Source: a virus (taxonomy: Duplodnaviria; Heunggongvirae; Uroviricota; Caudoviricetes). From it: a DNA stretch of 41,547 bases. Both the position numbers and the translations under genes were made by a program. Of the stretch, positions 1 through 41,547 are shown piece after piece. Where the stretch lies: the IMG/VR virus record IMGVR_UViG_2529292882_000020, positions 1 through 41,547 of that record, one strand, 5' to 3'. The notes below the pieces were generated by a model that saw only the letters and a list, made by a program, of their open reading frames with translations, made no database searches and was not told where the DNA came from. Positions within the stretch are counted from its first letter, which is position 1; each line of letters starts with the position of its first letter.

Positions 1-1254
1 ATGCTGGAACAAATGGGCATTGCCGCGAAGCAAGCCTCGTATAAATTAGCGCAACTCTCCAGCCGCGAAAAAAATCGCGTGCTGGAAAAAATCGCCGATG
101 AACTGGAAGCACAAAGCGAAATCATCCTCAACGCTAACGCCCAGGATGTTGCTGACGCGCGTGCCAATGGCCTTGGCGAAGCGATGCTTGACCGTCTGGC
201 ACTGACGCCCGCACGGCTGAAAGGCATTGCCGATGATGTGCGCCAGGTGTGTAACCTCGCCGATCCGGTGGGGCAGGTAATCGATGGCAGCGTACTGGAC
301 AGCGGCCTGCGTCTTGAGCGTCGTCGCGTACCGCTGGGGGTTATTGGCGTGATTTATGAAGCGCGCCCGAACGTGACGGTTGATGTCGCTTCGCTGTGCC
401 TGAAAACCGGTAATGCGGTGATCCTGCGCGGTGGCAAAGAAACGTGTCGCACTAACGCTGCAACGGTGGCGGTGATTCAGGACGCCCTGAAATCCTGCGG
501 CTTACCGGCGGGTGCCGTGCAGGCGATTGATAATCCTGACCGTGCGCTGGTCAGTGAAATGCTGCGTATGGATAAATACATCGACATGCTGATCCCGCGT
601 GGTGGCGCTGGTTTGCATAAACTGTGCCGTGAACAGTCGACAATCCCGGTGATCACAGGTGGTATAGGCGTATGCCATATTTACGTTGATGAAAGTGTAG
701 AGATCGCTGAAGCATTAAAAGTGATCGTCAACGCGAAAACTCAGCGTCCGAGCACATGTAATACGGTTGAAACGTTGCTGGTGAATAAAAACATCGCCGA
801 TAGCTTCCTGCCCGCATTAAGCAAACAAATGGCGGAAAGCGGCGTGACATTACACGCAGATGCAGCTGCACTGGCGCAGTTGCAGGCAGGCCCTGCGAAG
901 GTGGTTGCTGTTAAAGCCGAAGAGTATGACGATGAGTTTCTGTCATTAGATTTGAACGTCAAAATCGTCAGCGATCTTGACGATGCCATCGCCCATATTC
1001 GTGAACACGGCACACAACACTCCGATGCGATCCTGACCCGCGATATGCGCAACGCCCAGCGTTTTGTTAACGAAGTGGATTCGTCCGCTGTTTACGTTAA
1101 CGCCTCTACGCGTTTTACCGACGGCGGCCAGTTTGGTCTGGGTGCGGAAGTGGCGGTAAGCACACAAAAACTCCACGCGCGTGGCCCAATGGGGCTGGAA
1201 GCACTGACCACTTACAAGTGGATCGGCATTGGTGATTACACCATTCGTGCGTAA
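1..1254 (+). CDS. proA: gamma-glutamyl phosphate reductase (glutamate-5-semialdehyde dehydrogenase)
   Basis: 417-aa ORF from ATG at 1; translation reads as ProA along its whole length; typical core-genome GC and codon use. Confidence 0.95.
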
Positions 1255-1368
1255 ATAAAACCGGGTGATGCAAAAGTAGCCATTTGATTCACAAGGCCAT
1301 TGACGCATCGCCCGGTTAGTTTTAACCTTGTCCACCGTGATTCACGTTCGTGAACATGTCCTTTCAGG

Positions 1369-1444
1369 GCCGATATAGCTCAGTTGGTAGAGCAGCGCAT
1401 TCGTAATGCGAAGGTCGTAGGTTCGACTCCTATTATCGGCACCA
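1369..1444 (+). tRNA. thrW: tRNA-Thr (anticodon CGU)
   Basis: 76-nt cloverleaf GCCGATATAGCTCAGTTGGTAGAGCAGCGCATTCGTAATGCGAAGGTCGTAGGTTCGACTCCTATTATCGGCACCA; anticodon CGT at positions 34-36; encoded CCA; directly downstream of proA. Confidence 0.92.
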
Positions 1445-1458
1445 TTTAAATCAATAAG

Positions 1459-2622
1459 TTACACATCATTAGTACCTTCCTTATTTTTTGACTGGGACAA
1501 ATTTGGGACCGATGGGTTCAGGATCGAGTCTATTTGCCGTGCGTGTTCGGTAAGGTGATTAGGTGCGAGGTGAGCATATCGACGAACCATTTCGATAGAC
1601 TCCCAGCCTCCCATTTCCTGTAACACTGACAACGGGACACCGGCTTGAACCAGCCAACTTGCCCAGGTGTGTCTCAAGTCATGAAATCTGAAATCATCAA
1701 TACCAGCTCGTCTCAGCGCCGCTTTCCAGGCTGTGTTTGCGTCATACCGCATCTTCCTTACTGTTGGCGCTTTCGTTCCGTCTGGTTTGGTACAGCTTTC
1801 CTTGTACACAAATACCCAACGGTGATGATTCCCGATTTGTTTTTTCAATACGCGACATGCAGTATCATTCAGCGCAACGCCAATTGCGCGGTTTGATTTA
1901 CTCTCTTCCGGGTTTATCCATGCCACCCGGCGCTGCATATCTATTTGTTGCCATTCAAGGTTGATGATGTTCGAGCGTCTTAAGCCTGTTGCCAGTGCAA
2001 ATTCAACAACAGACTTTAATGGCTCCGGACATTCATCAATCAGCCTTTGTGCTTCATGAGGCTCCAGCCAGCGGATCCGTTTATTCTTTGGTTGAGGCAC
2101 TTTAATAATTGGTGCCTTATCCAGCATTTTCCATTCACGCTCTGCGGCTCTTAGTAGGGCCTTTATAAATGAAAGATGCGTAGCCTTCGTTGCAACGGAC
2201 GCTGGTTTTGGCGTGTATTCTGGAACAGGTTTCCCTTTTTTTCTGCATGCTTCTGCCCTGAGTTTCCAGTTTTCCTCATGACGCCGGTTCGTCATTTTCT
2301 GCATTGCTGAATAAATTTTTGATTCAGTAATGTCTCTTAGTTGCATTCCTGCGAAATGTTGAAGCCAGAATCCGATCCGGCTTTTGTCATCGTCCAGTGA
2401 TTTTTTATGTGCTTTCTCTTCAAGCCACCTGACACACGCTTCCTCGAACGTTATATCAGGTATTTCACCAAGTTTGCTGACCCGCCATGCTTCAGCCTTT
2501 AGCTTGTCATGGAGTTCTGTCGCCTGCCTTTTGTCCTTTGTTCCAAGAGACTGTTTAAATCTTTTACCGTTCGGCAATGTGAAACTGGCGTACCATATTT
2601 CACCTCTGCGGAAGAGTGACAT
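1459..2622 (-). CDS. int: tyrosine site-specific integrase (P22-type, thrW-targeting)
   Basis: 387 aa; C-terminal catalytic region with HDLRHTWAS...MVRRYAH (R-H-R-Y signature); adjacent to tRNA. Confidence 0.9.
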
Positions 2623-2849
2623 TTTCTTTCCTCTGTTATGCCATCACCCGCGCTCACCTGGACAGTATGCAGCGGAGACTGAAGAGCCGCAATGCAGGCT
2701 TGTCGTGTTGTGAGGTAAGGAGATTTATTCTTAGTGGGATCTTTGCGTGTTGCCTGAAGACGCCCTGTGCGTATCCAGTTAATGGCAGTCGGTCTGGATA
2801 TCTTGAGAAAATGACAGGCCTCATCGAGTGTGAGGCTGTATGGCTCCAT
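2499..2849 (-). CDS. xis: excisionase (P22 Xis-like, HTH)
   Basis: 116 aa from internal ATG at 2849 ([31 protein letters not shown]); immediately upstream of int and overlapping it; stop/start TAATG coupling with upstream gene. Confidence 0.75.
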
Positions 2850-3154
2850 TATTTCACCTCTTGCTGTGACATTGTTGAAAAATGGATACCAGCTCGTTGC
2901 TGCCAGACGATCCAACCGAGAGTCATATCCCATGCCATGTATTCGTTATCGCCGTTTTTTGCTCTCCGACGATCTACTAAGTCACCGAAACGCTTTTCCA
3001 TGAATAATTCATAAGCTTCGCGTTCATCTGGTTCTACTTCCAGAGATAGGAGTGCGATTTCATAAGCACGGCGCTCAATATCGTCTCGCACGTCAAGGCT
3101 GCTGATACGCTCTTTAATTTCTTTAATCAGTTCTTTGTCGGTAAAAGTGGTCAT
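2849..3154 (-). CDS. hypothetical phage protein (101 aa; YfdT-like by size and position)
   Basis: ORF in operon with neighbours, overlapping stop/start; family assignment from recalled CPS-53 gene order only. Confidence 0.5.
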   Translation of the reverse strand: MTTFTDKELIKEIKERISSLDVRDDIERRAYEIALLSLEVEPDEREAYELFMEKRFGDLVDRRRAKNGDNEYMAWDMTLGWIVWQQRAGIHFSTMSQQEVK

Positions 3155-3516
3155 TATGCTCCAGCCTCCGGTGCTTTTGGCATTACTGCCCAGTGAGTGA
3201 TATTGACGTTTTCAAGGTCCCCGACCTGAAATGTCCACTGCCATTCTCCGGTTTCTTTTTGTCCCCAGGTGTACCAGAGAGAACGCCAGCCAATTAGCCA
3301 GCCTTCTCCGTTAGCATCGAATAACAAAACACTTTCATTTGCTGGTGGCAGTTCAGTTGACACTGGTATTACTTTGTTTTCCTGTGCTGCACATTTAGCT
3401 TCAAGCGCATCGAATTTACGCACCAGGTATTCAGCATCTGTTTCATTTACTTTCAGATCTCGCGGTACACATCTCCCACGAAGAAACCCTTCCATTTCGA
3501 AAACATTCATGCGCAT
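3154..3516 (-). CDS. hypothetical phage protein (120 aa; DUF551/YfdS-like)
   Basis: Trp-rich C-terminus (WLIGWRSLWYTWGQKETGEWQW); operon context. Confidence 0.5.
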   Translation of the reverse strand: MRMNVFEMEGFLRGRCVPRDLKVNETDAEYLVRKFDALEAKCAAQENKVIPVSTELPPANESVLLFDANGEGWLIGWRSLWYTWGQKETGEWQWTFQVGDLENVNITHWAVMPKAPEAGA

Positions 3517-4043
3517 TTGCGTAACTCCGATAACTCGTTAAAGCGTTCCATAAACATCCCGTAGGCATGGCCCGGTGCCAGTGGAATCACGTTGAACATC
3601 TCTGTTGCCGGGATACCTTCCAGTACAGGCCAGAAAGAGCCATCATCAAGCCCGAGATCGCGGCGTTCGGTTGCCAGCATGATGAGATCGGCATATTTCA
3701 CGGGCGTACTCATAACTGGGGGTAACCCGTATTTCTCACGGATTACGGCGTCTATTTTTTCTTCCATTTGTTTATAGTCAGGAAGAAGGCGTTTCAGTGG
3801 TGCGGGAATGTCCTGACAATACGCTTCTGTTGCATCATGCATTAACGCTTCGAAAGCAAACTCCTGCGGTACCAGCTGGCTGCAAAGCACCGCATGTTGG
3901 GCGACGCTGTAGAAGTGTGAAAGATGCCCTGCAAAGCGACAGATATTTGAGAGGGAAACTGCGATATCGTTAATCACGATGTCGTCTTTATTTATCCTGT
4001 CATAATAAAAATGCTTCCCGGAAAAAGTTTTAATAAATGACAT
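3507..4043 (-). CDS. HD-domain phosphohydrolase (YfdR-like 5'-deoxynucleotidase)
   Basis: 178 aa from ATG at 4043 with GGAG 6 nt upstream; H..HD motif (ALMHDATEAY); the longer track ORF to 4070 lacks an RBS. Confidence 0.7.
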   Translation of the reverse strand: MSFIKTFSGKHFYYDRINKDDIVINDIAVSLSNICRFAGHLSHFYSVAQHAVLCSQLVPQEFAFEALMHDATEAYCQDIPAPLKRLLPDYKQMEEKIDAVIREKYGLPPVMSTPVKYADLIMLATERRDLGLDDGSFWPVLEGIPATEMFNVIPLAPGHAYGMFMERFNELSELRKCA

Positions 4044-4136
4044 TTTGTTCTCCACGTATATGCGCTGCACCGCGCTGAATTCTGGTAAAAGGAAGCCCTC
4101 ACCATCCGGTGATTATTGAGTTAATTACGTTTCCAT

Positions 4137-4158
4137 AAATGCCCCCGCAGGGGCATTT
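4137..4158. other. perfect 9-bp stem / 4-nt loop hairpin (AAATGCCCC cgca GGGGCATTT) between early-left genes
   Basis: seen directly; no flanking T-run on either strand. Confidence 0.4.
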
Positions 4159-4170
4159 GCAGTAATGAAA

Positions 4171-4995
4171 TCAGGCGGTGAAAGTACCAATAAAGGTTTC
4201 GACTTTGCTGTCTTTGAATTTCTCAACAAGCAGATCACGAAATTCGTTAGCCATTTCTTCCTGCACTGCTTCCAGCTGAATAATGCGCAGAACCAGTACA
4301 GGGCGATCACCAGTGATAATGCTGAGTCGTAATTTAAATGGACGTTCTTTCAGGCCTTCAAACGGAACGCATTTAAATTCAAATGCCACTGGCATAATGT
4401 CTTTGGTCTTCGCTTCGACAGACTCCATCAGGGAGCGTTTGCCGCTGAAGTCATTGTCTTCAAAATCAGCAGTCTGGTTCGCTTCAATTGTGATTTTACG
4501 GACTGCCGCAGCCGCTTTTGTTGCCTGAATGGCGTCACCATTAGCATCAAAGCCCACAAGGTAGTCGGCCCAGTCTTCAATCCATTCTGCCAGTGACTTC
4601 TGGGAGTTACGCTCGCCGTTAACAGACAACAGAGCAGAGAACGGTGCTGTCTTTTTCAGTTTGAGAGTGGCGGTGTTATCTGCGTGACCTGGTTCATCAA
4701 TAGTACCCAGGTTAAGCACACTGACGGCACGCATATTATCAGCATCGATAAAGCAGCGGGTGCCTTCATCTGCAAGATCTTTAGAATAACGGGTAAAGTC
4801 ATCGATGCTGGCAGTGGAAAGCGCACCACGGAAACGGAAGCGATTTAAATTAAATTTTTCCAGATCATGAATGCGGAAATTCTCAGGCAATGCCACAGCA
4901 TCGGCACCAATCTTACTGATAATTTCATTAACACCCTGAGCAGAAATAAGGGCATGGATTTGATTAATTGCGGTTGCGTCTAAGTTCTGAGACAT
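4171..4995 (-). CDS. hypothetical phage protein (274 aa; YfdQ/DUF2303-like)
   Basis: long ORF with consistent codon use; size and position match yfdQ of CPS-53 as recalled. Confidence 0.6.
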
Positions 4996-5060
4996 AATAA
5001 GTCCTCACTATATAAAGATATTCAGTGATGAGATAAATAATCAGTTAATTAAAAACGATA

Positions 5061-5423
5061 TTAACGACCTGCTGCGCGGAGTTTTCCGTCAGGTTCACCG
5101 GCAAGAGTCAGTAACTGTCCCTGGTCTTCCTGCAGAATAGTCAGGCGACCACCGCGATTGACATACATCGGCGTTTCGGTGGTGTCTTCTTCGGAAATTT
5201 TCCCGCGGTTAGTCGGGCGAACATATGAGAGTTTGTGTTTGATTTTCACACGGTTCTCATCAAATGGTTCGATTTCCAGGTTGAGTGAGACCTTACCTTT
5301 GGTTTTCGTGTTCATCACACCGGAAGCGACTTAACTGAGAACTGCGCCGATTTTGGTTTCAAATACGCCGCCGTCCAGCTCCCCGATAAATGCCTGCACA
5401 TCAGTACTGCGTTCGCTAGCCAT
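5061..5423 (-). pseudogene. yfdP-like early gene interrupted by in-frame TAA (codon 31)
   Basis: ATG at 5423 with GAGGAG RBS; 30 codons then TAA (5331-5333); same frame continues into the 85-aa ORF 5061..5318; read-through length would be 120 aa. Confidence 0.5.
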
Positions 5424-5471
5424 TTTGCTGCTCCTCATCATATCGACCCTGCAAGGCCGATTAGTTTCTCC

Positions 5472-5560
5472 ACAAAACAGAGAAGAACACCTGCGGTGGC
5501 AGCCGCCCGGATGGATTGGGTTATGAGCCCGTCGTCCGGTGATGCTCTTCTCTGTTTTGT
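5472..5560. repeat. perfect 15-bp inverted repeat (ACAAAACAGAGAAGA / TCTTCTCTGTTTTGT) closing a 59-nt GC-rich loop
   Basis: seen directly at 5472-5486 and 5546-5560; lies in a 5424-5860 stretch with no credible ORF. Confidence 0.6.
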
Positions 5561-5861
5561 AAAAAGGACGGTACCAGCCGGAAGCAAGGGTACAAACTGG
5601 TACCGCCAGGACTACATACAGCATAAAGTTGTGGTGCCGGGTGCCTCCCGGTGCCTGGCGAAGGTTGCACACCAGACGGGTGGGTATCCACAGAAGGTCG
5701 ACTGTCAGCCTCAACCTTAACCCGCGTGCGCTGAGCCGCATTCACCACAACGCTAAGGATTCTCTTTGGTTGAAAATACTTAGCTGTTATGTGCCTGTCT
5801 TTTCACCACTTCAGGCTCGGTGGTATCTTGGTGTTTTCATATAGCCAAGAAGGAAATAGTT

Positions 5862-6053
5862 ATGACCAAAGAAGAAAAAATTCTTTATTTATTCCAACTA
5901 TCGGTTAAGACTCACACTGCATATCAGACTGCTGCCATGACATCAGATAAAAATTACAGTACGTCAGAAAACCCGATAGACGACATAAGCAAGCTTTACG
6001 ATAAGTTCGAAGCACTACTCGATAAAAAGTTTGCTGAGGCTGGGCTTGAGTGA
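5862..6053 (+). CDS. small hypothetical protein (63 aa)
   Basis: ATG at 5862 preceded by AAGGAAA; AT-rich; 3' end overlaps the convergent ORF 6015..6221. Confidence 0.3.
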   Translation: MTKEEKILYLFQLSVKTHTAYQTAAMTSDKNYSTSENPIDDISKLYDKFEALLDKKFAEAGLE

Positions 6054-6221
6054 TTGTTGAATAATCGACAAAACCCAACTTAAATTTTCGTCAGTGGGCT
6101 CGATGCCATGTGCGGTGAGCTCACTTTTCAAAACTCCAAGTAATTCAGAGCTGATTTTCAATATATCTGCTTGATTTCTAACTATTCCCACTTTTTCCTC
6201 CCTTGGTCTACGCGCGGTCAT
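6015..6221 (-). CDS. small hypothetical protein (68 aa, or 58 aa from GTG at 6191); first ORF downstream of putative pL
   Basis: N-terminus MTARRPREEK is Arg-rich; internal AGGGAGG + GTG alternative start; occupies the position N holds in lambda. Confidence 0.3.
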   Translation of the reverse strand: MTARRPREEKVGIVRNQADILKISSELLGVLKSELTAHGIEPTDENLSWVLSIIQQSLKPSLSKLFIE

Positions 6222-6399
6222 GTTTTACGCCCAAACGACTTCACAGTTATTGTTTAAAATCTGGACTTTCATTTCATACACCTGCTTTAACATGAGTGCC
6301 TGGTGGCACAACATGACTCAACGAATCATCCTAGACTTCATATGCCCCAGGCGGCTACTTCGTGGGCGTCCTGCCTGTTCGTTATCTTTGATATAAAAT

Positions 6400-6413
6400 C
6401 TAACTTAACTTAG
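6400..6413. promoter_or_regulatory. putative OL operator half-site pair (CTAACTTAACTTAG) within a leftward TTGCCA-17-TAGATT promoter
   Basis: same CTAAG-N4-CTTAG-type palindrome as the two sites between cI and cro. Confidence 0.4.
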
Positions 6414-6478
6414 TTATTATGGCAAGAGAAAACACCAAACTTTTCTTAGTTCGGTGCCTTAGTTAGAGAAGAGAGGTC

Positions 6479-7105
6479 TTAGAGTTCGTATTGAACTCCT
6501 TTGACTACACCAATGATAAGGCAATTACCATTGATAGGGATGTTGGGATACCGAGGATTTAATGGCACTAAAAACTTTTGAGGGCCATCGATGACTAATT
6601 TTTTTACTGTAGCTTCGTTTGTTCCATCAAGTCGAGCGATGACTATTTTTCCATGACGAGGTTCTGCATCTGGATCTACAATCACTGTTGCGCCTTCTGG
6701 TATTGTTGGGAGGCCATTAGGGTTAGTCATGGAGTCACCTTTAACCTCTAATGCAAATGAGTTATCACCAATCTTTAGTGATGTATCTACCCACTTGTCC
6801 ACTTCACTAAACACTTCTGCTGCCCTGCACTCAGTAAACTGCCCAGCCTGAACCCACGATATTACAGGAACTCTGCGCATGTTTGTGACGAGTTTGCCTT
6901 CAAACTCAGCACCATAAAGAATGTAATCTATTGACGTATTGAAGAACTTCGCTAATTTCGAAAGTGCCTCCCCACCAGGGGTATTGATGTCTTTCTCCCA
7001 GTACCCCACAGCAACGTCGCTTACTCCACAAAATTTACCCAATTCTTTCTGGGACGTTCCGGTAACTCTTCTCAGAGCTTTTATACGCTGACCAACCGTT
7101 TCCAT
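6479..7105 (-). CDS. cI: CI-type repressor (XRE HTH + S24 LexA-like autopeptidase domain)
   Basis: 208 aa; N-terminal HTH (TSQKELGKFCGVSDVAVGYWE), C-terminal GDSM...KK Ser-Lys dyad region; divergent from cro. Confidence 0.85.
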   Translation of the reverse strand: METVGQRIKALRRVTGTSQKELGKFCGVSDVAVGYWEKDINTPGGEALSKLAKFFNTSIDYILYGAEFEGKLVTNMRRVPVISWVQAGQFTECRAAEVFSEVDKWVDTSLKIGDNSFALEVKGDSMTNPNGLPTIPEGATVIVDPDAEPRHGKIVIARLDGTNEATVKKLVIDGPQKFLVPLNPRYPNIPINGNCLIIGVVKGVQYEL

Positions 7106-7127
7106 AGGAGCACCATTTCTTGAATTG

Positions 7128-7190
7128 CTAAGTAATCTTAGTTTTTATTGACCAAAGATAGATTTGTAATTAGCATCTAATAAAACTTAG
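7128..7190. promoter_or_regulatory. OR/pR region: operators CTAAGTAATCTTAG (7128-7141) and CTAATAAAACTTAG (7177-7190) flanking TTGACC-17-TAGCAT (7148-7176)
   Basis: two 14-bp palindromes with a sigma70-like promoter between cI start (7105) and cro start (7203). Confidence 0.5.
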
Positions 7191-7202
7191 TTTGGAGGGC
7201 GT

Positions 7203-7403
7203 ATGACAACTGACGATATCGAAAGCTACTTCGGCAGTATTGAGAAAGTTGCTGCTTTTTTCGGCATAACAACTGAAGCCGTTTATCAGTGGCGAAACCG
7301 TCCGGGCCAGTTAATTCCAAAAGGACGTGCAGCAGAAGCTGCATATAGAACTTGCGGACGGTTGCCATTTAAACCTGAGCTTTATGAAAAATCTAATGGA
7401 TAA
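7203..7403 (+). CDS. cro: Cro-like HTH repressor
   Basis: 66 aa; HTH (IEKVAAFFGITTEAVYQWRNR); GGAGG RBS; divergent from cI. Confidence 0.7.
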   Translation: MTTDDIESYFGSIEKVAAFFGITTEAVYQWRNRPGQLIPKGRAAEAAYRTCGRLPFKPELYEKSNG

Positions 7404-7992
7404 ATCGATTAACAGAAACCACAGAACGATGAGGCTAACCGTGGGTAAGCATCACTGGAAAGTAGAAAAACAGCCTGAGTGGTACGTGAAAGCTGTCAGA
7501 AAAACTATCGCAAAGTTGCCGGGTGGTTACGCTGAAGCAGCTGACTGGCTGGATGTAACAGAGAACGCATTATTTAACCGCCTTCGTGCCGATGGCGATC
7601 AGATTTTCCCGCTGGGATGGGCAATGATTTTGCAACGTGCTGGTGGAACTCACTTCATTGCTGACGCTGTGGCGCAGTCTGCAAATGGCGTCTTTGTGTC
7701 TCTTCCTGACGTCGAGGATGTGGACAACGCCGATATTAACCAGCGCCTGCTGGAAGTCATTGAACAGATCGGCAGTTATTCAAAACAGATTCGTTCAGCA
7801 ATTGAAGACGGTGTAGTGGAACCGCATGAGAAGACAGCAATTAACGACGAGCTGTACCTCTCAATTTCGAAGCTGCAGGAGCATGCAGCACTGGTCTACA
7901 AAATTTTTTGCATTTCGGAAAGTAATGACGCCCGCGAGTGTGCAGCTCCGGGCGCCGTGGCGTGTCGTGACTGTGGAGAAACTAACGCATGA
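7384..7992 (+). CDS. putative early regulatory protein (CII-like position)
   Basis: ATG at 7384 overlapping cro stop; about 202 aa; family uncertain. Confidence 0.4.
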
Positions 7993-8327
7993 ACAGTTTA
8001 ACAACACACTACCGTCGCTCGCAACTGATTGCGCTTCCTGTACCGGGTGGAAAAGCGAAGGTGGAGTATTGCTATGCAGTAAATGTACCAGGTGACAGGG
8101 AAATTGTAACCCACAGCTTTGCAGAGTGGGCTGTGGGTGATTTCAACCGGCAGAAGGAGACAGTCCTTTGCGACAAGTTAACAGCTGGTTCAAAGATCAC
8201 TACGGAGTGCCCGTCAGAGTCATTCGTTGGGAGCCGGAAACACAACGGGTTATCTACCTCCGCGAAGGCTATGAGCATGAGTGTTTCAGCCCGCTCGAAC
8301 AGTTTCGTCGTAAATTCAGGGAAATAG
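7989..8327 (+). CDS. hypothetical early protein; 3' part possibly frameshifted or overlapped by another ORF
   Basis: first ~57 codons look protein-like, rest is Ser-rich low complexity; alternative frame 8168..8347 has AAGGAGA + TTG and cleaner protein-like sequence. Confidence 0.35.
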
Positions 8328-8336
8328 AGGTCGGTC

Positions 8337-9278
8337 ATGAGCACTAAATTAACCGGCTATGTATGGGATGGTTGCGCTGCATCAGGCATGAAATTATCCA
8401 GCGTGGCAATTATGGCCCGCCTGGCTGATTTCAGTAATGACGAAGGTGTGTGCTGGCCATCAATTGAAACCATTGCCCGCCAGATTGGCGCGGGGATGAG
8501 TACCGTCAGAACGGCTATCGCACGGCTGGAAGCAGAAGGCTGGTTAACGCGTAAGGCGCGTCGCCAGGGTAACCGCAATGCGTCGAATGTTTATCAGCTT
8601 AACGTTGCGAAGCTTCAGGCAGCGGCATTTTCTCAACTGTCAGATTCTGACCCGTCAAAATCTGACGCATCAAAATCTGACCCGTCAAAATTTGATGCGT
8701 CGAAATCTGGCAAAAAAGCGGGTTTTCACCCGTCAGAATCTGGCGGGGATCCGTCAGTAAAATCAAAACATGATCCGTCAGATAAAAAAACTTCTCGTCC
8801 GGACGCTTCGCAACCGGACACGCAGACGGATGAACAGGATTTTTTAACTCGCCATCCTGATGCGGTTGTATTCAGCCCTAAAAAGCGCCAGTGGGGGACG
8901 CAGGATGATTTGACCTGCGCACAGTGGCTCTGGAAAAAAATCATCGCCCTGTACGAGCAGGCTGCCGAATGTGACGGCGAGGTGGTTCGTCCCAAAGAAC
9001 CGAACTGGACAGCCTGGGCAAACGAAATTCGCCTGATGTGTGTGCAGGATGGTCGTACTCACAAACAAATCTGCGAGATGTACAGCCGCGTCAGCCGCGA
9101 TCCGTTCTGGTGCCGTAACGTGCTCAGCCCGTCGAAGCTGCGGGAAAAATGGGATGAGCTTTCCCTGCGCTTATCGCCGTCCGTCAGCACGTACACCGAA
9201 AAACGCGAAGACCCGTACTTCAAATCCAGTTACGACAACGTGGACTACAGCCAGATCCCGGCAGGATTCAGGGGGTGA
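8337..9278 (+). CDS. phage replication initiation protein (lambda O-like, N-terminal winged helix)
   Basis: 313 aa; iteron array embedded in the coding sequence as in lambda O. Confidence 0.6.
   Translation: MSTKLTGYVWDGCAASGMKLSSVAIMARLADFSNDEGVCWPSIETIARQIGAGMSTVRTAIARLEAEGWLTRKARRQGNRNASNVYQLNVAKLQAAAFSQLSDSDPSKSDASKSDPSKFDASKSGKKAGFHPSESGGDPSVKSKHDPSDKKTSRPDASQPDTQTDEQDFLTRHPDAVVFSPKKRQWGTQDDLTCAQWLWKKIIALYEQAAECDGEVVRPKEPNWTAWANEIRLMCVQDGRTHKQICEMYSRVSRDPFWCRNVLSPSKLREKWDELSLRLSPSVSTYTEKREDPYFKSSYDNVDYSQIPAGFRG
8641..8800. repeat. replication origin iterons (CCGTCA[A/G]AATCTG-type direct repeats, at least 5 copies) followed by an A-rich tract
   Basis: copies at about 8651, 8681, 8729, 8752, 8777; protein shows the matching SDSDPSKSDASKSDPSKFDASKS repeats. 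Confidence 0.55.
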
Positions 9279-9280
9279 TC

Positions 9281-17466: not shown

Positions 17467-19196
17467 GCCGGAAATCTTACCCCAACGTAAATGCTGCAAA
17501 TCAGTATGCCCGGGATGTCGTGCGCGGAAAGATTATTGCCTGCCAGTTTGTGATTCAGGCCTGCCAGCGCCATCTTGATGACCTGATGGCGGAAAAAAGT
17601 AAGTCGTTTCGTTACCGCTTCGACAAGGACCTGGCTGAACGGGCCGCCAAATTTATTCAGCTGTTGCCGCACACCAAGGGTGAGTGGGCATTTAAACGGA
17701 TGCCCATCACGCTGGAGCCGTGGCAGCTATTTGTGATCTGCTGTGCGTTTGGCTGGGTCAATAAAGGCACCCGGTTGCGCCGCTTCCGGGAGGTGTATAC
17801 CGAAATTCCCCGTAAGAACGGCAAATCGGCAATCTCTGCCGGTGTTGCCCTGTATTGTTTTGCCTGTGATAACGAGTTCGGCGCGGAAGTGTATTCCGGT
17901 GCCACGACGGAGAAACAGGCGTGGGAAGTCTTTCGTCCGGCACGACTGATGTGTAAACGCACACCCATGCTGACGGAAGCGTTCGGGATTGAGGTTAACG
18001 CCTCAAACATGAACCGTCCGGAGGATGGTGCGCGGTTTGAACCGCTGATCGGTAACCCCGGTGATGGTTCATCACCCCACTGTGCCGTGGTGGATGAATA
18101 TCACGAGCACGCCACAGATGCGCTTTACACCACGATGCTTACCGGGATGGGGGCGCGACGCCAGCCACTGATGTGGGCCATTACCACCGCCGGGTACAAC
18201 ATTGAGGGGCCGTGCTACGACAAACGGCGGGAAGTCATCGAGATGCTCAACGGCTCGGTGCCAAACGATGAACTGTTCGGGATCATCTATACCGTTGATG
18301 AAGGTGACGACTGGACCGACCCGCAGGTGCTGGAAAAAGCCAATCCAAATATTGGCGTGTCGGTTTATCGCGAATTTTTGTTAAGTCAGCAGCAGCGTGC
18401 GAAAAATAACGCCCGTCTGGCAAACGTCTTTAAAACAAAACACCTCAATATCTGGGTGTCGGCGCGTTCGGCGTATTTCAACCTGGTGAGCTGGCAGAGC
18501 TGCGAGGATAAATCACTGACCCTTGAGCAGTTCGAGGGGCAGCCGTGCATTCTGGCCTTTGACCTGGCGCGTAAGCTGGATATGAACAGCATGGCGCGAC
18601 TTTATACCCGCGAGATTGACGGTAAAACGCATTACTACAGTGTGGCCCCGCGTTTCTGGGTACCGTATGACACGGTGTACAGCGTCGAGAAAAATGAAGA
18701 TCGCCGGACAGCCGAACGCTTTCAGAAATGGGTGGAAATGGGCGTTCTGACCGTTACCGATGGTGCGGAGGTGGATTATCGCTACATCCTCGAAGAGGCC
18801 AAAGCGGCGAACAAAATCAGCCCGGTCAGTGAGTCACCCATCGACCCCTTCGGGGCGACCGGGCTGTCACATGACCTTGCTGATGAAGACCTGAACCCCG
18901 TCACCATCATTCAGAACTACACCAACATGTCCGATCCGATGAAAGAGCTGGAAGCGGCGATTGAATCGGGGCGCTTTCATCATGACGGCAATCCCATCAT
19001 GACCTGGTGTATCGGCAACGTGGTCGGCAAAACCATTCCGGGTAACGATGATGTGGTGAAGCCCGTCAAGGAGCAGGCGGAAAACAAAATCGATGGTGCA
19101 GTTGCGCTGATTATGGCGGTTGGCAGAACCATGCTGTACGAGAAAGAAGACACGCTGTCTGATCACATTGAGTCCTACGGGATCCGCTCGCTTTAA
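17463..19196 (+). CDS. terminase large subunit
   Basis: 577 aa; ATPase then nuclease region; position. Confidence 0.9.
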
Positions 19197-19207
19197 CTGA
19201 GGTAATT

Positions 19208-19390
19208 ATGATCATGCTGATTCTCGCGCCTCTGGTGGGCGTGCTGGGTGCGCTTTTGCTGGCGTATGGTGCCTGGCTGATTTATCCCCCGGCGGGTTTT
19301 GTTGTTGCCGGGGCGCTGTGCCTGTTCTGGTCGTGGCTGGTGGCGCGATATCTCGACCGTACACAGTCGTCTGTCGGCGGAGGTAAATAG
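19208..19390 (+). CDS. small hydrophobic protein (60 aa)
   Basis: two hydrophobic segments; tightly packed between terminase and portal. Confidence 0.4.
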
Positions 19391-20631
19391 TGTTCTTTTC
19401 GGGATTATTTCAACGAAAAAGTGACGCACCGGTGACCACGCCAGCAGAGCTGGCGGATGCCATCGGGCTGTCGTATGACACCTATACCGGAAAGCAGATC
19501 AGCAGTCAGCGGGCTATGCGACTGACGGCGGTTTTTTCCTGCGTCAGAGTGCTGGCAGAGTCGGTCGGGATGTTGCCCTGCAATCTGTATCACCTGAACG
19601 GCAGCCTGAAGCAGAGAGCCACCGGCGAACGTCTGCATAAACTGATCTCCACGCATCCCAATGGCTATATGACGCCGCAGGAGTTCTGGGAGCTGGTGGT
19701 CACCTGTCTGTGCCTGAGGGGAAACTTTTACGCCTACAAAGTGAAAGCATTTGGCGAAGTGGCTGAACTGCTGCCCGTCGATCCCGGCTGTGTGGTACCG
19801 AAGCTTAACAGTAGCTGGGAACCGGTCTATCAGGTCACATTCCCGGATGGCTCCACGGATGTACTGAGCCAAGAGGATATCTGGCATGTGCGTACGCTGA
19901 CGCTGGACGGACTGGTGGGGCTGAATCCCATCGCCTATGCCCGCGAGGCAATATCGCTGGCGGCAGCGACCGAAGAGCACGGGGCCAGACTGTTCAGCAA
20001 TGGCGCGGTGACGTCGGGTGTTTTGCGTACAGAGCAGACGCTGTCGGATCAGGCTTATGAGCGCCTGAAGAAAGATTTTGAGGAGCGTCACACCGGGCTT
20101 GGCAATGCTCACCGCCCGATGATCCTTGAGATGGGGCTGGACTGGAAGTCGATGGCGTTGAACGCAGAGGACAGCCAGTTCCTGGAAACCCGCAAGTTTC
20201 AGCTTGAAGAAATTTGTCGTCTGTTCCGTGTGCCATTGCACATGGTGCAGAACACCGATCGCGCCACCTTCAACAATATCGAAGAGCTGGGGCTCGGATT
20301 TATCAACTATTCACTGGTGCCGTATCTGACCCGCATTGAGCAGCGGATCAACACCGGACTGGTACGAAAAAGTAAGCAGGGCGTTTATTACGCCAAATTT
20401 AACGCCGGGGCGTTACTGCGCGGGGATATGAAGTCCCGTTTTGAAGCCTACGCCACCGGGATTAACTGGGGAATTTACTCTCCCAATGACTGCCGCGACC
20501 TGGAAGATATGAATCCGCGTCCCGGTGGGGATGTCTATCTCACACCGATGAACATGACCACGAAACCCTCCGATGGCAGTAAAGCCGGTAAGCAGAAGGA
20601 TAACGCCAATGCAGACGAAACAACGTCTTGA
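19390..20631 (+). CDS. portal protein (HK97 family)
   Basis: 413 aa; GTG start after GGAGG; position after terminase. Confidence 0.85.
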   Translation: MFFSGLFQRKSDAPVTTPAELADAIGLSYDTYTGKQISSQRAMRLTAVFSCVRVLAESVGMLPCNLYHLNGSLKQRATGERLHKLISTHPNGYMTPQEFWELVVTCLCLRGNFYAYKVKAFGEVAELLPVDPGCVVPKLNSSWEPVYQVTFPDGSTDVLSQEDIWHVRTLTLDGLVGLNPIAYAREAISLAAATEEHGARLFSNGAVTSGVLRTEQTLSDQAYERLKKDFEERHTGLGNAHRPMILEMGLDWKSMALNAEDSQFLETRKFQLEEICRLFRVPLHMVQNTDRATFNNIEELGLGFINYSLVPYLTRIEQRINTGLVRKSKQGVYYAKFNAGALLRGDMKSRFEAYATGINWGIYSPNDCRDLEDMNPRPGGDVYLTPMNMTTKPSDGSKAGKQKDNANADETTS

Positions 20632-21259
20632 TGTACCGCTGAGTCTGAAATCTGTCAGTGACTCCGGTGAGTTTGAAGGGTATGGCTCCGTCTTTGGTGT
20701 AAAGGACAGCCACGATGATGTGGTGATGTCCGGGGCATTTGCTGCTTCCCTGCGGGCGTGGAGTGACAGAAAAGCGTTACCTGCGCTGCTCTGGCAGCAC
20801 CGCATGGATGAACCCATCGGTGTTTACACCGAAATGAAGGAAGACGATGTCGGGCTTTACGTCAGGGGGCGGTTGCTCATTGATGATGATCCCCTCGCAA
20901 AACGCGCACATGCACACATGAAGGCCGGTTCGTTAACCGGCCTTTCTATTGGGTACGTCCTGAAAGACTGGGAATACGACCGGAGCAAAGAAGCCTTTCT
21001 GTTGAAAGAAATCGACCTCTGGGAAGTCAGTCTGGTGACGTTTCCGTCTAACGACGAGGCGCGGATCAGCGACGTCAAGAACGCGCTGGCCCGCGGGGAA
21101 ATCCCCGAACAGAAAAAAATCGAAAGAGTCCTGCGTGATGTCGGACTCTCCCGTACCCAGGCCAAAGCATTCATGGCCGGGGGCTATGGCGCACTGTCCC
21201 TGCGCGACGCTGAGGATGTGGGCTCTGCACTGAATGCACTGAAAAATCTGAACTTCTAA
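20609..21259 (+). CDS. prohead maturation protease (HK97 family)
   Basis: ATG 20609; GYGSVFGVKDSHDDVV...SIGY serine-protease pattern. Confidence 0.8.
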   Translation: MQTKQRLDVPLSLKSVSDSGEFEGYGSVFGVKDSHDDVVMSGAFAASLRAWSDRKALPALLWQHRMDEPIGVYTEMKEDDVGLYVRGRLLIDDDPLAKRAHAHMKAGSLTGLSIGYVLKDWEYDRSKEAFLLKEIDLWEVSLVTFPSNDEARISDVKNALARGEIPEQKKIERVLRDVGLSRTQAKAFMAGGYGALSLRDAEDVGSALNALKNLNF

Positions 21260-21273
21260 TCAGGAGAAATACG

Positions 21274-22479
21274 ATGGCGGTTGATATTAAAGATGTCGAA
21301 CAGGTCGCGCAGGAGCTGCAGCAGAAGTTTGACGACTTCAAAGCAAAGAACGACAAGCGCGTGGATGCGATTGAGCAGGAAAAAGGCAAGCTTGCCGGGC
21401 AGGTGGAAACCCTGAACGGGAAACTCAGCGAGCTGGAAAATCTCAAAAGCGACCTTGAAAAAGAGCTGCTTGAGCTGAAACGTCCGGCAGGTGGAGCGCA
21501 AAATAAACTGGCCACCGAGCATAAAGAGGCGTTTGTGGGCTTTCTACGTAAAGGCCGTGAAGACGGTCTGCGCGATCTGGAGCGTAAGGCATTGCAGGTG
21601 GGTACCGATGAAGACGGTGGCTACGCCGTGCCGGAAGAACTGGATCGCAACATTCTTAACCTGCTGAAAGATGAAGTGGTGATGCGTCAGGAAGCCACGG
21701 TGATCACCGTTGGCGGTTCCGACTACAAAAAACTGGTGAATCTGGGCGGTACGGCTTCCGGATGGGTGGGGGAAACGGATACGCGATCCCAGACTGCCAC
21801 CTCCAGACTGGAGCTGATTGAACCTCTCATGGGGGAAATCTACGGCAACCCGCAGGCTACTCAGAAAATGCTGGACGATGCCTTCTTCAACGTGGAGGCC
21901 TGGATTAACAGCGAGCTGGCAACCGAATTTGCCGAACAGGAAGAAATTGCCTTTACCTCAGGCGATGGCACCAAGAAGCCGAAAGGGTTCCTGGCGTATG
22001 AATCCACTGATGAAACCGACAAGGTCCGGGCGTTCGGCAAACTTCAGCATATTGTATCCGGCGAAGCGACCGCGGTGACCGCAGACGCCATTATCAAACT
22101 GATTTACACGCTGCGTAAGGCACACCGCACTGGCGCGAAGTTCATGATGAACAACAACAGCCTGTTTGCCATCCGTCTGCTGAAAGACACCGAGGGTAAC
22201 TATCTGTGGCGTCCGGGGCTGGAACTGGGGCAGCCGTCCTCTCTGGCGGGTTACGGTATCGCTGAAAACGAACAGATGCCGGATATCGCCGCTGATGCGA
22301 AAGCCATTGCATTTGGTAACTTCAAACGGGGTTACACCATCGTTGACCGTATCGGCACCCGCATTCTGCGTGACCCGTACACCAATAAACCGTTTGTCGG
22401 TTTTTATACCACCAAGCGCACCGGCGGGATGCTGGTCGATTCGCAGGCCATCAAACTGCTGAAGATTGCAGCGGCGTAA
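21274..22479 (+). CDS. major capsid protein (HK97 fold)
   Basis: 401 aa; N-terminal coiled-coil delta domain then capsid core. Confidence 0.85.
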   Translation: MAVDIKDVEQVAQELQQKFDDFKAKNDKRVDAIEQEKGKLAGQVETLNGKLSELENLKSDLEKELLELKRPAGGAQNKLATEHKEAFVGFLRKGREDGLRDLERKALQVGTDEDGGYAVPEELDRNILNLLKDEVVMRQEATVITVGGSDYKKLVNLGGTASGWVGETDTRSQTATSRLELIEPLMGEIYGNPQATQKMLDDAFFNVEAWINSELATEFAEQEEIAFTSGDGTKKPKGFLAYESTDETDKVRAFGKLQHIVSGEATAVTADAIIKLIYTLRKAHRTGAKFMMNNNSLFAIRLLKDTEGNYLWRPGLELGQPSSLAGYGIAENEQMPDIAADAKAIAFGNFKRGYTIVDRIGTRILRDPYTNKPFVGFYTTKRTGGMLVDSQAIKLLKIAAA

Positions 22480-22486
22480 TCACTCA

Positions 22487-22506
22487 GGGGCGCGGAACCG
22501 CGCCCC
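22487..22506 (+). other. GC-clamp hairpin (GGGGCGCGG aa CCGCGCCCC) after the capsid gene
   Basis: perfect 9-bp stem, 2-nt loop, no T-run. Confidence 0.5.
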
Positions 22507-22528
22507 CTGTTCTGACGGGTGAAGAATC

Positions 22529-22729
22529 ATGATCCTGAAACAAGATCTGAAATGGTCACCGGACGGTATGCGTGTTGAGGTCATTCGGGCCGGTGAGTAT
22601 GACGACGGGGCGCTTCCTGCCCGGGTGCAGGAGATTGCACTTCAGGCCGGGTTAGCAGAGCGCGGAATCAGTGCAAAAAGCAGTAAAGCGGCAAAAGAGA
22701 AAAAAGCCACGACCAGTAAAGAGGGCTGA
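22529..22729 (+). CDS. small hypothetical head-module protein (66 aa)
   Basis: ORF between capsid and connector, Lys-rich tail. Confidence 0.35.
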   Translation: MILKQDLKWSPDGMRVEVIRAGEYDDGALPARVQEIALQAGLAERGISAKSSKAAKEKKATTSKEG

Positions 22730-22731
22730 GT

Positions 22732-23055
22732 ATGCTTCTGACAATGGAAGAGATTAAAGCCCAACTCCGGCTGGATGAGGATTTCGATACTGATGACCGC
22801 CATCTGCAACTGCTGGCCTGTGCGGCACAAAAGCGGACGGAAACGTATCTGAACCGGAAGCTCTATGCACCGGATGAAACCATTCCGGACAGCGATCCGG
22901 ACGGGCTGCACCTGCCGGATGATATTCGTCTGGGGATGCTGATGCTTATCAGCCATTTTTACGAAAACCGCTCGTCGGTTACTGAAGTGGAGAAACTCGA
23001 CATGCCGCAGAGTTTTGGCTGGCTTGTCGGCCCGTACAGGTACTTTCCGCAATGA
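22732..23055 (+). CDS. head-tail connector (gp6-like adaptor)
   Basis: 107 aa; position and size. Confidence 0.55.
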   Translation: MLLTMEEIKAQLRLDEDFDTDDRHLQLLACAAQKRTETYLNRKLYAPDETIPDSDPDGLHLPDDIRLGMLMLISHFYENRSSVTEVEKLDMPQSFGWLVGPYRYFPQ

Positions 23056-23462
23056 AAATTCGTCAGGCGCAGACCAGCGCAACCTACATTCTGCCGGACC
23101 CCGGTGAACTGAATAAACGCGTCCTGATCCGCCAGCGGGTGGATATGCCCGCGGATAACTTTGGCGTGGAGCCTCAATACCCGGTTACGTTCCGGACATG
23201 GGCGAAGGTTATCCAGACCAGTGCCACCACCTGGCAGGAAACCGCGCAGACCGGGGACGCCATCACCCATTACATCACCATTCGTTACCGCCGGGGGATC
23301 ACTGCTGATTATGAGGTGGTCTGTGATGACAGTGTGTACCGGGTGAAACGTCAGCGTGATCTGAACGGGGCGCGGCGCTTTCTGCTGCTGGAGTGTACGG
23401 AGCTGGGCGAATGTAGGCAGAGTCACGGAGGCAGCAATGGCGACTCCCTTTTTTCACGTTGA
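23052..23462 (+). CDS. head closure / head-tail joining protein
   Basis: 136 aa; overlapping stop/start with neighbours. Confidence 0.5.
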   Translation: MKIRQAQTSATYILPDPGELNKRVLIRQRVDMPADNFGVEPQYPVTFRTWAKVIQTSATTWQETAQTGDAITHYITIRYRRGITADYEVVCDDSVYRVKRQRDLNGARRFLLLECTELGECRQSHGGSNGDSLFSR

Positions 23463-23943
23463 TGTTCAGCAGCCCGCCGAGATGCGCTTTAACCGCGCCC
23501 GTGTCCGGCGGGCGTTTGTCACGATTGGGCAGCGTCATATGCGTGATGCCCGTCGGCTGGTGATGCGCCGTGCGCGGTCGGTACCAGGTGAAAACCCCGG
23601 TTATCAGACCGGACGCCTGGCTCGTTCGATTGGTTATATGGTGCCGAGAGCCAGTAAAAAGCGAGCCGGTTTTATGACACGCATTGCCCCTAACCAGCGC
23701 AACGGGAAGGGGAACCGGATGATCTCTGGTGACTTCTATCCAGCATTTCTGTTTTTTGGTGTCCGGGGAGGAGCAAAACGTCGTCGTAGTCATCATCGTG
23801 GTGCATCCGGTGGCAGCGGCTGGCGACTGGCTCCACGTAATAACTTCATGGTGGAAACTCTTGAAAAGAACCGCAGCTGGACACGCTATTTTCTGGCGCG
23901 GGAATTGCGTAAATCACTGAAGCCGGAGCGACGACACAGATGA
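23437..23943 (+). CDS. HK97 gp10-like neck protein
   Basis: 168 aa; position. Confidence 0.45.
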   Translation: MATPFFHVDVQQPAEMRFNRARVRRAFVTIGQRHMRDARRLVMRRARSVPGENPGYQTGRLARSIGYMVPRASKKRAGFMTRIAPNQRNGKGNRMISGDFYPAFLFFGVRGGAKRRRSHHRGASGGSGWRLAPRNNFMVETLEKNRSWTRYFLARELRKSLKPERRHR

Positions 23944-24500
23944 AACTGACGCCTGTTATTGCTGCACTGCGTGCCCGCTGTCCGTATTTTGAAAACCGGG
24001 TTGCAGGCGCGGCCCAGTTCAAAAATCTGCCGGAGGTCGGAAAGCTGAAACTCCCGGCGGCATATGTTGTACCGGGTGATGATTCTCCGGGAGAAAACAA
24101 AAGCCAGACCGACTACTGGCAGGAGCTGAAAGAGGGTTTCTCCGTGGTTGTCATACTGAGTAACGGGCGTGATGAGCGCGGTCAGTTTGCCTCGTATGAT
24201 GTGGTGGACGATGTCCGGCAGATGCTCTTTAAGGCTCTGCTGGGCTGGAACCCGGAGGCGTGCGGTAACCCGATTACCTATGACGGCGGCACGCTGCTGG
24301 ATCTGAATCGTCATGAGCTGATTTATCAGTTCGATTTTTCGGTCATCAGCGAGCTGACTGAAGACGATACCCGCCAGCAGGATGACCTGAACAGTCTGGA
24401 TGAACTGCGAACGCTGGCGATTGATGTTGATTATCTCGATCCCGGTAACGGGCCTGACGGCGATATCGAACATCACACCGAAATAACCCTTCCTTCCTGA
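23940..24500 (+). CDS. putative tail completion / terminator protein
   Basis: 186 aa; immediately upstream of sheath. Confidence 0.4.
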   Translation: MKLTPVIAALRARCPYFENRVAGAAQFKNLPEVGKLKLPAAYVVPGDDSPGENKSQTDYWQELKEGFSVVVILSNGRDERGQFASYDVVDDVRQMLFKALLGWNPEACGNPITYDGGTLLDLNRHELIYQFDFSVISELTEDDTRQQDDLNSLDELRTLAIDVDYLDPGNGPDGDIEHHTEITLPS

Positions 24501-24508
24501 GAATCTTC

Positions 24509-24679
24509 ATGTTTGTGAAACCTGTTAAAGGGCGGTCAGTTCCTGACCCTGCCCGCGGCGACCTTTTGCCCGCCGAAGGGCGAAATGTTGACGAGAACAA
24601 CTACTGGCTGCGCCGTGAAGCAGCGGGTGATATCCGGCGCGTGAATAAAAAGGTGAATACCGATGACGATAAGCTTTAA
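24509..24679 (+). CDS. small ORF (56 aa) overlapping the sheath start; not in the supplied track
   Basis: ATG 24509, protein-like sequence (MFVKPVKGRSVPDPARGDLLPAEGRNVDENNYWLRREAAGDIRRVNKKVNTDDDKL). Confidence 0.3.
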   Translation: MFVKPVKGRSVPDPARGDLLPAEGRNVDENNYWLRREAAGDIRRVNKKVNTDDDKL

Positions 24680-26159
24680 CACCATTCCGTCGAATACGCT
24701 GGTTCCGTTGTTTTATGCGGAAATGGATAACTCGGCGGCGAATACTGCACAGGACAGCGGAGCATCGCTGCTGATTGGTCATGCCAATAACGGTGCAGAG
24801 ATTGTTGCCAACAGTCTGGTACTGATGCCGTCGGCAGACTATGCACGCCAGATTTGTGGTGCGGGAAGTCAGCTGGCGCGTATGGTCGAGGCTTATCGCC
24901 AGACCGACCCGTTTGGTGAGCTGTATGTGATTGCCGTTCCTGAATCCACAGGCGCGGCGGCAACGGTTACGCTGACGGTGACCGGGGCGGCAACCGAAAC
25001 CGGCACGGTGAATGTCTATGTGGGACGTACCCGCGTGCAGGCTCCGGTGACCAACGGCGATAACGTCACGACGATTGCCAGCAGTATCAAAGATGCCATC
25101 AATGCCGTTCCGGCCCTGCCGTTTACGGCTTCATCATCGGCAGGCGTGGTCACACTGACCGCGCGTCATAAGGGGCTTTGCGGGAATGAAATTCCTGTCA
25201 GCCTCAATTACTACGGCTTTGGTGGGGGCGAAGTGCTGCCAGCGGGCGTACAGATTGCCGTGGCGACGGGTACCGCCGGAACGGGTGCTCCGGTTCTCAC
25301 CGGCGCGGTGGCTGCAATGGCGGATGAGCCGTTTGATTATATCGGCCTGCCGTTCAACGACACGGCCTCCGTTAACACGCTGGTGACCGAGATGAACGAT
25401 ACCAGCGGTCGCTGGAGCTATGCGCGTCAGCTGTATGGTCATGTGTATACGGCAAAGATCGGCACGCTGTCAGAACTGGTGACCGCAGGTGACCAGTTTA
25501 ACCAGCAGCATATTACCCTGGCGGGATACGAAAAAGAGACCCAGACGCCTGCCGACGAGCTGGCGGCAAGCCGTACCGCCCGCGCAGCGGTGTTTATTCG
25601 CAACGATCCGGCACGTCCCACACAGACCGGTGAGCTGGTGGGTATGCTGCCTGCGCCGAAGGGGAAACGGTTCACGATGACCGAACAACAGACCCTGCTG
25701 TCTCATGGCGTGGCAACGGCGTATGTCGAAAGCGGGGTGCTGCGCATTCAGCGTGATGTCACCACGTACAGGAAAAACGCTTACGGTGTTGCGGATAACA
25801 GCTACCTCGACAGCGAGACGCTGCATACCAGCGCGTATGTGCTGCGCAAACTGAAATCCGTCATTACCAGTAAGTACGGGCGTCACAAGCTTGCCAGCGA
25901 CGGTACCCGCTTTGGTCCCGGTCAGGCGATTGTCACACCGGCGGTGATCAAAGGGGAACTGCTGGCAACCTACCGTCAGCTTGAGCGTGCGGGGATCGTG
26001 GAAAACTACGAACTGTTTAAGCAGTACCTGGTTGTGGAGCGTGATGCCAGCGATCCGAACCGCCTGAACACGCTGTTCCCGCCTGACTATGTTAACCAGT
26101 TGCGTGTCTTTGCCGTGGTTAACCAGTTCCGTCTTCAGTATTCAGAGGAGTCTGCATAA
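24663..26159 (+). CDS. contractile tail sheath protein (Mu L-like)
   Basis: 498 aa; followed directly by tube gene. Confidence 0.85.
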   Translation: MTISFNTIPSNTLVPLFYAEMDNSAANTAQDSGASLLIGHANNGAEIVANSLVLMPSADYARQICGAGSQLARMVEAYRQTDPFGELYVIAVPESTGAAATVTLTVTGAATETGTVNVYVGRTRVQAPVTNGDNVTTIASSIKDAINAVPALPFTASSSAGVVTLTARHKGLCGNEIPVSLNYYGFGGGEVLPAGVQIAVATGTAGTGAPVLTGAVAAMADEPFDYIGLPFNDTASVNTLVTEMNDTSGRWSYARQLYGHVYTAKIGTLSELVTAGDQFNQQHITLAGYEKETQTPADELAASRTARAAVFIRNDPARPTQTGELVGMLPAPKGKRFTMTEQQTLLSHGVATAYVESGVLRIQRDVTTYRKNAYGVADNSYLDSETLHTSAYVLRKLKSVITSKYGRHKLASDGTRFGPGQAIVTPAVIKGELLATYRQLERAGIVENYELFKQYLVVERDASDPNRLNTLFPPDYVNQLRVFAVVNQFRLQYSEESA

Positions 26160-26515
26160 TGGCCCGTATCGGGGGAACCTGTTATTTCAAAATTGACGGT
26201 CAACAGCTATCGCTGACCGGCGGCATTGAGGTGCCCATGAACAGGACGGTCAATGATGACATCATCGGCCTGGACGGTTCAGTGGACCGCAAGGAAACTC
26301 ACCGTGCGCCTTATGTCAAAGGGACTTTCAAGGTGCCGAAGAATTTTCCGGTGAACAAAATCACCTCGTCTGATGAGATGACCATCACTGCTGAGCTGGC
26401 GAACGGTCAGGTCTATGTATTGTCGTCAGCCTGGCTGCACGGCGAAGCGAACCATAATGCCGAAGAAGGCACGGTTGATCTTGAGTTCCACGGTGAAGAA
26501 GGGGATTACCAGTAA
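26159..26515 (+). CDS. tail tube protein (Mu M-like)
   Basis: 118 aa; ATGA overlap with sheath stop. Confidence 0.8.
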   Translation: MARIGGTCYFKIDGQQLSLTGGIEVPMNRTVNDDIIGLDGSVDRKETHRAPYVKGTFKVPKNFPVNKITSSDEMTITAELANGQVYVLSSAWLHGEANHNAEEGTVDLEFHGEEGDYQ

Positions 26516-26784
26516 TGAAAGAGCTTGAGTTAAAGAAACCGATTACCGCTCATGGCGAGACACTCTCCGTACTGGAGTTTGATGAGCCCACCGGGAAAGA
26601 TGTCCGCGAGCTGGGGTATCCCTACCAGATGAATCAGGATGAGTCCGTCAGACTTCTGGCGCATGTTGTATCGAAATACATTGTGCGGCTGGCGAAAGTG
26701 CCGCAAAGCTCTGTCGACCAGATGTCTCCGGCAGACCTGAATGCAGCGGCGTGGCTTGTGGCTGGTTTTTTCCTCCAGGCCTGA
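26515..26784 (+). CDS. tail assembly chaperone (short form)
   Basis: 89 aa between tube and tape measure. Confidence 0.7.
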   Translation: MKELELKKPITAHGETLSVLEFDEPTGKDVRELGYPYQMNQDESVRLLAHVVSKYIVRLAKVPQSSVDQMSPADLNAAAWLVAGFFLQA

Positions 26785-26939
26785 CGGCTGAATACCTCAC
26801 TGATCGCTTCTTTGACTGCGCCAGCTACTGGCGCATTAATCCCTTCGAATTGCTGAATATGCCGATCAGTGAAATTCCCTTGCTGGTCAGTCAGGCAAAC
26901 AGGATAGAGCAGGAGAAACGCGCACATGGCGGAATTTGA
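26515..26939 (+). CDS. tail assembly chaperone, -1 frameshift fusion form (slip at TTTTTTC 26766-26772)
   Basis: slippery heptamer T_TTT_TTC in zero frame; -1 frame stays open to 26939 and overlaps tape-measure start. Confidence 0.6.
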
Positions 26940-28761
26940 GCTTAAGGCGTTGATCACCGGTGTCGACAGGCTTTCTCCCGCGCTGTCGAAAATGCAAAAG
27001 AAAATCCGGGGATTTAAACGCCAGGCGGAAGAAGCGTCACAGGGTGGGCTGGCGCTTGGTGGCGGACTGGCAGCGGGTCTGACGCTTTCCCTGAAATCTT
27101 ATGCCGATCAGGAAAACGCCGCCACCGGGCTGAAAGTCGCCATGATGGATGCGAACGGCGAGGTTGGAAAGAGCTTTCAGGACATCAATAAACTGGCTAT
27201 TGGCCTGGGTAACCAGCTACCCGGTACAACGGCTGATTTCCAGAACATGATGCAGATGCTGGTGCGTCAGGGGATCCCGGCAGAAAACATTCTGGGTGGT
27301 GTGGGTAAAGCGACAGCTTATCTTGCGGTACAACTGAAAAAAACACCGGAAGCGGCTGCTGAGTTTGCTGCAAAGATGCAGGATGCTACCGGAACGGCGT
27401 CAGAAGACATGATGGGGCTGTTCGACACTATCCAGAAGGCGTTTTATCTGGGCGTTGACGATACCAACATGTTGTCCTTCTTCACTAAAACCAGTTCTGT
27501 TCTGAAGATGGTGAACAAGGATGGTCTTCAGGCTGCGCAGAGCCTTGCCCCCATCAGCGTCATGATGGATCAGATGGGGATGAACGGGGAGTCGGCAGGT
27601 AATGCCCTGCGAAAAGTTATCCAGTCCGGATTAAGCGTTAAGAAAATCAGGGACGTTAATAAAGTTATGGCCCGCCAGAAACTCGGGGTACAGCTCGATT
27701 TTACTGACGGCAAAGGAAGTTTTGGCGGTCTTGATAACATGTTCAGGCAACTGGCAAAGCTGCGAAAACTGACCGACGTTAAGCGAACAGGTGTACTTAA
27801 GGCAATATTTGGTGATGATGCCGAAACCCTTCAGGTGGTCAATGCACTAATCGATAAAGGAAAGGATGGCTACGATCAGATCCAGCAGAAGATGAATAAA
27901 CAGGCCAGCCTGAATAAACGTGTTCAGGCACAGCTTGGTACGCTGTCCAACCTGTGGGAGGCAATGACAGGGACCGCAACTAACGGCCTTGCGGCTATTG
28001 GCGGCGCATTTTCTGGTGACGCTAAAAATATCACACAATGGCTGGGGGAGTTGGGGGAGAAATTCACGAAGTTTGCGGATGAAAATCCCCGGGTTATTCG
28101 CGGCGTCGTCGGGCTTGCTGCCGGTCTTGCGATTCTGAAACTGGGATTGATGGGCGTGGGCAGTGCCATCAGTATTGTCAGCAGGATCATGTCGATGACG
28201 CCGATTGGAATGATTGCGACGGCGATAGCCCTGGCTGCGGGATTAATTATCACTAACTGGGATGTTGTCGGACCTTATTTCAAGAAGCTCTGGGAAACCA
28301 TTGGTCCTTATTTTGAGGCTGGCTGGGAACTTCTGAAGAAGGTTTTTGCCTGGTCGCCGCTGGGGATGGTAATCAATAACTGGGGACCGGTTGTTAAGTG
28401 GTTTCAGGATATGTGGGACAAACTGAAGCCAATTATTGAGTGGTTTACCGACAGTTCCGGTGACACGGTCGATGCCATTAACTCTGCGCAGTGGGGCGCG
28501 GGTGCTTATGATGCTTATGGGACGGGAATACCGGCACGGGGATACACACCTTATCAGGCGGTAGATCCGGCTCAGTCAAACAACGCCTCCAGTGCCACAG
28601 GCCCGAATCCCTTCATGATTAACAAAGCTTCTGCGCCAAAAGTTGATGGTGAGATCAAGGTCTCTTTTGTGAATTCGCCTCCGGGTATGCGGGTTATGGA
28701 AACGCGATCCAGCGGTTTTGATGTCAGCCATGATGTTGGCTATACGCGCTTTGGCAGGTAA
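26926..28761 (+). CDS. tail tape measure protein
   Basis: 611 aa; Gly/Ala-rich and hydrophobic central region. Confidence 0.8.
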   Translation: MAEFELKALITGVDRLSPALSKMQKKIRGFKRQAEEASQGGLALGGGLAAGLTLSLKSYADQENAATGLKVAMMDANGEVGKSFQDINKLAIGLGNQLPGTTADFQNMMQMLVRQGIPAENILGGVGKATAYLAVQLKKTPEAAAEFAAKMQDATGTASEDMMGLFDTIQKAFYLGVDDTNMLSFFTKTSSVLKMVNKDGLQAAQSLAPISVMMDQMGMNGESAGNALRKVIQSGLSVKKIRDVNKVMARQKLGVQLDFTDGKGSFGGLDNMFRQLAKLRKLTDVKRTGVLKAIFGDDAETLQVVNALIDKGKDGYDQIQQKMNKQASLNKRVQAQLGTLSNLWEAMTGTATNGLAAIGGAFSGDAKNITQWLGELGEKFTKFADENPRVIRGVVGLAAGLAILKLGLMGVGSAISIVSRIMSMTPIGMIATAIALAAGLIITNWDVVGPYFKKLWETIGPYFEAGWELLKKVFAWSPLGMVINNWGPVVKWFQDMWDKLKPIIEWFTDSSGDTVDAINSAQWGAGAYDAYGTGIPARGYTPYQAVDPAQSNNASSATGPNPFMINKASAPKVDGEIKVSFVNSPPGMRVMETRSSGFDVSHDVGYTRFGR

Positions 28762-28784
28762 TGAAAAATTAATCTGTTAATGAG

Positions 28785-28807
28785 TCCCACTTCGGTGGGC
28801 TTTTTTA
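28785..28807 (+). terminator. intrinsic terminator-like hairpin (CCCAC ttcg GTGGG CTTTTTT) inside the tail operon
   Basis: seen directly after the tape measure stop. Confidence 0.5.
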
Positions 28808-28821
28808 TATCCGGAGTTTAT

Positions 28822-30150
28822 ATGACGTGGAAAGACAGGCTTCAGGATGCGTCATTTCGAGGTGTGCCGTTTAAGGTTGAAGAAGAAAGTGCGGGAACCG
28901 GCCGTCGTGTGGAAACACACGAATATCCGAACCGCGACAAGCCCTATACCGAAGATCTGGGAAAAGTCACTTTCCGCCCGTCCATCACAGCTTATGTGGT
29001 GGGAGATGACTGCTTTGACCAGCGCGATCGCCTGATTGAAGCGCTGAATAAACCCGGTCCCGGCACGCTTGTCCACCCGACATATGGTGAGCTGAAAGTC
29101 TGTGTTGACGGGGAAGTTCGGGTCAGCACATCGAAAAGTGAAGGGCGTATTGTCCGCTTTGACCTGAAGTTTGTCGAAGCAGGAGAACTCTCTTACCCCG
29201 CATCAGGTGCGGCGACGGCGCAGACGCTGATGTCATCCTGTTCTGCCCTGGATGACTGCATCAGTGACAGCTTCAGCGGTTTCAGTATCGATGGTGTGGC
29301 GGATTTCGTGCAGAACGACGTTATCGGTAATGCCAGCATAATGCTGGGGTATGTTTCTGATGCGATGAAAGTGGTGGATTCTGCCGTATCGGATGCCGCC
29401 AGGCTGTTGCAGGGGGATATCTCGGTACTTCTGCCGCCGCCATCGTCAGGCAAAAATTTCGTTGAGCAGGTGCAGAAAATGTGGCGTACCGGGAAACGCC
29501 TTTATGGTAACGCCAGCGACCTGGTCACCATGATCAAAACGCTTTCCGGTGTCAGCCTCGGCAGCGATCTGCAACCGCGCGGCGTCTGGAAAACGGACAG
29601 TAAAACCACCGCCACGGCTACGCAGCAGCGTAATGTGGTTGCCAGCACCCTTCGTACGACCGCAATCAGCGAAGCGGCGTATGCCATCACCCGATTGCCT
29701 GCGCCAACAATTTCCGCGGTGATGCAGAATTCCGCAGTGGGGCAGGCAACAACACCTGCGCAGAGCACAGGCTGGCCTTCCGTCACGCATCCGGCACTGA
29801 ACAATGCACCGGCGGTGAAAAACACGGTTGACCTGCCGACGTGGGAAGAACTGACTGACATTCGCGACACACTGAATACGGCAATTGATAAGGAGTTGTC
29901 CCGTACAACCAGTGATGCGCTGTTTCTGGCGCTGCGCCGGGTGAAAGCAGATCTGAATGCGGATATCAACACGCGCCTTGAACAGTCTGCACGGATCATT
30001 CAGCGCACACCGGATGAGGTTTTACCCGCGCTGGTGCTGGCGGCGACCTGGTTTGATAACGCGGCGCGTGACGCGGACATTATCCGGCGTAATGCCATTA
30101 CGCATCCCGGCTTTGTGCCGGTGATCCCTCTGAAGGTGCCAGTGCAATGA
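28822..30150 (+). CDS. Mu N-like DNA circularisation protein
   Basis: ATG 28822 after GGAG; N-terminal MTWKDRLQDASFRGVPF. Confidence 0.65.
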   Translation: MTWKDRLQDASFRGVPFKVEEESAGTGRRVETHEYPNRDKPYTEDLGKVTFRPSITAYVVGDDCFDQRDRLIEALNKPGPGTLVHPTYGELKVCVDGEVRVSTSKSEGRIVRFDLKFVEAGELSYPASGAATAQTLMSSCSALDDCISDSFSGFSIDGVADFVQNDVIGNASIMLGYVSDAMKVVDSAVSDAARLLQGDISVLLPPPSSGKNFVEQVQKMWRTGKRLYGNASDLVTMIKTLSGVSLGSDLQPRGVWKTDSKTTATATQQRNVVASTLRTTAISEAAYAITRLPAPTISAVMQNSAVGQATTPAQSTGWPSVTHPALNNAPAVKNTVDLPTWEELTDIRDTLNTAIDKELSRTTSDALFLALRRVKADLNADINTRLEQSARIIQRTPDEVLPALVLAATWFDNAARDADIIRRNAITHPGFVPVIPLKVPVQ

Positions 30151-31226
30151 ACGATAACGTCACGCTACGGGTAAATGGCCGGGAGTGGAATGGCTGGACA
30201 TCGGTGCGCATCGGTGCCGGTGTTGAACGACTGGCGCGGGATTTCAGTGTGGAGATCACCCGCCAGTGGCCGGGAGATGAGGGTATTACCACGCTTCAGC
30301 CGCGCATTAAAAACGGTTCAAAAGTGGAAGTGCTGATTGGTGATGAGCTGGTGATCACCGGCTGGGTGGAGGCGACGCCCGTTCGTTACGATGCCCGTTC
30401 GGTCAGCACCGGTATTGCCGGACGTAGTCTGACCGCTGATCTGATTGACTGTGCAGCCGAACCGACACAGTTTAACGGACGATCGCTGGTACAGATTGCG
30501 CAGGCGCTTGCTGCGCCTTTCGGCATTGAGGTGGTGAACAGCGGTGCGCCGTCGGGTGTTATTCCTGATGTCCAGCCTGATCACGGTGAAACGGTGATTG
30601 AGGTGATCAACAAAATACTCGGTCAGCAGCAGGCGCTGGCTTACGATGACCCGCACGGCAGGCTGGTGATTGGCGGTATTGGCTCAACGCGGGCACATAC
30701 CGCGCTGGTACTCGGGGAAAACATCCTTTCCTGCGATACGGAGAAGAGTATCCGGGAGCGGTTTTCTGTTTACCAGGTGGCGGGGCAGCGTGCCGGAAAC
30801 GATGATGATTTCGGTGAGGCCACCACCACCGCGCTGCGGGCCCGCACAGAGGACGCATTTATTGCCCGTTACCGTCCGATGTATATCAGGCAGACAGGGC
30901 AGGCTACGGGGGCAGGCTGTATTGCGCGTGCTGACTTTGAAGCCCGGCAACGGGCGGCGCGGACGGATGAAACCACCTATGTGGTGCAGGGCTGGCGACA
31001 GGGTAACGGTACGCTGTGGCAGCCCAACCAGCGGGTGATTGTCTTCGATCCGGTCTGTGGTTTCGATAATACCGAACTGCTTGTTTCGGAAGTCACGTTT
31101 ACTCAGGACCAGAACGGCACCCTGACGGAAATCCGTGTCGGCCCACCTGATGCTTATCTGCCTGAACCCGAAGCCCCCGGCGCGCGGAAAAAGAAAAAAG
31201 CCAGAGTACAGGAGGACCCGTTCTGA
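30147..31226 (+). CDS. baseplate hub protein (Mu P-like)
   Basis: 359 aa; gene order. Confidence 0.65.
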   Translation: MNDNVTLRVNGREWNGWTSVRIGAGVERLARDFSVEITRQWPGDEGITTLQPRIKNGSKVEVLIGDELVITGWVEATPVRYDARSVSTGIAGRSLTADLIDCAAEPTQFNGRSLVQIAQALAAPFGIEVVNSGAPSGVIPDVQPDHGETVIEVINKILGQQQALAYDDPHGRLVIGGIGSTRAHTALVLGENILSCDTEKSIRERFSVYQVAGQRAGNDDDFGEATTTALRARTEDAFIARYRPMYIRQTGQATGAGCIARADFEARQRAARTDETTYVVQGWRQGNGTLWQPNQRVIVFDPVCGFDNTELLVSEVTFTQDQNGTLTEIRVGPPDAYLPEPEAPGARKKKKARVQEDPF

Positions 31227-31774
31227 TGAGGACGATTGAAGCCATGCAGCGACAACTCCTCGGCCTGATTGGGCGGGCAGTGGTGAAAAGCATCAGTGCC
31301 GCCACGAAATGTCAGACCGTGGATGTGTCCCTGATTGCCGGTGAACCTAAAGCCGGGGTTGAACATCTTGAACCCTACGGTTTTACCGCAAGGGCAAACA
31401 GCGGTGCGGAAGCAGTGGTGTTGTTTCCGGATGGTGACCGTTCTCATGCGGTGGTTGTTACGGTGTCGGACCGGCGCTACCGCCTGAAAGGGCTGCAGAC
31501 GGGTGAGGTGGCGGTCTATGACGATCAGGGGCAGTCCGTGACGCTGACCCGGGAGGGGATCGTGGTGGACGGTGCAGGTAAAACGATCACGTTTCGCAAT
31601 TCACTTAAAGCACGTTTTGAAATGGACCTGGAAGTGACAGGACAGGTGAAAGACCTGTGCGACTCCGGCGGCACCACCATGTCAGCGATGCGGCTTGCCT
31701 ATAACGGGCATCGTCACAGAGAGAACGGTCAGGGCAGTAACACCGACAAACCTGATAAAGCGATGGAGGCATGA
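31226..31774 (+). CDS. baseplate spike / assembly protein V (Mu gp45-like)
   Basis: 182 aa; gene order. Confidence 0.65.
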   Translation: MRTIEAMQRQLLGLIGRAVVKSISAATKCQTVDVSLIAGEPKAGVEHLEPYGFTARANSGAEAVVLFPDGDRSHAVVVTVSDRRYRLKGLQTGEVAVYDDQGQSVTLTREGIVVDGAGKTITFRNSLKARFEMDLEVTGQVKDLCDSGGTTMSAMRLAYNGHRHRENGQGSNTDKPDKAMEA

Positions 31775-32199
31775 TGGAACTGTGGCTGACGGTGAACGGT
31801 AAACGCACCTGCGCCAGCGCACCGCTGGATCCGCTGACCCGCGCCGTGGTTATTTCCCTGTTTACCTGGCGGCGGGCGGAGCCTGATGACAACGCCGACG
31901 TCCCGATGGGATGGTGGGGGGATACCTGGCCTGCGGTACAGAATGACCGTTACGGCTCCCGACTGTGGCTGCTTCAGCGCAGCAAACTGACCAATCAGCT
32001 GGTGCAGACGGTAAGGGGGTATATCCGCGAATGCCTGCAATGGATGATTGATGACGGCGTGGTGTCCCGTATTGATCTGGATATCCGCCGCACCGGGATT
32101 AATGAACTGGGTAACAGTATCACTCTCTGGCGTCGTGACGGACCGGTAATGATTTCTTTTGATGATCTGTGGAGTGCGATAACGCATGGCGGACAGTGA
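31771..32199 (+). CDS. baseplate protein (Mu gp46-like)
   Basis: 142 aa; gene order. Confidence 0.6.
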   Translation: MMELWLTVNGKRTCASAPLDPLTRAVVISLFTWRRAEPDDNADVPMGWWGDTWPAVQNDRYGSRLWLLQRSKLTNQLVQTVRGYIRECLQWMIDDGVVSRIDLDIRRTGINELGNSITLWRRDGPVMISFDDLWSAITHGGQ

Positions 32200-33244
32200 A
32201 TTTCAGCGCCCGACGCTGGCAGAAAATATCAGTATGCTCCGTAACGATTTATTCGCCAGGCTGGACGTCAGCGACACGCTCCGGCGCATGGATGAAGACG
32301 TGCGGGCAAAGGTGTATGCGGCAGCGCTGCATACGGTTTACGGGTACATCGATTATCTGGCAATGAACATGCTGCCTGACTTGTGCGATGAGTCCTGGCT
32401 GGCGCGACATGCTGCGATGAAACGATGTCCGCGCAAGGGGGCCACGGCTGCCAGCGGGTATATGCGCTGGGAAGGTGTCAGCGATGGCCTGAAGGTGACC
32501 GCCGGGAGTGTTATTCAGCGCGATGACCTAGTGCAGTACACGGCAACTGCCGATGCAACCAGCTCCGGTGGTGTCCTGCGCGTGCCGATCGCCTGCTCAA
32601 GTGCAGGCGCGGTCGGTAACGCTGACGACGGTACGTCATTAATCCTGGTCACGCCGGTGAATGGTCTGCCGTCTTCCGGCGTGGCAGATACACTGACAGG
32701 TGGATTTGATACTGAAGAGCTGGAAACGTGGCGCGCCCGCGTCATTGAGCGGTATTACTGGACGCCTCAGGGCGGGGCTGACGGGGACTATGTCGTCTGG
32801 GCTAAAGAAGTTCCCGGCATTACCCGCGCATGGACATACCGTCACTGGATGGGAACGGGAACTGTCGGTGTGATGATTGCCAGCAGCGACCTGATTAATC
32901 CCATTCCGGAAGAATCAACGGAAACGGCGGCAAGACAACATATCGGGCCACTGGCCCCGGTGGCAGGCTCTGATTTGTATGTGTTCAGGCCGGTGGCACA
33001 TACGGTGGATTTTCATATCCGCGTGACGCCGGACACACCGGAAATACGGGCTGCCATCACCGCGGAGTTGCGTTCGTTCCTGCTGCGTGATGGTTATCCG
33101 CAGGGAGAACTGAAGGTATCGCGTATCAGTGAGGCGATTTCCGGTGCGAACGGGGAATACAGCCATCAGTTGCTTACACCGGCAGACAATATCTCCATTG
33201 CAAAAAATGAACTGGCGGTACTGGGGACGATTTCATGGACGTGA
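32186..33244 (+). CDS. baseplate J-like protein (Mu gp47-like)
   Basis: 352 aa; gene order. Confidence 0.75.
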
Positions 33245-33819
33245 CAAACGATGATTACATCCGTCTGTTGTCGGCACTGTTGCCCCCCGGTCCGGCGTGG
33301 TCAGCCAGCGATCCGGCGATTGCCGGTGCGGCACCGTCATTAACCCGCGTTCATCAGCGTGCGGATGCCCTGATGCGGGAGCTGGATCCGCGCACCACCA
33401 CTGAACTGATAAACCGCTGGGAGCGTCTGTGCGGTCTGCCGGATGAATGTATTCCGGCGGGAACGCAGACCCTTCGCCAGCGTCAGCAACGGCTGGATGC
33501 GAAGGTTAACCTGGCGGGCGGCATCAACGAGGATTTTTATCTTGCACAGCTTGCTGCCCTGGGCAGACCAGATGCCACCATCACGCGATACGACAAAAGC
33601 ACTTTCACCTGCTCATCGGCCTGTACTGACGCGGTGAATGCGCCGGAATGGCGGTATTACTGGCAGGTCAACATGCCAGCCACCACCAACTCCACCTGGA
33701 TGACATGTAGCGATCCCTGTGATTCCGCACTGCGTATCTGGGGTGACACCGTTGTTGAGTGTGTGCTTAACAAACTCTGCCCGTCGCATACCTACGTAAT
33801 TTTTAAATATCCGGAGTAA
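33235..33819 (+). CDS. tail protein (Mu gp48 / DUF2313-like)
   Basis: 194 aa; gene order. Confidence 0.6.
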
Positions 33820-33822
33820 TCC

Positions 33823-34620
33823 ATGCATCGCATAGACACTAAAACCGCGCAGAAGGATAAGTTCGGCGCGGGTAAGAACGGTTTTACTCGTGGTAACCCC
33901 CAGACCGGCACACCTGCCACCGATCTGGATGATGACTACTTTGATATGTTGCAGGAAGAACTCTGCAGCGTGGTGGAGGCATCCGGTGCCAGCCTGGAGA
34001 AGGCGCGGCACGACCAGTTGCTTACCGCGCTTCGTGCGCTGCTGTTAAGCCGCAAGAATCCGTTTGGCGATATCAAATCGGATGGCACGGTGAAAACGGC
34101 TCTCGAAAACCTTGGTTTGGGAGAAGGCTCTGCATTACCGGTTGGGGTGCCTGTTCCGTGGCCTTCAGCCACTCCACCGACAGGCTGGCTGAAATGCAAT
34201 GGTGCGGCTTTTTCTGCTGAAGAATACCCGAAACTGGCAAAGGCTTACCCGACCAATAAATTGCCTGATTTACGCGGTGAGTTTATTCGTGGCTGGGATG
34301 ATTCTAGAGGGATTGATACGGGGCGTTCATTGCTAAGTGGTCAGGCTGCAACATTTATTCGTACAGCTTTGCAGGATTATTACGGTTACGATCTGAATAC
34401 TAATGTCAAAGTAGGTATCGCTTTTGCTACTGCTGATTCTGTTATAACTGTTGGAAACCCAGCTAATCCTAAAGCAGGAAATAATAGCGATTATGTTCCT
34501 GCATCAGCAGATAACTCCATAACGGGTACTCAAAGGACAGCGGAGGATAATTTTACCGGGGCATGGATATCAATGCGCCCTCGTAACCTTTCATTTAATT
34601 ACATCGTGAGGGCTGCATAA
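33823..34620 (+). CDS. tail fibre protein (constant N-terminus + currently expressed variable C-terminus)
   Basis: 265 aa; crossover site lies inside the gene at 34107-34126 (encodes ENLGLGE). Confidence 0.7.
34107..34126. repeat. left inversion crossover site (AAACCTTGGTTTGGGAGAAG)
   Basis: 19/20 inverted match to 36020-36039. Confidence 0.7.
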
Positions 34621-35222
34621 TGGATAATGCCGTATTAAATAGCGAGTTTATTGCCACGAAGGCGGGGGATATTACTGTCTATAATTATAATGGTGAAACA
34701 CGAGAATATATTTCCACATCAACTGAATATCTTGCTGTTGGTGTCGGTATTCCGGCATGTTCCTGTTTAGATGCACCAGGAACATATAAAGCTGGTTATG
34801 CCATCTGCCGCTCTGCGGATTTAAACTCATGGGAATATGTGCCAGACCATCGCGGAGAAATCGTCTATAACACCGAAACGGGAGACGCCAAAGAAATCAC
34901 AACTCCGGGTGATTACCCCGAAAATACAACCACTATCGCCCCATTAACGCCATACGATAAATGGGATGGTGAGAAATGGGTGACCGATACTGAGGCACAG
35001 CATCACGCCGCAGTAGACGCGGCAGAAGCACAGCGTCAGTCACTGATTGATACTGCAATGGCTTCCATTAGTCTGATTCAGCTGAAATTACAGGCCGGGC
35101 GGAAACTGACGCAGGCAGAAACAACCCGGCTTAACGCTGTGCTGGATTACATTGACGCGGTGACGGCAACAGATACCAGCATCGCGCCTGATGTCATCTG
35201 GCCTGAGCTGCCGGAGGCGTAG
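34620..35222 (+). CDS. tail fibre assembly chaperone (current orientation)
   Basis: 200 aa; conserved C-terminal ...DYIDAVTATDTSIAPDVIWPELPEA. Confidence 0.7.
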   Translation: MDNAVLNSEFIATKAGDITVYNYNGETREYISTSTEYLAVGVGIPACSCLDAPGTYKAGYAICRSADLNSWEYVPDHRGEIVYNTETGDAKEITTPGDYPENTTTIAPLTPYDKWDGEKWVTDTEAQHHAAVDAAEAQRQSLIDTAMASISLIQLKLQAGRKLTQAETTRLNAVLDYIDAVTATDTSIAPDVIWPELPEA

Positions 35223-35637
35223 GCCATTCAATATCGGGTGCTGTTGACGTATCAACACGCATCAGCAGCACACGGTATTTCTTCCATTCGGTGAGAATTG
35301 AAGTTTCTTCATCAGTTGCGATACCAGCATCAACAGCATCCTGACGCCAGGATATTTCACTGTCAGCTTTTGCACGAAATGTGGCTTTCATGTTTTCTGC
35401 ATCTGATATTTTCTGTTCTGGTGAAAGCGGCGGCTCATCAACCCATGCAAGAGCCCCTGAAACCATTCCCAGCATTTTTCCTGTTGGCTTATTTCCCCCA
35501 TTAAATCTGACAGCATCCTCATCGCTGATTTCAATACCATCCTGCGGCCATGTCCCCTCCTTGATATAACTTTCATATAGCGCTGCGTTGTAGATTGCAT
35601 TTTCGGACGGGCTGTAAACACTTTTAACTTTATTCAT
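35194..35637 (-). CDS. alternative tail fibre assembly chaperone (inverted orientation)
   Basis: 147 aa; C-terminal ...VDTSTAPDIEWPTPPAAQAR mirrors the plus-strand chaperone. Confidence 0.65.
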   Translation of the reverse strand: MNKVKSVYSPSENAIYNAALYESYIKEGTWPQDGIEISDEDAVRFNGGNKPTGKMLGMVSGALAWVDEPPLSPEQKISDAENMKATFRAKADSEISWRQDAVDAGIATDEETSILTEWKKYRVLLMRVDTSTAPDIEWPTPPAAQAR

Positions 35638-35641
35638 TCTG

Positions 35642-36039
35642 TTATCTCCCTTTCGCTATATAGCAAAGATTAAACCCACCGGCGCCTGACATACGGGCTG
35701 TAAAACCCGTTCTTGAAGTACCAGTTGAGTTAACTCCATAAGCAGGCATGGTTGTTGGAGAAAGCAGAGACTCCTGGATATCTGTCATTGTCAGTGTAAT
35801 TGATTCGACACGCGCGGGGAAAGGTAGCGGGAAAACAACATTCACCCCTGTCTGTCCAACGGGGAAACCGAAAATACCCCATTGTGTAATTACCCCATCC
35901 GGCCCCTTACTCCATCCAGATTTACTATTCGGCCAGTCTGCTGCTCCAGAGTACCCCGTTGTAAAACTACTCATATCTGGTACTTGCCCGGTATCCGTTC
36001 CGACGTGCCTCGTTGCTGCTTCTCCCAAACCAACGTTTA
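35642..36039 (-). CDS. alternative tail fibre variable C-terminal segment (needs inversion to acquire an N-terminus)
   Basis: minus-strand frame reads NVGLGE across the right crossover site, in register with ENLGLGE in the plus-strand fibre gene. Confidence 0.55.
36020..36039. repeat. right inversion crossover site (CTTCTCCCAAACCAACGTTT)
   Basis: inverted copy of the 34107-34126 site. Confidence 0.7.
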
Positions 36040-36099
36040 TGAAAATGCAGAAATAACGAGCAAATGGCATCATTCCTGCTTTTGTCAGAGGGATCCACT

Positions 36100-36654
36100 A
36101 TGCTTATTGGCTATGTACGCGTATCAACAAATGACCAGAACACCGATCTACAACGTAATGCGTTGAACTGTGCAGGATGTGAGCTGATTTTTGAAGACAA
36201 GATAAGCGGTACAAAGTCCGACAGACCAGGACTGAAAAAGCTGCTCAGGACATTATCGGCAGGTGACACGCTGGTGGTCTGGAAACTGGACCGACTGGGA
36301 CGCAGTATGCGGCATCTTGTCGTGCTGGTGGAGGAGTTGCGCGAACGAGGCATCAACTTTCGTAGTCTGACGGATTCAATTGATACCAGTACCCCAATGG
36401 GGCGCTTTTTCTTTCATGTGATGGGTGCCCTGGCTGAAATGGAGCGTGAACTGATTGTTGAACGAACAAAAGCTGGACTGGAAGCAGCTCGCGCACAGGG
36501 ACGAATTGGTGGACGTCGCCCCAAACTTACACCAGAACAATGGGAGCAGGCTGGACGATTAATTGCATCAGGCGTTCCTCGCCAGAAGGTGGCGATCATC
36601 TATGATGTTGGTATATCGACACTGTATAAGAAGTTTCCGGTCGGAGATAAATGA
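36100..36654 (+). CDS. pin: serine DNA invertase (Hin/Gin/Pin family)
   Basis: MLIGYVRVSTNDQNTDLQ... catalytic Ser in YVRVST; C-terminal HTH; GAGGGA RBS. Confidence 0.9.
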   Translation: MLIGYVRVSTNDQNTDLQRNALNCAGCELIFEDKISGTKSDRPGLKKLLRTLSAGDTLVVWKLDRLGRSMRHLVVLVEELRERGINFRSLTDSIDTSTPMGRFFFHVMGALAEMERELIVERTKAGLEAARAQGRIGGRRPKLTPEQWEQAGRLIASGVPRQKVAIIYDVGISTLYKKFPVGDK

Positions 36655-36694
36655 AACCGTAGCACGTCGTATGCAAGAAGATCGTGCTGCGGTT
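36653..36694. repeat. cassette-boundary hairpin repeat, copy A
   Basis: GAAACCGTAGCACGTCGTATGCAAGAAGATCGTGCTGCGGTT; starts inside the pin stop codon. Confidence 0.7.
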
Positions 36695-36714
36695 TATGCT
36701 TATCACTTAAAGAC

Positions 36715-37584
<870 letters not shown>

Positions 37585-37674
37585 CTAAGCCTTTGAATTT
37601 ACATAGTACAAAAAAGATACTTTTCCTCATAATGTGAGCTAATTTTATGTTTCGTTTGATGATTGGACCGGTCT

Positions 37675-37700
37675 CGAAAACCGTAGGCACGTAGTATGCG
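37675..37700. repeat. cassette-boundary repeat, partial copy C (left arm only)
   Basis: CGAAAACCGTAGGCACGTAGTATGCG, about 22/26 match to the left half of copies A and B. Confidence 0.5.
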
Positions 37701-37891
37701 TTAATTTATGAACAAACTACTTGTCTGCTGTTTTTCTGTCATTAGTCGTATATAGAATAATTCTCTATGCCTAACAAAGCATCACCAGTGCTAGATTACG
37801 TTGTAGTCACTGTTTAAATATCCAGATAAAACATTTCCTTCTGGGTTGAATGAGTGATAGAGTTTCACCCATTAGACCCCTTGGAGGAATT

Positions 37892-39325
37892 ATGTCTGAA
37901 TTTGAAGTGTTGGCACAGCATCTGCTGAAGGAAGCCGAGGCGGAAGAAAAGCTGCGACAGGAAAATGATAAAAAGCTTATCGAGAAAGTGCTGGAAATCT
38001 ATGATCAGAAGTATGTGGCTGAATTACTGAGAAAAGTCGGAAAAAATGAGTGGAGCCGTGAAACCATCAACCGCTGGATTAATGGCAAGTGTTTACCAAA
38101 ATCGTTGACTTCAGTAGAAGAGTCTCTTCTGCGTAAGATGCTACCAGAACCACCTGCAAACCATCCGGAATATGCTTTCCGCTTCATTGACTTATTTGCT
38201 GGAATTGGAGGGATACGGAAAGGTTTTGAGGCCATTGGAGGCCAGTGTGTTTTTACCAGTGAATGGAATAAAGATGCTGTGCGTACATACAAGGCCAACT
38301 GGTTTAACGATGAACAGGTGCATAAATTCAATCTCGATATTCGGGAAGTCACGCTGAGTGATAAAACCGATGTATTGGAAACGGATGCTTATGCATATAT
38401 TGATGAGCATGTGCCGGATCATGATGTGCTTCTTGCGGGGTTCCCGTGCCAGCCATTTAGCCTTGCTGGTGTTAGTAAGAAAAACTCACTTGGTCGTGCG
38501 CATGGTTTTGAATGTGAAGCACAAGGAACACTTTTTTTTGACGTGGCACGTATTATACGAGCAAAAAAACCGGCAATTTTTGTGCTGGAAAATGTCAAAA
38601 ATCTGAAGAGCCATGATAAGGGTAAAACTTTCAAAGTCATTATGGAGACCCTTGACGAGCTGGGCTACGAAGTTGCCGATGCTGCAGAAATGGGAAAAAA
38701 CGATCCAAAGATTATCGATGGGAAGCATTTTTTGCCTCAGCATCGTGAACGCATTGTTCTGGTCGGATTTAGACGAGATCTGAATATTCACAAGGGGTTT
38801 ACCTTGCGTGATATCAGTCGTTTTTATCCGGAACACCGCCCATCATTTGGTGAATTGCTGGAGCCTGTAGTCGACAGTAAATATATACTTACGCCAAAAC
38901 TATGGGAGTACCTTTATAACTACGCCAAAAAGCATGCAGCCAAGGGGAATGGTTTTGGCTTTGGGTTGGTCAATCCTGAGAATAAGGAAAGCATTGCACG
39001 CACACTTTCTGCCAGATATCACAAAGACGGATCAGAAATTCTTATTGATCGTGGTTGGGATATGGCAACGGGAGAGGCTGACTTTATGAATGAGAGTAAC
39101 CAGGCTCGTCGACCACGCAGGCTGACTCCCCGAGAGTGCGCACGCCTTATGGGGTTTGAAAAACCTGGAGGGAAACCATTCCGTATTCCGGTTTCAGATA
39201 CTCAGTCATATCGGCAGTTCGGTAACTCCGTTGTGGTGCCAGTATTTGAAGCCGTTGCCAGACTTCTGGAACCCTATATCCTCAAAGCTGTTTCTGCTGA
39301 TGCTGGTAAGACTGGGCAGCCTTGA
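37892..39325 (+). CDS. DNA cytosine-5 methyltransferase, EcoRII/Dcm type (CCWGG predicted)
   Basis: 477 aa from ATG 37892 (GGAGG RBS); [45 protein letters not shown] motifs. Confidence 0.85.

Positions 39326-41547: not shown

Follow-up and report, generated by a model that had tools for sequence, protein, structure and literature searches.

The closest intact counterparts of the gene described here are the yfdP copies of Escherichia coli K-12 (CPS-53/KpLE1; WP_000135673) and of the phages SfIV and SfV, in which yfdP lies upstream of yfdQ-yfdR and encodes the full protein, and the gene is carried by about 45% of complete E. coli genomes. K-12 transcribes the yfdPQ unit, and SrsR binds there to the spacer between yfdO and yfdP (PMC9181523); the replication-inhibition phenotype of yfdQRST does not depend on yfdP (PMC4776307). 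A literature search returned no functional study of YfdP itself. Closer still are broken copies in three complete E. coli genomes, those of MS 69-1 (USA; chromosome and a 64-kb "plasmid unnamed3"), TUM1226 (Japan) and isolate 68 (Spain), which account for the four records, and three of the 2462 complete E. coli genomes having the locus, that match a 61-mer spanning an in-frame TAA exactly; the remaining matching E. coli records are one or two bases off (95-99% identity band). RefSeq already records these genes (V9Z38_RS19730, RS157_RS21860 and LQ200_RS21795, respectively) under the PGAP label "internal stop" (yfdP / YfdP family phage-associated protein).

The stretch of DNA analyzed (the window, 41,547 nt) carries the same gene as K-12, SfIV and SfV at 98-99.7% DNA identity and differs from them at codon 31, which is GAA in the intact copies; the K-12 upstream region, with its yfdO junction and SrsR boxes, also differs from that of the window. 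The 363 nt of the MS 69-1 gene are identical to the window, TAA included, the TUM1226 and isolate 68 copies show no in-gene differences, and all three have the same neighbors and the same tRNA-Thr/proA site, whereas their immunity module (break at 6384-7416) and flanking proA allele are different. Reading from the tRNA, the gene order is int, a xis-like gene, yfdT, yfdS, yfdR, yfdQ and yfdP in a leftward operon, followed by a CI-like repressor gene; the integration site is thrW/proA and the gene order is that of SfIV/SfV-type phages. The element is an SfIV/SfV-like prophage inserted at tRNA-Thr beside proA, and yfdP comes first among the recognizable genes of its leftward early operon (yfdP-yfdQ-yfdR-yfdS-yfdT-xis-int). 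The features to which we refer below are as follows.

1-1444: host flank, with the 3' part of proA, within which the window starts
1369..1444: tRNA-Thr (CGU), attachment site and sole tRNA in the window
4171..4995, minus strand: yfdQ (DUF2303; PF10065, E=2e-92), intact, next downstream of yfdP in the same leftward operon, with its own Shine-Dalgarno sequence (-6.4 kcal/mol)
5061..5423, minus strand: yfdP pseudogene, 363 nt (120 codons plus stop), broken at codon 31, identical to V9Z38_RS19730, matching PHROG 204
5436..5431, minus strand: Shine-Dalgarno sequence GAGGAG of the native yfdP start, with a 7-nt spacer to the ATG
5423..5421, minus strand: native yfdP start codon ATG, read from the sequence
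5333..5331, minus strand: premature TAA at codon 31 (GAA or GAG, Glu, in intact alleles)
5331..5423, minus strand: residual N-terminal ORF of 30 codons (MASERSTDVQAFIGELDGGVFETKIGAVLS, then stop), covering the disordered N-terminus and two thirds of the predicted helix
5318..5316 and 5315..5313, minus strand: candidate restart codons GTG and ATG, in frame, +12 nt and +15 nt past the TAA
5061..5318, minus strand: residual C-terminal ORF, the candidate restart product (85 aa if begun at GTG 5318, 84 aa if begun at ATG 5315)
5063..5061, minus strand: normal yfdP stop codon TAA, closing the 120-codon frame
6479..7105, minus strand: CI-like repressor, 208 aa, HTH/S24, immunity region
7203..7403, plus strand: Cro-like protein, P22_Cro-type, immunity region

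An earlier note made from the sequence had described a yfdP-like gene on the early left side, with a GAGGAG ribosome binding site and a start at 5423, that reads 30 codons into a TAA at 5331-5333 and continues in frame past GTG and ATG restart codons at 5318 and 5315. The coordinates were checked directly in the sequence, the restart candidates are present, and ORFs and synteny bear out the placement. The frame is indeed open beyond the TAA, although 89 sense codons, rather than the 85 given, separate it from the normal stop, 85 being the length of the GTG-started ORF; the intact length of 120 aa given there is that of K-12 YfdP. A run of 89 stop-free codons has a probability of ~0.018 at the base composition of the window, and the long frame is moreover not a chance one because its read-through translation is YfdP. 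Pairing of the native start with the anti-Shine-Dalgarno sequence amounts to -8.6 kcal/mol, a value that places it among the best 1.8% of positions over the 6 kb around it, and the 30-aa N-terminal ORF is reported as a gene by gene callers in GCA_000261385.1.

The read-through translation equals the phage SfIV YfdP coding sequence except at codon 31, and K-12 YfdP has only two further residue differences. The PHROG 204 profile matches it over residues 1-119 (E=1.2e-49), and a precomputed Pfam match (PF27127, YfdP) exists for the 84/85-aa product and for all homologues; in our own Pfam-A and NCBIfam scans the repaired protein had no match, leaving PHROG 204 (unknown function) as its sole assignment. 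The synteny of the family is likewise present: in the early-left operon of the prophage, yfdP immediately precedes yfdQ (DUF2303) and yfdR. The uninterrupted ORF of ~116-123 codons that marks family members is broken in the window copy by the TAA. Codon 31 is GAA in E. coli K-12, in O111:H8 strain SF4-1 and in Shigella phage SfIV, the last of which differs from the window by one base over the 363-nt gene and likewise over a 511-nt query. As an unbiased sample of the state of yfdP, we used 80 IMG/VR loci anchored on the neighboring yfdQ; codon 31 is GAA in 74 and GAG in six (after correction of three frame-shifted read-outs), and yfdP is intact in 79, the remaining copy having a 1-nt deletion at codon 19. 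Because intact homologues carry GAA at this position, the lesion is a single base change at 5333 (G>T for the coding strand, C>A for the plus strand) that turns Glu31 into a stop (E31*).

A database search returned 284 relatives of YfdP, of which 30 homologues with 59-75% identity, belonging to other Enterobacterales, from Kluyvera, Klebsiella, Serratia, Leclercia, Salmonella, Kosakonia, Mangrovibacter and others, were aligned. All 30 are 116-123 aa long, align from residue 1 and are unsplit, so that the proposal that homologues might be naturally divided at this point found no support. The N-terminal 30 residues are conserved, with T7, F12, L16, D17, G19, F21, K24 and L29 invariant; a sense codon (E, D, N, A or T) occupies position 31 in every case, and the restart residue Met37 is Leu in most of the homologues. 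With the TAA at codon 31 and every aligned homologue uninterrupted, the window holds a pseudogene member of the family and not a functional one. An internal ATG as the true start, placing the TAA in a 5' leader, was ruled out given the conservation of the N-terminal 30 residues in distant homologues and the location of the only strong Shine-Dalgarno sequence at the native start. An AlphaFold2 model, obtained by folding a 98%-identical database protein (P0001) with the homologue alignment, has a mean pLDDT of 78, with values of 80-94 over residues 11-90. In it, one long helix (residues 9-39) precedes three long antiparallel strands (44-88), and the tail is disordered. Codon 31 falls within the only helix of the model, and the 84/85-aa product would consist of the sheet minus the helix.

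Taken together, these data make it very probable that a recent and rare G>T mutation (E31*) has turned yfdP into a pseudogene, a lineage-specific loss of a dispensable accessory gene. The transversion changed GAA (Glu31) to TAA in a small gene of unknown function; translation from the strong native start would end after 30 residues, and the full 120-aa YfdP would not be made. Loss of YfdP function is to be expected from the model, since the protein is predicted to combine a beta sheet with a single helix and the stop interrupts the latter. Transcriptional polarity may lower expression of the downstream genes yfdQ to yfdT, as ~270-335 nt of mRNA would be left untranslated; where Rho-dependent polarity on yfdQ was considered, the C/G ratio peaks at only about 1.7, in one stretch. 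The 84-codon C-terminal remainder is without secondary lesions, which fits a recent origin and equally fits continued constraint on a restart product. That the nonsense mutation is recent, one of the options raised in the earlier note, is upheld by the ancestral GAA, by the single base separating the window from SfIV, and by the absence of further decay across the left arm in most carriers.

In addition to the three complete genomes, look-ups of the exact products identified the TAA in CP088860, GCA_027986265, GCA_000261385 and the Logan runs SRR30416046 and ERR10767012. Within the covered part of 2061..6383, the left arms of MS 69-1, isolate 68, CP088860, GCA_027986265 and GCA_000261385 match the window at every base; the last of these is 100% identical over 2061..8423 and is therefore probably the source of the window or nearly clonal with it. 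TUM1226 differs at six sites, locus L029 at one, and locus L028 is divergent. Since most of the compared carriers are identical to the window across the left arm, no further decay has accumulated. The immunity region (6384..7416) varies among the carriers, with repressors of 208, 217 and 224 aa adjoining TAA alleles. Sharp mosaic edges delimit this region in the window, the flanks being 97-100% identical to the MS 69-1/TUM1226 prophage and the ~1-kb immunity module unrelated; that prophage encodes a 224-aa LexA-family repressor and a YdaS-type protein, in contrast to the 208-aa HTH/S24 repressor and P22_Cro-type Cro of the window. The proA of the window has 23 differences from that of the MS 69-1 lineage in the first 750 nt, and between 748 and 6383 there is one mismatch, at 1759, indicating either the same prophage arm in a different host background or a recombined host flank. 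The several immunity modules and differing proA alleles imply that the module carrying the TAA has passed from one prophage mosaic and host background to another and, consequently, that loss of yfdP is tolerated. Because the lesion module adjoins at least three immunity modules, in hosts with different proA alleles, yfdP would appear to be dispensable for maintenance of the prophage and probably also for its spread. The rest of the prophage is annotated as intact in the RefSeq carriers.

One carrier complicates the picture of a single recent event. In L028, a contig of the Logan run SRR30416046 corresponding to 3037-5827 of the window, the haplotype that bears the TAA is only 96.9% identical to the window; over 2.8 kb it has 86 differences, of which the nearest to the TAA lie 38 nt and 124 nt away. 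The stop may have recurred independently there, short-patch recombination may have introduced it, or the contig may be a chimera of two prophage copies; the case slightly weakens the view that all copies of the TAA descend from one recent mutation.

The correct label for the locus is a yfdP pseudogene (internal stop, E31*), rather than two small genes or a recoding site. It provides natural evidence for the dispensability of yfdP in an otherwise intact-looking SfIV-like prophage and a ready-made null allele for work on a very widespread and uncharacterized gene; beyond correct annotation, its importance is very small. It represents ordinary gene decay.

An alternative is a split gene with reinitiation, as raised in the earlier note; in its functional form, ribosomes would terminate at the TAA and restart at GTG 5318 or ATG 5315 to give an 84/85-aa C-terminal fragment with part of its function left. 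Restarts after nonsense codons that are independent of a Shine-Dalgarno sequence are well established in E. coli (lacI, T4 rIIB), including within ~15 nt of the stop. The window resembles these cases, which follow the scanning model of reinitiation, in having an in-frame GTG or ATG no more than 15 nt past a premature stop in a well-translated ORF; it differs from them in that the arrangement has no Shine-Dalgarno sequence and is not conserved. In favor of a restart are start codons 12 and 15 nt past the stop and in frame, a C-terminal ORF free of further lesions, and calls of precisely this 84-aa product in 204 blocks of a public assembly index, behind which stand many different N-terminal lesions that all spare the C-terminal ORF; the last look-up, however, selects intact C-termini by design, and C-terminal truncations and fusions of YfdP exist too. 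Anti-Shine-Dalgarno energies at the two restart codons (-2.3 and -3.0 kcal/mol) are about the local median, corresponding to no Shine-Dalgarno sequence, and neither a conserved arrangement or restart codon nor a Shine-Dalgarno or coupling signal was found, Met37 being mostly Leu and none of the homologues being split. The fragment would furthermore lose the sole helix (9-39), which belongs to the high-confidence part of the model. A split gene with reinitiation as an evolved arrangement is not supported, given its absence from the 30 divergent homologues, the lack of conservation of the restart Met and the missing Shine-Dalgarno sequence, and we consider a partly functional split gene unlikely. 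A weak restart at GTG 5318 or ATG 5315, independent of a Shine-Dalgarno sequence, is nevertheless possible and may yield a trickle of the 84/85-aa product, which would be scarce, if made, because the restart codons have no Shine-Dalgarno support. Such a restart is conceivable as a side effect of the nonsense mutation, not as a designed split gene.

It could also be that inactivation of yfdP is advantageous, for instance where the protein burdens lysogens or sets off a host defense, and that knock-outs therefore recur. Other assemblies have about nine separate, independent lesions within the first 36 codons: GAG15TAG, AAA24TAA, TCC34TAA, three 1-nt indels (+A, +T and -T), a 65-nt deletion with CGCAGT repeats at its ends, and 5' replacements of two kinds. 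The single disrupted yfdP of the 80 unbiased loci has its 1-nt deletion at codon 19, and the TAA itself occurs on a second haplotype. On the other hand, the list of lesions stems from the 84-aa look-up, which returns N-terminal disruptions only, about 99% of copies are intact, and sporadic prophage decay is to be expected in a pool of hundreds of thousands of E. coli assemblies. Selection for loss of function is decidedly unlikely on this evidence, and because the look-up returns only intact C-termini and ~99% of the copies are intact, the other lesions are read as sporadic prophage decay. Quite improbable is the more far-reaching proposal that yfdP knock-outs are recurrently selected because the helix or the whole protein is a liability in some hosts, with the stop at codon 31 spreading by advantage and the 84-aa product possibly having a second function; if selected loss were true, the liability might be, for example, an abortive-infection defense trigger or a toxic early protein.

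The recurrent 65-nt deletion is present in the prophages L009, L010 and L014, where it corresponds to 5341-5405 of the window, has its ends in the 6-nt direct repeat CGCAGT and looks like a slipped-strand deletion. The same three prophages also lack yfdQ.

A sequencing or assembly error in the source record, a further option put forward in the earlier note, is effectively excluded. The window does differ from SfIV by a single base, and one of the carrier records, MS 69-1 "plasmid unnamed3", is visibly error-rich; against this, the same base is found in at least eight independently produced assemblies of separate projects, from various laboratories and countries and including three finished chromosomes, and a substitution is not the typical homopolymer or indel error. 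The prediction that resequencing might restore a sense codon is not borne out, as the independent assemblies all keep the TAA. Scanning IMG/VR for exact occurrences of the TAA-bearing sequence returned 0 contigs. A look-up of the exact 30-aa N-terminal peptide returned 236 blocks and is unusable as an allele count, seven of the ten displayed being contig-end truncations.

TAA followed by G terminates translation efficiently in E. coli, and this is the context of the stop at codon 31. Programmed read-through or suppression giving full-length YfdP, for which the in-frame continuation speaks and nothing more, is exceedingly improbable, as the stop is missing from essentially all homologues (being found in 3/2462 genomes, 0/45 phage records, 0/80 IMG/VR loci and 0/30 divergent homologues) and the window contains neither a suppressor tRNA (tRNA-Thr CGU being its only tRNA) nor a stimulatory RNA, Rfam finding only the tRNA-Thr.

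Just upstream of yfdP, the region 5438-5748 (minus strand, 311 nt) is annotated by PGAP in the three RefSeq carriers as "hypothetical protein, frameshifted". In SfIV, the annotated gp34 is a 226-aa ORF that fuses the equivalent of 5438-5748 in frame to yfdP, and its counterpart in the window is a 136-aa ORF (5331..5741) that ends at the TAA. The DNA of the region is 97-99% conserved, and of the five loci compared over the full length, four have no indels; given this conservation, the "frameshift" looks like the normal state, and the protein calls appear to be artefacts of annotating a conserved leader that may be non-coding. Further upstream, a 29-aa minus-strand ORF at 6225-6314 (MLCHQALMLKQVYEMKVQILNNNCEVVWA) has its match in the N-terminus of a gene of 91-105 aa in the prophages L009, L031 and L033; this gene appears to have been truncated or replaced in the prophage of the window. 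Finally, the 64-kb MS 69-1 "plasmid unnamed3" (NZ_CP146678.1) copies the chromosomal prophage of that strain, the TAA included, has many frameshifts and enters fragments of chromosomal genes, and is probably no true plasmid but an assembly artefact, or else made up of reads from excised phage DNA that were poorly polished.

Follow-up and report, generated by a model that had tools for sequence, protein, structure and literature searches.

A probable DicF-type small RNA cassette in the early-left leader of an SfV-like prophage

What could about 430 bp of GC-rich DNA without a credible ORF do between the immunity region of a prophage and its early-left genes? The question was raised by a sequence-only reading of the window, which here means the whole stretch of 41,547 nucleotides analyzed, and concerns the block at 5424-5860. 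An E. coli MS 69-1 prophage matches the window at 100% identity, and SfV/SfII match it at 99%. A cI-like gene, pL, the block, and yfdP-yfdQ-yfdR...xis-int follow one another on the minus strand, where the name yfdP is taken from the annotation of a 100%-identical record. The synteny is conserved in ST64B, where identity is 77%. The block is read on the minus strand, in the pL direction of an e14/SfV-like prophage; the transcribed strand had not been identified in the sequence-only reading.

A promoter scan gave a candidate pL, TTGCCA-17-TAGATT (6397..6425, minus strand), just downstream of the cI-like gene (6479-7105, minus strand) and of that gene's terminator. The block lies ~620 nt downstream of it on the transcript. 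Other immunity types have different promoter sequences, and their position relative to a conserved 5′ leader is unchanged. Along the minus strand, the block consists of a pseudoknotted core, a linker with a terminator, a three-way junction, and a small hairpin with the yfdP ribosome-binding site, in this order. Incidentally, the CPS-53 prophage of K-12 has kept yfdP and lost the whole block.

The block is non-coding. Compared with its ST64B homologue, it has 65 substitutions distributed over the codon phases as 24/23/18, without codon periodicity. The indels measure 1, 22, 9, 2, 11, 1, and 2 nt, and all but one of these seven lengths are indivisible by three, which breaks the frame. The earlier statement that no credible ORF exists here is therefore borne out. 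Annotation pipelines conflict over this region, as PGAP calls a pseudogene, a ‘frameshifted hypothetical protein’, at 5438-5748 on the minus strand, while a plus-strand ORF matches PHROG 3651 (E 2e-49), and the homologous K-12 stretch is annotated YmfH. Such calls would suit a degraded protein-coding gene related to K-12 ymfH or PHROG 3651. We find this hardly credible, because codon phases are unbiased, indels are not frame-preserving, the ORFs called by different pipelines lie on opposite strands, ST64B has no ORF across the region, and the variation is accounted for by compensatory base pairing as described below. On the codon-phase and indel counts, a coding gene was rejected.

The GC content of the block is 0.55-0.58 against ~0.42 in its flanks, in agreement with the description of it as GC-rich. 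When 5440-5800 was folded, both strands gave structures stronger than shuffles, the minus strand with −155 kcal/mol and z = −6.6 and the plus strand with z = −4.0. A hairpin alone (5465-5565) reaches −51 kcal/mol with z = −7.8. The perfect 15-bp inverted repeat reported before is present as ACAAAACAGAGAAGA (5472-5486) and TCTTCTCTGTTTTGT (5546-5560). By an arithmetic estimate, ~0.004 such repeats with arms ≤100 nt apart are expected by chance per 41.5 kb. It extends to 25-nt arms with 84% complementarity and 39 nt between the arms. A further pair, GGTACCAG/CTGGTACC, had been located correctly but is not nested in the 15-bp repeat, which it adjoins; CGGTACCAG (5569-5577) pairs perfectly with CTGGTACCG (5597-5605) as an inverted repeat of 9 bp. 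CCGGGTGCCT and CCCGGTGCCT (5637-5656) also exist, but what had been taken for a direct repeat is on the minus strand the hairpin CCGGG-AGGCA-CCCGG with its flanks, named P5 below.

The first domain on the transcript (module 1; 5628..5751, minus strand) is a core of the STnc100/PasD superfamily, of a ‘GCGGC type’, as judged from an Rfam match, a sequence motif and covariation. The Rfam covariance search proposed earlier returned STnc100 (RF02076) at 5773-5558 on the minus strand with 39.6 bits, below the gathering score of 47 bits for family membership, and the match covers model positions 1-206, which is the full length. Its E value is 7e-7 in a local 1.1-kb search and 2.6e-5 in the whole window. 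The hallmarks of STnc100/PasD are all found at 5751-5628: a P1 closing helix (GUUGUGGUG 5751-5743 / CACCACAAC 5636-5628), a GAAU junction (AAU at 5742-5740), P2 with a UNNGC loop (GCGGC-UCAGC-GC(A)CGC, 5739-5724), and a 22-nt 3′ motif, CACCGGGAGGCACCCGGCACCA, which occurs exactly in the window and in >120 IMG/VR contigs. P4 (5676-5670 / 5660-5654) and P5 (5651-5637) lie between P2 and the 3′ strand of P1. The window-type core is carried by 1841 of 5426 complete E. coli genomes.

In a 26-sequence alignment, 90.7% of the cells of P1, P2, and P5 are paired, compared with 38-51% when the partners are slid. Eight pairs show compensatory changes, and the covariation score was reached by 0 of 500 shuffles. 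P4 is not countable on this MAFFT alignment (A1), as loop lengths shift the columns, and was scored by a custom script alone.

The core also contains a pseudoknot (5661..5718, minus strand), in which AAGGUUG right after P2 (5718-5712) pairs with CAACCUU in the P4 loop (5667-5661). Among 31 diverse members, the post-P2 segment pairs with its own P4 loop over 6.84 bp on average, with those of other members over 4.77 bp, and with shuffled ones over 4.46 bp, in a test restricted to loops, on a feature defined in the present analysis, and with a loosely windowed cross-sequence control being uninformative. The duplexes of these members have 24 distinct sequences. The pseudoknot is also found in phage P1 (UGGUUAU/AUAACCA) and K-12 Qin (CAGUUAA/UUAACUG), whereas the Rfam STnc100 model has none.

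Upstream of the core, a hairpin, H0, was read from the sequence (CAUAAC-A-GCUAAG 5791-5779 / CUUAGC-GUUGUG 5757-5746; 5746..5791, minus strand). H0 shares nucleotides of its 3′ strand with the 5′ strand of P1, and the two pairings would be mutually exclusive. H0 appears to be the remnant of a larger ‘module 0’ of relatives, and in two loci (L149 and L142) ACACAACGAUGAGAGCA...UGCUCUCUUCGUUGUGG closes a domain with T-arm-like hairpins.

The window copy lacks its own promoter according to both a scan tool and a stricter scan. A sigma-70 promoter of their own was found in 0 of 12 GCGGC-type copies, as opposed to 34 of 72 late-operon copies, and its lack in the former fits production from pL. Cores without a terminator lie directly upstream of coding genes at P1 tciA and K-12 dicB, which points to a function of the core itself.

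Module 1 is followed by a single-stranded linker of 22 nt, UUUAUGCUGUAUGUAGUCCUGG (5606..5627, minus strand), which aligns with the DicF 5′ end UUUCUGGUGACGUUUGG. The linker corresponds to the 5′ (seed) region of DicF and is conserved among loci with different module-1 variants. By analogy with DicF biogenesis (PMC9438474), it is a probable RNase E entry site, between AAC and UUU.

The intrinsic terminator comes next (5561..5605, minus strand), as identified by folding, terminator scan and DicF homology. Its stem, CGGUACCAG (5605-5597) / CUGGUACCG (5577-5569), has 11-12 bp in the minimum-energy fold, and its tail UCCUUUUUAC carries U5 at 5565-5561. The terminator scan picks GGCGGTACCAGT...GCTGGTACCGTC followed by CTTTTTACA. 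The hairpin begins 25 nt after the CACCGGGAGGCACCCGGCACCA motif in the window, and a terminator is present in 71 of 84 unique family members with a median start 26-30 nt after the core; a U-run lies directly upstream of module 2 in 108 of 120 loci. The position is kept even where the stem sequence is replaced, as in ST64B and two further loci (L136 and L146). A tL-type terminator in the early-left leader, one of the earlier suggestions, is thus supported. A riboswitch-type attenuator was set aside, because relatives with a constant core have entirely different terminator stems, and because no alternative pairing between the core and the 5′ half of the terminator was found by reading the sequences.

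The terminator is homologous to that of DicF, GGCGGUAUCAG...CCGCCCUUUUU. Over linker and terminator together (5627-5561), 47 of 68 aligned columns are identical to DicF; a core UGGCGGUAYCAGUUU and the tail CCG.CCUUUUU are conserved, and the 5′ seed has diverged. The Rfam DicF model (RF00039) gives 14.2 bits (E 5.1) on the window, missing the gathering score of 48, while it gives 28.5 bits (E 3e-4) on the e14 homologue and 76.7 bits on K-12 DicF. By homology, then, the block may well hold an unannotated small RNA as once proposed, with the STnc100 and DicF scores both below the Rfam gathering scores. No RNA at the block position was met in the literature searched for ymfH and xisE sRNAs. With the ftsZ translation start region, the window RNA has a duplex energy of −32.0 kcal/mol, which is matched by 62% of shuffles in a crude test; DicF in the identical test reaches −38.5 kcal/mol, with 12% of shuffles as good. 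Targeting of ftsZ was therefore rejected, as complementarity was not above shuffles.

That the 15-bp repeat is the closing stem of a separate, conserved RNA had escaped the sequence-only reading. This RNA is a three-way junction (module 2; 5467..5565, minus strand), defined by fold, loop pattern and covariation. Its closing stem (5560-5546 / 5486-5472) extends to 25 bp and, with G-U pairs, runs into the terminator U-run (5565-5561 / 5471-5467). Arm A (CCGGA 5539-5535 / UCCGG 5511-5507) holds a conserved loop, ACGGGCUCAUAACCCAAUCCA (5532-5512), and arm B is GCGG-CUGCCA-CCGC (5506-5493). The loop pattern was found in >120 IMG/VR contigs, and 2492 of 5426 complete E. coli genomes carry the module. 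In its alignment, 92.8% of cells are paired compared with 37-52% when slid, seven pairs have compensatory changes, and the covariation score was reached by 0 of 500 shuffles. Both structured domains of the block are thus conserved in pairing with compensatory base changes across many phages, and every helix covaries, including the pseudoknot. Module 2 has no Rfam match, C4 included.

Within the conserved loop, the stem-loop GGG-CUCAUAA-CCC (5518..5530, minus strand; CAU at 5525-5523) is identical to the anticodon stem-loop of E. coli initiator tRNA-fMet (CGGGCUCAUAACCC), and the loop repeats 14 nt of that anticodon arm. The three G-C pairs of the stem-loop are invariant or changed to G-U among 17 representatives, and the ‘anticodon’ loop of e14 has become UUAAUAA by drift. 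Module 2 of Klebsiella phages follows a genuine tRNA gene at a distance of 6 nt and ends with ...CAGGCC-(A/G)CCA. Identity as a tRNA was rejected, as neither fold is called by ARAGORN or the Rfam tRNA model, whether at the window or at the Klebsiella loci. In 5200-6300, RF00005 has no match with E up to 10, and the sole tRNA called in the window is tRNA-Thr at 1369-1444.

The last element on the transcript is a small hairpin, UCGGCC-UUGCAG-GGUCGA (5460-5443, minus strand), seen in sequence and fold. It makes a unit (5421..5460) with the yfdP ribosome-binding site, which has the Shine-Dalgarno sequence GAGGAG at 5436-5431 and the start codon at 5423-5421. At the position of this hairpin mEp460 has CGACC/GGUCG, where a G-U pair has become A-U.

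We conceived that the block is probably the DicF-locus equivalent of an e14/SfV-type lambdoid prophage, that is, an sRNA cassette in the untranslated leader of the pL operon, on the minus strand. By analogy, its most likely product is a small regulatory RNA of the DicF/PasD type that ends at the built-in terminator. What we infer for it comprises transcription from pL, the efficiency of termination, cuts by RNases, dependence on Hfq, and targets in trans, and events could proceed in the following way. The transcript from pL (~6390) would make the pseudoknotted STnc100/PasD-type domain (5751-5628) first, and then the single-stranded linker and the strong terminator, with a 3′ end at ~5565-5561. 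Terminated transcripts would have the terminator hairpin and U-tail as the usual Hfq-binding end. An RNase III cut at the base of the P1/H0 helix could give a long form of ~195 nt, as for Qin DicF, and an RNase E cut in the linker a short form of ~67 nt (5627-5561), which would base-pair in trans with a seed unlike that of DicF.

Polymerases that read through would transcribe the three-way junction, whose 25-bp stem is a plausible RNase III site splitting the leader from the yfdP-yfdQ-yfdR...xis-int message, and would express yfdP to int. As read-through would transcribe module 2 and this message, the terminator could also act as a tL1-like gate on the delayed-early left genes. Counted against the cassette are the two Rfam scores below gathering, and a core conservation, with 22 invariant nucleotides and a pseudoknot, far stricter than a processing scaffold seems to need. 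So are the passage of the terminator in a phage without an N gene, boxA, or put, and a seed unlike DicF with no above-chance ftsZ complementarity.

The strictness of the core bears on what the flanking folds are for. They could themselves be the real functional units, as autonomous, protein-binding, or tRNA-mimicking RNAs to which terminator and sRNA are secondary, for example ligands of a processing enzyme, the ribosome, MetRS, or RNA polymerase, or decoys of an anticodon nuclease. The invariant 22 nucleotides and the covarying pseudoknot in otherwise diverged cores would then make sense, and so would the terminator-less cores directly upstream of P1 tciA and K-12 dicB. The strand topology, with the 3′ strand of P5 running straight into that of P1, is tRNA-like when the sequence is read; the loop of module 2 matches the anticodon arm of initiator tRNA; and the Klebsiella version is tRNA-adjacent with an (A/G)CCA end. 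A ‘ymfH’ clone spanning both RNAs, when overexpressed, triggers the retron-Sen2 toxin, although this effect was attributed to protein. We consider this reading unlikely, because both folds are rejected by ARAGORN and the Rfam tRNA model, the E. coli module 2 is closed by a 25-bp stem and lacks a CCA end, and the e14 loop has drifted. A wider reading, which we regard as a long shot, is that the early-left leaders of many lambdoid phages are assemblies of autonomous RNA modules whose role goes beyond flanking an sRNA. They would comprise a 5′ leader element (6383-6320 in the window), a domain with T-arm-like hairpins, the STnc100-type pseudoknot, and the initiator-tRNA-anticodon junction. The last two would serve as tRNA-like ligands or decoys for partners such as VapC-type toxins among anticodon nucleases, RNase P/III, MetRS, or the ribosomal P site, for example, and the retron triggering by ‘ymfH’ would be an RNA effect.

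Transcription punctuation only, with a tL1-type terminator and stable hairpins that protect RNA ends but no RNA acting in trans, would explain why the terminator keeps its position while its stem is replaced and why the element precedes the first delayed-early gene. A pL-dependent RNA, moreover, would be absent from a repressed lysogen. End protection, however, has no need of an invariant 22-mer, a covarying pseudoknot, or a conserved 21-nt loop, and the closest characterized loci, DicF and PasD, give functional or Hfq-bound sRNAs, so that we find punctuation alone quite unlikely. A cis-acting signal for processive antitermination, put-like or nut-like, that makes polymerase resist downstream terminators appears very unlikely. 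Members of the family do open long operons (early-left, late, and P1 ban), in most cases immediately ahead of a terminator, and the phage has no recognizable N gene or boxA. Yet the block has no similarity to HK022 putL/putR by sequence or covariance model, and is ~620 nt from pL rather than at the transcript 5′ end; late-operon members coexist with several types of Q gene. In addition, the Northern size of PasD and the 3′ terminator stem-loops of Pas sRNAs suggest that the adjacent terminator works, and no alternative pairing joins the core to the variable terminators as read from sequences.

If the block is the cassette that we favor, its recognition would remove a spurious gene family. The core and junction RNA occurs in active phages, namely SfV, SfII, SfIV, ST64B, mEp460, cdtI, and Stx2c phages, and is currently unannotated or called conflicting hypothetical proteins, K-12 ‘ymfH’ among them. 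DicF, STnc100, and PasD, which were described separately, would come under one architecture of a structured pseudoknot domain, a seed linker, and a terminator, with a concrete model for the excision of such sRNAs from pL or pR′ transcripts. An earlier BLAST survey found no DicF-like RNAs in functional phages (PMC5069750); judging by the homologies here, such RNAs do seem to exist there and were missed. The invariant pseudoknot core and the initiator-tRNA-like loop offer specific, mutable targets for studying tRNA-like leader RNAs of phages against host functions.

Among known systems, the lambda-type nut site was rejected, since the window leader has no boxA, boxB, or N gene. BoxA (CGCUCUUA / GCUCUUUAACAA) was not found at ≤3 mismatches in 5400-6500, and the leader ORFs, when compared with PHROGs, have no known function. 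The nut-like antitermination structure once proposed thus finds no footing in a leader boxA or in put similarity. Some relatives have an rrn-like boxB-boxA after the 5′ leader, which is absent from the window. HK022 put was likewise rejected, as putL/putR gave no covariance-model match and no convincing alignment to the block. Put resembles the block in being a non-coding structured RNA of an early lambdoid operon without N, upstream of terminators, but it consists of two stems in a V right after the promoter, whereas the block is a distant multi-helix pseudoknot whose relatives accumulate as terminated RNAs. Lambda tL1 is similar to the window in that an intrinsic terminator gates delayed-early left genes. 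The likeness to tRNA and to tRNA-like phage RNAs such as RNase P-processed C4/CI RNAs consists of the module-2 loop and the NCCA-ended Klebsiella version next to a tRNA; module 2 has no D arm and goes unrecognized by tRNA finders.

STnc100/PasD shares with the window the closing helix, the GAAU junction, the UNNGC P2 loop, the exact 22-nt 3′ motif, and the linker and terminator, and relatives of this type are validated Hfq-dependent RNAs of roughly 200 nt. PasD is a Northern-validated sRNA in EPEC with Hfq-dependent stability, its Northern size is that predicted from RNA-seq, and five Pas sRNAs span 80-240 nt, all with a 3′ terminator stem-loop (PMC8550237; bioRxiv 10.64898/2026.05.13.724894). 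The structures in the preprint are RNAalifold consensus structures only (bioRxiv 10.64898/2026.05.13.724894). The P2 stem is GCGGC/GC(A)CGC in the window but CCCCC/GG(N)GGG in STnc100. The window element is in the early-left leader without its own promoter, whereas STnc100/PasD lies after Q, near lysis genes in the late region.

The block layout recurs in K-12 at dicF in Qin and beneath the ORF ‘ymfH’ in e14, where e14 genes including ‘ymfH’, which covers the block, are DNA damage-induced (PMC11228462). The 53-nt form of DicF is made by RNase E and the intrinsic terminator, RNase III makes the 5′ end of a 190-nt form and the 3′ end of a 72-nt form, and no internal promoter was found (PMC5069750, PMC9438474). 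By coordinate arithmetic, both RNase III ends map to the 5′ base of the P1 helices of two flanking domains. These are a module-1-type domain before dicF and a GCGGC-type STnc100-like core (34.1 bits, E 1e-5) after it, just before dicB. DicF and the window RNA both belong to the pL-like early operon of a lambdoid prophage, immediately past the immunity region, are preceded by a domain closed by a GUUGUGG/CCAC..CAAC-type helix, and end in GGCGGUAYCAG...hairpin plus U-run, and neither has its own promoter. Their seeds differ, being UUUAUGCUGUAUGUAGUCC in the window and UUUCUGGUGACGUU in DicF, and the terminator stem of the window is fully paired and longer. The upstream domain of the window is of the STnc100 GCGGC type, which in Qin sits downstream of dicF, and the downstream partner is module 2 with yfdP in the window but dicB at the DicF locus.

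The window carries a lambdoid prophage that adjoins tRNA-Thr and shows 100% identity to an E. coli MS 69-1 prophage over the tested kilobase and ~99% identity to Shigella phages SfV and SfII. On its minus strand, a LexA-family repressor gene (6479-7105) is followed by a candidate pL promoter (6425-6397), a short ORF with no known function, the structured non-coding block (5424-5860), and then yfdP, yfdQ, yfdR and further genes up to xis and int. By this gene order, the block, whose sense strand is minus, lies in the early-left leader, where the sequence-only reading had placed it. The repressor counterpart in the identical MS 69-1 prophage, WP_000848748.1, is the same protein as YmfK of K-12 e14.

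Between pL and the block, small ORFs at 5862-6053 (plus) and 6015-6221 (minus) converge with a 39-nt overlap (PHROG 2605 and PHROG 15476, no known function), and the plus-strand one would run antisense to RNA from pL; the corresponding position in SfV holds a different ORF, orf33 (98 aa). Past the block, yfdP (5061-5423, minus) has an in-frame TAA at codon 31 (5331-5333), so the gene directly following the RNA block is either a pseudogene in this prophage or dependent on stop-codon read-through. The identical MS 69-1 record has an ‘internal stop’ flag from PGAP at this gene, and SfV orf32, equally long, is annotated as intact.

Read on the minus strand, module 1 (5751-5628) is a pseudoknotted core of the STnc100/PasD type. 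Its P1 helix pairs GUUGUGGUG with CACCACAAC and is followed by an AAU junction, the P2 hairpin GCGGC-UCAGC-GC(A)CGC, a pseudoknot between an AAGGUUG strand and CAACCUU in the P4 hairpin loop, and the P5 hairpin CCGGG-AGGCA-CCCGG, which passes straight into the 3′ strand of P1. After a 22-nt linker (5627-5606) comes an intrinsic terminator, consisting of a hairpin (5605-5569) and U5 (5565-5561), as had been surmised. Module 2 (5565-5467) is a three-way junction with a conserved 21-nt loop, closed by the originally noticed perfect 15-bp inverted repeat (5472-5486 / 5546-5560), whose arms extend to 25 nt. A 6-bp hairpin, a Shine-Dalgarno sequence and the yfdP AUG follow (5460-5421). The 9-bp pair CGGTACCAG/CTGGTACCG (5569-5577 / 5597-5605) is also a perfect inverted repeat, but it adjoins the 15-bp repeat rather than being nested as claimed, and the supposed direct repeat CCGGGTGCCT/CCCGGTGCCT is present as a near-repeat. 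The block is indeed GC-rich, with a GC maximum of 0.55-0.58, and structure prediction on both strands of 5440-5800, an intended check, found the minus strand (z = -6.6 against shuffles) more stable than the plus strand (z = -4.0).

The covariance search of the block returned STnc100 as the sole Rfam match, on the minus strand and at full length, with 39.6 bits, below the gathering score of 47 (E 2.6e-5 across the whole window). The window and >120 viral contigs have the 22-mer CACCGGGAGGCACCCGGCACCA without mismatch. In an alignment of 26 diverse members, pairing holds in 90.7% of P1/P2/P5 cells and falls to 38-51% once partners are slid; eight pairs show compensatory changes. The pseudoknot, absent from the Rfam STnc100 model, is supported by 24 different complementary duplexes, the strand of a member pairing over a mean of 6.84 bp with that member’s own loop, compared with 4.77 for other members’ loops and 4.46 for shuffled loops. 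A preprint linking STnc100 to PasD sRNAs presents RNAalifold consensus structures only (bioRxiv 10.64898/2026.05.13.724894).

Typical members, with a CCCCC-type P2 stem, are preceded by Q genes, methylase genes, tRNAs or stx and followed by lysis genes, with a promoter directly before the core in 34 of 72. GCGGC-type copies, such as that in the window, occupy early-left leaders, a site 30 nt ahead of tciA in the P1 ban operon, and the stretch right before dicB in K-12 Qin; none of 12 has its own promoter. The Qin core (L235 2447-2587, in the dicF-dicB interval) and the P1 core (L005 2502-2626) are complete with the pseudoknot intact, directly upstream of dicB and tciA with no terminator between, and the Qin P5 stem has a compensatory change, CCUGG/CCAGG. 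In late regions, STnc100-type units, each made of a promoter-like box, a core and a terminator, occur in tandem at spacings of 484 bp (L021, L038, L052, L072), 275 bp (L125) or 922 bp (L014), flanking moron genes, e.g. a nanS-like esterase.

The terminator starts at a median of 26-30 nt past the core in 71 of 84 unique family members. The linker and terminator of e14 score 28.5 bits on the Rfam DicF model (E 3e-4), and those of the window align with DicF at 47 identical columns of 68. Together with the STnc100 match, this alignment points to a probable small RNA, one of the readings originally offered. In K-12 Qin, a module-1-type domain comes first, then DicF (76.7 bits), then a GCGGC-type core resembling STnc100 (34.1 bits, E 1e-5), and last dicB. 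The pL-like dicBp transcript is the sole source of DicF, whose 3′ end comes from an intrinsic terminator; RNase E yields the 53-nt form, and RNase III cuts define a 190-nt form at its 5′ end and a 72-nt form at its 3′ end (PMC5069750; PMC9438474). When these published lengths are placed on the K-12 sequence, both RNase III ends would coincide with the 5′ base of P1 in each of the two flanking Qin domains, and the 190-nt DicF precursor would therefore have the build and size of STnc100 and PasD. The window RNA differs from DicF in its seed, and a search for ftsZ complementarity in its DicF-like RNA found none beyond the level of shuffles.

Module 2 is present in 2492 of 5426 complete E. coli genomes, and its loop ACGGGCUCAUAACCCAAUCCA in >120 viral contigs. 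Among 17 representatives, 92.8% of its cells are paired, against 37-52% when slid, with 7 compensatory pairs. The terminator U-run lies immediately 5′ of module 2 in 108 of 120 loci, and the gene on the 3′ side is usually yfdP or a homologue. In the window fold, the U-run joins the extended closing stem via G-U pairs, which become A-C mismatches on the opposite strand; the 25-bp stem is a plausible RNase III substrate. Within the loop, 14 nt, CGGGCUCAUAACCC, coincide with the anticodon stem-loop of the E. coli initiator tRNA. At ten tRNA-adjacent loci, a smaller junction, 6 nt past a genuine tRNA gene, holds the loop and ends ...CAGGCC-(A/G)CCA; the sole annotated record is Klebsiella phage vB_Kpn_Chronis (L127 1509-1586), the others being L131, L137, L138, L152, L154, L158, L159, L162 and L171. 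This compact form hints at a tRNA-like RNA lacking a D arm, with CAU as its ‘anticodon’, and neither tRNA finders nor Rfam gave a match to module 2 in either form. The compact form adjoins late-region genes for tRNA-Asn, tRNA-Thr or tRNA-Arg, and its 6-bp closing stem is followed by ACCA or GCCA.

With the anatomy, homology and covariation of the block shown, we infer the expression and cleavage of its RNA, a role of Hfq, and targets. pL transcripts would cross the leader, module 1 would fold, and a fraction would terminate at 5561-5565. If DicF and PasD are a guide, the RNA ending there would be an Hfq-type sRNA precursor, trimmed to ~195 nt by RNase III and to ~67 nt by RNase E, and read-through RNA would carry module 2 and the delayed-early genes. 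The most serious rival is autonomous function of the folds, favored by a core conserved beyond scaffold needs, by its occurrence without a terminator before tciA and dicB, and by the tRNA-like module 2. A bare terminator role is less likely. So is antitermination at a site like put of HK022 or nut of lambda, the latter having been entertained in the sequence-only reading, since no boxA, N gene or put was found for this prophage’s leader.

Less likely, too, is a decayed gene. Annotations of the region contradict one another: PGAP gives a frameshifted pseudogene on the minus strand, the SfII record a 112-aa ORF, the K-12 record ‘ymfH’ over the homologous stretch, and PHROG 3651 matches a plus-strand ORF. 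Against the ST64B homologue (77% identity), 65 substitutions are distributed over codon phases as 24/23/18 and indels measure 1, 22, 9, 2, 11, 1 and 2 nt, a non-coding pattern in keeping with the initial view that no credible ORF exists here. The observation made from the sequence is confirmed and its interpretation partly right, the terminator and small RNA holding and the nut-like site not. The e14 ‘ymfH’ (L234 2508-2819) overlies the homologous RNA block, whose STnc100-like core is slightly decayed and whose linker and terminator are DicF-like; its module-2 variant has the loop UUAAUAA. ymfH is probably not a protein gene; the retron-Sen2 toxin was triggered by a ymfH clone in a published screen, possibly through the RNA.

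Other structured elements accompany the block. One of ~64 nt (6320-6383, minus), AACGAAC-AGGCAGGACGCC...CCUGG-loop-CCAGG-AUGAUUCGUU, begins ~10 nt past the pL start, follows at least eight promoter/operator (immunity) types in 52 distinct sequences, and has three helices with compensatory changes. It has no Rfam match, resembles HK022 putL in position but not in fold, and is a candidate source of terminator read-through. Several relatives (L106, L113, L019, L045 and others) have a hairpin and then GCUCUUUAACAA, an rrn-type boxB-boxA, just past this 5′ leader element and no obvious N gene; the window is without this arrangement, and early-left antitermination may differ among otherwise similar phages. 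Four early-left leaders (L149, L142, L135, L145) have an extra domain ~100-300 nt upstream of their own module 1, closed by ACACAACGAUGAGAGCA / UGCUCUCUUCGUUGUGG and bearing tRNA T-arm-like hairpins (GGUUCGAUUCC). This domain shares part of its 3′ strand with the 5′ strand of module-1 P1, which would make the two helices mutually exclusive; the window has an apparent 12-bp remnant only (5791-5746). Elsewhere in the window, another prophage-associated RNA motif, Rfam IS009, is matched at 35243-35432 (minus) with 52.4 bits (E 2.8e-9), below its gathering score of 117.

Among known systems, the element belongs within the DicF and STnc100/PasD prophage sRNA cassettes, as a variant. The family-wide pseudoknot, the architecture common to DicF, STnc100 and PasD loci, and the initiator-tRNA-like junction RNA appear to be previously undescribed.

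Follow-up and report, generated by a model that had tools for sequence, protein, structure and literature searches.

Two small convergent genes that share their 3' ends in the immunity region of a lambdoid prophage are both real protein genes, and their pairing goes far beyond chance. Gene A (6015-6191, minus strand; start GTG 6191-6189, stop TAG 6017-6015) encodes 58 aa, and gene B (5862-6053, plus strand), which runs antisense to the pL operon, encodes an acidic protein of 63 aa with two predicted helices. Together they form a self-contained accessory (“moron-type”) cassette with mosaic presence and absence, which is swappable cargo in the early-left slot of the prophage. The DNA analysed is the IMG/VR virus record IMGVR_UViG_2529292882_000020, whose whole stretch of 41,547 nucleotides is referred to as the window. 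As a tentative model, to which we assign a probability of roughly 40%, we propose that A and B are expressed in opposite phases and mutually exclusively via convergent transcription, and that A may counteract B.

The chromosomal part of the window is E. coli DNA with proA followed by the tRNA-Thr gene thrW (1369-1444), after which the prophage begins; it is of the lambdoid, SfV/SfII/e14-like type and integrated at thrW. The identity of the region is fixed by a cI-type repressor gene (6479-7105, minus strand) with an HTH and an S24 peptidase domain, of which an identical gene is listed as LexA family protein in RefSeq. A cro-like gene (7203-7403, plus strand) and a CII/YmfL-like gene are also found near the convergent pair, and the early-left operon yfdP-yfdT lies leftward of it. 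The original prediction had placed a putative pL/OL at about 6400, and this position holds a sigma-70-like promoter (TTGCCA-17-TAGATT, 6425-6397, minus strand) that is overlapped by an operator-like site, CTAAG-N4-CTTAG (6400-6413), which recurs at OR; a second operator-like site is located at 6436-6449. Since all sites of this type with at most one mismatch are found either at the pL position or in the cI-cro intergenic region, the placement of pL/OL is reasonable. In relatives with other immunity types a promoter is present at equal distance upstream of the leader RNA described below. Between the cassette and yfdP lies an STnc100-like RNA region (5558-5773, minus strand; Rfam STnc100 match of 39.6 bits, E 1.6e-6, under the gathering score of 47), which ends in a strong intrinsic terminator, the first of the pL operon (stem 5566-5607 followed by U5, minus strand; -27.5 kcal/mol, z -3.7). 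As this terminator follows the cassette directly on the pL strand, A belongs to the immediate-early segment of the operon.

Gene A was originally predicted as an ORF of 68 aa at 6015-6221 on the minus strand. The reading frame is present, but the length has to be corrected, because all relatives place the start at the position corresponding to the GTG codon 6191-6189. The diverged homologs are 56-64 aa long and all start where V11 of the 68-aa ORF aligns, and each of these aligned starts, GTG or ATG, has a Shine-Dalgarno sequence before it. In the window this is GGGAGG-N5-GTG, with the Shine-Dalgarno sequence at 6202-6197 and the spacer aaaaa. The ten codons for MTARRPREEK (6221-6192), which had been taken for an Arg-rich N-terminus, are missing from all diverged homologs and represent untranslated leader, which holds the Shine-Dalgarno sequence of A. 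In the alignment to SfV orf33 they correspond to codons 22-33, with 2 nt deleted and a stop codon newly formed. Directly upstream lies a 22-codon remnant on the minus strand (6291-6223; MLKQVYEMKVQILNNNCEVVWA followed by a stop), which matches the first 21 residues of SfV orf33 and marks a mosaic junction at the 5' end of an orf33-like gene, so that both pieces together cover the first ~33 codons of orf33. Judged from this alignment, the Arg-rich stretch is a fragment of a decayed SfV-orf33-like gene and is now the 5' leader of A. The 68-aa ORF is also not the first reading frame downstream of pL, as had been assumed, since the remnant as well as the leader RNA (6384-6318) precede it. The A protein itself is acidic, with a pI of 5.2 and one Arg within its first 22 residues, has a GRAVY of 0.21 and contains no membrane-spanning stretch. 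AF2 predicts a helical hairpin with helices at residues 2-27 and 34-47 (mean pLDDT 74). A matches PHROG 15476, a family with no assigned function. Lacking an own promoter, the gene relies on pL for its transcription.

Gene B was found as predicted, with a good ribosome binding site consisting of the Shine-Dalgarno sequence AAGGAA 6 nt before the ATG. It corresponds to the hypothetical protein WP_000159356.1, whereas A is annotated in almost no genome in RefSeq, and matches PHROG 2605, which likewise has no assigned function; a profile search with B over 1.84 billion representatives yielded 16 clusters only. The predicted structure of B, with helices at residues 3-27 and 38-59 and a mean pLDDT of 89, is more confident than that of A, and the protein is soluble (GRAVY -0.56) with no membrane-spanning stretch. 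The designation as an antisense-encoded peptide does not fit, as B is an ordinary protein-coding gene that is preceded by a conserved block (5793-5861, plus strand), a candidate for the promoter and 5' UTR of B. On the plus strand this block comprises a candidate -35 element, TTTTCA (5800-5805), with four of six consensus matches, an inverted repeat ACCAC-N10-GTGGT (5805-5824), an extended -10-like sequence TGGTATCTT (5821-5829) and a putative 5'-UTR hairpin CTTGG..CCAAG (5828-5850). The block is better conserved than the B coding sequence, even where the B protein is only ~40% identical, and the e14 version of the hairpin has the arms GCTGG..CCAGC, thus changed on both sides with the pairing kept. 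A consensus promoter scan did not call the B promoter. At the other end of the gene, a plus-strand hairpin is predicted across the stop codon of B and is followed by ACTTAAATTTTC. Hairpins at this 3' end are predicted in each relative, with a U-tract in the closer group only, and no covariation for them was found among the relatives. We rejected the hairpin as a terminator of B, as it is weak and its combination with a U-rich tail is confined to the closer relatives and not kept in distant ones.

The evidence for both genes comes from the comparison of diverged homologs. Single-sequence searches retrieved homologs of each protein down to 64-70% identity, and profile searches extended this to ~45% for A and to ~30-40% for B. 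The pair recurs, convergent and overlapping, in prophages of Escherichia, Kluyvera, Atlantibacter and Klebsiella; both genes are conserved, co-inherited and under purifying selection. In seven diverged DNA copies from Kluyvera, Atlantibacter, Klebsiella and metagenomes, dN/dS outside of the overlap is 0.06-0.39 for A and 0.03-0.19 for B (Nei-Gojobori, with dS near or past saturation). The substitutions show the periodicity of coding sequences, with values at the third codon position of 0.46 vs. 0.29 and 0.18 at the others for A, and of 0.455 vs. 0.19 and 0.11 for B. Moreover, the five alternative frames are all interrupted by stops in most relatives. Purifying selection, third-position periodicity and stops in the other frames together identify both ORFs as genuine protein-coding genes. 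The idea that A and B are diverged paralogs of each other was dismissed, with an hhalign probability of <1%.

The overlap, originally estimated at ~39 nt, is exactly 39 nt long (6015-6053) and codes on both strands; the codons of the two genes are in register, so that position 1 in one faces position 3 in the other. An overlap of 27-39 nt is present in every context retrieved (Kluyvera, Atlantibacter, Klebsiella and metagenomic contigs). Within it, third-position diversity is only 0.06 in A and 0.16 in B, compared to 0.40-0.49 elsewhere. In A, the constraint reaches beyond the overlap: diversity is 0.49 in the N-terminal part, and the 14 codons that face the 3' flank of B (6054-6095) reach 0.19. 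This stretch is a candidate for the 3' end of B or for an antisense pairing zone. A comparable drop in B opposite the 3' flank of A is absent. This asymmetric constraint fits B as a separate transcription unit with its 3' end embedded in A, and A as part of a read-through operon. Folds of single sequences are stable in the overlap (z -2.4 and -3.6). The overlap was also considered as the site of a bidirectional terminator or of a conserved RNA structure, which was discarded for lack of covariation and because the fold is disrupted in a distant relative.

As judged by BLAST similarity to relatives, the cassette spans 418 bp from ~5793 to ~6210. It consists of the ~70-nt block upstream of B, B itself, and A with its Shine-Dalgarno sequence, contains no promoter for A, and is located between pL with its leader RNA on one side and the operon's first intrinsic terminator on the other. 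Among 112 leader-bearing loci with enough downstream sequence, A and B occur together in 20, B with a truncated A in one and A alone in none. Of 5,426 complete E. coli genomes, 63 contain the cassette. Its neighbors vary, with at least five repressor types on one side and YfdP, RdgC or ParB-like proteins downstream, so that the presence and absence between collinear genomes is mosaic, with boundaries at ~5793 and ~6210, as typical for a moron. In 87 unbiased IMG/VR contigs with the same pL leader, at least 32 unrelated families of small ORFs take the first-gene position of this hypervariable slot, and the A family is the first gene in four of the contigs (~5%).

The same slot is filled by other convergent pairs in e14 and SfV. 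The first 55 nt of the cassette match K-12-lineage genomes, and in e14 this upstream block lies just before ymfI, which converges on ymfJ with an overlap of 63 nt; ymfJ, the positional analog of A, is the first gene after the repressor and a copy of the leader RNA (72 bits with our covariance model R1). In SfV, which carries a leader RNA of 88 bits, orf33 overlaps an unannotated rightward ORF of 81 aa (PHROG 3311) by 83 nt, and the latter is preceded by the same block. The pairs thus resemble A/B in slot, leader RNA, promoter block and convergent overlap, whereas the proteins YmfJ/YmfI and Orf33/81-aa ORF are unrelated to A and B. The exception is PHROG 2982, in which a YmfJ-like N-terminus is joined to an A-like C-terminus, which hints at domain shuffling among first-slot proteins. 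Sequence comparison therefore reveals three unrelated convergent overlapping pairs sharing one slot between the leader RNA and a rightward promoter block. The SfIV paper does not mention the region of the pair.

The right-hand boundary of this cargo slot is formed by the pL-leader RNA (6384-6318, minus strand), 67 nt that are predicted to fold into a closing helix P1, a small hairpin H1 and a hairpin H2, whose 12-nt loop GGCRUAYGAAKN is conserved. In an alignment of 86 distinct variants, 97.8% of the cells are paired, compared to 79% after shuffling and 20-42% when the partners are slid, and 228 double-sided changes stand against 63 in shuffles; the observed values were reached by none of 500 shuffles. 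Covariation is strong in the closing helix and a hairpin. The leader is present in SfV, SfII, SfIV, ST64B, mEp460, mEp237, phiNP, ZF40, YeP1 and e14 and is kept behind promoters of many immunity types. R1 finds a single copy in the window (88.9 bits) and no second copy on the pR side, and no family in Rfam matches the RNA. As a ~70-nt structured RNA immediately downstream of pL it resembles the put RNAs of HK022 and HK639, and the annotated pL-only put copy of HK639 is a precedent for an antiterminator RNA at pL only, in line with the single copy of the leader. However, the leader consists of a closing helix and two hairpins and differs from put in sequence and covariance. An assignment as put RNA was rejected, as BLAST and R1 gave no match in the pL/pR region of HK022 or in the putL-like RNA of HK639.

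The original prediction regarded A as a possible N-like first gene of pL, with B as an antisense-encoded peptide; B as a regulator of A was considered here as well. The position speaks for this, as A follows pL as the first conserved gene and precedes the first strong terminator, like N in lambda, although this is positional evidence only. The 68-aa ORF moreover opens with MTARRPREEK, and a Klebsiella relative has a perfect boxA, CGCTCTTTAACAA, directly after the leader. However, the Arg-rich codons lie upstream of the conserved start GTG 6191 and outside of the coding region, being derived from the decayed orf33 fragment, and the encoded protein is acidic, with no Arg-rich motif. The AF2 prediction moreover shows a folded helical hairpin, unlike N-type proteins, which are disordered. 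No boxA with up to three mismatches was found near pL or pR in the window, where the number of matches is at chance level. The leader does not qualify as a nut site either, as its hairpin loop has 12 nt instead of the 5 nt of boxB and it occurs only once, with no counterpart on the pR side. An essential N-type protein would be expected in all phages sharing the operon and the leader, yet A is the first gene in just 4 of the 87 contigs; with its absence in ~95% of these phages it is evidently dispensable. We therefore reject A as an antiterminator of the lambda N type and consider this function extremely improbable, which removes a tempting “N-like” mis-annotation. Since the leader, unlike the first gene, is found throughout this phage group, any read-through of the operon is more plausibly a property of the leader than of A. 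If the operon needs antitermination past 5566-5607 at all, the structured leader RNA would be the better candidate, and it can be regarded as a candidate for operon-level control.

It was also suggested that the pair could be a small toxin/antitoxin-like module at the locus where lambda carries rexAB. An accessory module of two genes at this place agrees with the mosaic distribution, but a classical toxin-antitoxin (TA) system is not supported. A TA or abortive-infection module, either of type I with a 3'-overlapping antisense RNA or of type II, would agree with the convergent overlapping 3' ends, which resemble type I loci of the txpA/RatA and fst types, and with a small, mobile and prophage-borne module in a defense hotspot. 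The region between repressor and N is a recognized hotspot for morons (PMC7067206). Type I systems combine a hydrophobic membrane toxin with a non-coding RNA antitoxin; in contrast, both partners here are translated, soluble and acidic proteins under purifying selection, and neither is hydrophobic or membrane-spanning (GRAVY 0.21 for A and -0.56 for B). For type II, a co-directional operon with a toxin fold and a DNA-binding antitoxin is expected, whereas A and B are convergent and show no family or fold matches and no DNA-binding domain. Searches with A and B against Pfam, NCBIfam, PADLOC and PDB sequence profiles gave no informative match, including TA or defense families, and neither did Foldseek against PDB and BFVD, a comparison for which helical hairpins of 58-63 aa are not complex enough to be informative. 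Furthermore, B as a small, soluble and acidic protein is unlike known exclusion or abortive-infection effectors. A classical TA or abortive-infection function is thus quite improbable.

In the opposite-phase model, pL would be repressed in the lysogen and B would be transcribed rightward from its own extended -10 promoter. Upon induction or infection, transcription from pL would yield A as an immediate-early product. The same transcription would run head-on through the B unit and shut it down by transcriptional collision, to which antisense pairing, covering the shared 3' ends at minimum, might add. Expression of B from its own promoter in the lysogen and of A from pL would place the two genes in opposite phases of the life cycle. 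At the protein level, the most likely logic would be that A, as a small acidic helical hairpin, binds and neutralizes B or the target of B. Thereby, lytic growth would be spared from whatever B does in the lysogen, following the logic of P22 sieB/esc/sas, and the same logic is known for prophage defense genes with cognate self-immunity and for accessory loci close to the repressor (PMC7067206). The main rival is that A and B are independent cargo, A being an immediate-early accessory, e.g., for anti-defense or host takeover, and B a lysogenic-conversion gene, with the overlap reflecting compaction only. The at least 32 unrelated small-gene families in the slot agree with this, as such diversity is found in anti-defense and accessory islands, as does A as a small, acidic and first-expressed gene product. 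The single locus with B and a degraded A indicates that B is not strictly dependent on A. Additionally, a cassette with a ClpX-type zinc finger inserts beside the pair or occurs without it. Such a C4 zinc finger gene is found next to A in strain 1332KP of E. coli, and in Klebsiella P0056 it is fused to an A homolog; as a functional link to A it was rejected, since A and B occur in only two of nine finger loci and the C-terminal extensions of the finger proteins are not A-like. The zinc finger is an independent cassette elsewhere and thus a weak lead for A. Against independent cargo, A and B are together in 20 of 21 loci with A never alone, and they stay convergent and overlapping down to ~45% identity. 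Three unrelated pairs with the same geometry in the same slot are hard to explain without a function at the level of the pair. We regard independent cargo as somewhat unlikely.

The closest known arrangement to the opposite-phase model is that of P22. There, one gene gives rise to the membrane protein SieB and to Esc, which is made internally in the same frame, and according to Ranade and Poteete in 1993 induction of pL reportedly gives a small protein that spares the phage itself. The geometry of a gene antisense within the pL operon is also present at the A/B locus, where B would be the gene expressed in the lysogen from its own promoter. Different from P22, A and B are separate soluble proteins of 58 and 63 aa encoded on opposite strands with 39 nt of shared coding sequence, and B shows neither a match to the SieB family nor any similarity to SieB in sequence or fold. 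The sas/sieB/esc system provides the precedent for self-immunity in combination with an antisense RNA derived from pL (PMC12197685). The convergent units overlapping at their 3' ends are also comparable to cII/OOP of lambda and pR/pL of coliphage 186, where the transcripts are mutually antisense, which is the physical basis we propose for mutually exclusive expression of A and B. OOP is a non-coding RNA, whereas the A/B locus encodes conserved proteins on both strands. The genes rexAB of lambda and bstA of BTP1 are located on the repressor transcript, upstream of pL. In contrast, the A/B cassette lies downstream of pL with one gene per strand and shares no homology with them; common to all is an accessory locus of mosaic distribution beside the immunity region (PMC7067206).

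With A and B, two small protein families are added that current annotation largely ignores or labels as “hypothetical”. Furthermore, the first early-left position emerges as a cargo slot in a large enterobacterial prophage group, to which e14 of E. coli K-12 belongs, and this slot repeatedly holds gene pairs on opposite strands with overlapping ends. If the two genes turn out to be expressed in opposite phases and each to act on the other, the pair would be a compact model, amenable to experiments, of how a prophage can keep functions for the lysogen while its own induction is not impaired. The interest goes beyond the pair itself, as its architecture recurs and the leader RNA has so far not been catalogued. 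A further-reaching reading, which we consider doubtful, is that the slot is a docking site for interchangeable convergent pairs and thus a new class of two-gene prophage switches, in which a lysogen effector and its pL-driven antagonist would exclude each other by collision, with the leader letting pL transcription pass the terminator without N. In that case the leader would represent a novel cis-acting element with no counterpart in Rfam and no relation to put. For e14, ymfJ was strongly induced late in an SOS time course of E. coli K-12, which the authors credit to control by a CI-like repressor (PMC11002266). The YmfJ protein has been detected in K-12, and ymfI responds weakly to SOS (PMC11002266).

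Directly 3' of the early-left promoter pL lies a structured RNA of 67 nt (window 6318-6384, minus strand), of which the window has a single copy. Its closing helix and a hairpin show strong covariation (86 variants). Its loop of 12 nt is conserved and has the consensus GGCRUAYGAAKN. The same leader RNA is carried by SfV, SfII, SfIV, ST64B, mEp460, mEp237, phiNP, ZF40, YeP1, e14, and T5-like Providencia phages, and no family for it is present in Rfam. Identity with the put RNA of HK022 or HK639 was considered and rejected, as these RNAs are unrelated to it. The pL leader RNA is a candidate for a cis-regulatory or antitermination element. In a Klebsiella prophage (L009), a perfect rrn-type boxA, CGCTCTTTAACAA, is located approximately 17 nt past the leader RNA (L009 about 6745-6760, minus strand). 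From there to the homolog of A, the 58-aa minus-strand gene of the window (6015-6191), the DNA is GC-rich over about 400 nt and has no called gene. This boxA is absent from the window. On the opposite strand, the reverse complement of the first part of the leader RNA is scored as a terminator-like hairpin with a T-rich tail (window 6362-6378, plus strand), the single-sequence fold of which is no better than that of shuffled sequences. This hairpin could stop rightward transcripts of B, the plus-strand gene converging on A, ahead of pL and thereby spare cI from antisense entry.

The slot that A and B occupy in the window is also present in e14 and SfV, where it again comes with the promoter block and the leader RNA but is filled by convergent, 3'-overlapping pairs that are unrelated to A and B. 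In e14 of the E. coli K-12 lineage this is the pair ymfI/ymfJ with an overlap of 63 nt (L149 1501-2253), and in SfV an 81-aa ORF and orf33 with an overlap of 83 nt (L003 3490-4112). The 81-aa ORF (L003 3562-3807) is unannotated and matches PHROG 3311; a “putative terminator” in the SfV record (L003 3542-3574) spans its ribosome-binding region and start. The PHROG 2982 protein family (119 aa) matches residues 1-42 of YmfJ with its N-terminus (E 6e-11) and residues 13-58 of A with its C-terminus (E 2.6e-4), a mixture which suggests modular shuffling among the proteins of the first pL slot. The first position after the leader can also be occupied by a gene for a small protein with a ClpX-type C4 zinc finger (PF06689), as represented in the sequence L017 (4187-4390, minus strand). 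Such a gene adjoins A in E. coli 1332KP, and in Klebsiella P0056 zinc finger and A homolog are fused in frame to a protein of 111 aa. The zinc finger is also found without A and B, then with varied C-terminal extensions. Public annotation nearly always misses A, which is called in roughly 100 contigs, usually in an over-extended form of 68 aa, compared with more than 1,000 for B.

A further region (window 5558-5773, minus strand) resembles the sRNA STnc100, with a score of 39.6 bits (E 1.6e-6) that falls below the gathering score of 47. At its 3' end a stem (5566-5607) and U5 make up a strong intrinsic terminator, and RefSeq annotates this non-coding stretch as a pseudogene, “frameshifted hypothetical protein.” At the equivalent site ST64B matches partially; an induction-responsive ncRNA 3' of cI, STnc1310, was reported there by transcriptomics. 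In the downstream early-left gene yfdP, codon 31 is changed from GAA to the nonsense codon TAA compared with TW10722 and SfV (window 5331-5333, minus strand), and therefore yfdP is either truncated in the window or restarts at GTG 5318.

Follow-up and report, generated by a model that had tools for sequence, protein, structure and literature searches.

How many genes lie between ymfL and the replication gene of this prophage? At this site in the window (the whole 41,547 nt stretch of DNA analysed), an annotated open reading frame (ORF), ymfM, turns Ser-rich while a second frame is open on the same strand. A sequence-only reading had offered two interpretations: an unannotated gene of 59 codons initiated at a TTG, or a frameshift dividing one gene. 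The answer matters beyond the window. Recently, ymfM was named as the long-sought e14 division inhibitor SfiC, known since 1983, and studies of SOS and UPEC filamentation now employ it as a tool and as a target for deletion. The features of the locus are as follows.

7327 to 7992, + strand: ymfL, CII/CP76-like (Pfam PF06892, NCBIfam NF041471).
7989 to 8327, + strand: ymfM ORF of 112 aa, orthologous to b1148 of K-12 prophage e14, the 'cell division inhibitor YmfM' (SfiC).
7989 to 8165, + strand: YmfM N-terminal domain, ~57–59 aa, with its amino acid sequence under selection.
8154 to 8160, + strand: Shine-Dalgarno (SD) sequence AAGGAGA of the DUF4222 gene, 7 nt upstream of TTG 8168.
8168 to 8347, + strand: nested gene for a 59 aa DUF4222 protein, with a 180 nt coding sequence starting at TTG and ending at TAA; frame −1 as seen from ymfM, which itself lies in frame +1 of DUF4222.
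8168 to 8327, + strand: dual-coding segment of 160 nt, with YmfM tail residues 61–112 over DUF4222 codons 1–53.
8325 to 8339, + strand: junction TAG-AGGTCGGTC-ATG, with the ymfM stop inside the replication gene SD, 9 nt ahead of ATG 8337 and sharing its frame.
8337 to 9278, + strand: replication-initiator-like gene (HTH_36), the next gene downstream.

The ymfM ORF has homologues that are 94–98% identical, and its product matched phrog_1170 over 112 of 112 residues (E 1.7e-69). As in K-12, it is found behind ymfL and ahead of the replication gene. The e14 gene of K-12 (b1148) also encodes 112 aa, in the same ymfL-ymfM-rep context, and the region is ~98% identical at the nucleotide level to K-12-type sequences. 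Whereas K-12 has a chimeric ymfN, the replication gene of the window prophage is intact. Iteron-like repeats are present within that gene, at 8625–8747. The ATG of ymfM overlaps the ymfL stop codon (ATGA, 7989–7992), a junction suggesting that the two genes are translationally coupled.

The product of ymfM falls into two parts. Residues 58–112 include 12 Ser in 55 positions, and S, T, A and G together account for 45% of this segment versus 26% of residues 1–57. Hence, the Ser-rich character claimed for the annotated frame after about codon 57 was borne out. AF2 predicted three strands and a helix for the N-terminal domain, with moderate confidence, and disorder for the tail (pLDDT < 40). A structure search with the YmfM model gave no match, the model being too poor. 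The N-terminal domain is weakly similar to DUF7507 and to Listeria-Bacteroides repeats; this looks like a common beta-hairpin motif only. Naturally shortened YmfM variants of 63–78 aa exist. Phages of Hafnia, Providencia, Yersinia and Citrobacter carry the N-terminal domain as a separate gene of 53–71 aa with no tail, and separate DUF4222 genes also occur elsewhere.

The second frame is closed upstream by the TGA at 8138–8140, is open from 8141 to 8347, and is ended by the TAA at 8345–8347; the peptide earlier quoted from it is correct. Its earliest usable start is TTG 8168, with no ATG, GTG or TTG between 8141 and 8167. TTG is a weak start codon. The AAGGAGA sequence does lie exactly 7 nt ahead of it. 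An RNA structure prediction over this ribosome binding site (RBS) contained a small hairpin that may occlude the SD, and this was not significant (z −1.0). The start codon keeps its position. It is TTG in each of the 52 unique e14-type sequences (79 of 79 IMG/VR loci), and ATG or GTG takes its place in other lineages. An SD of the GGAG or GAGG type was found 8–17 nt before the start in 16 of 20 representatives of diverged clusters.

The 59 aa product matched Pfam family DUF4222 (PF13973) with E 5.9e-19 and 67.8 bits (cut-off 27); residues 9–62 of the 68 aa open frame cover profile positions 1–52 of 53. It also matched PHROG 1343 over its full length. A tblastn search with the product, a check of the kind proposed in the sequence-only reading, found 111 phage records at identities as low as 33%. 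Homologues have the two-frame arrangement, and fused forms are sporadic indels. In an alignment of 18 sequences, the window protein has all of the core residues (D10, G13, V16, R27, I29, Y30, R32, G34, H37, C39, F40, P42 and F50). It carries Ser at position 6, where Arg is nearly invariant across the family. AF2 predicted a small beta-barrel (pLDDT 82.8). A structure search with this model returned generic SH3/KOW/Tudor-like barrels only, all at E > 0.02, a profile search against PDB sequences gave no match, and NCBIfam has no model for either the DUF4222 protein or YmfM.

Annotation of the locus is divided. The PGAP coding sequence WP_001250269.1 has the same coordinates as the nested gene, and PGAP calls this coding sequence in thousands of E. 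coli genomes; the window protein is 97% identical to the common E. coli form. PGAP shows DUF4222 only, with no ymfM call, and the curated K-12 annotation shows ymfM only. The description 'unannotated' is therefore right for K-12-style curated annotation but wrong for PGAP, and users of either source miss one gene. Judged from its sequence, the 59 aa frame is a real protein-coding gene with its own start and SD. The conserved start, the SD, stand-alone family members and the purifying selection described below all back this part of the earlier interpretation.

We measured selection on the two frames within e14-type loci. A scan of viral contigs gave near-identical loci of this type only, and the 52 unique sequences (79 IMG/VR loci) served for analysis of polymorphism, not divergence. 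Between 7989 and 8165, the ymfM frame had 18 synonymous and 7 non-synonymous changes, and 15 of 22 sites were at codon position 3. In the overlap, 15 changes altered the YmfM residue but were silent in DUF4222, versus 1 for the reverse; 14 of the 15 polymorphic sites were at DUF4222 third codon positions. Thus, selection at the amino acid level acts on ymfM up to ~8165 and on DUF4222 beyond this point, and the DUF4222 protein sequence is under purifying selection. Synonymous diversity per codon was ~0.3 in the N-terminal part and in the overlap alike. Therefore, the YmfM tail imposes no amino acid constraint of its own. Both ORFs were kept in 79 of 79 loci.

For divergence, loci were gathered by the DUF4222 peptide alone, and there was consequently no ascertainment on the ymfM frame. 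The 28 enterobacterial loci form 20 clusters at <88% nucleotide identity, and their four-fold sites differ by a mean of 0.58. The +1 frame, corresponding to ymfM, was open across DUF4222 in 28 of 28 loci and 20 of 20 clusters, with zero stops among 34 unique sequences. The DUF4222 ORF was intact in all of these loci except L003, which has a premature stop at W7. In simulations with synonymous codons, the chance of an open +1 frame was 0.02–0.10 for most sequences, with a maximum of 0.15; for comparison, real genes have an open frame in 11% of 52-codon windows. Codon choice followed the same pattern. Stop-forming Val and Leu codons were used at 0 of 62 sites at risk versus 25 of 47 safe sites (p = 5e-12). 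Where Val or Leu precedes a codon starting with A, the third base was T or C only, and turnover between T and C was seen. DUF4222 genes that are not overlapped have stops in the +1 frame (RgdR 7, phiNP 6, BZS1 3, EKP1 2). DUF4222 composition may contribute somewhat, because in Yersinia phage YeP3 and in Providencia the +1 frame is open though there is no upstream read-through ORF. Over the whole overlap, the ymfM frame is guarded against stop codons.

The end of the ymfM frame is also constrained. The DUF4222 stop codon is located 8 nt into the replication gene. We surveyed the junction in 27 distinct loci, in 2 of which no downstream ORF was called. Every distinct locus with a long ORF downstream had the same layout, regardless of the type of downstream gene. 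The ymfM-frame stop was usually 9 nt (range 0–9 nt) from the start codon of the next gene, whose frame it shares. In the DUF4222 frame, the bases of this stop belong to one of four rare xTA codons (ATA, TTA, GTA and CTA), and the stop falls at codon 53, 54, 55 or 56, following DUF4222 indels. The ymfM frame therefore has a single fixed end point. No significant RNA structure was found to mask the replication gene RBS (z = +0.9). In ST64B, SfV, PhiR40_1 and Stx phages, the +1 frame runs on into an Ash domain, which is followed by a Rha domain in ST64B, PhiR40_1 and Stx phages; Rha is absent from SfV orf37. This continuation, and the maintenance of a stop-free frame, would argue that the annotated frame is translated. 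Hence, the implication that it is spurious past codon 57 was half correct: its amino acids are unconstrained, but the frame is kept open and, in ST64B/SfV-type phages, leads into Ash and Rha.

We consider it highly probable that the locus contains two real protein genes that share a strand but not a frame, a nested out-of-frame pair in which the ymfM tail is sequence-unconstrained read-through. Alternatively, only DUF4222 might function after ~8165, the YmfM tail being an accidental run-on that is open by chance or composition. The tail has the properties expected of this, being of low complexity, predicted to be disordered and free to vary; PGAP does not call ymfM, variants of 63–78 aa persist in nature, and the +1 frames of YeP3 and Providencia are open with no upstream reader. 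An accident is nevertheless improbable, given a frame free of stops in every one of 20 diverged clusters when the chance is 2–10% for most sequences, the exclusion of stop-forming codons from sites at risk amid T/C turnover, one stop position rebuilt by four different codons, and the reading of Ash and Rha in the +1 frame of other phages. The tail could instead be a protein part that works independently of its sequence, such as a disordered linker or a degradation tag for SfiC activity or turnover, with no role as a ribosome conduit. Filamentation was tested with the full 112 aa ORF, the same segment links the N-terminal domain to Ash/Rha in ST64B-type phages, and tail length and end point are conserved. 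We think this unlikely, since the segment has no amino acid constraint besides that of DUF4222, N-terminal domains stand alone without it, and the stop follows the downstream RBS (codon 53–56) rather than a set tail length.

Least credible, and hardly to be expected, is one gene of ~119 aa joining the N-terminal domain to DUF4222, either split by mutation or sequencing error or expressed by a programmed −1 frameshift. Ribosomes slipping by −1 while reading ymfM would indeed enter the DUF4222 frame, and fused database proteins exist (P0030, P0053, P0059, P0065 with 14 members, and P0092). However, the junction differs in every fusion, as for individual indels or assembly errors, and the two-frame layout is present in all e14-type loci and all diverged lineages, including 28 of 28 enterobacterial loci. 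In each of these 28, an in-frame stop precedes the DUF4222 start by 0–38 codons (0–1 in L020 and L030). The DUF4222 start codon and SD are conserved, and the two domains are found as separate genes elsewhere. Programmed frameshifting was rejected: an X_XXY_YYZ heptamer is absent from the window, none is common to the 20 lineages, and the downstream frame is served by a conserved start and SD of its own. A pseudogene or sequencing frameshift was rejected because fused single-ORF homologues are rare with heterogeneous junctions and the two-frame layout is universal. The frameshift interpretation in the sequence-only reading is accordingly not supported.

With two nested genes, ribosomes translating ymfM would, after the ~57 aa N-terminal domain, read on in the +1 frame across the self-initiated DUF4222 gene. 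They would end at the TAG at 8325–8327, over the replication gene SD and 9 nt before its ATG. By the geometry of the locus, a 52-residue tail kept open could deliver ymfL-ymfM ribosomes to the start of the replication gene, so that the operon is not left untranslated. We put forward only tentatively the idea that the 52 codons of the tail are a selected ribosome bridge and no protein feature, with the corollary that SfiC may be DUF4222 or the 57 aa N-terminal domain, not 112 aa YmfM. Translation of DUF4222 alone could supply coupling to the replication gene. The overlap may have arisen at an ATGA stop/start junction between two neighbouring genes, the TGA of which became TGC or TGG (Cys61 or Trp); a change from ATGA to ATGC is a plausible one-nucleotide origin. 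Yersinia phage YeP3 retains the ATGA junction. From a few distant phages, we infer that separate genes came first.

Lambda Rz/Rz1 is the familiar case of a small gene with its own RBS inside a longer gene on the same strand, in another frame. Rz and Rz1 are both sequence-constrained, jointly form a spanin, and are both conserved across lambdoid phages. Conversely, at ymfM the DUF4222 frame holds all of the amino acid constraint and the ymfM frame is only kept open. The locus is an unusually clear natural instance of asymmetric dual coding, in which one frame is constrained in amino acids and the other only in being open with a fixed stop. Viral overlapping genes have been reviewed (PMC8227390). 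Homologous operons have 4 nt overlaps throughout. Translational coupling is known to occur through ATGA-type or short-distance stop/start junctions. The ymfL/ymfM ATGA, and the ymfM stop 9 nt before the rep ATG and within its SD, resemble these. Unlike in usual coupling, the putative coupling ORF spans a whole embedded gene before the next start.

The only characterised DUF4222 protein is RgdR (ECs1581) of EHEC O157:H7 prophage CP-933C/Sp7, which regulates LEE and motility (PMC3378721). Its DUF4222 core is 41% identical to the window protein over 49 residues. RgdR has 99 aa, with N- and C-terminal extensions, whereas the window protein is the bare 59 aa core. At the RGD motif of RgdR (residues 20–22) the window protein reads VNS and the family LNR. 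The rgdR gene is also prophage-borne and lies directly upstream of the replication/primase gene of its element, with a 4 nt overlap; it is not overlapped by another ORF, and its +1 frame contains the 7 stops mentioned above. The family thereby gains a context, with members directly upstream of prophage replication genes. The window protein probably folds as a small SH3-like barrel and is a relative of RgdR, and it is probably a small regulatory or nucleic acid-binding factor tied to the replication module.

The two-gene arrangement bears on the identity of SfiC. Expression of the K-12 ymfM ORF from pBAD24 was reported to cause filamentation and to block Z rings, and ymfM was reported to be SfiC (Ansari et al., bioRxiv 10.1101/2020.11.19.390815). 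This function was given to the 112 aa frame, and the nested gene was not considered. We found no mention of the ymfM/DUF4222 overlap in the literature, nested-gene screens (PIRT-Seq) included. Lambda Kil, Rac KilR and Qin DicB are prophage proteins of ~50–70 aa that block Z-ring formation when expressed. No sequence or Pfam relation was found between these and either frame, and ymfM/DUF4222 sit in the rightward replication operon whereas lambda Kil-type genes sit in the leftward kil region. The pBAD24 ymfM clone also includes DUF4222 codons 1–53 and their SD. Indeed, the published D1-8E library clone, pBAD-ymfM and the lambda-Red deletions all involve both genes. Two single-base changes would suffice to part both products cleanly. 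As checked in silico, C8174T turns DUF4222 Gln3 into a stop codon and leaves YmfM Asp62 as it is, and T8179A turns YmfM Leu64 into a stop codon and leaves DUF4222 Val4 as it is. Adding 1,195,833 to a window position gives the K-12 coordinate. On balance, we slightly favour the YmfM N-terminal domain as SfiC over DUF4222, which is the lesser candidate.

Positions ~6.5-10.7 kb of the window are the immunity and replication region of a lambdoid E. coli prophage resembling e14. The genes, in order, are:

6479-7105, minus strand: cI-like repressor
7203-7403: cro
7327-7992: ymfL, CII/CP76-like
7989-8327: ymfM ORF (frame 0), 112 aa, orthologue of K-12 ymfM (b1148)
8337-9278: HTH_36 replication-initiator-like gene
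after the HTH_36 gene, last in order: PerC-like gene

ymfL and ymfM share an ATGA, in which the stop of the former overlaps the ATG of the latter, and nearly all junctions in homologous operons are 4-nt overlaps. A 551-nt query taken around the feature matched 2,647 of 5,426 complete E. coli genomes, mostly at 95-99.5% identity.

The sequence-only reading described a second frame inside ymfM, and proposed either an unannotated 59-codon TTG-initiated gene or a frameshift splitting one gene. Its statements about the sequence were all correct when rechecked on the window. Frame 2 is closed by TGA at 8138-8140 and is open from there to TAA at 8345-8347. The earliest possible start is TTG 8168, with no start codon 5' of it, and a Shine-Dalgarno (SD) sequence, AAGGAGA (8154-8160), lies 7 nt upstream. 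The tail of YmfM (residues 58-112) is rich in Ser (12/55), and Ser, Thr, Ala and Gly together make up 45% of it, compared with 26% of the N-part. The 59-aa product of frame 2 is a full-length Pfam DUF4222 protein (E 5.9e-19, 67.8 bits, cut-off 27) and its start is conserved in homologues. Hence, the TTG gene was the right choice. YmfM had no match in Pfam. Among phage protein families (PHROG), YmfM corresponds to phrog_1170 and phrog_20047, and DUF4222 to phrog_1343.

The gene is absent from the curated K-12 record, but "unannotated" does not hold generally; PGAP already calls exactly this 180-nt TTG-initiated CDS (WP_001250269.1, "DUF4222 domain-containing protein"). The nested gene is not new to databases. 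PGAP leaves ymfM uncalled, even on K-12-identical sequence. Conversely, the curated K-12 record, where b1148 is labelled "cell division inhibitor YmfM", and some phage records annotate ymfM and not the DUF4222 gene. Each record inspected showed one of the two.

In an AlphaFold2 model (pLDDT 82.8), DUF4222 has five strands forming a small barrel, plus a short helix. The Foldseek matches of this model were all generic barrels of the KOW, Tudor, SH3-like and KorB-C kinds, none with E below 0.02. In the YmfM model, residues 13-66 form three strands and a helix with moderate confidence, and residues 67-112 have pLDDT < 40.

The DUF4222 peptide alone served as query for homologues (L003-L006 plus 29 GTDB loci, L007-L035), so the ymfM frame played no part in their selection. 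The sources were E. coli, Shigella, Klebsiella phages, Atlantibacter, Citrobacter, Enterobacter, Buttiauxella, Kosakonia, Raoultella, Silvania and Pantoea. The two-frame layout was common to all diverged loci from these genera. The upstream ORF encodes 102-117 aa and begins M[NT]SL; the DUF4222 frame is closed by a stop 0-38 codons 5' of the DUF4222 start. The position of that start codon is conserved (ATG, or GTG in ST64B-type phages, versus TTG in e14), and an SD-like motif precedes it in 16/20 lineages. Both ORFs, of 112 and 59 aa, and the TTG start are retained in all 79 full-length e14-type loci of IMG/VR, which comprise 50 unique sequences. Homologues are thus two ORFs, not single ORFs, with the DUF4222 frame conserved, and the proposed splitting of one gene by a frameshift was wrong. 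Fusions of the YmfM N-domain to DUF4222 do exist in databases (P0030, P0053, P0059, P0065 and P0092). The junction differs in each, the pattern that separate indels or assembly errors would give. Together, the shared layout, conserved starts and heterogeneous junctions rule out a single frameshifted gene. Programmed frameshifting was also rejected; no X_XXY_YYZ slippery heptamer was found in the window, and none was conserved among homologues. In one E. coli locus (L003 1377-1556; MLI106K2, NZ_CP117049.1), DUF4222 codon 7 is changed from Trp to stop, the overlapping ymfM-frame ORF is intact, and PGAP calls a 41-aa DUF4222 remnant.

We next compared polymorphism in 52 unique e14-type sequences. 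In the N-part (7989-8167), changes in the ymfM frame were 18 synonymous and 7 non-synonymous, and ymfM codon position 3 accounted for 15/22 polymorphic sites. Over the overlap (8168-8327), DUF4222 codon position 3 accounted for 14/15; the 15 changes at these sites were silent in DUF4222 and altered the YmfM residue. The sole reverse change belongs to the window itself: A at 8183 leaves YmfM unchanged and converts DUF4222 Arg6 to Ser. Arg6 is found in 51/52 e14-type sequences and in ≥90% of the DUF4222 family. The degeneration suspected in the annotated frame thus corresponds to a switch of the selected frame, from ymfM to DUF4222, at ~8165. Synonymous diversity per codon is similar in the N-part (0.31) and overlap (0.28). 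Hence, the YmfM tail adds no amino acid constraint.

The ymfM frame (+1 relative to DUF4222) is nonetheless stop-free over DUF4222 codons 1-52 in every overlapped locus. Its only stop falls at codon 53-56, and ST64B-type phages lack even that one; the +2 frame of the same loci contains 3-10. In simulations with synonymous codons and local codon usage, an open +1 frame had a probability of 0.02-0.10 in most sequences (maximum 0.15). In real genes of these loci, +1-frame stops occur at 0.044 per codon, and only 11% of 52-codon windows are open. The overlapped genes form 20 clusters below 88% nucleotide identity. With four-fold degenerate sites differing by 0.58 on average, their synonymous sites are largely independent. 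We defined risk sites as Val or Leu codons before a codon starting with A, where an A or G ending creates TAA or TGA in the ymfM frame; at safe sites the next codon starts with C or T. In 34 unique sequences, A/G endings occurred at 0/109 risk sites and 38/81 safe sites. For the 20 cluster representatives, the counts were 0/62 and 25/47 (Fisher p = 5e-12). T and C alternate at the third base of risk sites, so synonymous change does occur there. As compared across these clusters, risk-site codon usage is decisive for the ymfM frame being kept open. Non-overlapped DUF4222 genes contain +1 stops, part of them at homologous dicodons (RgdR, 7; Citrobacter phiNP, 6; Serratia BZS1, 3; Elizabethkingia EKP1, 2), with the caveat that those of Yersinia YeP3 and Providencia have none. 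The Providencia loci (L032-L034, ~1457-1663) lack an upstream YmfM N-domain, yet their +1 frame is open for 58-67 codons and starts with a hydrophobic peptide (MKIQIISIAFIS...; chance probability ~0.04-0.05 in L032 and L033). A further nested ORF or a composition effect may explain this. Separately, the Leu43 codon (8294-8296; motif PLEQ, before G) is exclusively CTC or CTT in 31 unique sequences including homologues; CTG would leave the ymfM frame stop-free, yet is unused.

The ymfM-frame stop has a fixed site. It usually lies 9 nt (range 0-9 nt) ahead of the next long gene's start codon, in the same frame, and is part of that gene's SD (TAGAGG or TAAAGGA). Junctions were checked in distinct loci with a downstream long ORF; 2/27 had none called. 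The layout is independent of replication gene type (for example, starts MSTKLTGYVWD, MSLLMPSRPIV, MNTLIQ or MSRIFD). Four rare xTA codons of the DUF4222 frame build the stop (ATA, 10; TTA, 5; GTA, 2; CTA, 1), and the encoded residue varies between Ile, Leu and Val. In the window, the amber stop and replication ATG are in one frame, 9 nt apart (TAG AGG TCG GTC ATG, 8325-8339). Amber suppression, for example in supE laboratory strains, would yield a YmfM::replication-protein fusion.

Taken together, these comparisons argue that ymfM/DUF4222 is a conserved, asymmetric dual-coding segment. Amino acid constraint is borne by DUF4222, and the ymfM frame over the overlap is constrained just to stay open and to stop at the replication gene's ribosome binding site. 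The geometry and comparison suggest a "ribosome bridge", in which translation would be coupled across the overlap. The pair joins nested out-of-frame phage gene pairs, a kind already known. A small hairpin at 8154-8168 could pair the DUF4222 SD (AAGGA) with UCCUU reaching the first TTG base. It is not significant (z = -1.0); DUF4222 initiation could depend on ymfM ribosomes opening it.

In ST64B (sb41), SfV (orf37), PhiR40_1 ("Rha") and a Stx2a phage, the ymfM-frame ORF runs on without a stop. A Phage_ASH domain begins, at profile position 1, directly after the DUF4222 stop; Phage_pRha follows in all except SfV orf37. Nested DUF4222 is mostly unannotated in these records. Judged from sequence, the +1 frame is certainly translated in such ST64B/SfV-type phages. 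The composite ORFs as annotated (L116 1358-2515, ST64B "Sb41"; L117 1352-2188, SfV "transcriptional regulator"; L119 1352-2503, PhiR40_1 "Rha") run from a YmfM-like N-domain through the DUF4222-overlapping segment to Ash, and then Rha except in SfV.

Both modules also occur alone. N-domain genes of 53-71 aa are found in Hafnia phage yong2, Providencia phage PSTRCR_117lys, Citrobacter phiNP and Yersinia YeP3, and an exhaustive search found many more such proteins (59-68 aa). Stand-alone DUF4222 genes are found in Serratia BZS1, Elizabethkingia EKP1, phiNP and YeP3. In YeP3 the TGA of the N-domain gene overlaps the DUF4222 ATG (gtATGAct), and the upstream gene is thereby exactly in +1 relative to DUF4222. 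Overlapped lineages have ATGC or TTGC (YmfM Cys61, nearly invariant) or ATGG (Trp) at this position. Hence, single-base loss of the TGA (ATGA to ATGC) would be the simplest origin of the overlap.

The practical relevance of the nested gene lies in the SfiC/ymfM literature. Ansari et al. (bioRxiv 10.1101/2020.11.19.390815) assigned ymfM as SfiC, the e14 division inhibitor. In the accessible text, the pBAD24-cloned ORF caused filamentation and Z-ring loss, and lambda-Red deletion lowered SOS filamentation in a sulA background. As described there, DUF4222 codons 1-53 (the entire Pfam domain) are present in the pBAD24 clone along with the TTG start and its native SD, the original library clone (ymfL 142-185, ymfM, ymfN 1-92) includes complete DUF4222, and the deletions take out both genes. 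On these descriptions, the active SfiC product could be either. No frame-specific mutant was found in the accessible parts of the published SfiC work, and no mention of the nested gene in the searchable literature. In silico, C8174T converts DUF4222 Gln3 to a stop and is silent in YmfM; T8179A converts YmfM Leu64 to a stop and is silent in DUF4222.

Among DUF4222 proteins, only RgdR (ECs1581) of EHEC prophage CP-933C/Sp7 has been characterised; it is an LEE1/ler activator and motility repressor with non-specific DNA binding (PMC3378721; PMC10877973). It is 41% identical to the window's DUF4222 over the core (E 3e-11) and, like it, is encoded directly 5' of the primase/replication gene of its element. 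In O157 Sakai (L129 3720-4019, ECs_1581), the gene for this T3SS regulator overlaps the Sp7 primase gene by 4 nt. A replication gene lay immediately 3' of DUF4222 in almost every context seen.

YmfM residues ~18-36 (8040-8095) contain a motif similar to the beta-hairpin (LPV.GGDVTYCYAV.NTGD) that recurs in DUF7507 and Listeria-Bacteroides repeat proteins, with multi-stretch matches to large surface proteins; the likeness is probably at motif level only. Within the replication gene, five to six iteron-like tandem 15-nt repeats (TCAAAATCTGACNCR; 8625-8747) probably mark the prophage origin, by analogy with the lambda O gene.

Follow-up and report, generated by a model that had tools for sequence, protein, structure and literature searches.

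The fiber locus in the window (the whole analyzed stretch of 41,547 nucleotides of viral DNA) represents, with very high probability, a functional Pin/P-segment switch of the Din class (Gin/Cin/Pin/Hin), carried by an intact, thrW-integrated, e14-like E. coli myovirus prophage with a Mu-type baseplate. An earlier note on this DNA had assigned the locus to the Mu G-segment/e14 P-region type. This assignment agrees with the Din-type crossover sites and with a Gin/Pin-type invertase in which both the catalytic and the Fis-contact residues are intact.

An invertible segment exchanges the fiber tip together with its chaperone

The fiber gene and the two alternative cassettes that can complete it are arranged as follows:

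33823-34112, plus strand: constant 5' part of the fiber gene (equivalent of Mu Sc), forming the start of the ORF 33823-34620.
34113-36032, no strand assigned: invertible P-type segment of 1920 bp, the exact reverse complement of which reproduces locus L006.
34126-34620, plus strand: variable fiber C-terminus A, expressed in the present orientation, with 164 residues past GLGE and a tail-collar domain.
34620-35222, plus strand: assembly chaperone A, 200 aa, TfaE-like; Caudo_TAP (Pfam), E = 2.3e-32.
35194-35637, minus strand: assembly chaperone B, 147 aa, silent at present; Caudo_TAP (Pfam), E = 1.1e-32.
35642-36019, minus strand: variable fiber C-terminus B, a silent cassette, with 125 residues past GLGE and a gp53-like C-terminal domain.

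Start codon and ribosome-binding site come from the constant part, as do the N-terminal ~97-101 residues common to both orientations, and in both forms this part matches the N-terminal portions of PHROG tail-fiber families. Positions 33823-34345 share 92.5% nucleotide identity with stfE of K-12 e14. In the present orientation, the gene encodes a 265-aa fiber carrying the Pfam domain Collar (PF07484; residues 108-155, E = 1.9e-15), which is also matched by the PHROG tail-collar fiber families. The stop codon of this fiber and the start codon of chaperone A overlap (TAATG); chaperone A matches phrog_105 (tail fiber assembly, E = 1.3e-98), and its region is 88.9% identical to K-12 tfaE on nucleotide level. 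On the opposite strand, C-terminus B contains the domain Gp53-like_C (PF21882, E = 2.1e-10), and chaperone B matches phrog_188 (E = 2.5e-50). The ORFs of both tips and both chaperones are all intact and carry fiber or chaperone domains. A scan for sigma-70-like promoters inside the segment that could serve the silent cassette or pin returned 2 matches compared with 4.7 expected by chance, none of them suitably placed.

In silico inversion of 34113-36032 kept the reading frame, with no stop codon or frameshift in either form, and converted the 265-aa Collar fiber with its 200-aa chaperone into a 226-aa gp53-like fiber with a 147-aa chaperone, the start of chaperone B then lying 4 nt past the stop codon of fiber form B. 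In their shared frame, both repeat arms read GLGE, within ENLGLGE on the plus strand and NVGLGE on the minus strand. The earlier proposal that the repeats lie in register within the fiber gene and the minus-strand C-terminus is borne out by this, as is the exchange of the fiber C-terminus along with an assembly chaperone, Caudo_TAP being present in both chaperones. The C-terminal sizes given at that time (165 versus about 125 residues) correspond to the 164 and 125 residues counted after GLGE.

The repeat arms are embedded in Din-type crossover sites

A search of the entire window for inverted pairs with a length of 20 nt or more yielded three in all. One of these is the repeat of the fiber locus (34107-34126 and 36019-36038; 20 nt, arms 95% complementary). 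The 20-bp repeat of the earlier note is thus present with the left arm at 34107-34126 as described, while the right arm had been placed at 36020-36039 and is located at 36019-36038. Its interpretation as the switch site stands as well, but the length has to be revised, the functional sites measuring 26 bp and not 20. Both 20-nt arms are embedded in these 26-bp sites, which fit the crossover consensus of Din invertases:

34100-34125, plus strand: left crossover site, pixL, CTCTCGAAAACC-TT-GGTTTGGGAGAA, with the central TT at 34112-34113.
36020-36045, plus strand: right crossover site, pixR, TTCTCCCAAACC-AA-CGTTTATGAAAA, with the central AA at 36032-36033.

The window hosts 2 sites matching the Din consensus, compared with 0 in 100 dinucleotide-preserving shuffles. 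Both are imperfectly palindromic, placed in inverted orientation, have matching central dinucleotides and align with gix, cix and the sites of K-12 e14. With the latter they agree in every base (pixL with L012:2778-2803, pixR with L012:4605-4630). The repeat quoted in the literature for the e14 P segment, TTGGTTTGGGAGAAGG (PMC12529663), was found in the window, too. Neither a regular expression tolerating up to five substitutions nor a core-only pattern detected a third crossover site. A multi-inversion shufflon was rejected, as both searches gave two sites only.

An intact invertase gene adjoins the segment

The recombinase and its candidate enhancer are located next to pixR:

36100-36654, plus strand: pin, Din-family serine DNA invertase, 184 aa; Pfam Resolvase and HTH_7.
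36118-36189, plus strand: presumed Fis-dependent recombinational enhancer in the 5' end of pin, assigned by homology to P1 cin.

With pixR ending at 36045, the invertase gene is found directly outside the right repeat, as the first reading of the locus had stated. Its start is likely the codon at 36100 (MLIGYVRVS, as annotated in relatives) and not the upstream ATG at 36064. A simple scan between pixR and the start codon revealed no sigma-70-like promoter for pin. Both domains of the protein were recognized by Pfam (Resolvase, E = 1.3e-51; HTH_7, E = 3.9e-13), and comparison with the PDB matched the Gin structures 3UJ3 and 4M6F (E = 1e-95). The sequence identity amounts to 96% with K-12 PinE, 82% with Cin and 79% with Mu Gin, and Pin of strain MS 69-1 is 99% identical. 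The catalytic S9 is present within MLIGYVRVS, and R7, D64, R65, and R68 are invariant in an alignment with Gin, Cin, and PinE. In Hin, Q151, R154, and L155 contact Fis/enhancer, along with the basic residues K47, R48, and K51 (PMC3798978). The counterparts of these Fis-contact and helix-B residues in Pin are the invariant columns Q150, R153, L154, and K46 as well as K47 and R50, both basic.

The candidate enhancer span aligns gap-free with the span annotated as enhancer in P1 cin (nt 19-90), sharing 95.8% identity with K-12 pinE, 79% with P1 cin and 75% with Mu gin. It includes the Fis-consensus-like 15-mer GTGCAGGATGTGAGC at 36170-36184, which is kept in all four invertase genes. A strict degenerate Fis pattern applied to this span matched the downstream site and not the upstream one. 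As just one of the two expected sites was recovered in this way, the enhancer was assigned from its homology to the one annotated in P1. By analogy, inversion would be expected to depend on Fis and the enhancer.

Din invertases are generally interchangeable, and the flipping might mostly be performed by a host invertase acting in trans (PinQ-/PinR-like or the Din enzyme of another prophage), leaving only a minor part to the adjacent pin. PinQ and similar enzymes are able to act in trans on the same sites, so that the adjacent pin need not be the sole or main catalyst. In K-12, plasmid-expressed PinQ took the inversion of the e14 P segment to 88%, compared with 49% for PinE (PMC12529663), and related places are frequent among E. 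coli genomes, which contain 2 of them in the median and up to 11. We nevertheless consider this scenario unlikely. The adjacent gene is an intact pin with 96% identity to the active PinE; it carries the putative enhancer span in cis, and a K-12 pinE mutant was reported as locked in one orientation (PMC12529663). The main catalyst is presumably the adjacent pin.

The switch resides in an apparently complete relative of e14

The window opens with proA, tRNA-Thr(CGU), and an integrase. A start at icd as in e14 had been our first guess and was rejected, since proA and thrW were found instead. The element does not reside at icd, the position of e14 in K-12, which is flanked by an icd fragment. Judged by its sequence, it is an intact relative of e14 with the classical P-segment/Pin system and partly different receptor cassettes.

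The e14 P segment, whose sites are identical to those of the window, is reported to protect the host, with its product StfE2 blocking T2 adsorption (PMC12529663). A switch that benefits the lysogen and not the virion, one orientation yielding a fiber-derived protein that blocks phages such as T2, is an explanation to be weighed. The product of the flipped form shares the architecture of StfE2, in which a gp53-like C-terminus follows an StfE-like N-terminus. However, the gp53-like cassette has no DNA-level alignment to K-12 stfP, no sigma-70-like promoter reading into the fiber gene was found, and promoter-like sites in the region were not above chance. In addition, the prophage looks complete, comprising terminase, capsid, sheath, tape measure, baseplate, and lysis genes, which makes a role in the virion the simple reading. 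We judge a benefit to the lysogen in place of the virion to be quite improbable. Decidedly improbable, too, is a dual use, in which the lysogen would produce the gp53-like fiber form and gain from it a reversible shield against T-even phages at the level of the population, so that the switch would serve both virion host range and defense.

Both orientations occur in nature

Whether inverted molecules occur at all, a point on which the earlier note had made its proposal depend, is answered among isolates, where the same prophage allele was found in both orientations. Locus L006, from another E. coli isolate, equals the in silico flipped window over 12,681 nt except for one SNP, located 4.6 kb upstream, and shows no mismatch in or near the segment. 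The same SNP is present in L009, which is oriented as the window. Contig JH768575.1 of E. coli B799 (GCA_000261385.1) shows full identity with the window across 12.8 kb. Comparison with the flipped allele places the crossover within 34112-34126, and the exact flipped hybrid fiber of 226 aa (P0016) is present in public data. In sister loci of the strains MS 69-1 and SX12, both orientations were detected, each within one assembly. The only difference between the paired copies is that a stretch of 1799 or 1889 bp between these same sites is exactly reverse-complemented. One of the sister loci with both orientations has identical 26-bp sites, the other a single-base difference. Among complete E. 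coli genomes (at least 80% coverage), 7 fit the arrangement of the window and 15 the flipped one. In the phage collection, the segment lacked a close relative along its full length; the best match covered 50%. From comparison across isolates and sister loci we conclude that the segment inverts between the two sites, with the breakpoints inside the sites. For the e14 P segment, inversion in culture has been demonstrated experimentally (PMC4272514; PMC12529663).

It could be argued that the segment is a fossil, in which sites and gene persist, inversion has ceased and the orientation differences among isolates are old. In favor of this, e14 of K-12 is itself a decayed prophage with a fiber gene annotated as pseudogene. 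This explanation is very improbable. Apart from a private SNP that they share, L006 and L009 match the window completely over 12.7 kb, and yet their orientations are opposite. The flip therefore postdates nearly all point mutations in this region. Furthermore, both orientations are found inside single assemblies of the sister loci, and all six parts of the switch are intact. An origin of the inverted repeat as a side effect of the fiber motif GLGE being encoded on both strands, and not as a recombination site, has practically no likelihood, for although the repeat coincides with a conserved peptide motif common to many fiber genes, the match extends into outer half-sites free of coding constraint and into a 26-bp Din consensus with a chance expectation of 0, the sites agree fully with those of K-12 e14, and the breakpoints of natural rearrangements sit exactly at the repeat. 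On the basis of the shuffles and these natural breakpoints, a chance match was rejected together with the coding motif as origin of the repeat.

Proposed mechanism

For the Pin-driven switch, we propose the following course of events. The fiber gene would be transcribed from the late operon upstream, with its first ~100 codons outside the segment. Pin dimers would bind the two inverted 26-bp pix sites and, in analogy with Hin and Gin, assemble with the Fis-bound enhancer in the 5' end of pin. Pin would then cut at the central TT/AA, half of the complex would turn by 180 degrees, and religation would leave 34113-36032 inverted. Orientation 1 is predicted to yield the 265-aa collar-type fiber with the 200-aa chaperone, orientation 2 the 226-aa gp53-like fiber with the 147-aa chaperone. 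The tips represent two distinct domain families (Collar versus gp53-like_C), making different specificities likely, and presumably they bind different receptors. With two fiber/chaperone outcomes, a lysogen population would release particles of two receptor specificities, amounting to bet-hedging on host range. The rate of flipping in the source strain is likewise something that we infer.

Significance

Knowledge of the Pin/P-segment switch dates back to 1985, and the locus is a real but ordinary working copy of this type, adding little new biology. The exact proteins of the locus are already deposited in public databases with sensible annotation. The main use of the finding lies in the quality control of annotation and assembly. 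The minus-strand ORF of 143 aa labeled as "gp53-like" is a silent cassette and not a gene, differences in orientation among assemblies of one strain are programmed and no errors, and mixed orientation can produce spurious extra contigs or "plasmids". As the prophage is apparently complete, its copy of the switch offers a cleaner system for studying fiber recognition than the decayed e14.

Comparison with known invertible systems

The closest counterpart is the P segment of K-12 e14 with PinE (Plasterk and van de Putte 1985; Mehta et al. 2004; via PMC4272514 and PMC12529663). Both 26-bp sites are identical, the invertase is identical by 96% and the presumed enhancer span by 95.8%, and the gene order is the same (constant fiber part, tip A, and tfa; tfa and tip B on the opposite strand; pin). 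The convergent 29-bp overlap of the two tfa genes and the baseplate neighbors YmfQ/gp48 and gp47 are also found in both elements. In contrast, the window holds a full-length prophage of ~40 kb at thrW-proA, whereas e14 is a 15-kb remnant at icd. The segment measures 1920 bp compared with 1797 bp in e14, and the form A tip (34346-34571) as well as the entire B cassette (35257-36012) gave no blastn alignment to K-12. The fiber gene is intact in the window and annotated as a pseudogene in K-12. Downstream of pin, the switch adjoins other defense cargo, a GIY-YIG protein and an EcoRII-type restriction-modification system, while mcrA is found at this position in e14.

With the C segment of P1 and Cin, the locus shares the site class, the TT/AA core and an invertase of 82% identity. 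The annotation of P1 places an enhancer within cin, at its 5' end. However, cin is found at the opposite end of the segment, pointing toward it, and the P1 segment (4.2 kb) and fiber (about 1000 aa) are larger. The G segment of Mu with Gin shows the same layout of a constant Sc, two Sv plus U cassettes on opposite strands and an invertase directly outside the right site. Its 26-bp sites have the core AAACC-NN-GGTTT in common with those of the window, its invertase is 79% identical, and homologues of gp45-48 from its baseplate type are encoded in the window. Mu differs by a segment of 3 kb, fibers of about 500 aa and a core dinucleotide of TC/GA instead of TT/AA, and its DNA similarity to the window is confined to the invertase gene.

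Hin and the H segment of Salmonella enterica presumably represent the same subclass as Pin, that of Fis/enhancer-dependent serine invertases with 26-bp sites (PMC3798978), and the Fis-contact and helix-B residues of Hin are conserved in the Pin of the window. Unlike Pin, Hin inverts a promoter controlling flagellin genes and no coding cassette, and hin lies inside its own segment. Finally, in the fiber shufflons (Min of p15B; the three-repeat switch of a P2-like prophage, PMC4272514), a Din-type invertase swaps fiber C-termini as well. Those systems operate with at least three sites and more than two fiber variants, whereas the window contains two sites and two variants.

Architecture of the invertible tail-fibre segment

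We consider it highly probable that Pin, presumably enhanced by Fis, inverts the segment 34113-36032 conservatively and thereby alternates two fibre tips together with their cognate chaperones, so that induced particles would carry either one of two receptor specificities. The elements of this switch are located in the window as follows.

Features of the switch region
33823-34620, plus strand: tail-fibre gene, 265 aa, with a phage tail-collar domain at residues 108-155
34100-34125: left crossover site, CTCTCGAAAACC-TT-GGTTTGGGAGAA
34620-35222, plus strand: Caudo_TAP chaperone, 200 aa, its start overlapping the fibre stop codon
35194-35637, minus strand: second Caudo_TAP chaperone, 147 aa
35642 up to the right site, minus strand: fibre C-terminal cassette with a gp53-like domain
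36020-36045: right crossover site, TTCTCCCAAACC-AA-CGTTTATGAAAA
36100-36654, plus strand: pin, 184 aa, with Resolvase and HTH_7 domains

The underlying inverted repeat (20 nt, 95% complementary) has its arms at 34107-34126 and 36019-36038; the earlier note had the left arm right and set the right arm one base off, at 36020-36039. Across the entire window, a search with a 14-nt seed detected three inverted pairs of 20 nt or longer and no more, this repeat among them. It is the central part of a pair of 26-bp sites fitting the crossover consensus of Din invertases, a consensus matched twice in the window vs not once in 100 dinucleotide-preserving shuffles. The site centres, TT and AA, are complementary as predicted for inverted orientation. 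Searches allowing up to five substitutions or using a core-only pattern revealed no third crossover site; a shufflon was therefore rejected in favor of a simple two-state switch.

The two arms of the repeat share one reading frame, in which each specifies GLGE. Reverse complementation of 34113-36032 in silico left both 26-bp sites unchanged and fused approximately 100 constant codons to the gp53-like cassette, resulting in a 226-aa fibre with the 147-aa chaperone gene beginning 4 nt past its stop. Counted after GLGE, the alternative tips comprise 164 and 125 residues, essentially the 165 versus about 125 initially proposed. The minus-strand 143-aa ORF at 35642-36073, publicly annotated as an independent 'gp53-like domain-containing protein', has its start codon beyond the right site and outside the invertible segment; it is best taken as the silent cassette extended across that site and probably does not constitute a separate gene. 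A simple scan of the switch region showed no excess of sigma-70-like promoters, in keeping with expression driven from the late operon upstream, where the baseplate genes are tightly packed.

The chaperone genes are convergent, and their 3' ends share 29 bp (35194-35222); an overlap of this same length also occurs in K-12 e14 (3863-3891 of locus L012) and in E. coli MS 69-1. The C-terminal peptides of the two chaperones, PDVIWPELPEA and PDIEWPTPPAA, are related.

Invertase and putative enhancer

Pin shares 99% identity with Pin of strain MS 69-1, 96% with K-12 PinE, 82% with P1 Cin, and 79% with Mu Gin, and it matches Gin crystal structures with E = 1e-95. It retains the nucleophile Ser9 plus R7, D64, R65, and R68. 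In Hin, the residues defining Fis/enhancer-dependent invertases are Q151, R154, L155, and basic residues at 47, 48, and 51 (PMC3798978); the alignment shows them conserved in Pin as Q150, R153, L154, K46, K47, and R50.

An alignment of the first 121 nt of pin with pinE, gin, and cin is ungapped, and the P1 enhancer, annotated at cin nt 19-90, has its counterpart at 36118-36189 (95.8% identity to pinE, 79% to cin, 75% to gin). A Fis-consensus 15-mer at 36170-36184 is common to all four genes. Since no second Fis site within the enhancer span met the strict pattern, the Fis-dependent enhancer in the 5' part of pin is a putative one, proposed by homology. Inversion of the e14 segment is driven by PinE as well as by the Qin-prophage enzyme PinQ (PMC12529663), making a trans-acting invertase plausible as a contributor here; that such an enzyme acts as the main catalyst is, in our judgment, unlikely.

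Prophage setting

The segment resides in a prophage encoding an integrase beside proA-thrW, a CI-like repressor, terminase, HK97-type capsid, sheath, tape measure, Mu-type baseplate, and lysis genes.

Prophage boundary and post-pin cargo
1-2622: left prophage boundary with proA, tRNA-Thr(CGU) at 1369-1444 and integrase at 1459-2622
36715-37539, minus strand: LEM-3-like GIY-YIG protein, directly after pin
37850-39325, plus strand: Dcm-type C5 cytosine methyltransferase with a DNA_meth_N domain
39360-40574, minus strand: EcoRII-type endonuclease

Numerous E. coli genomes share the proA/tRNA-Thr/integrase arrangement. Near the right end (40575-41547), a search with a 14-nt seed detected no direct repeat of the tRNA end measuring 20 nt or more; the right attachment site thus either falls short of this length or is located past the edge of the window. 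Pfam gave no match for the last ORF (41077-41547). Across the accessory block 36715-40574, standing where K-12 e14 has mcrA, the GC content drops to about 41-47%.

Elsewhere, six iteron-like repeat copies (TCAAAATCTGAC-like, 15-bp spacing) at 8625-8747 lie inside a 313-aa HTH_36 gene (8337-9278) and probably mark the origin from which the prophage replicates, embedded in the initiator gene as in lambda O. A 39-bp unit is exactly duplicated in tandem at 12099-12176, between a KilA-N gene and a DUF968/HNH gene. A 248-aa ORF on the minus strand (13415-14161), without Pfam match, occupies a low-GC patch (38%) flanked by the DUF968 gene and the lysis genes and may be a moron (accessory gene).

A function of the switch in host defence, as claimed for StfE2 of e14, is conceivable yet quite improbable: nothing in the window supports it, the prophage appears complete, and the cassette of form B (gp53-like tip plus 147-aa chaperone) is unlike that of K-12.

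Both orientations in one prophage lineage

The predicted flipped hybrid protein is present verbatim in public data (226 aa, two E. coli contigs). The DNA encoding it was fetched and compared with the window base by base. E. coli B799 (JH768575.1) is identical to the window across 12,798 nt. GCA_012389615.2 is oriented like the window and departs from it by one SNP; that SNP, 4.6 kb upstream, is also the sole difference between GCA_012699905.1 and the in-silico flipped window across 12,681 nt. Both orientations therefore occur in one prophage lineage, supporting the invertible segment postulated in the earlier note, and the flip postdates almost all point mutations in the compared DNA. A single base beside the core (34111) distinguishes the two arms, and the parental base is kept on each side in the flipped locus, placing the crossover between 34112 and 34126, in agreement with cleavage at the central TT.

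In E. coli MS 69-1 and SX12, the homologous region is present twice in each assembly, the paired copies being identical outside a stretch of 1799 bp and 1889 bp, respectively, that lies between the same bounding sites and is exactly reverse-complemented in one copy relative to the other. One copy each, carrying the prophage end, lies on a record deposited as a plasmid (NZ_CP146678.1, 64 kb, MS 69-1; NZ_CP142787.1, 55.6 kb, SX12). Genes on these records recur in the corresponding position of the same-strain chromosome record (dusA in SX12), from which we infer that the records are alternative-haplotype contigs; they look like assembly artefacts from mixed orientation in the sequenced culture, not true plasmids. 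Among complete E. coli genomes at a coverage of at least 80%, seven are arranged like the window and 15 like its flipped form.

That the switch is a locked fossil is very improbable, being contradicted by the flipped locus with its one SNP and by the two strains holding both orientations. A repeat arising by chance or as a coding-motif by-product is refuted by the empty shuffles and by natural inversions bounded by these sites.

Comparison with e14, Mu, and P1

The locus belongs to the Din family and represents the known e14-type Pin/P segment; the allele is new, and the prophage carrying it is intact. K-12 e14 has its two sites at the same positions, with both 26-bp sequences identical, and the literature repeat of its 1797-bp P segment, TTGGTTTGGGAGAAGG (PMC12529663), also occurs in the window. 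Inversion of the e14 segment is experimentally established, both forms coexisting in MG1655-derived cultures (PMC4272514). The main value of our findings lies in annotation and assembly interpretation; moreover, tests of what the two fibre forms do would find a cleaner model in the intact-prophage copy than in e14. Unlike e14, the window element is a full prophage, its segment measures 1920 bp, and neither the tip of form A (34346-34571), the present orientation, nor the entire B cassette (35257-36012) is alignable to K-12 at the DNA level. Its post-pin cargo consists of the GIY-YIG protein and an EcoRII-type restriction-modification pair, in contrast to mcrA in e14. Compared with Mu G and P1 C, logic and enzyme are the same, whereas segment and fibres are much shorter in the window.
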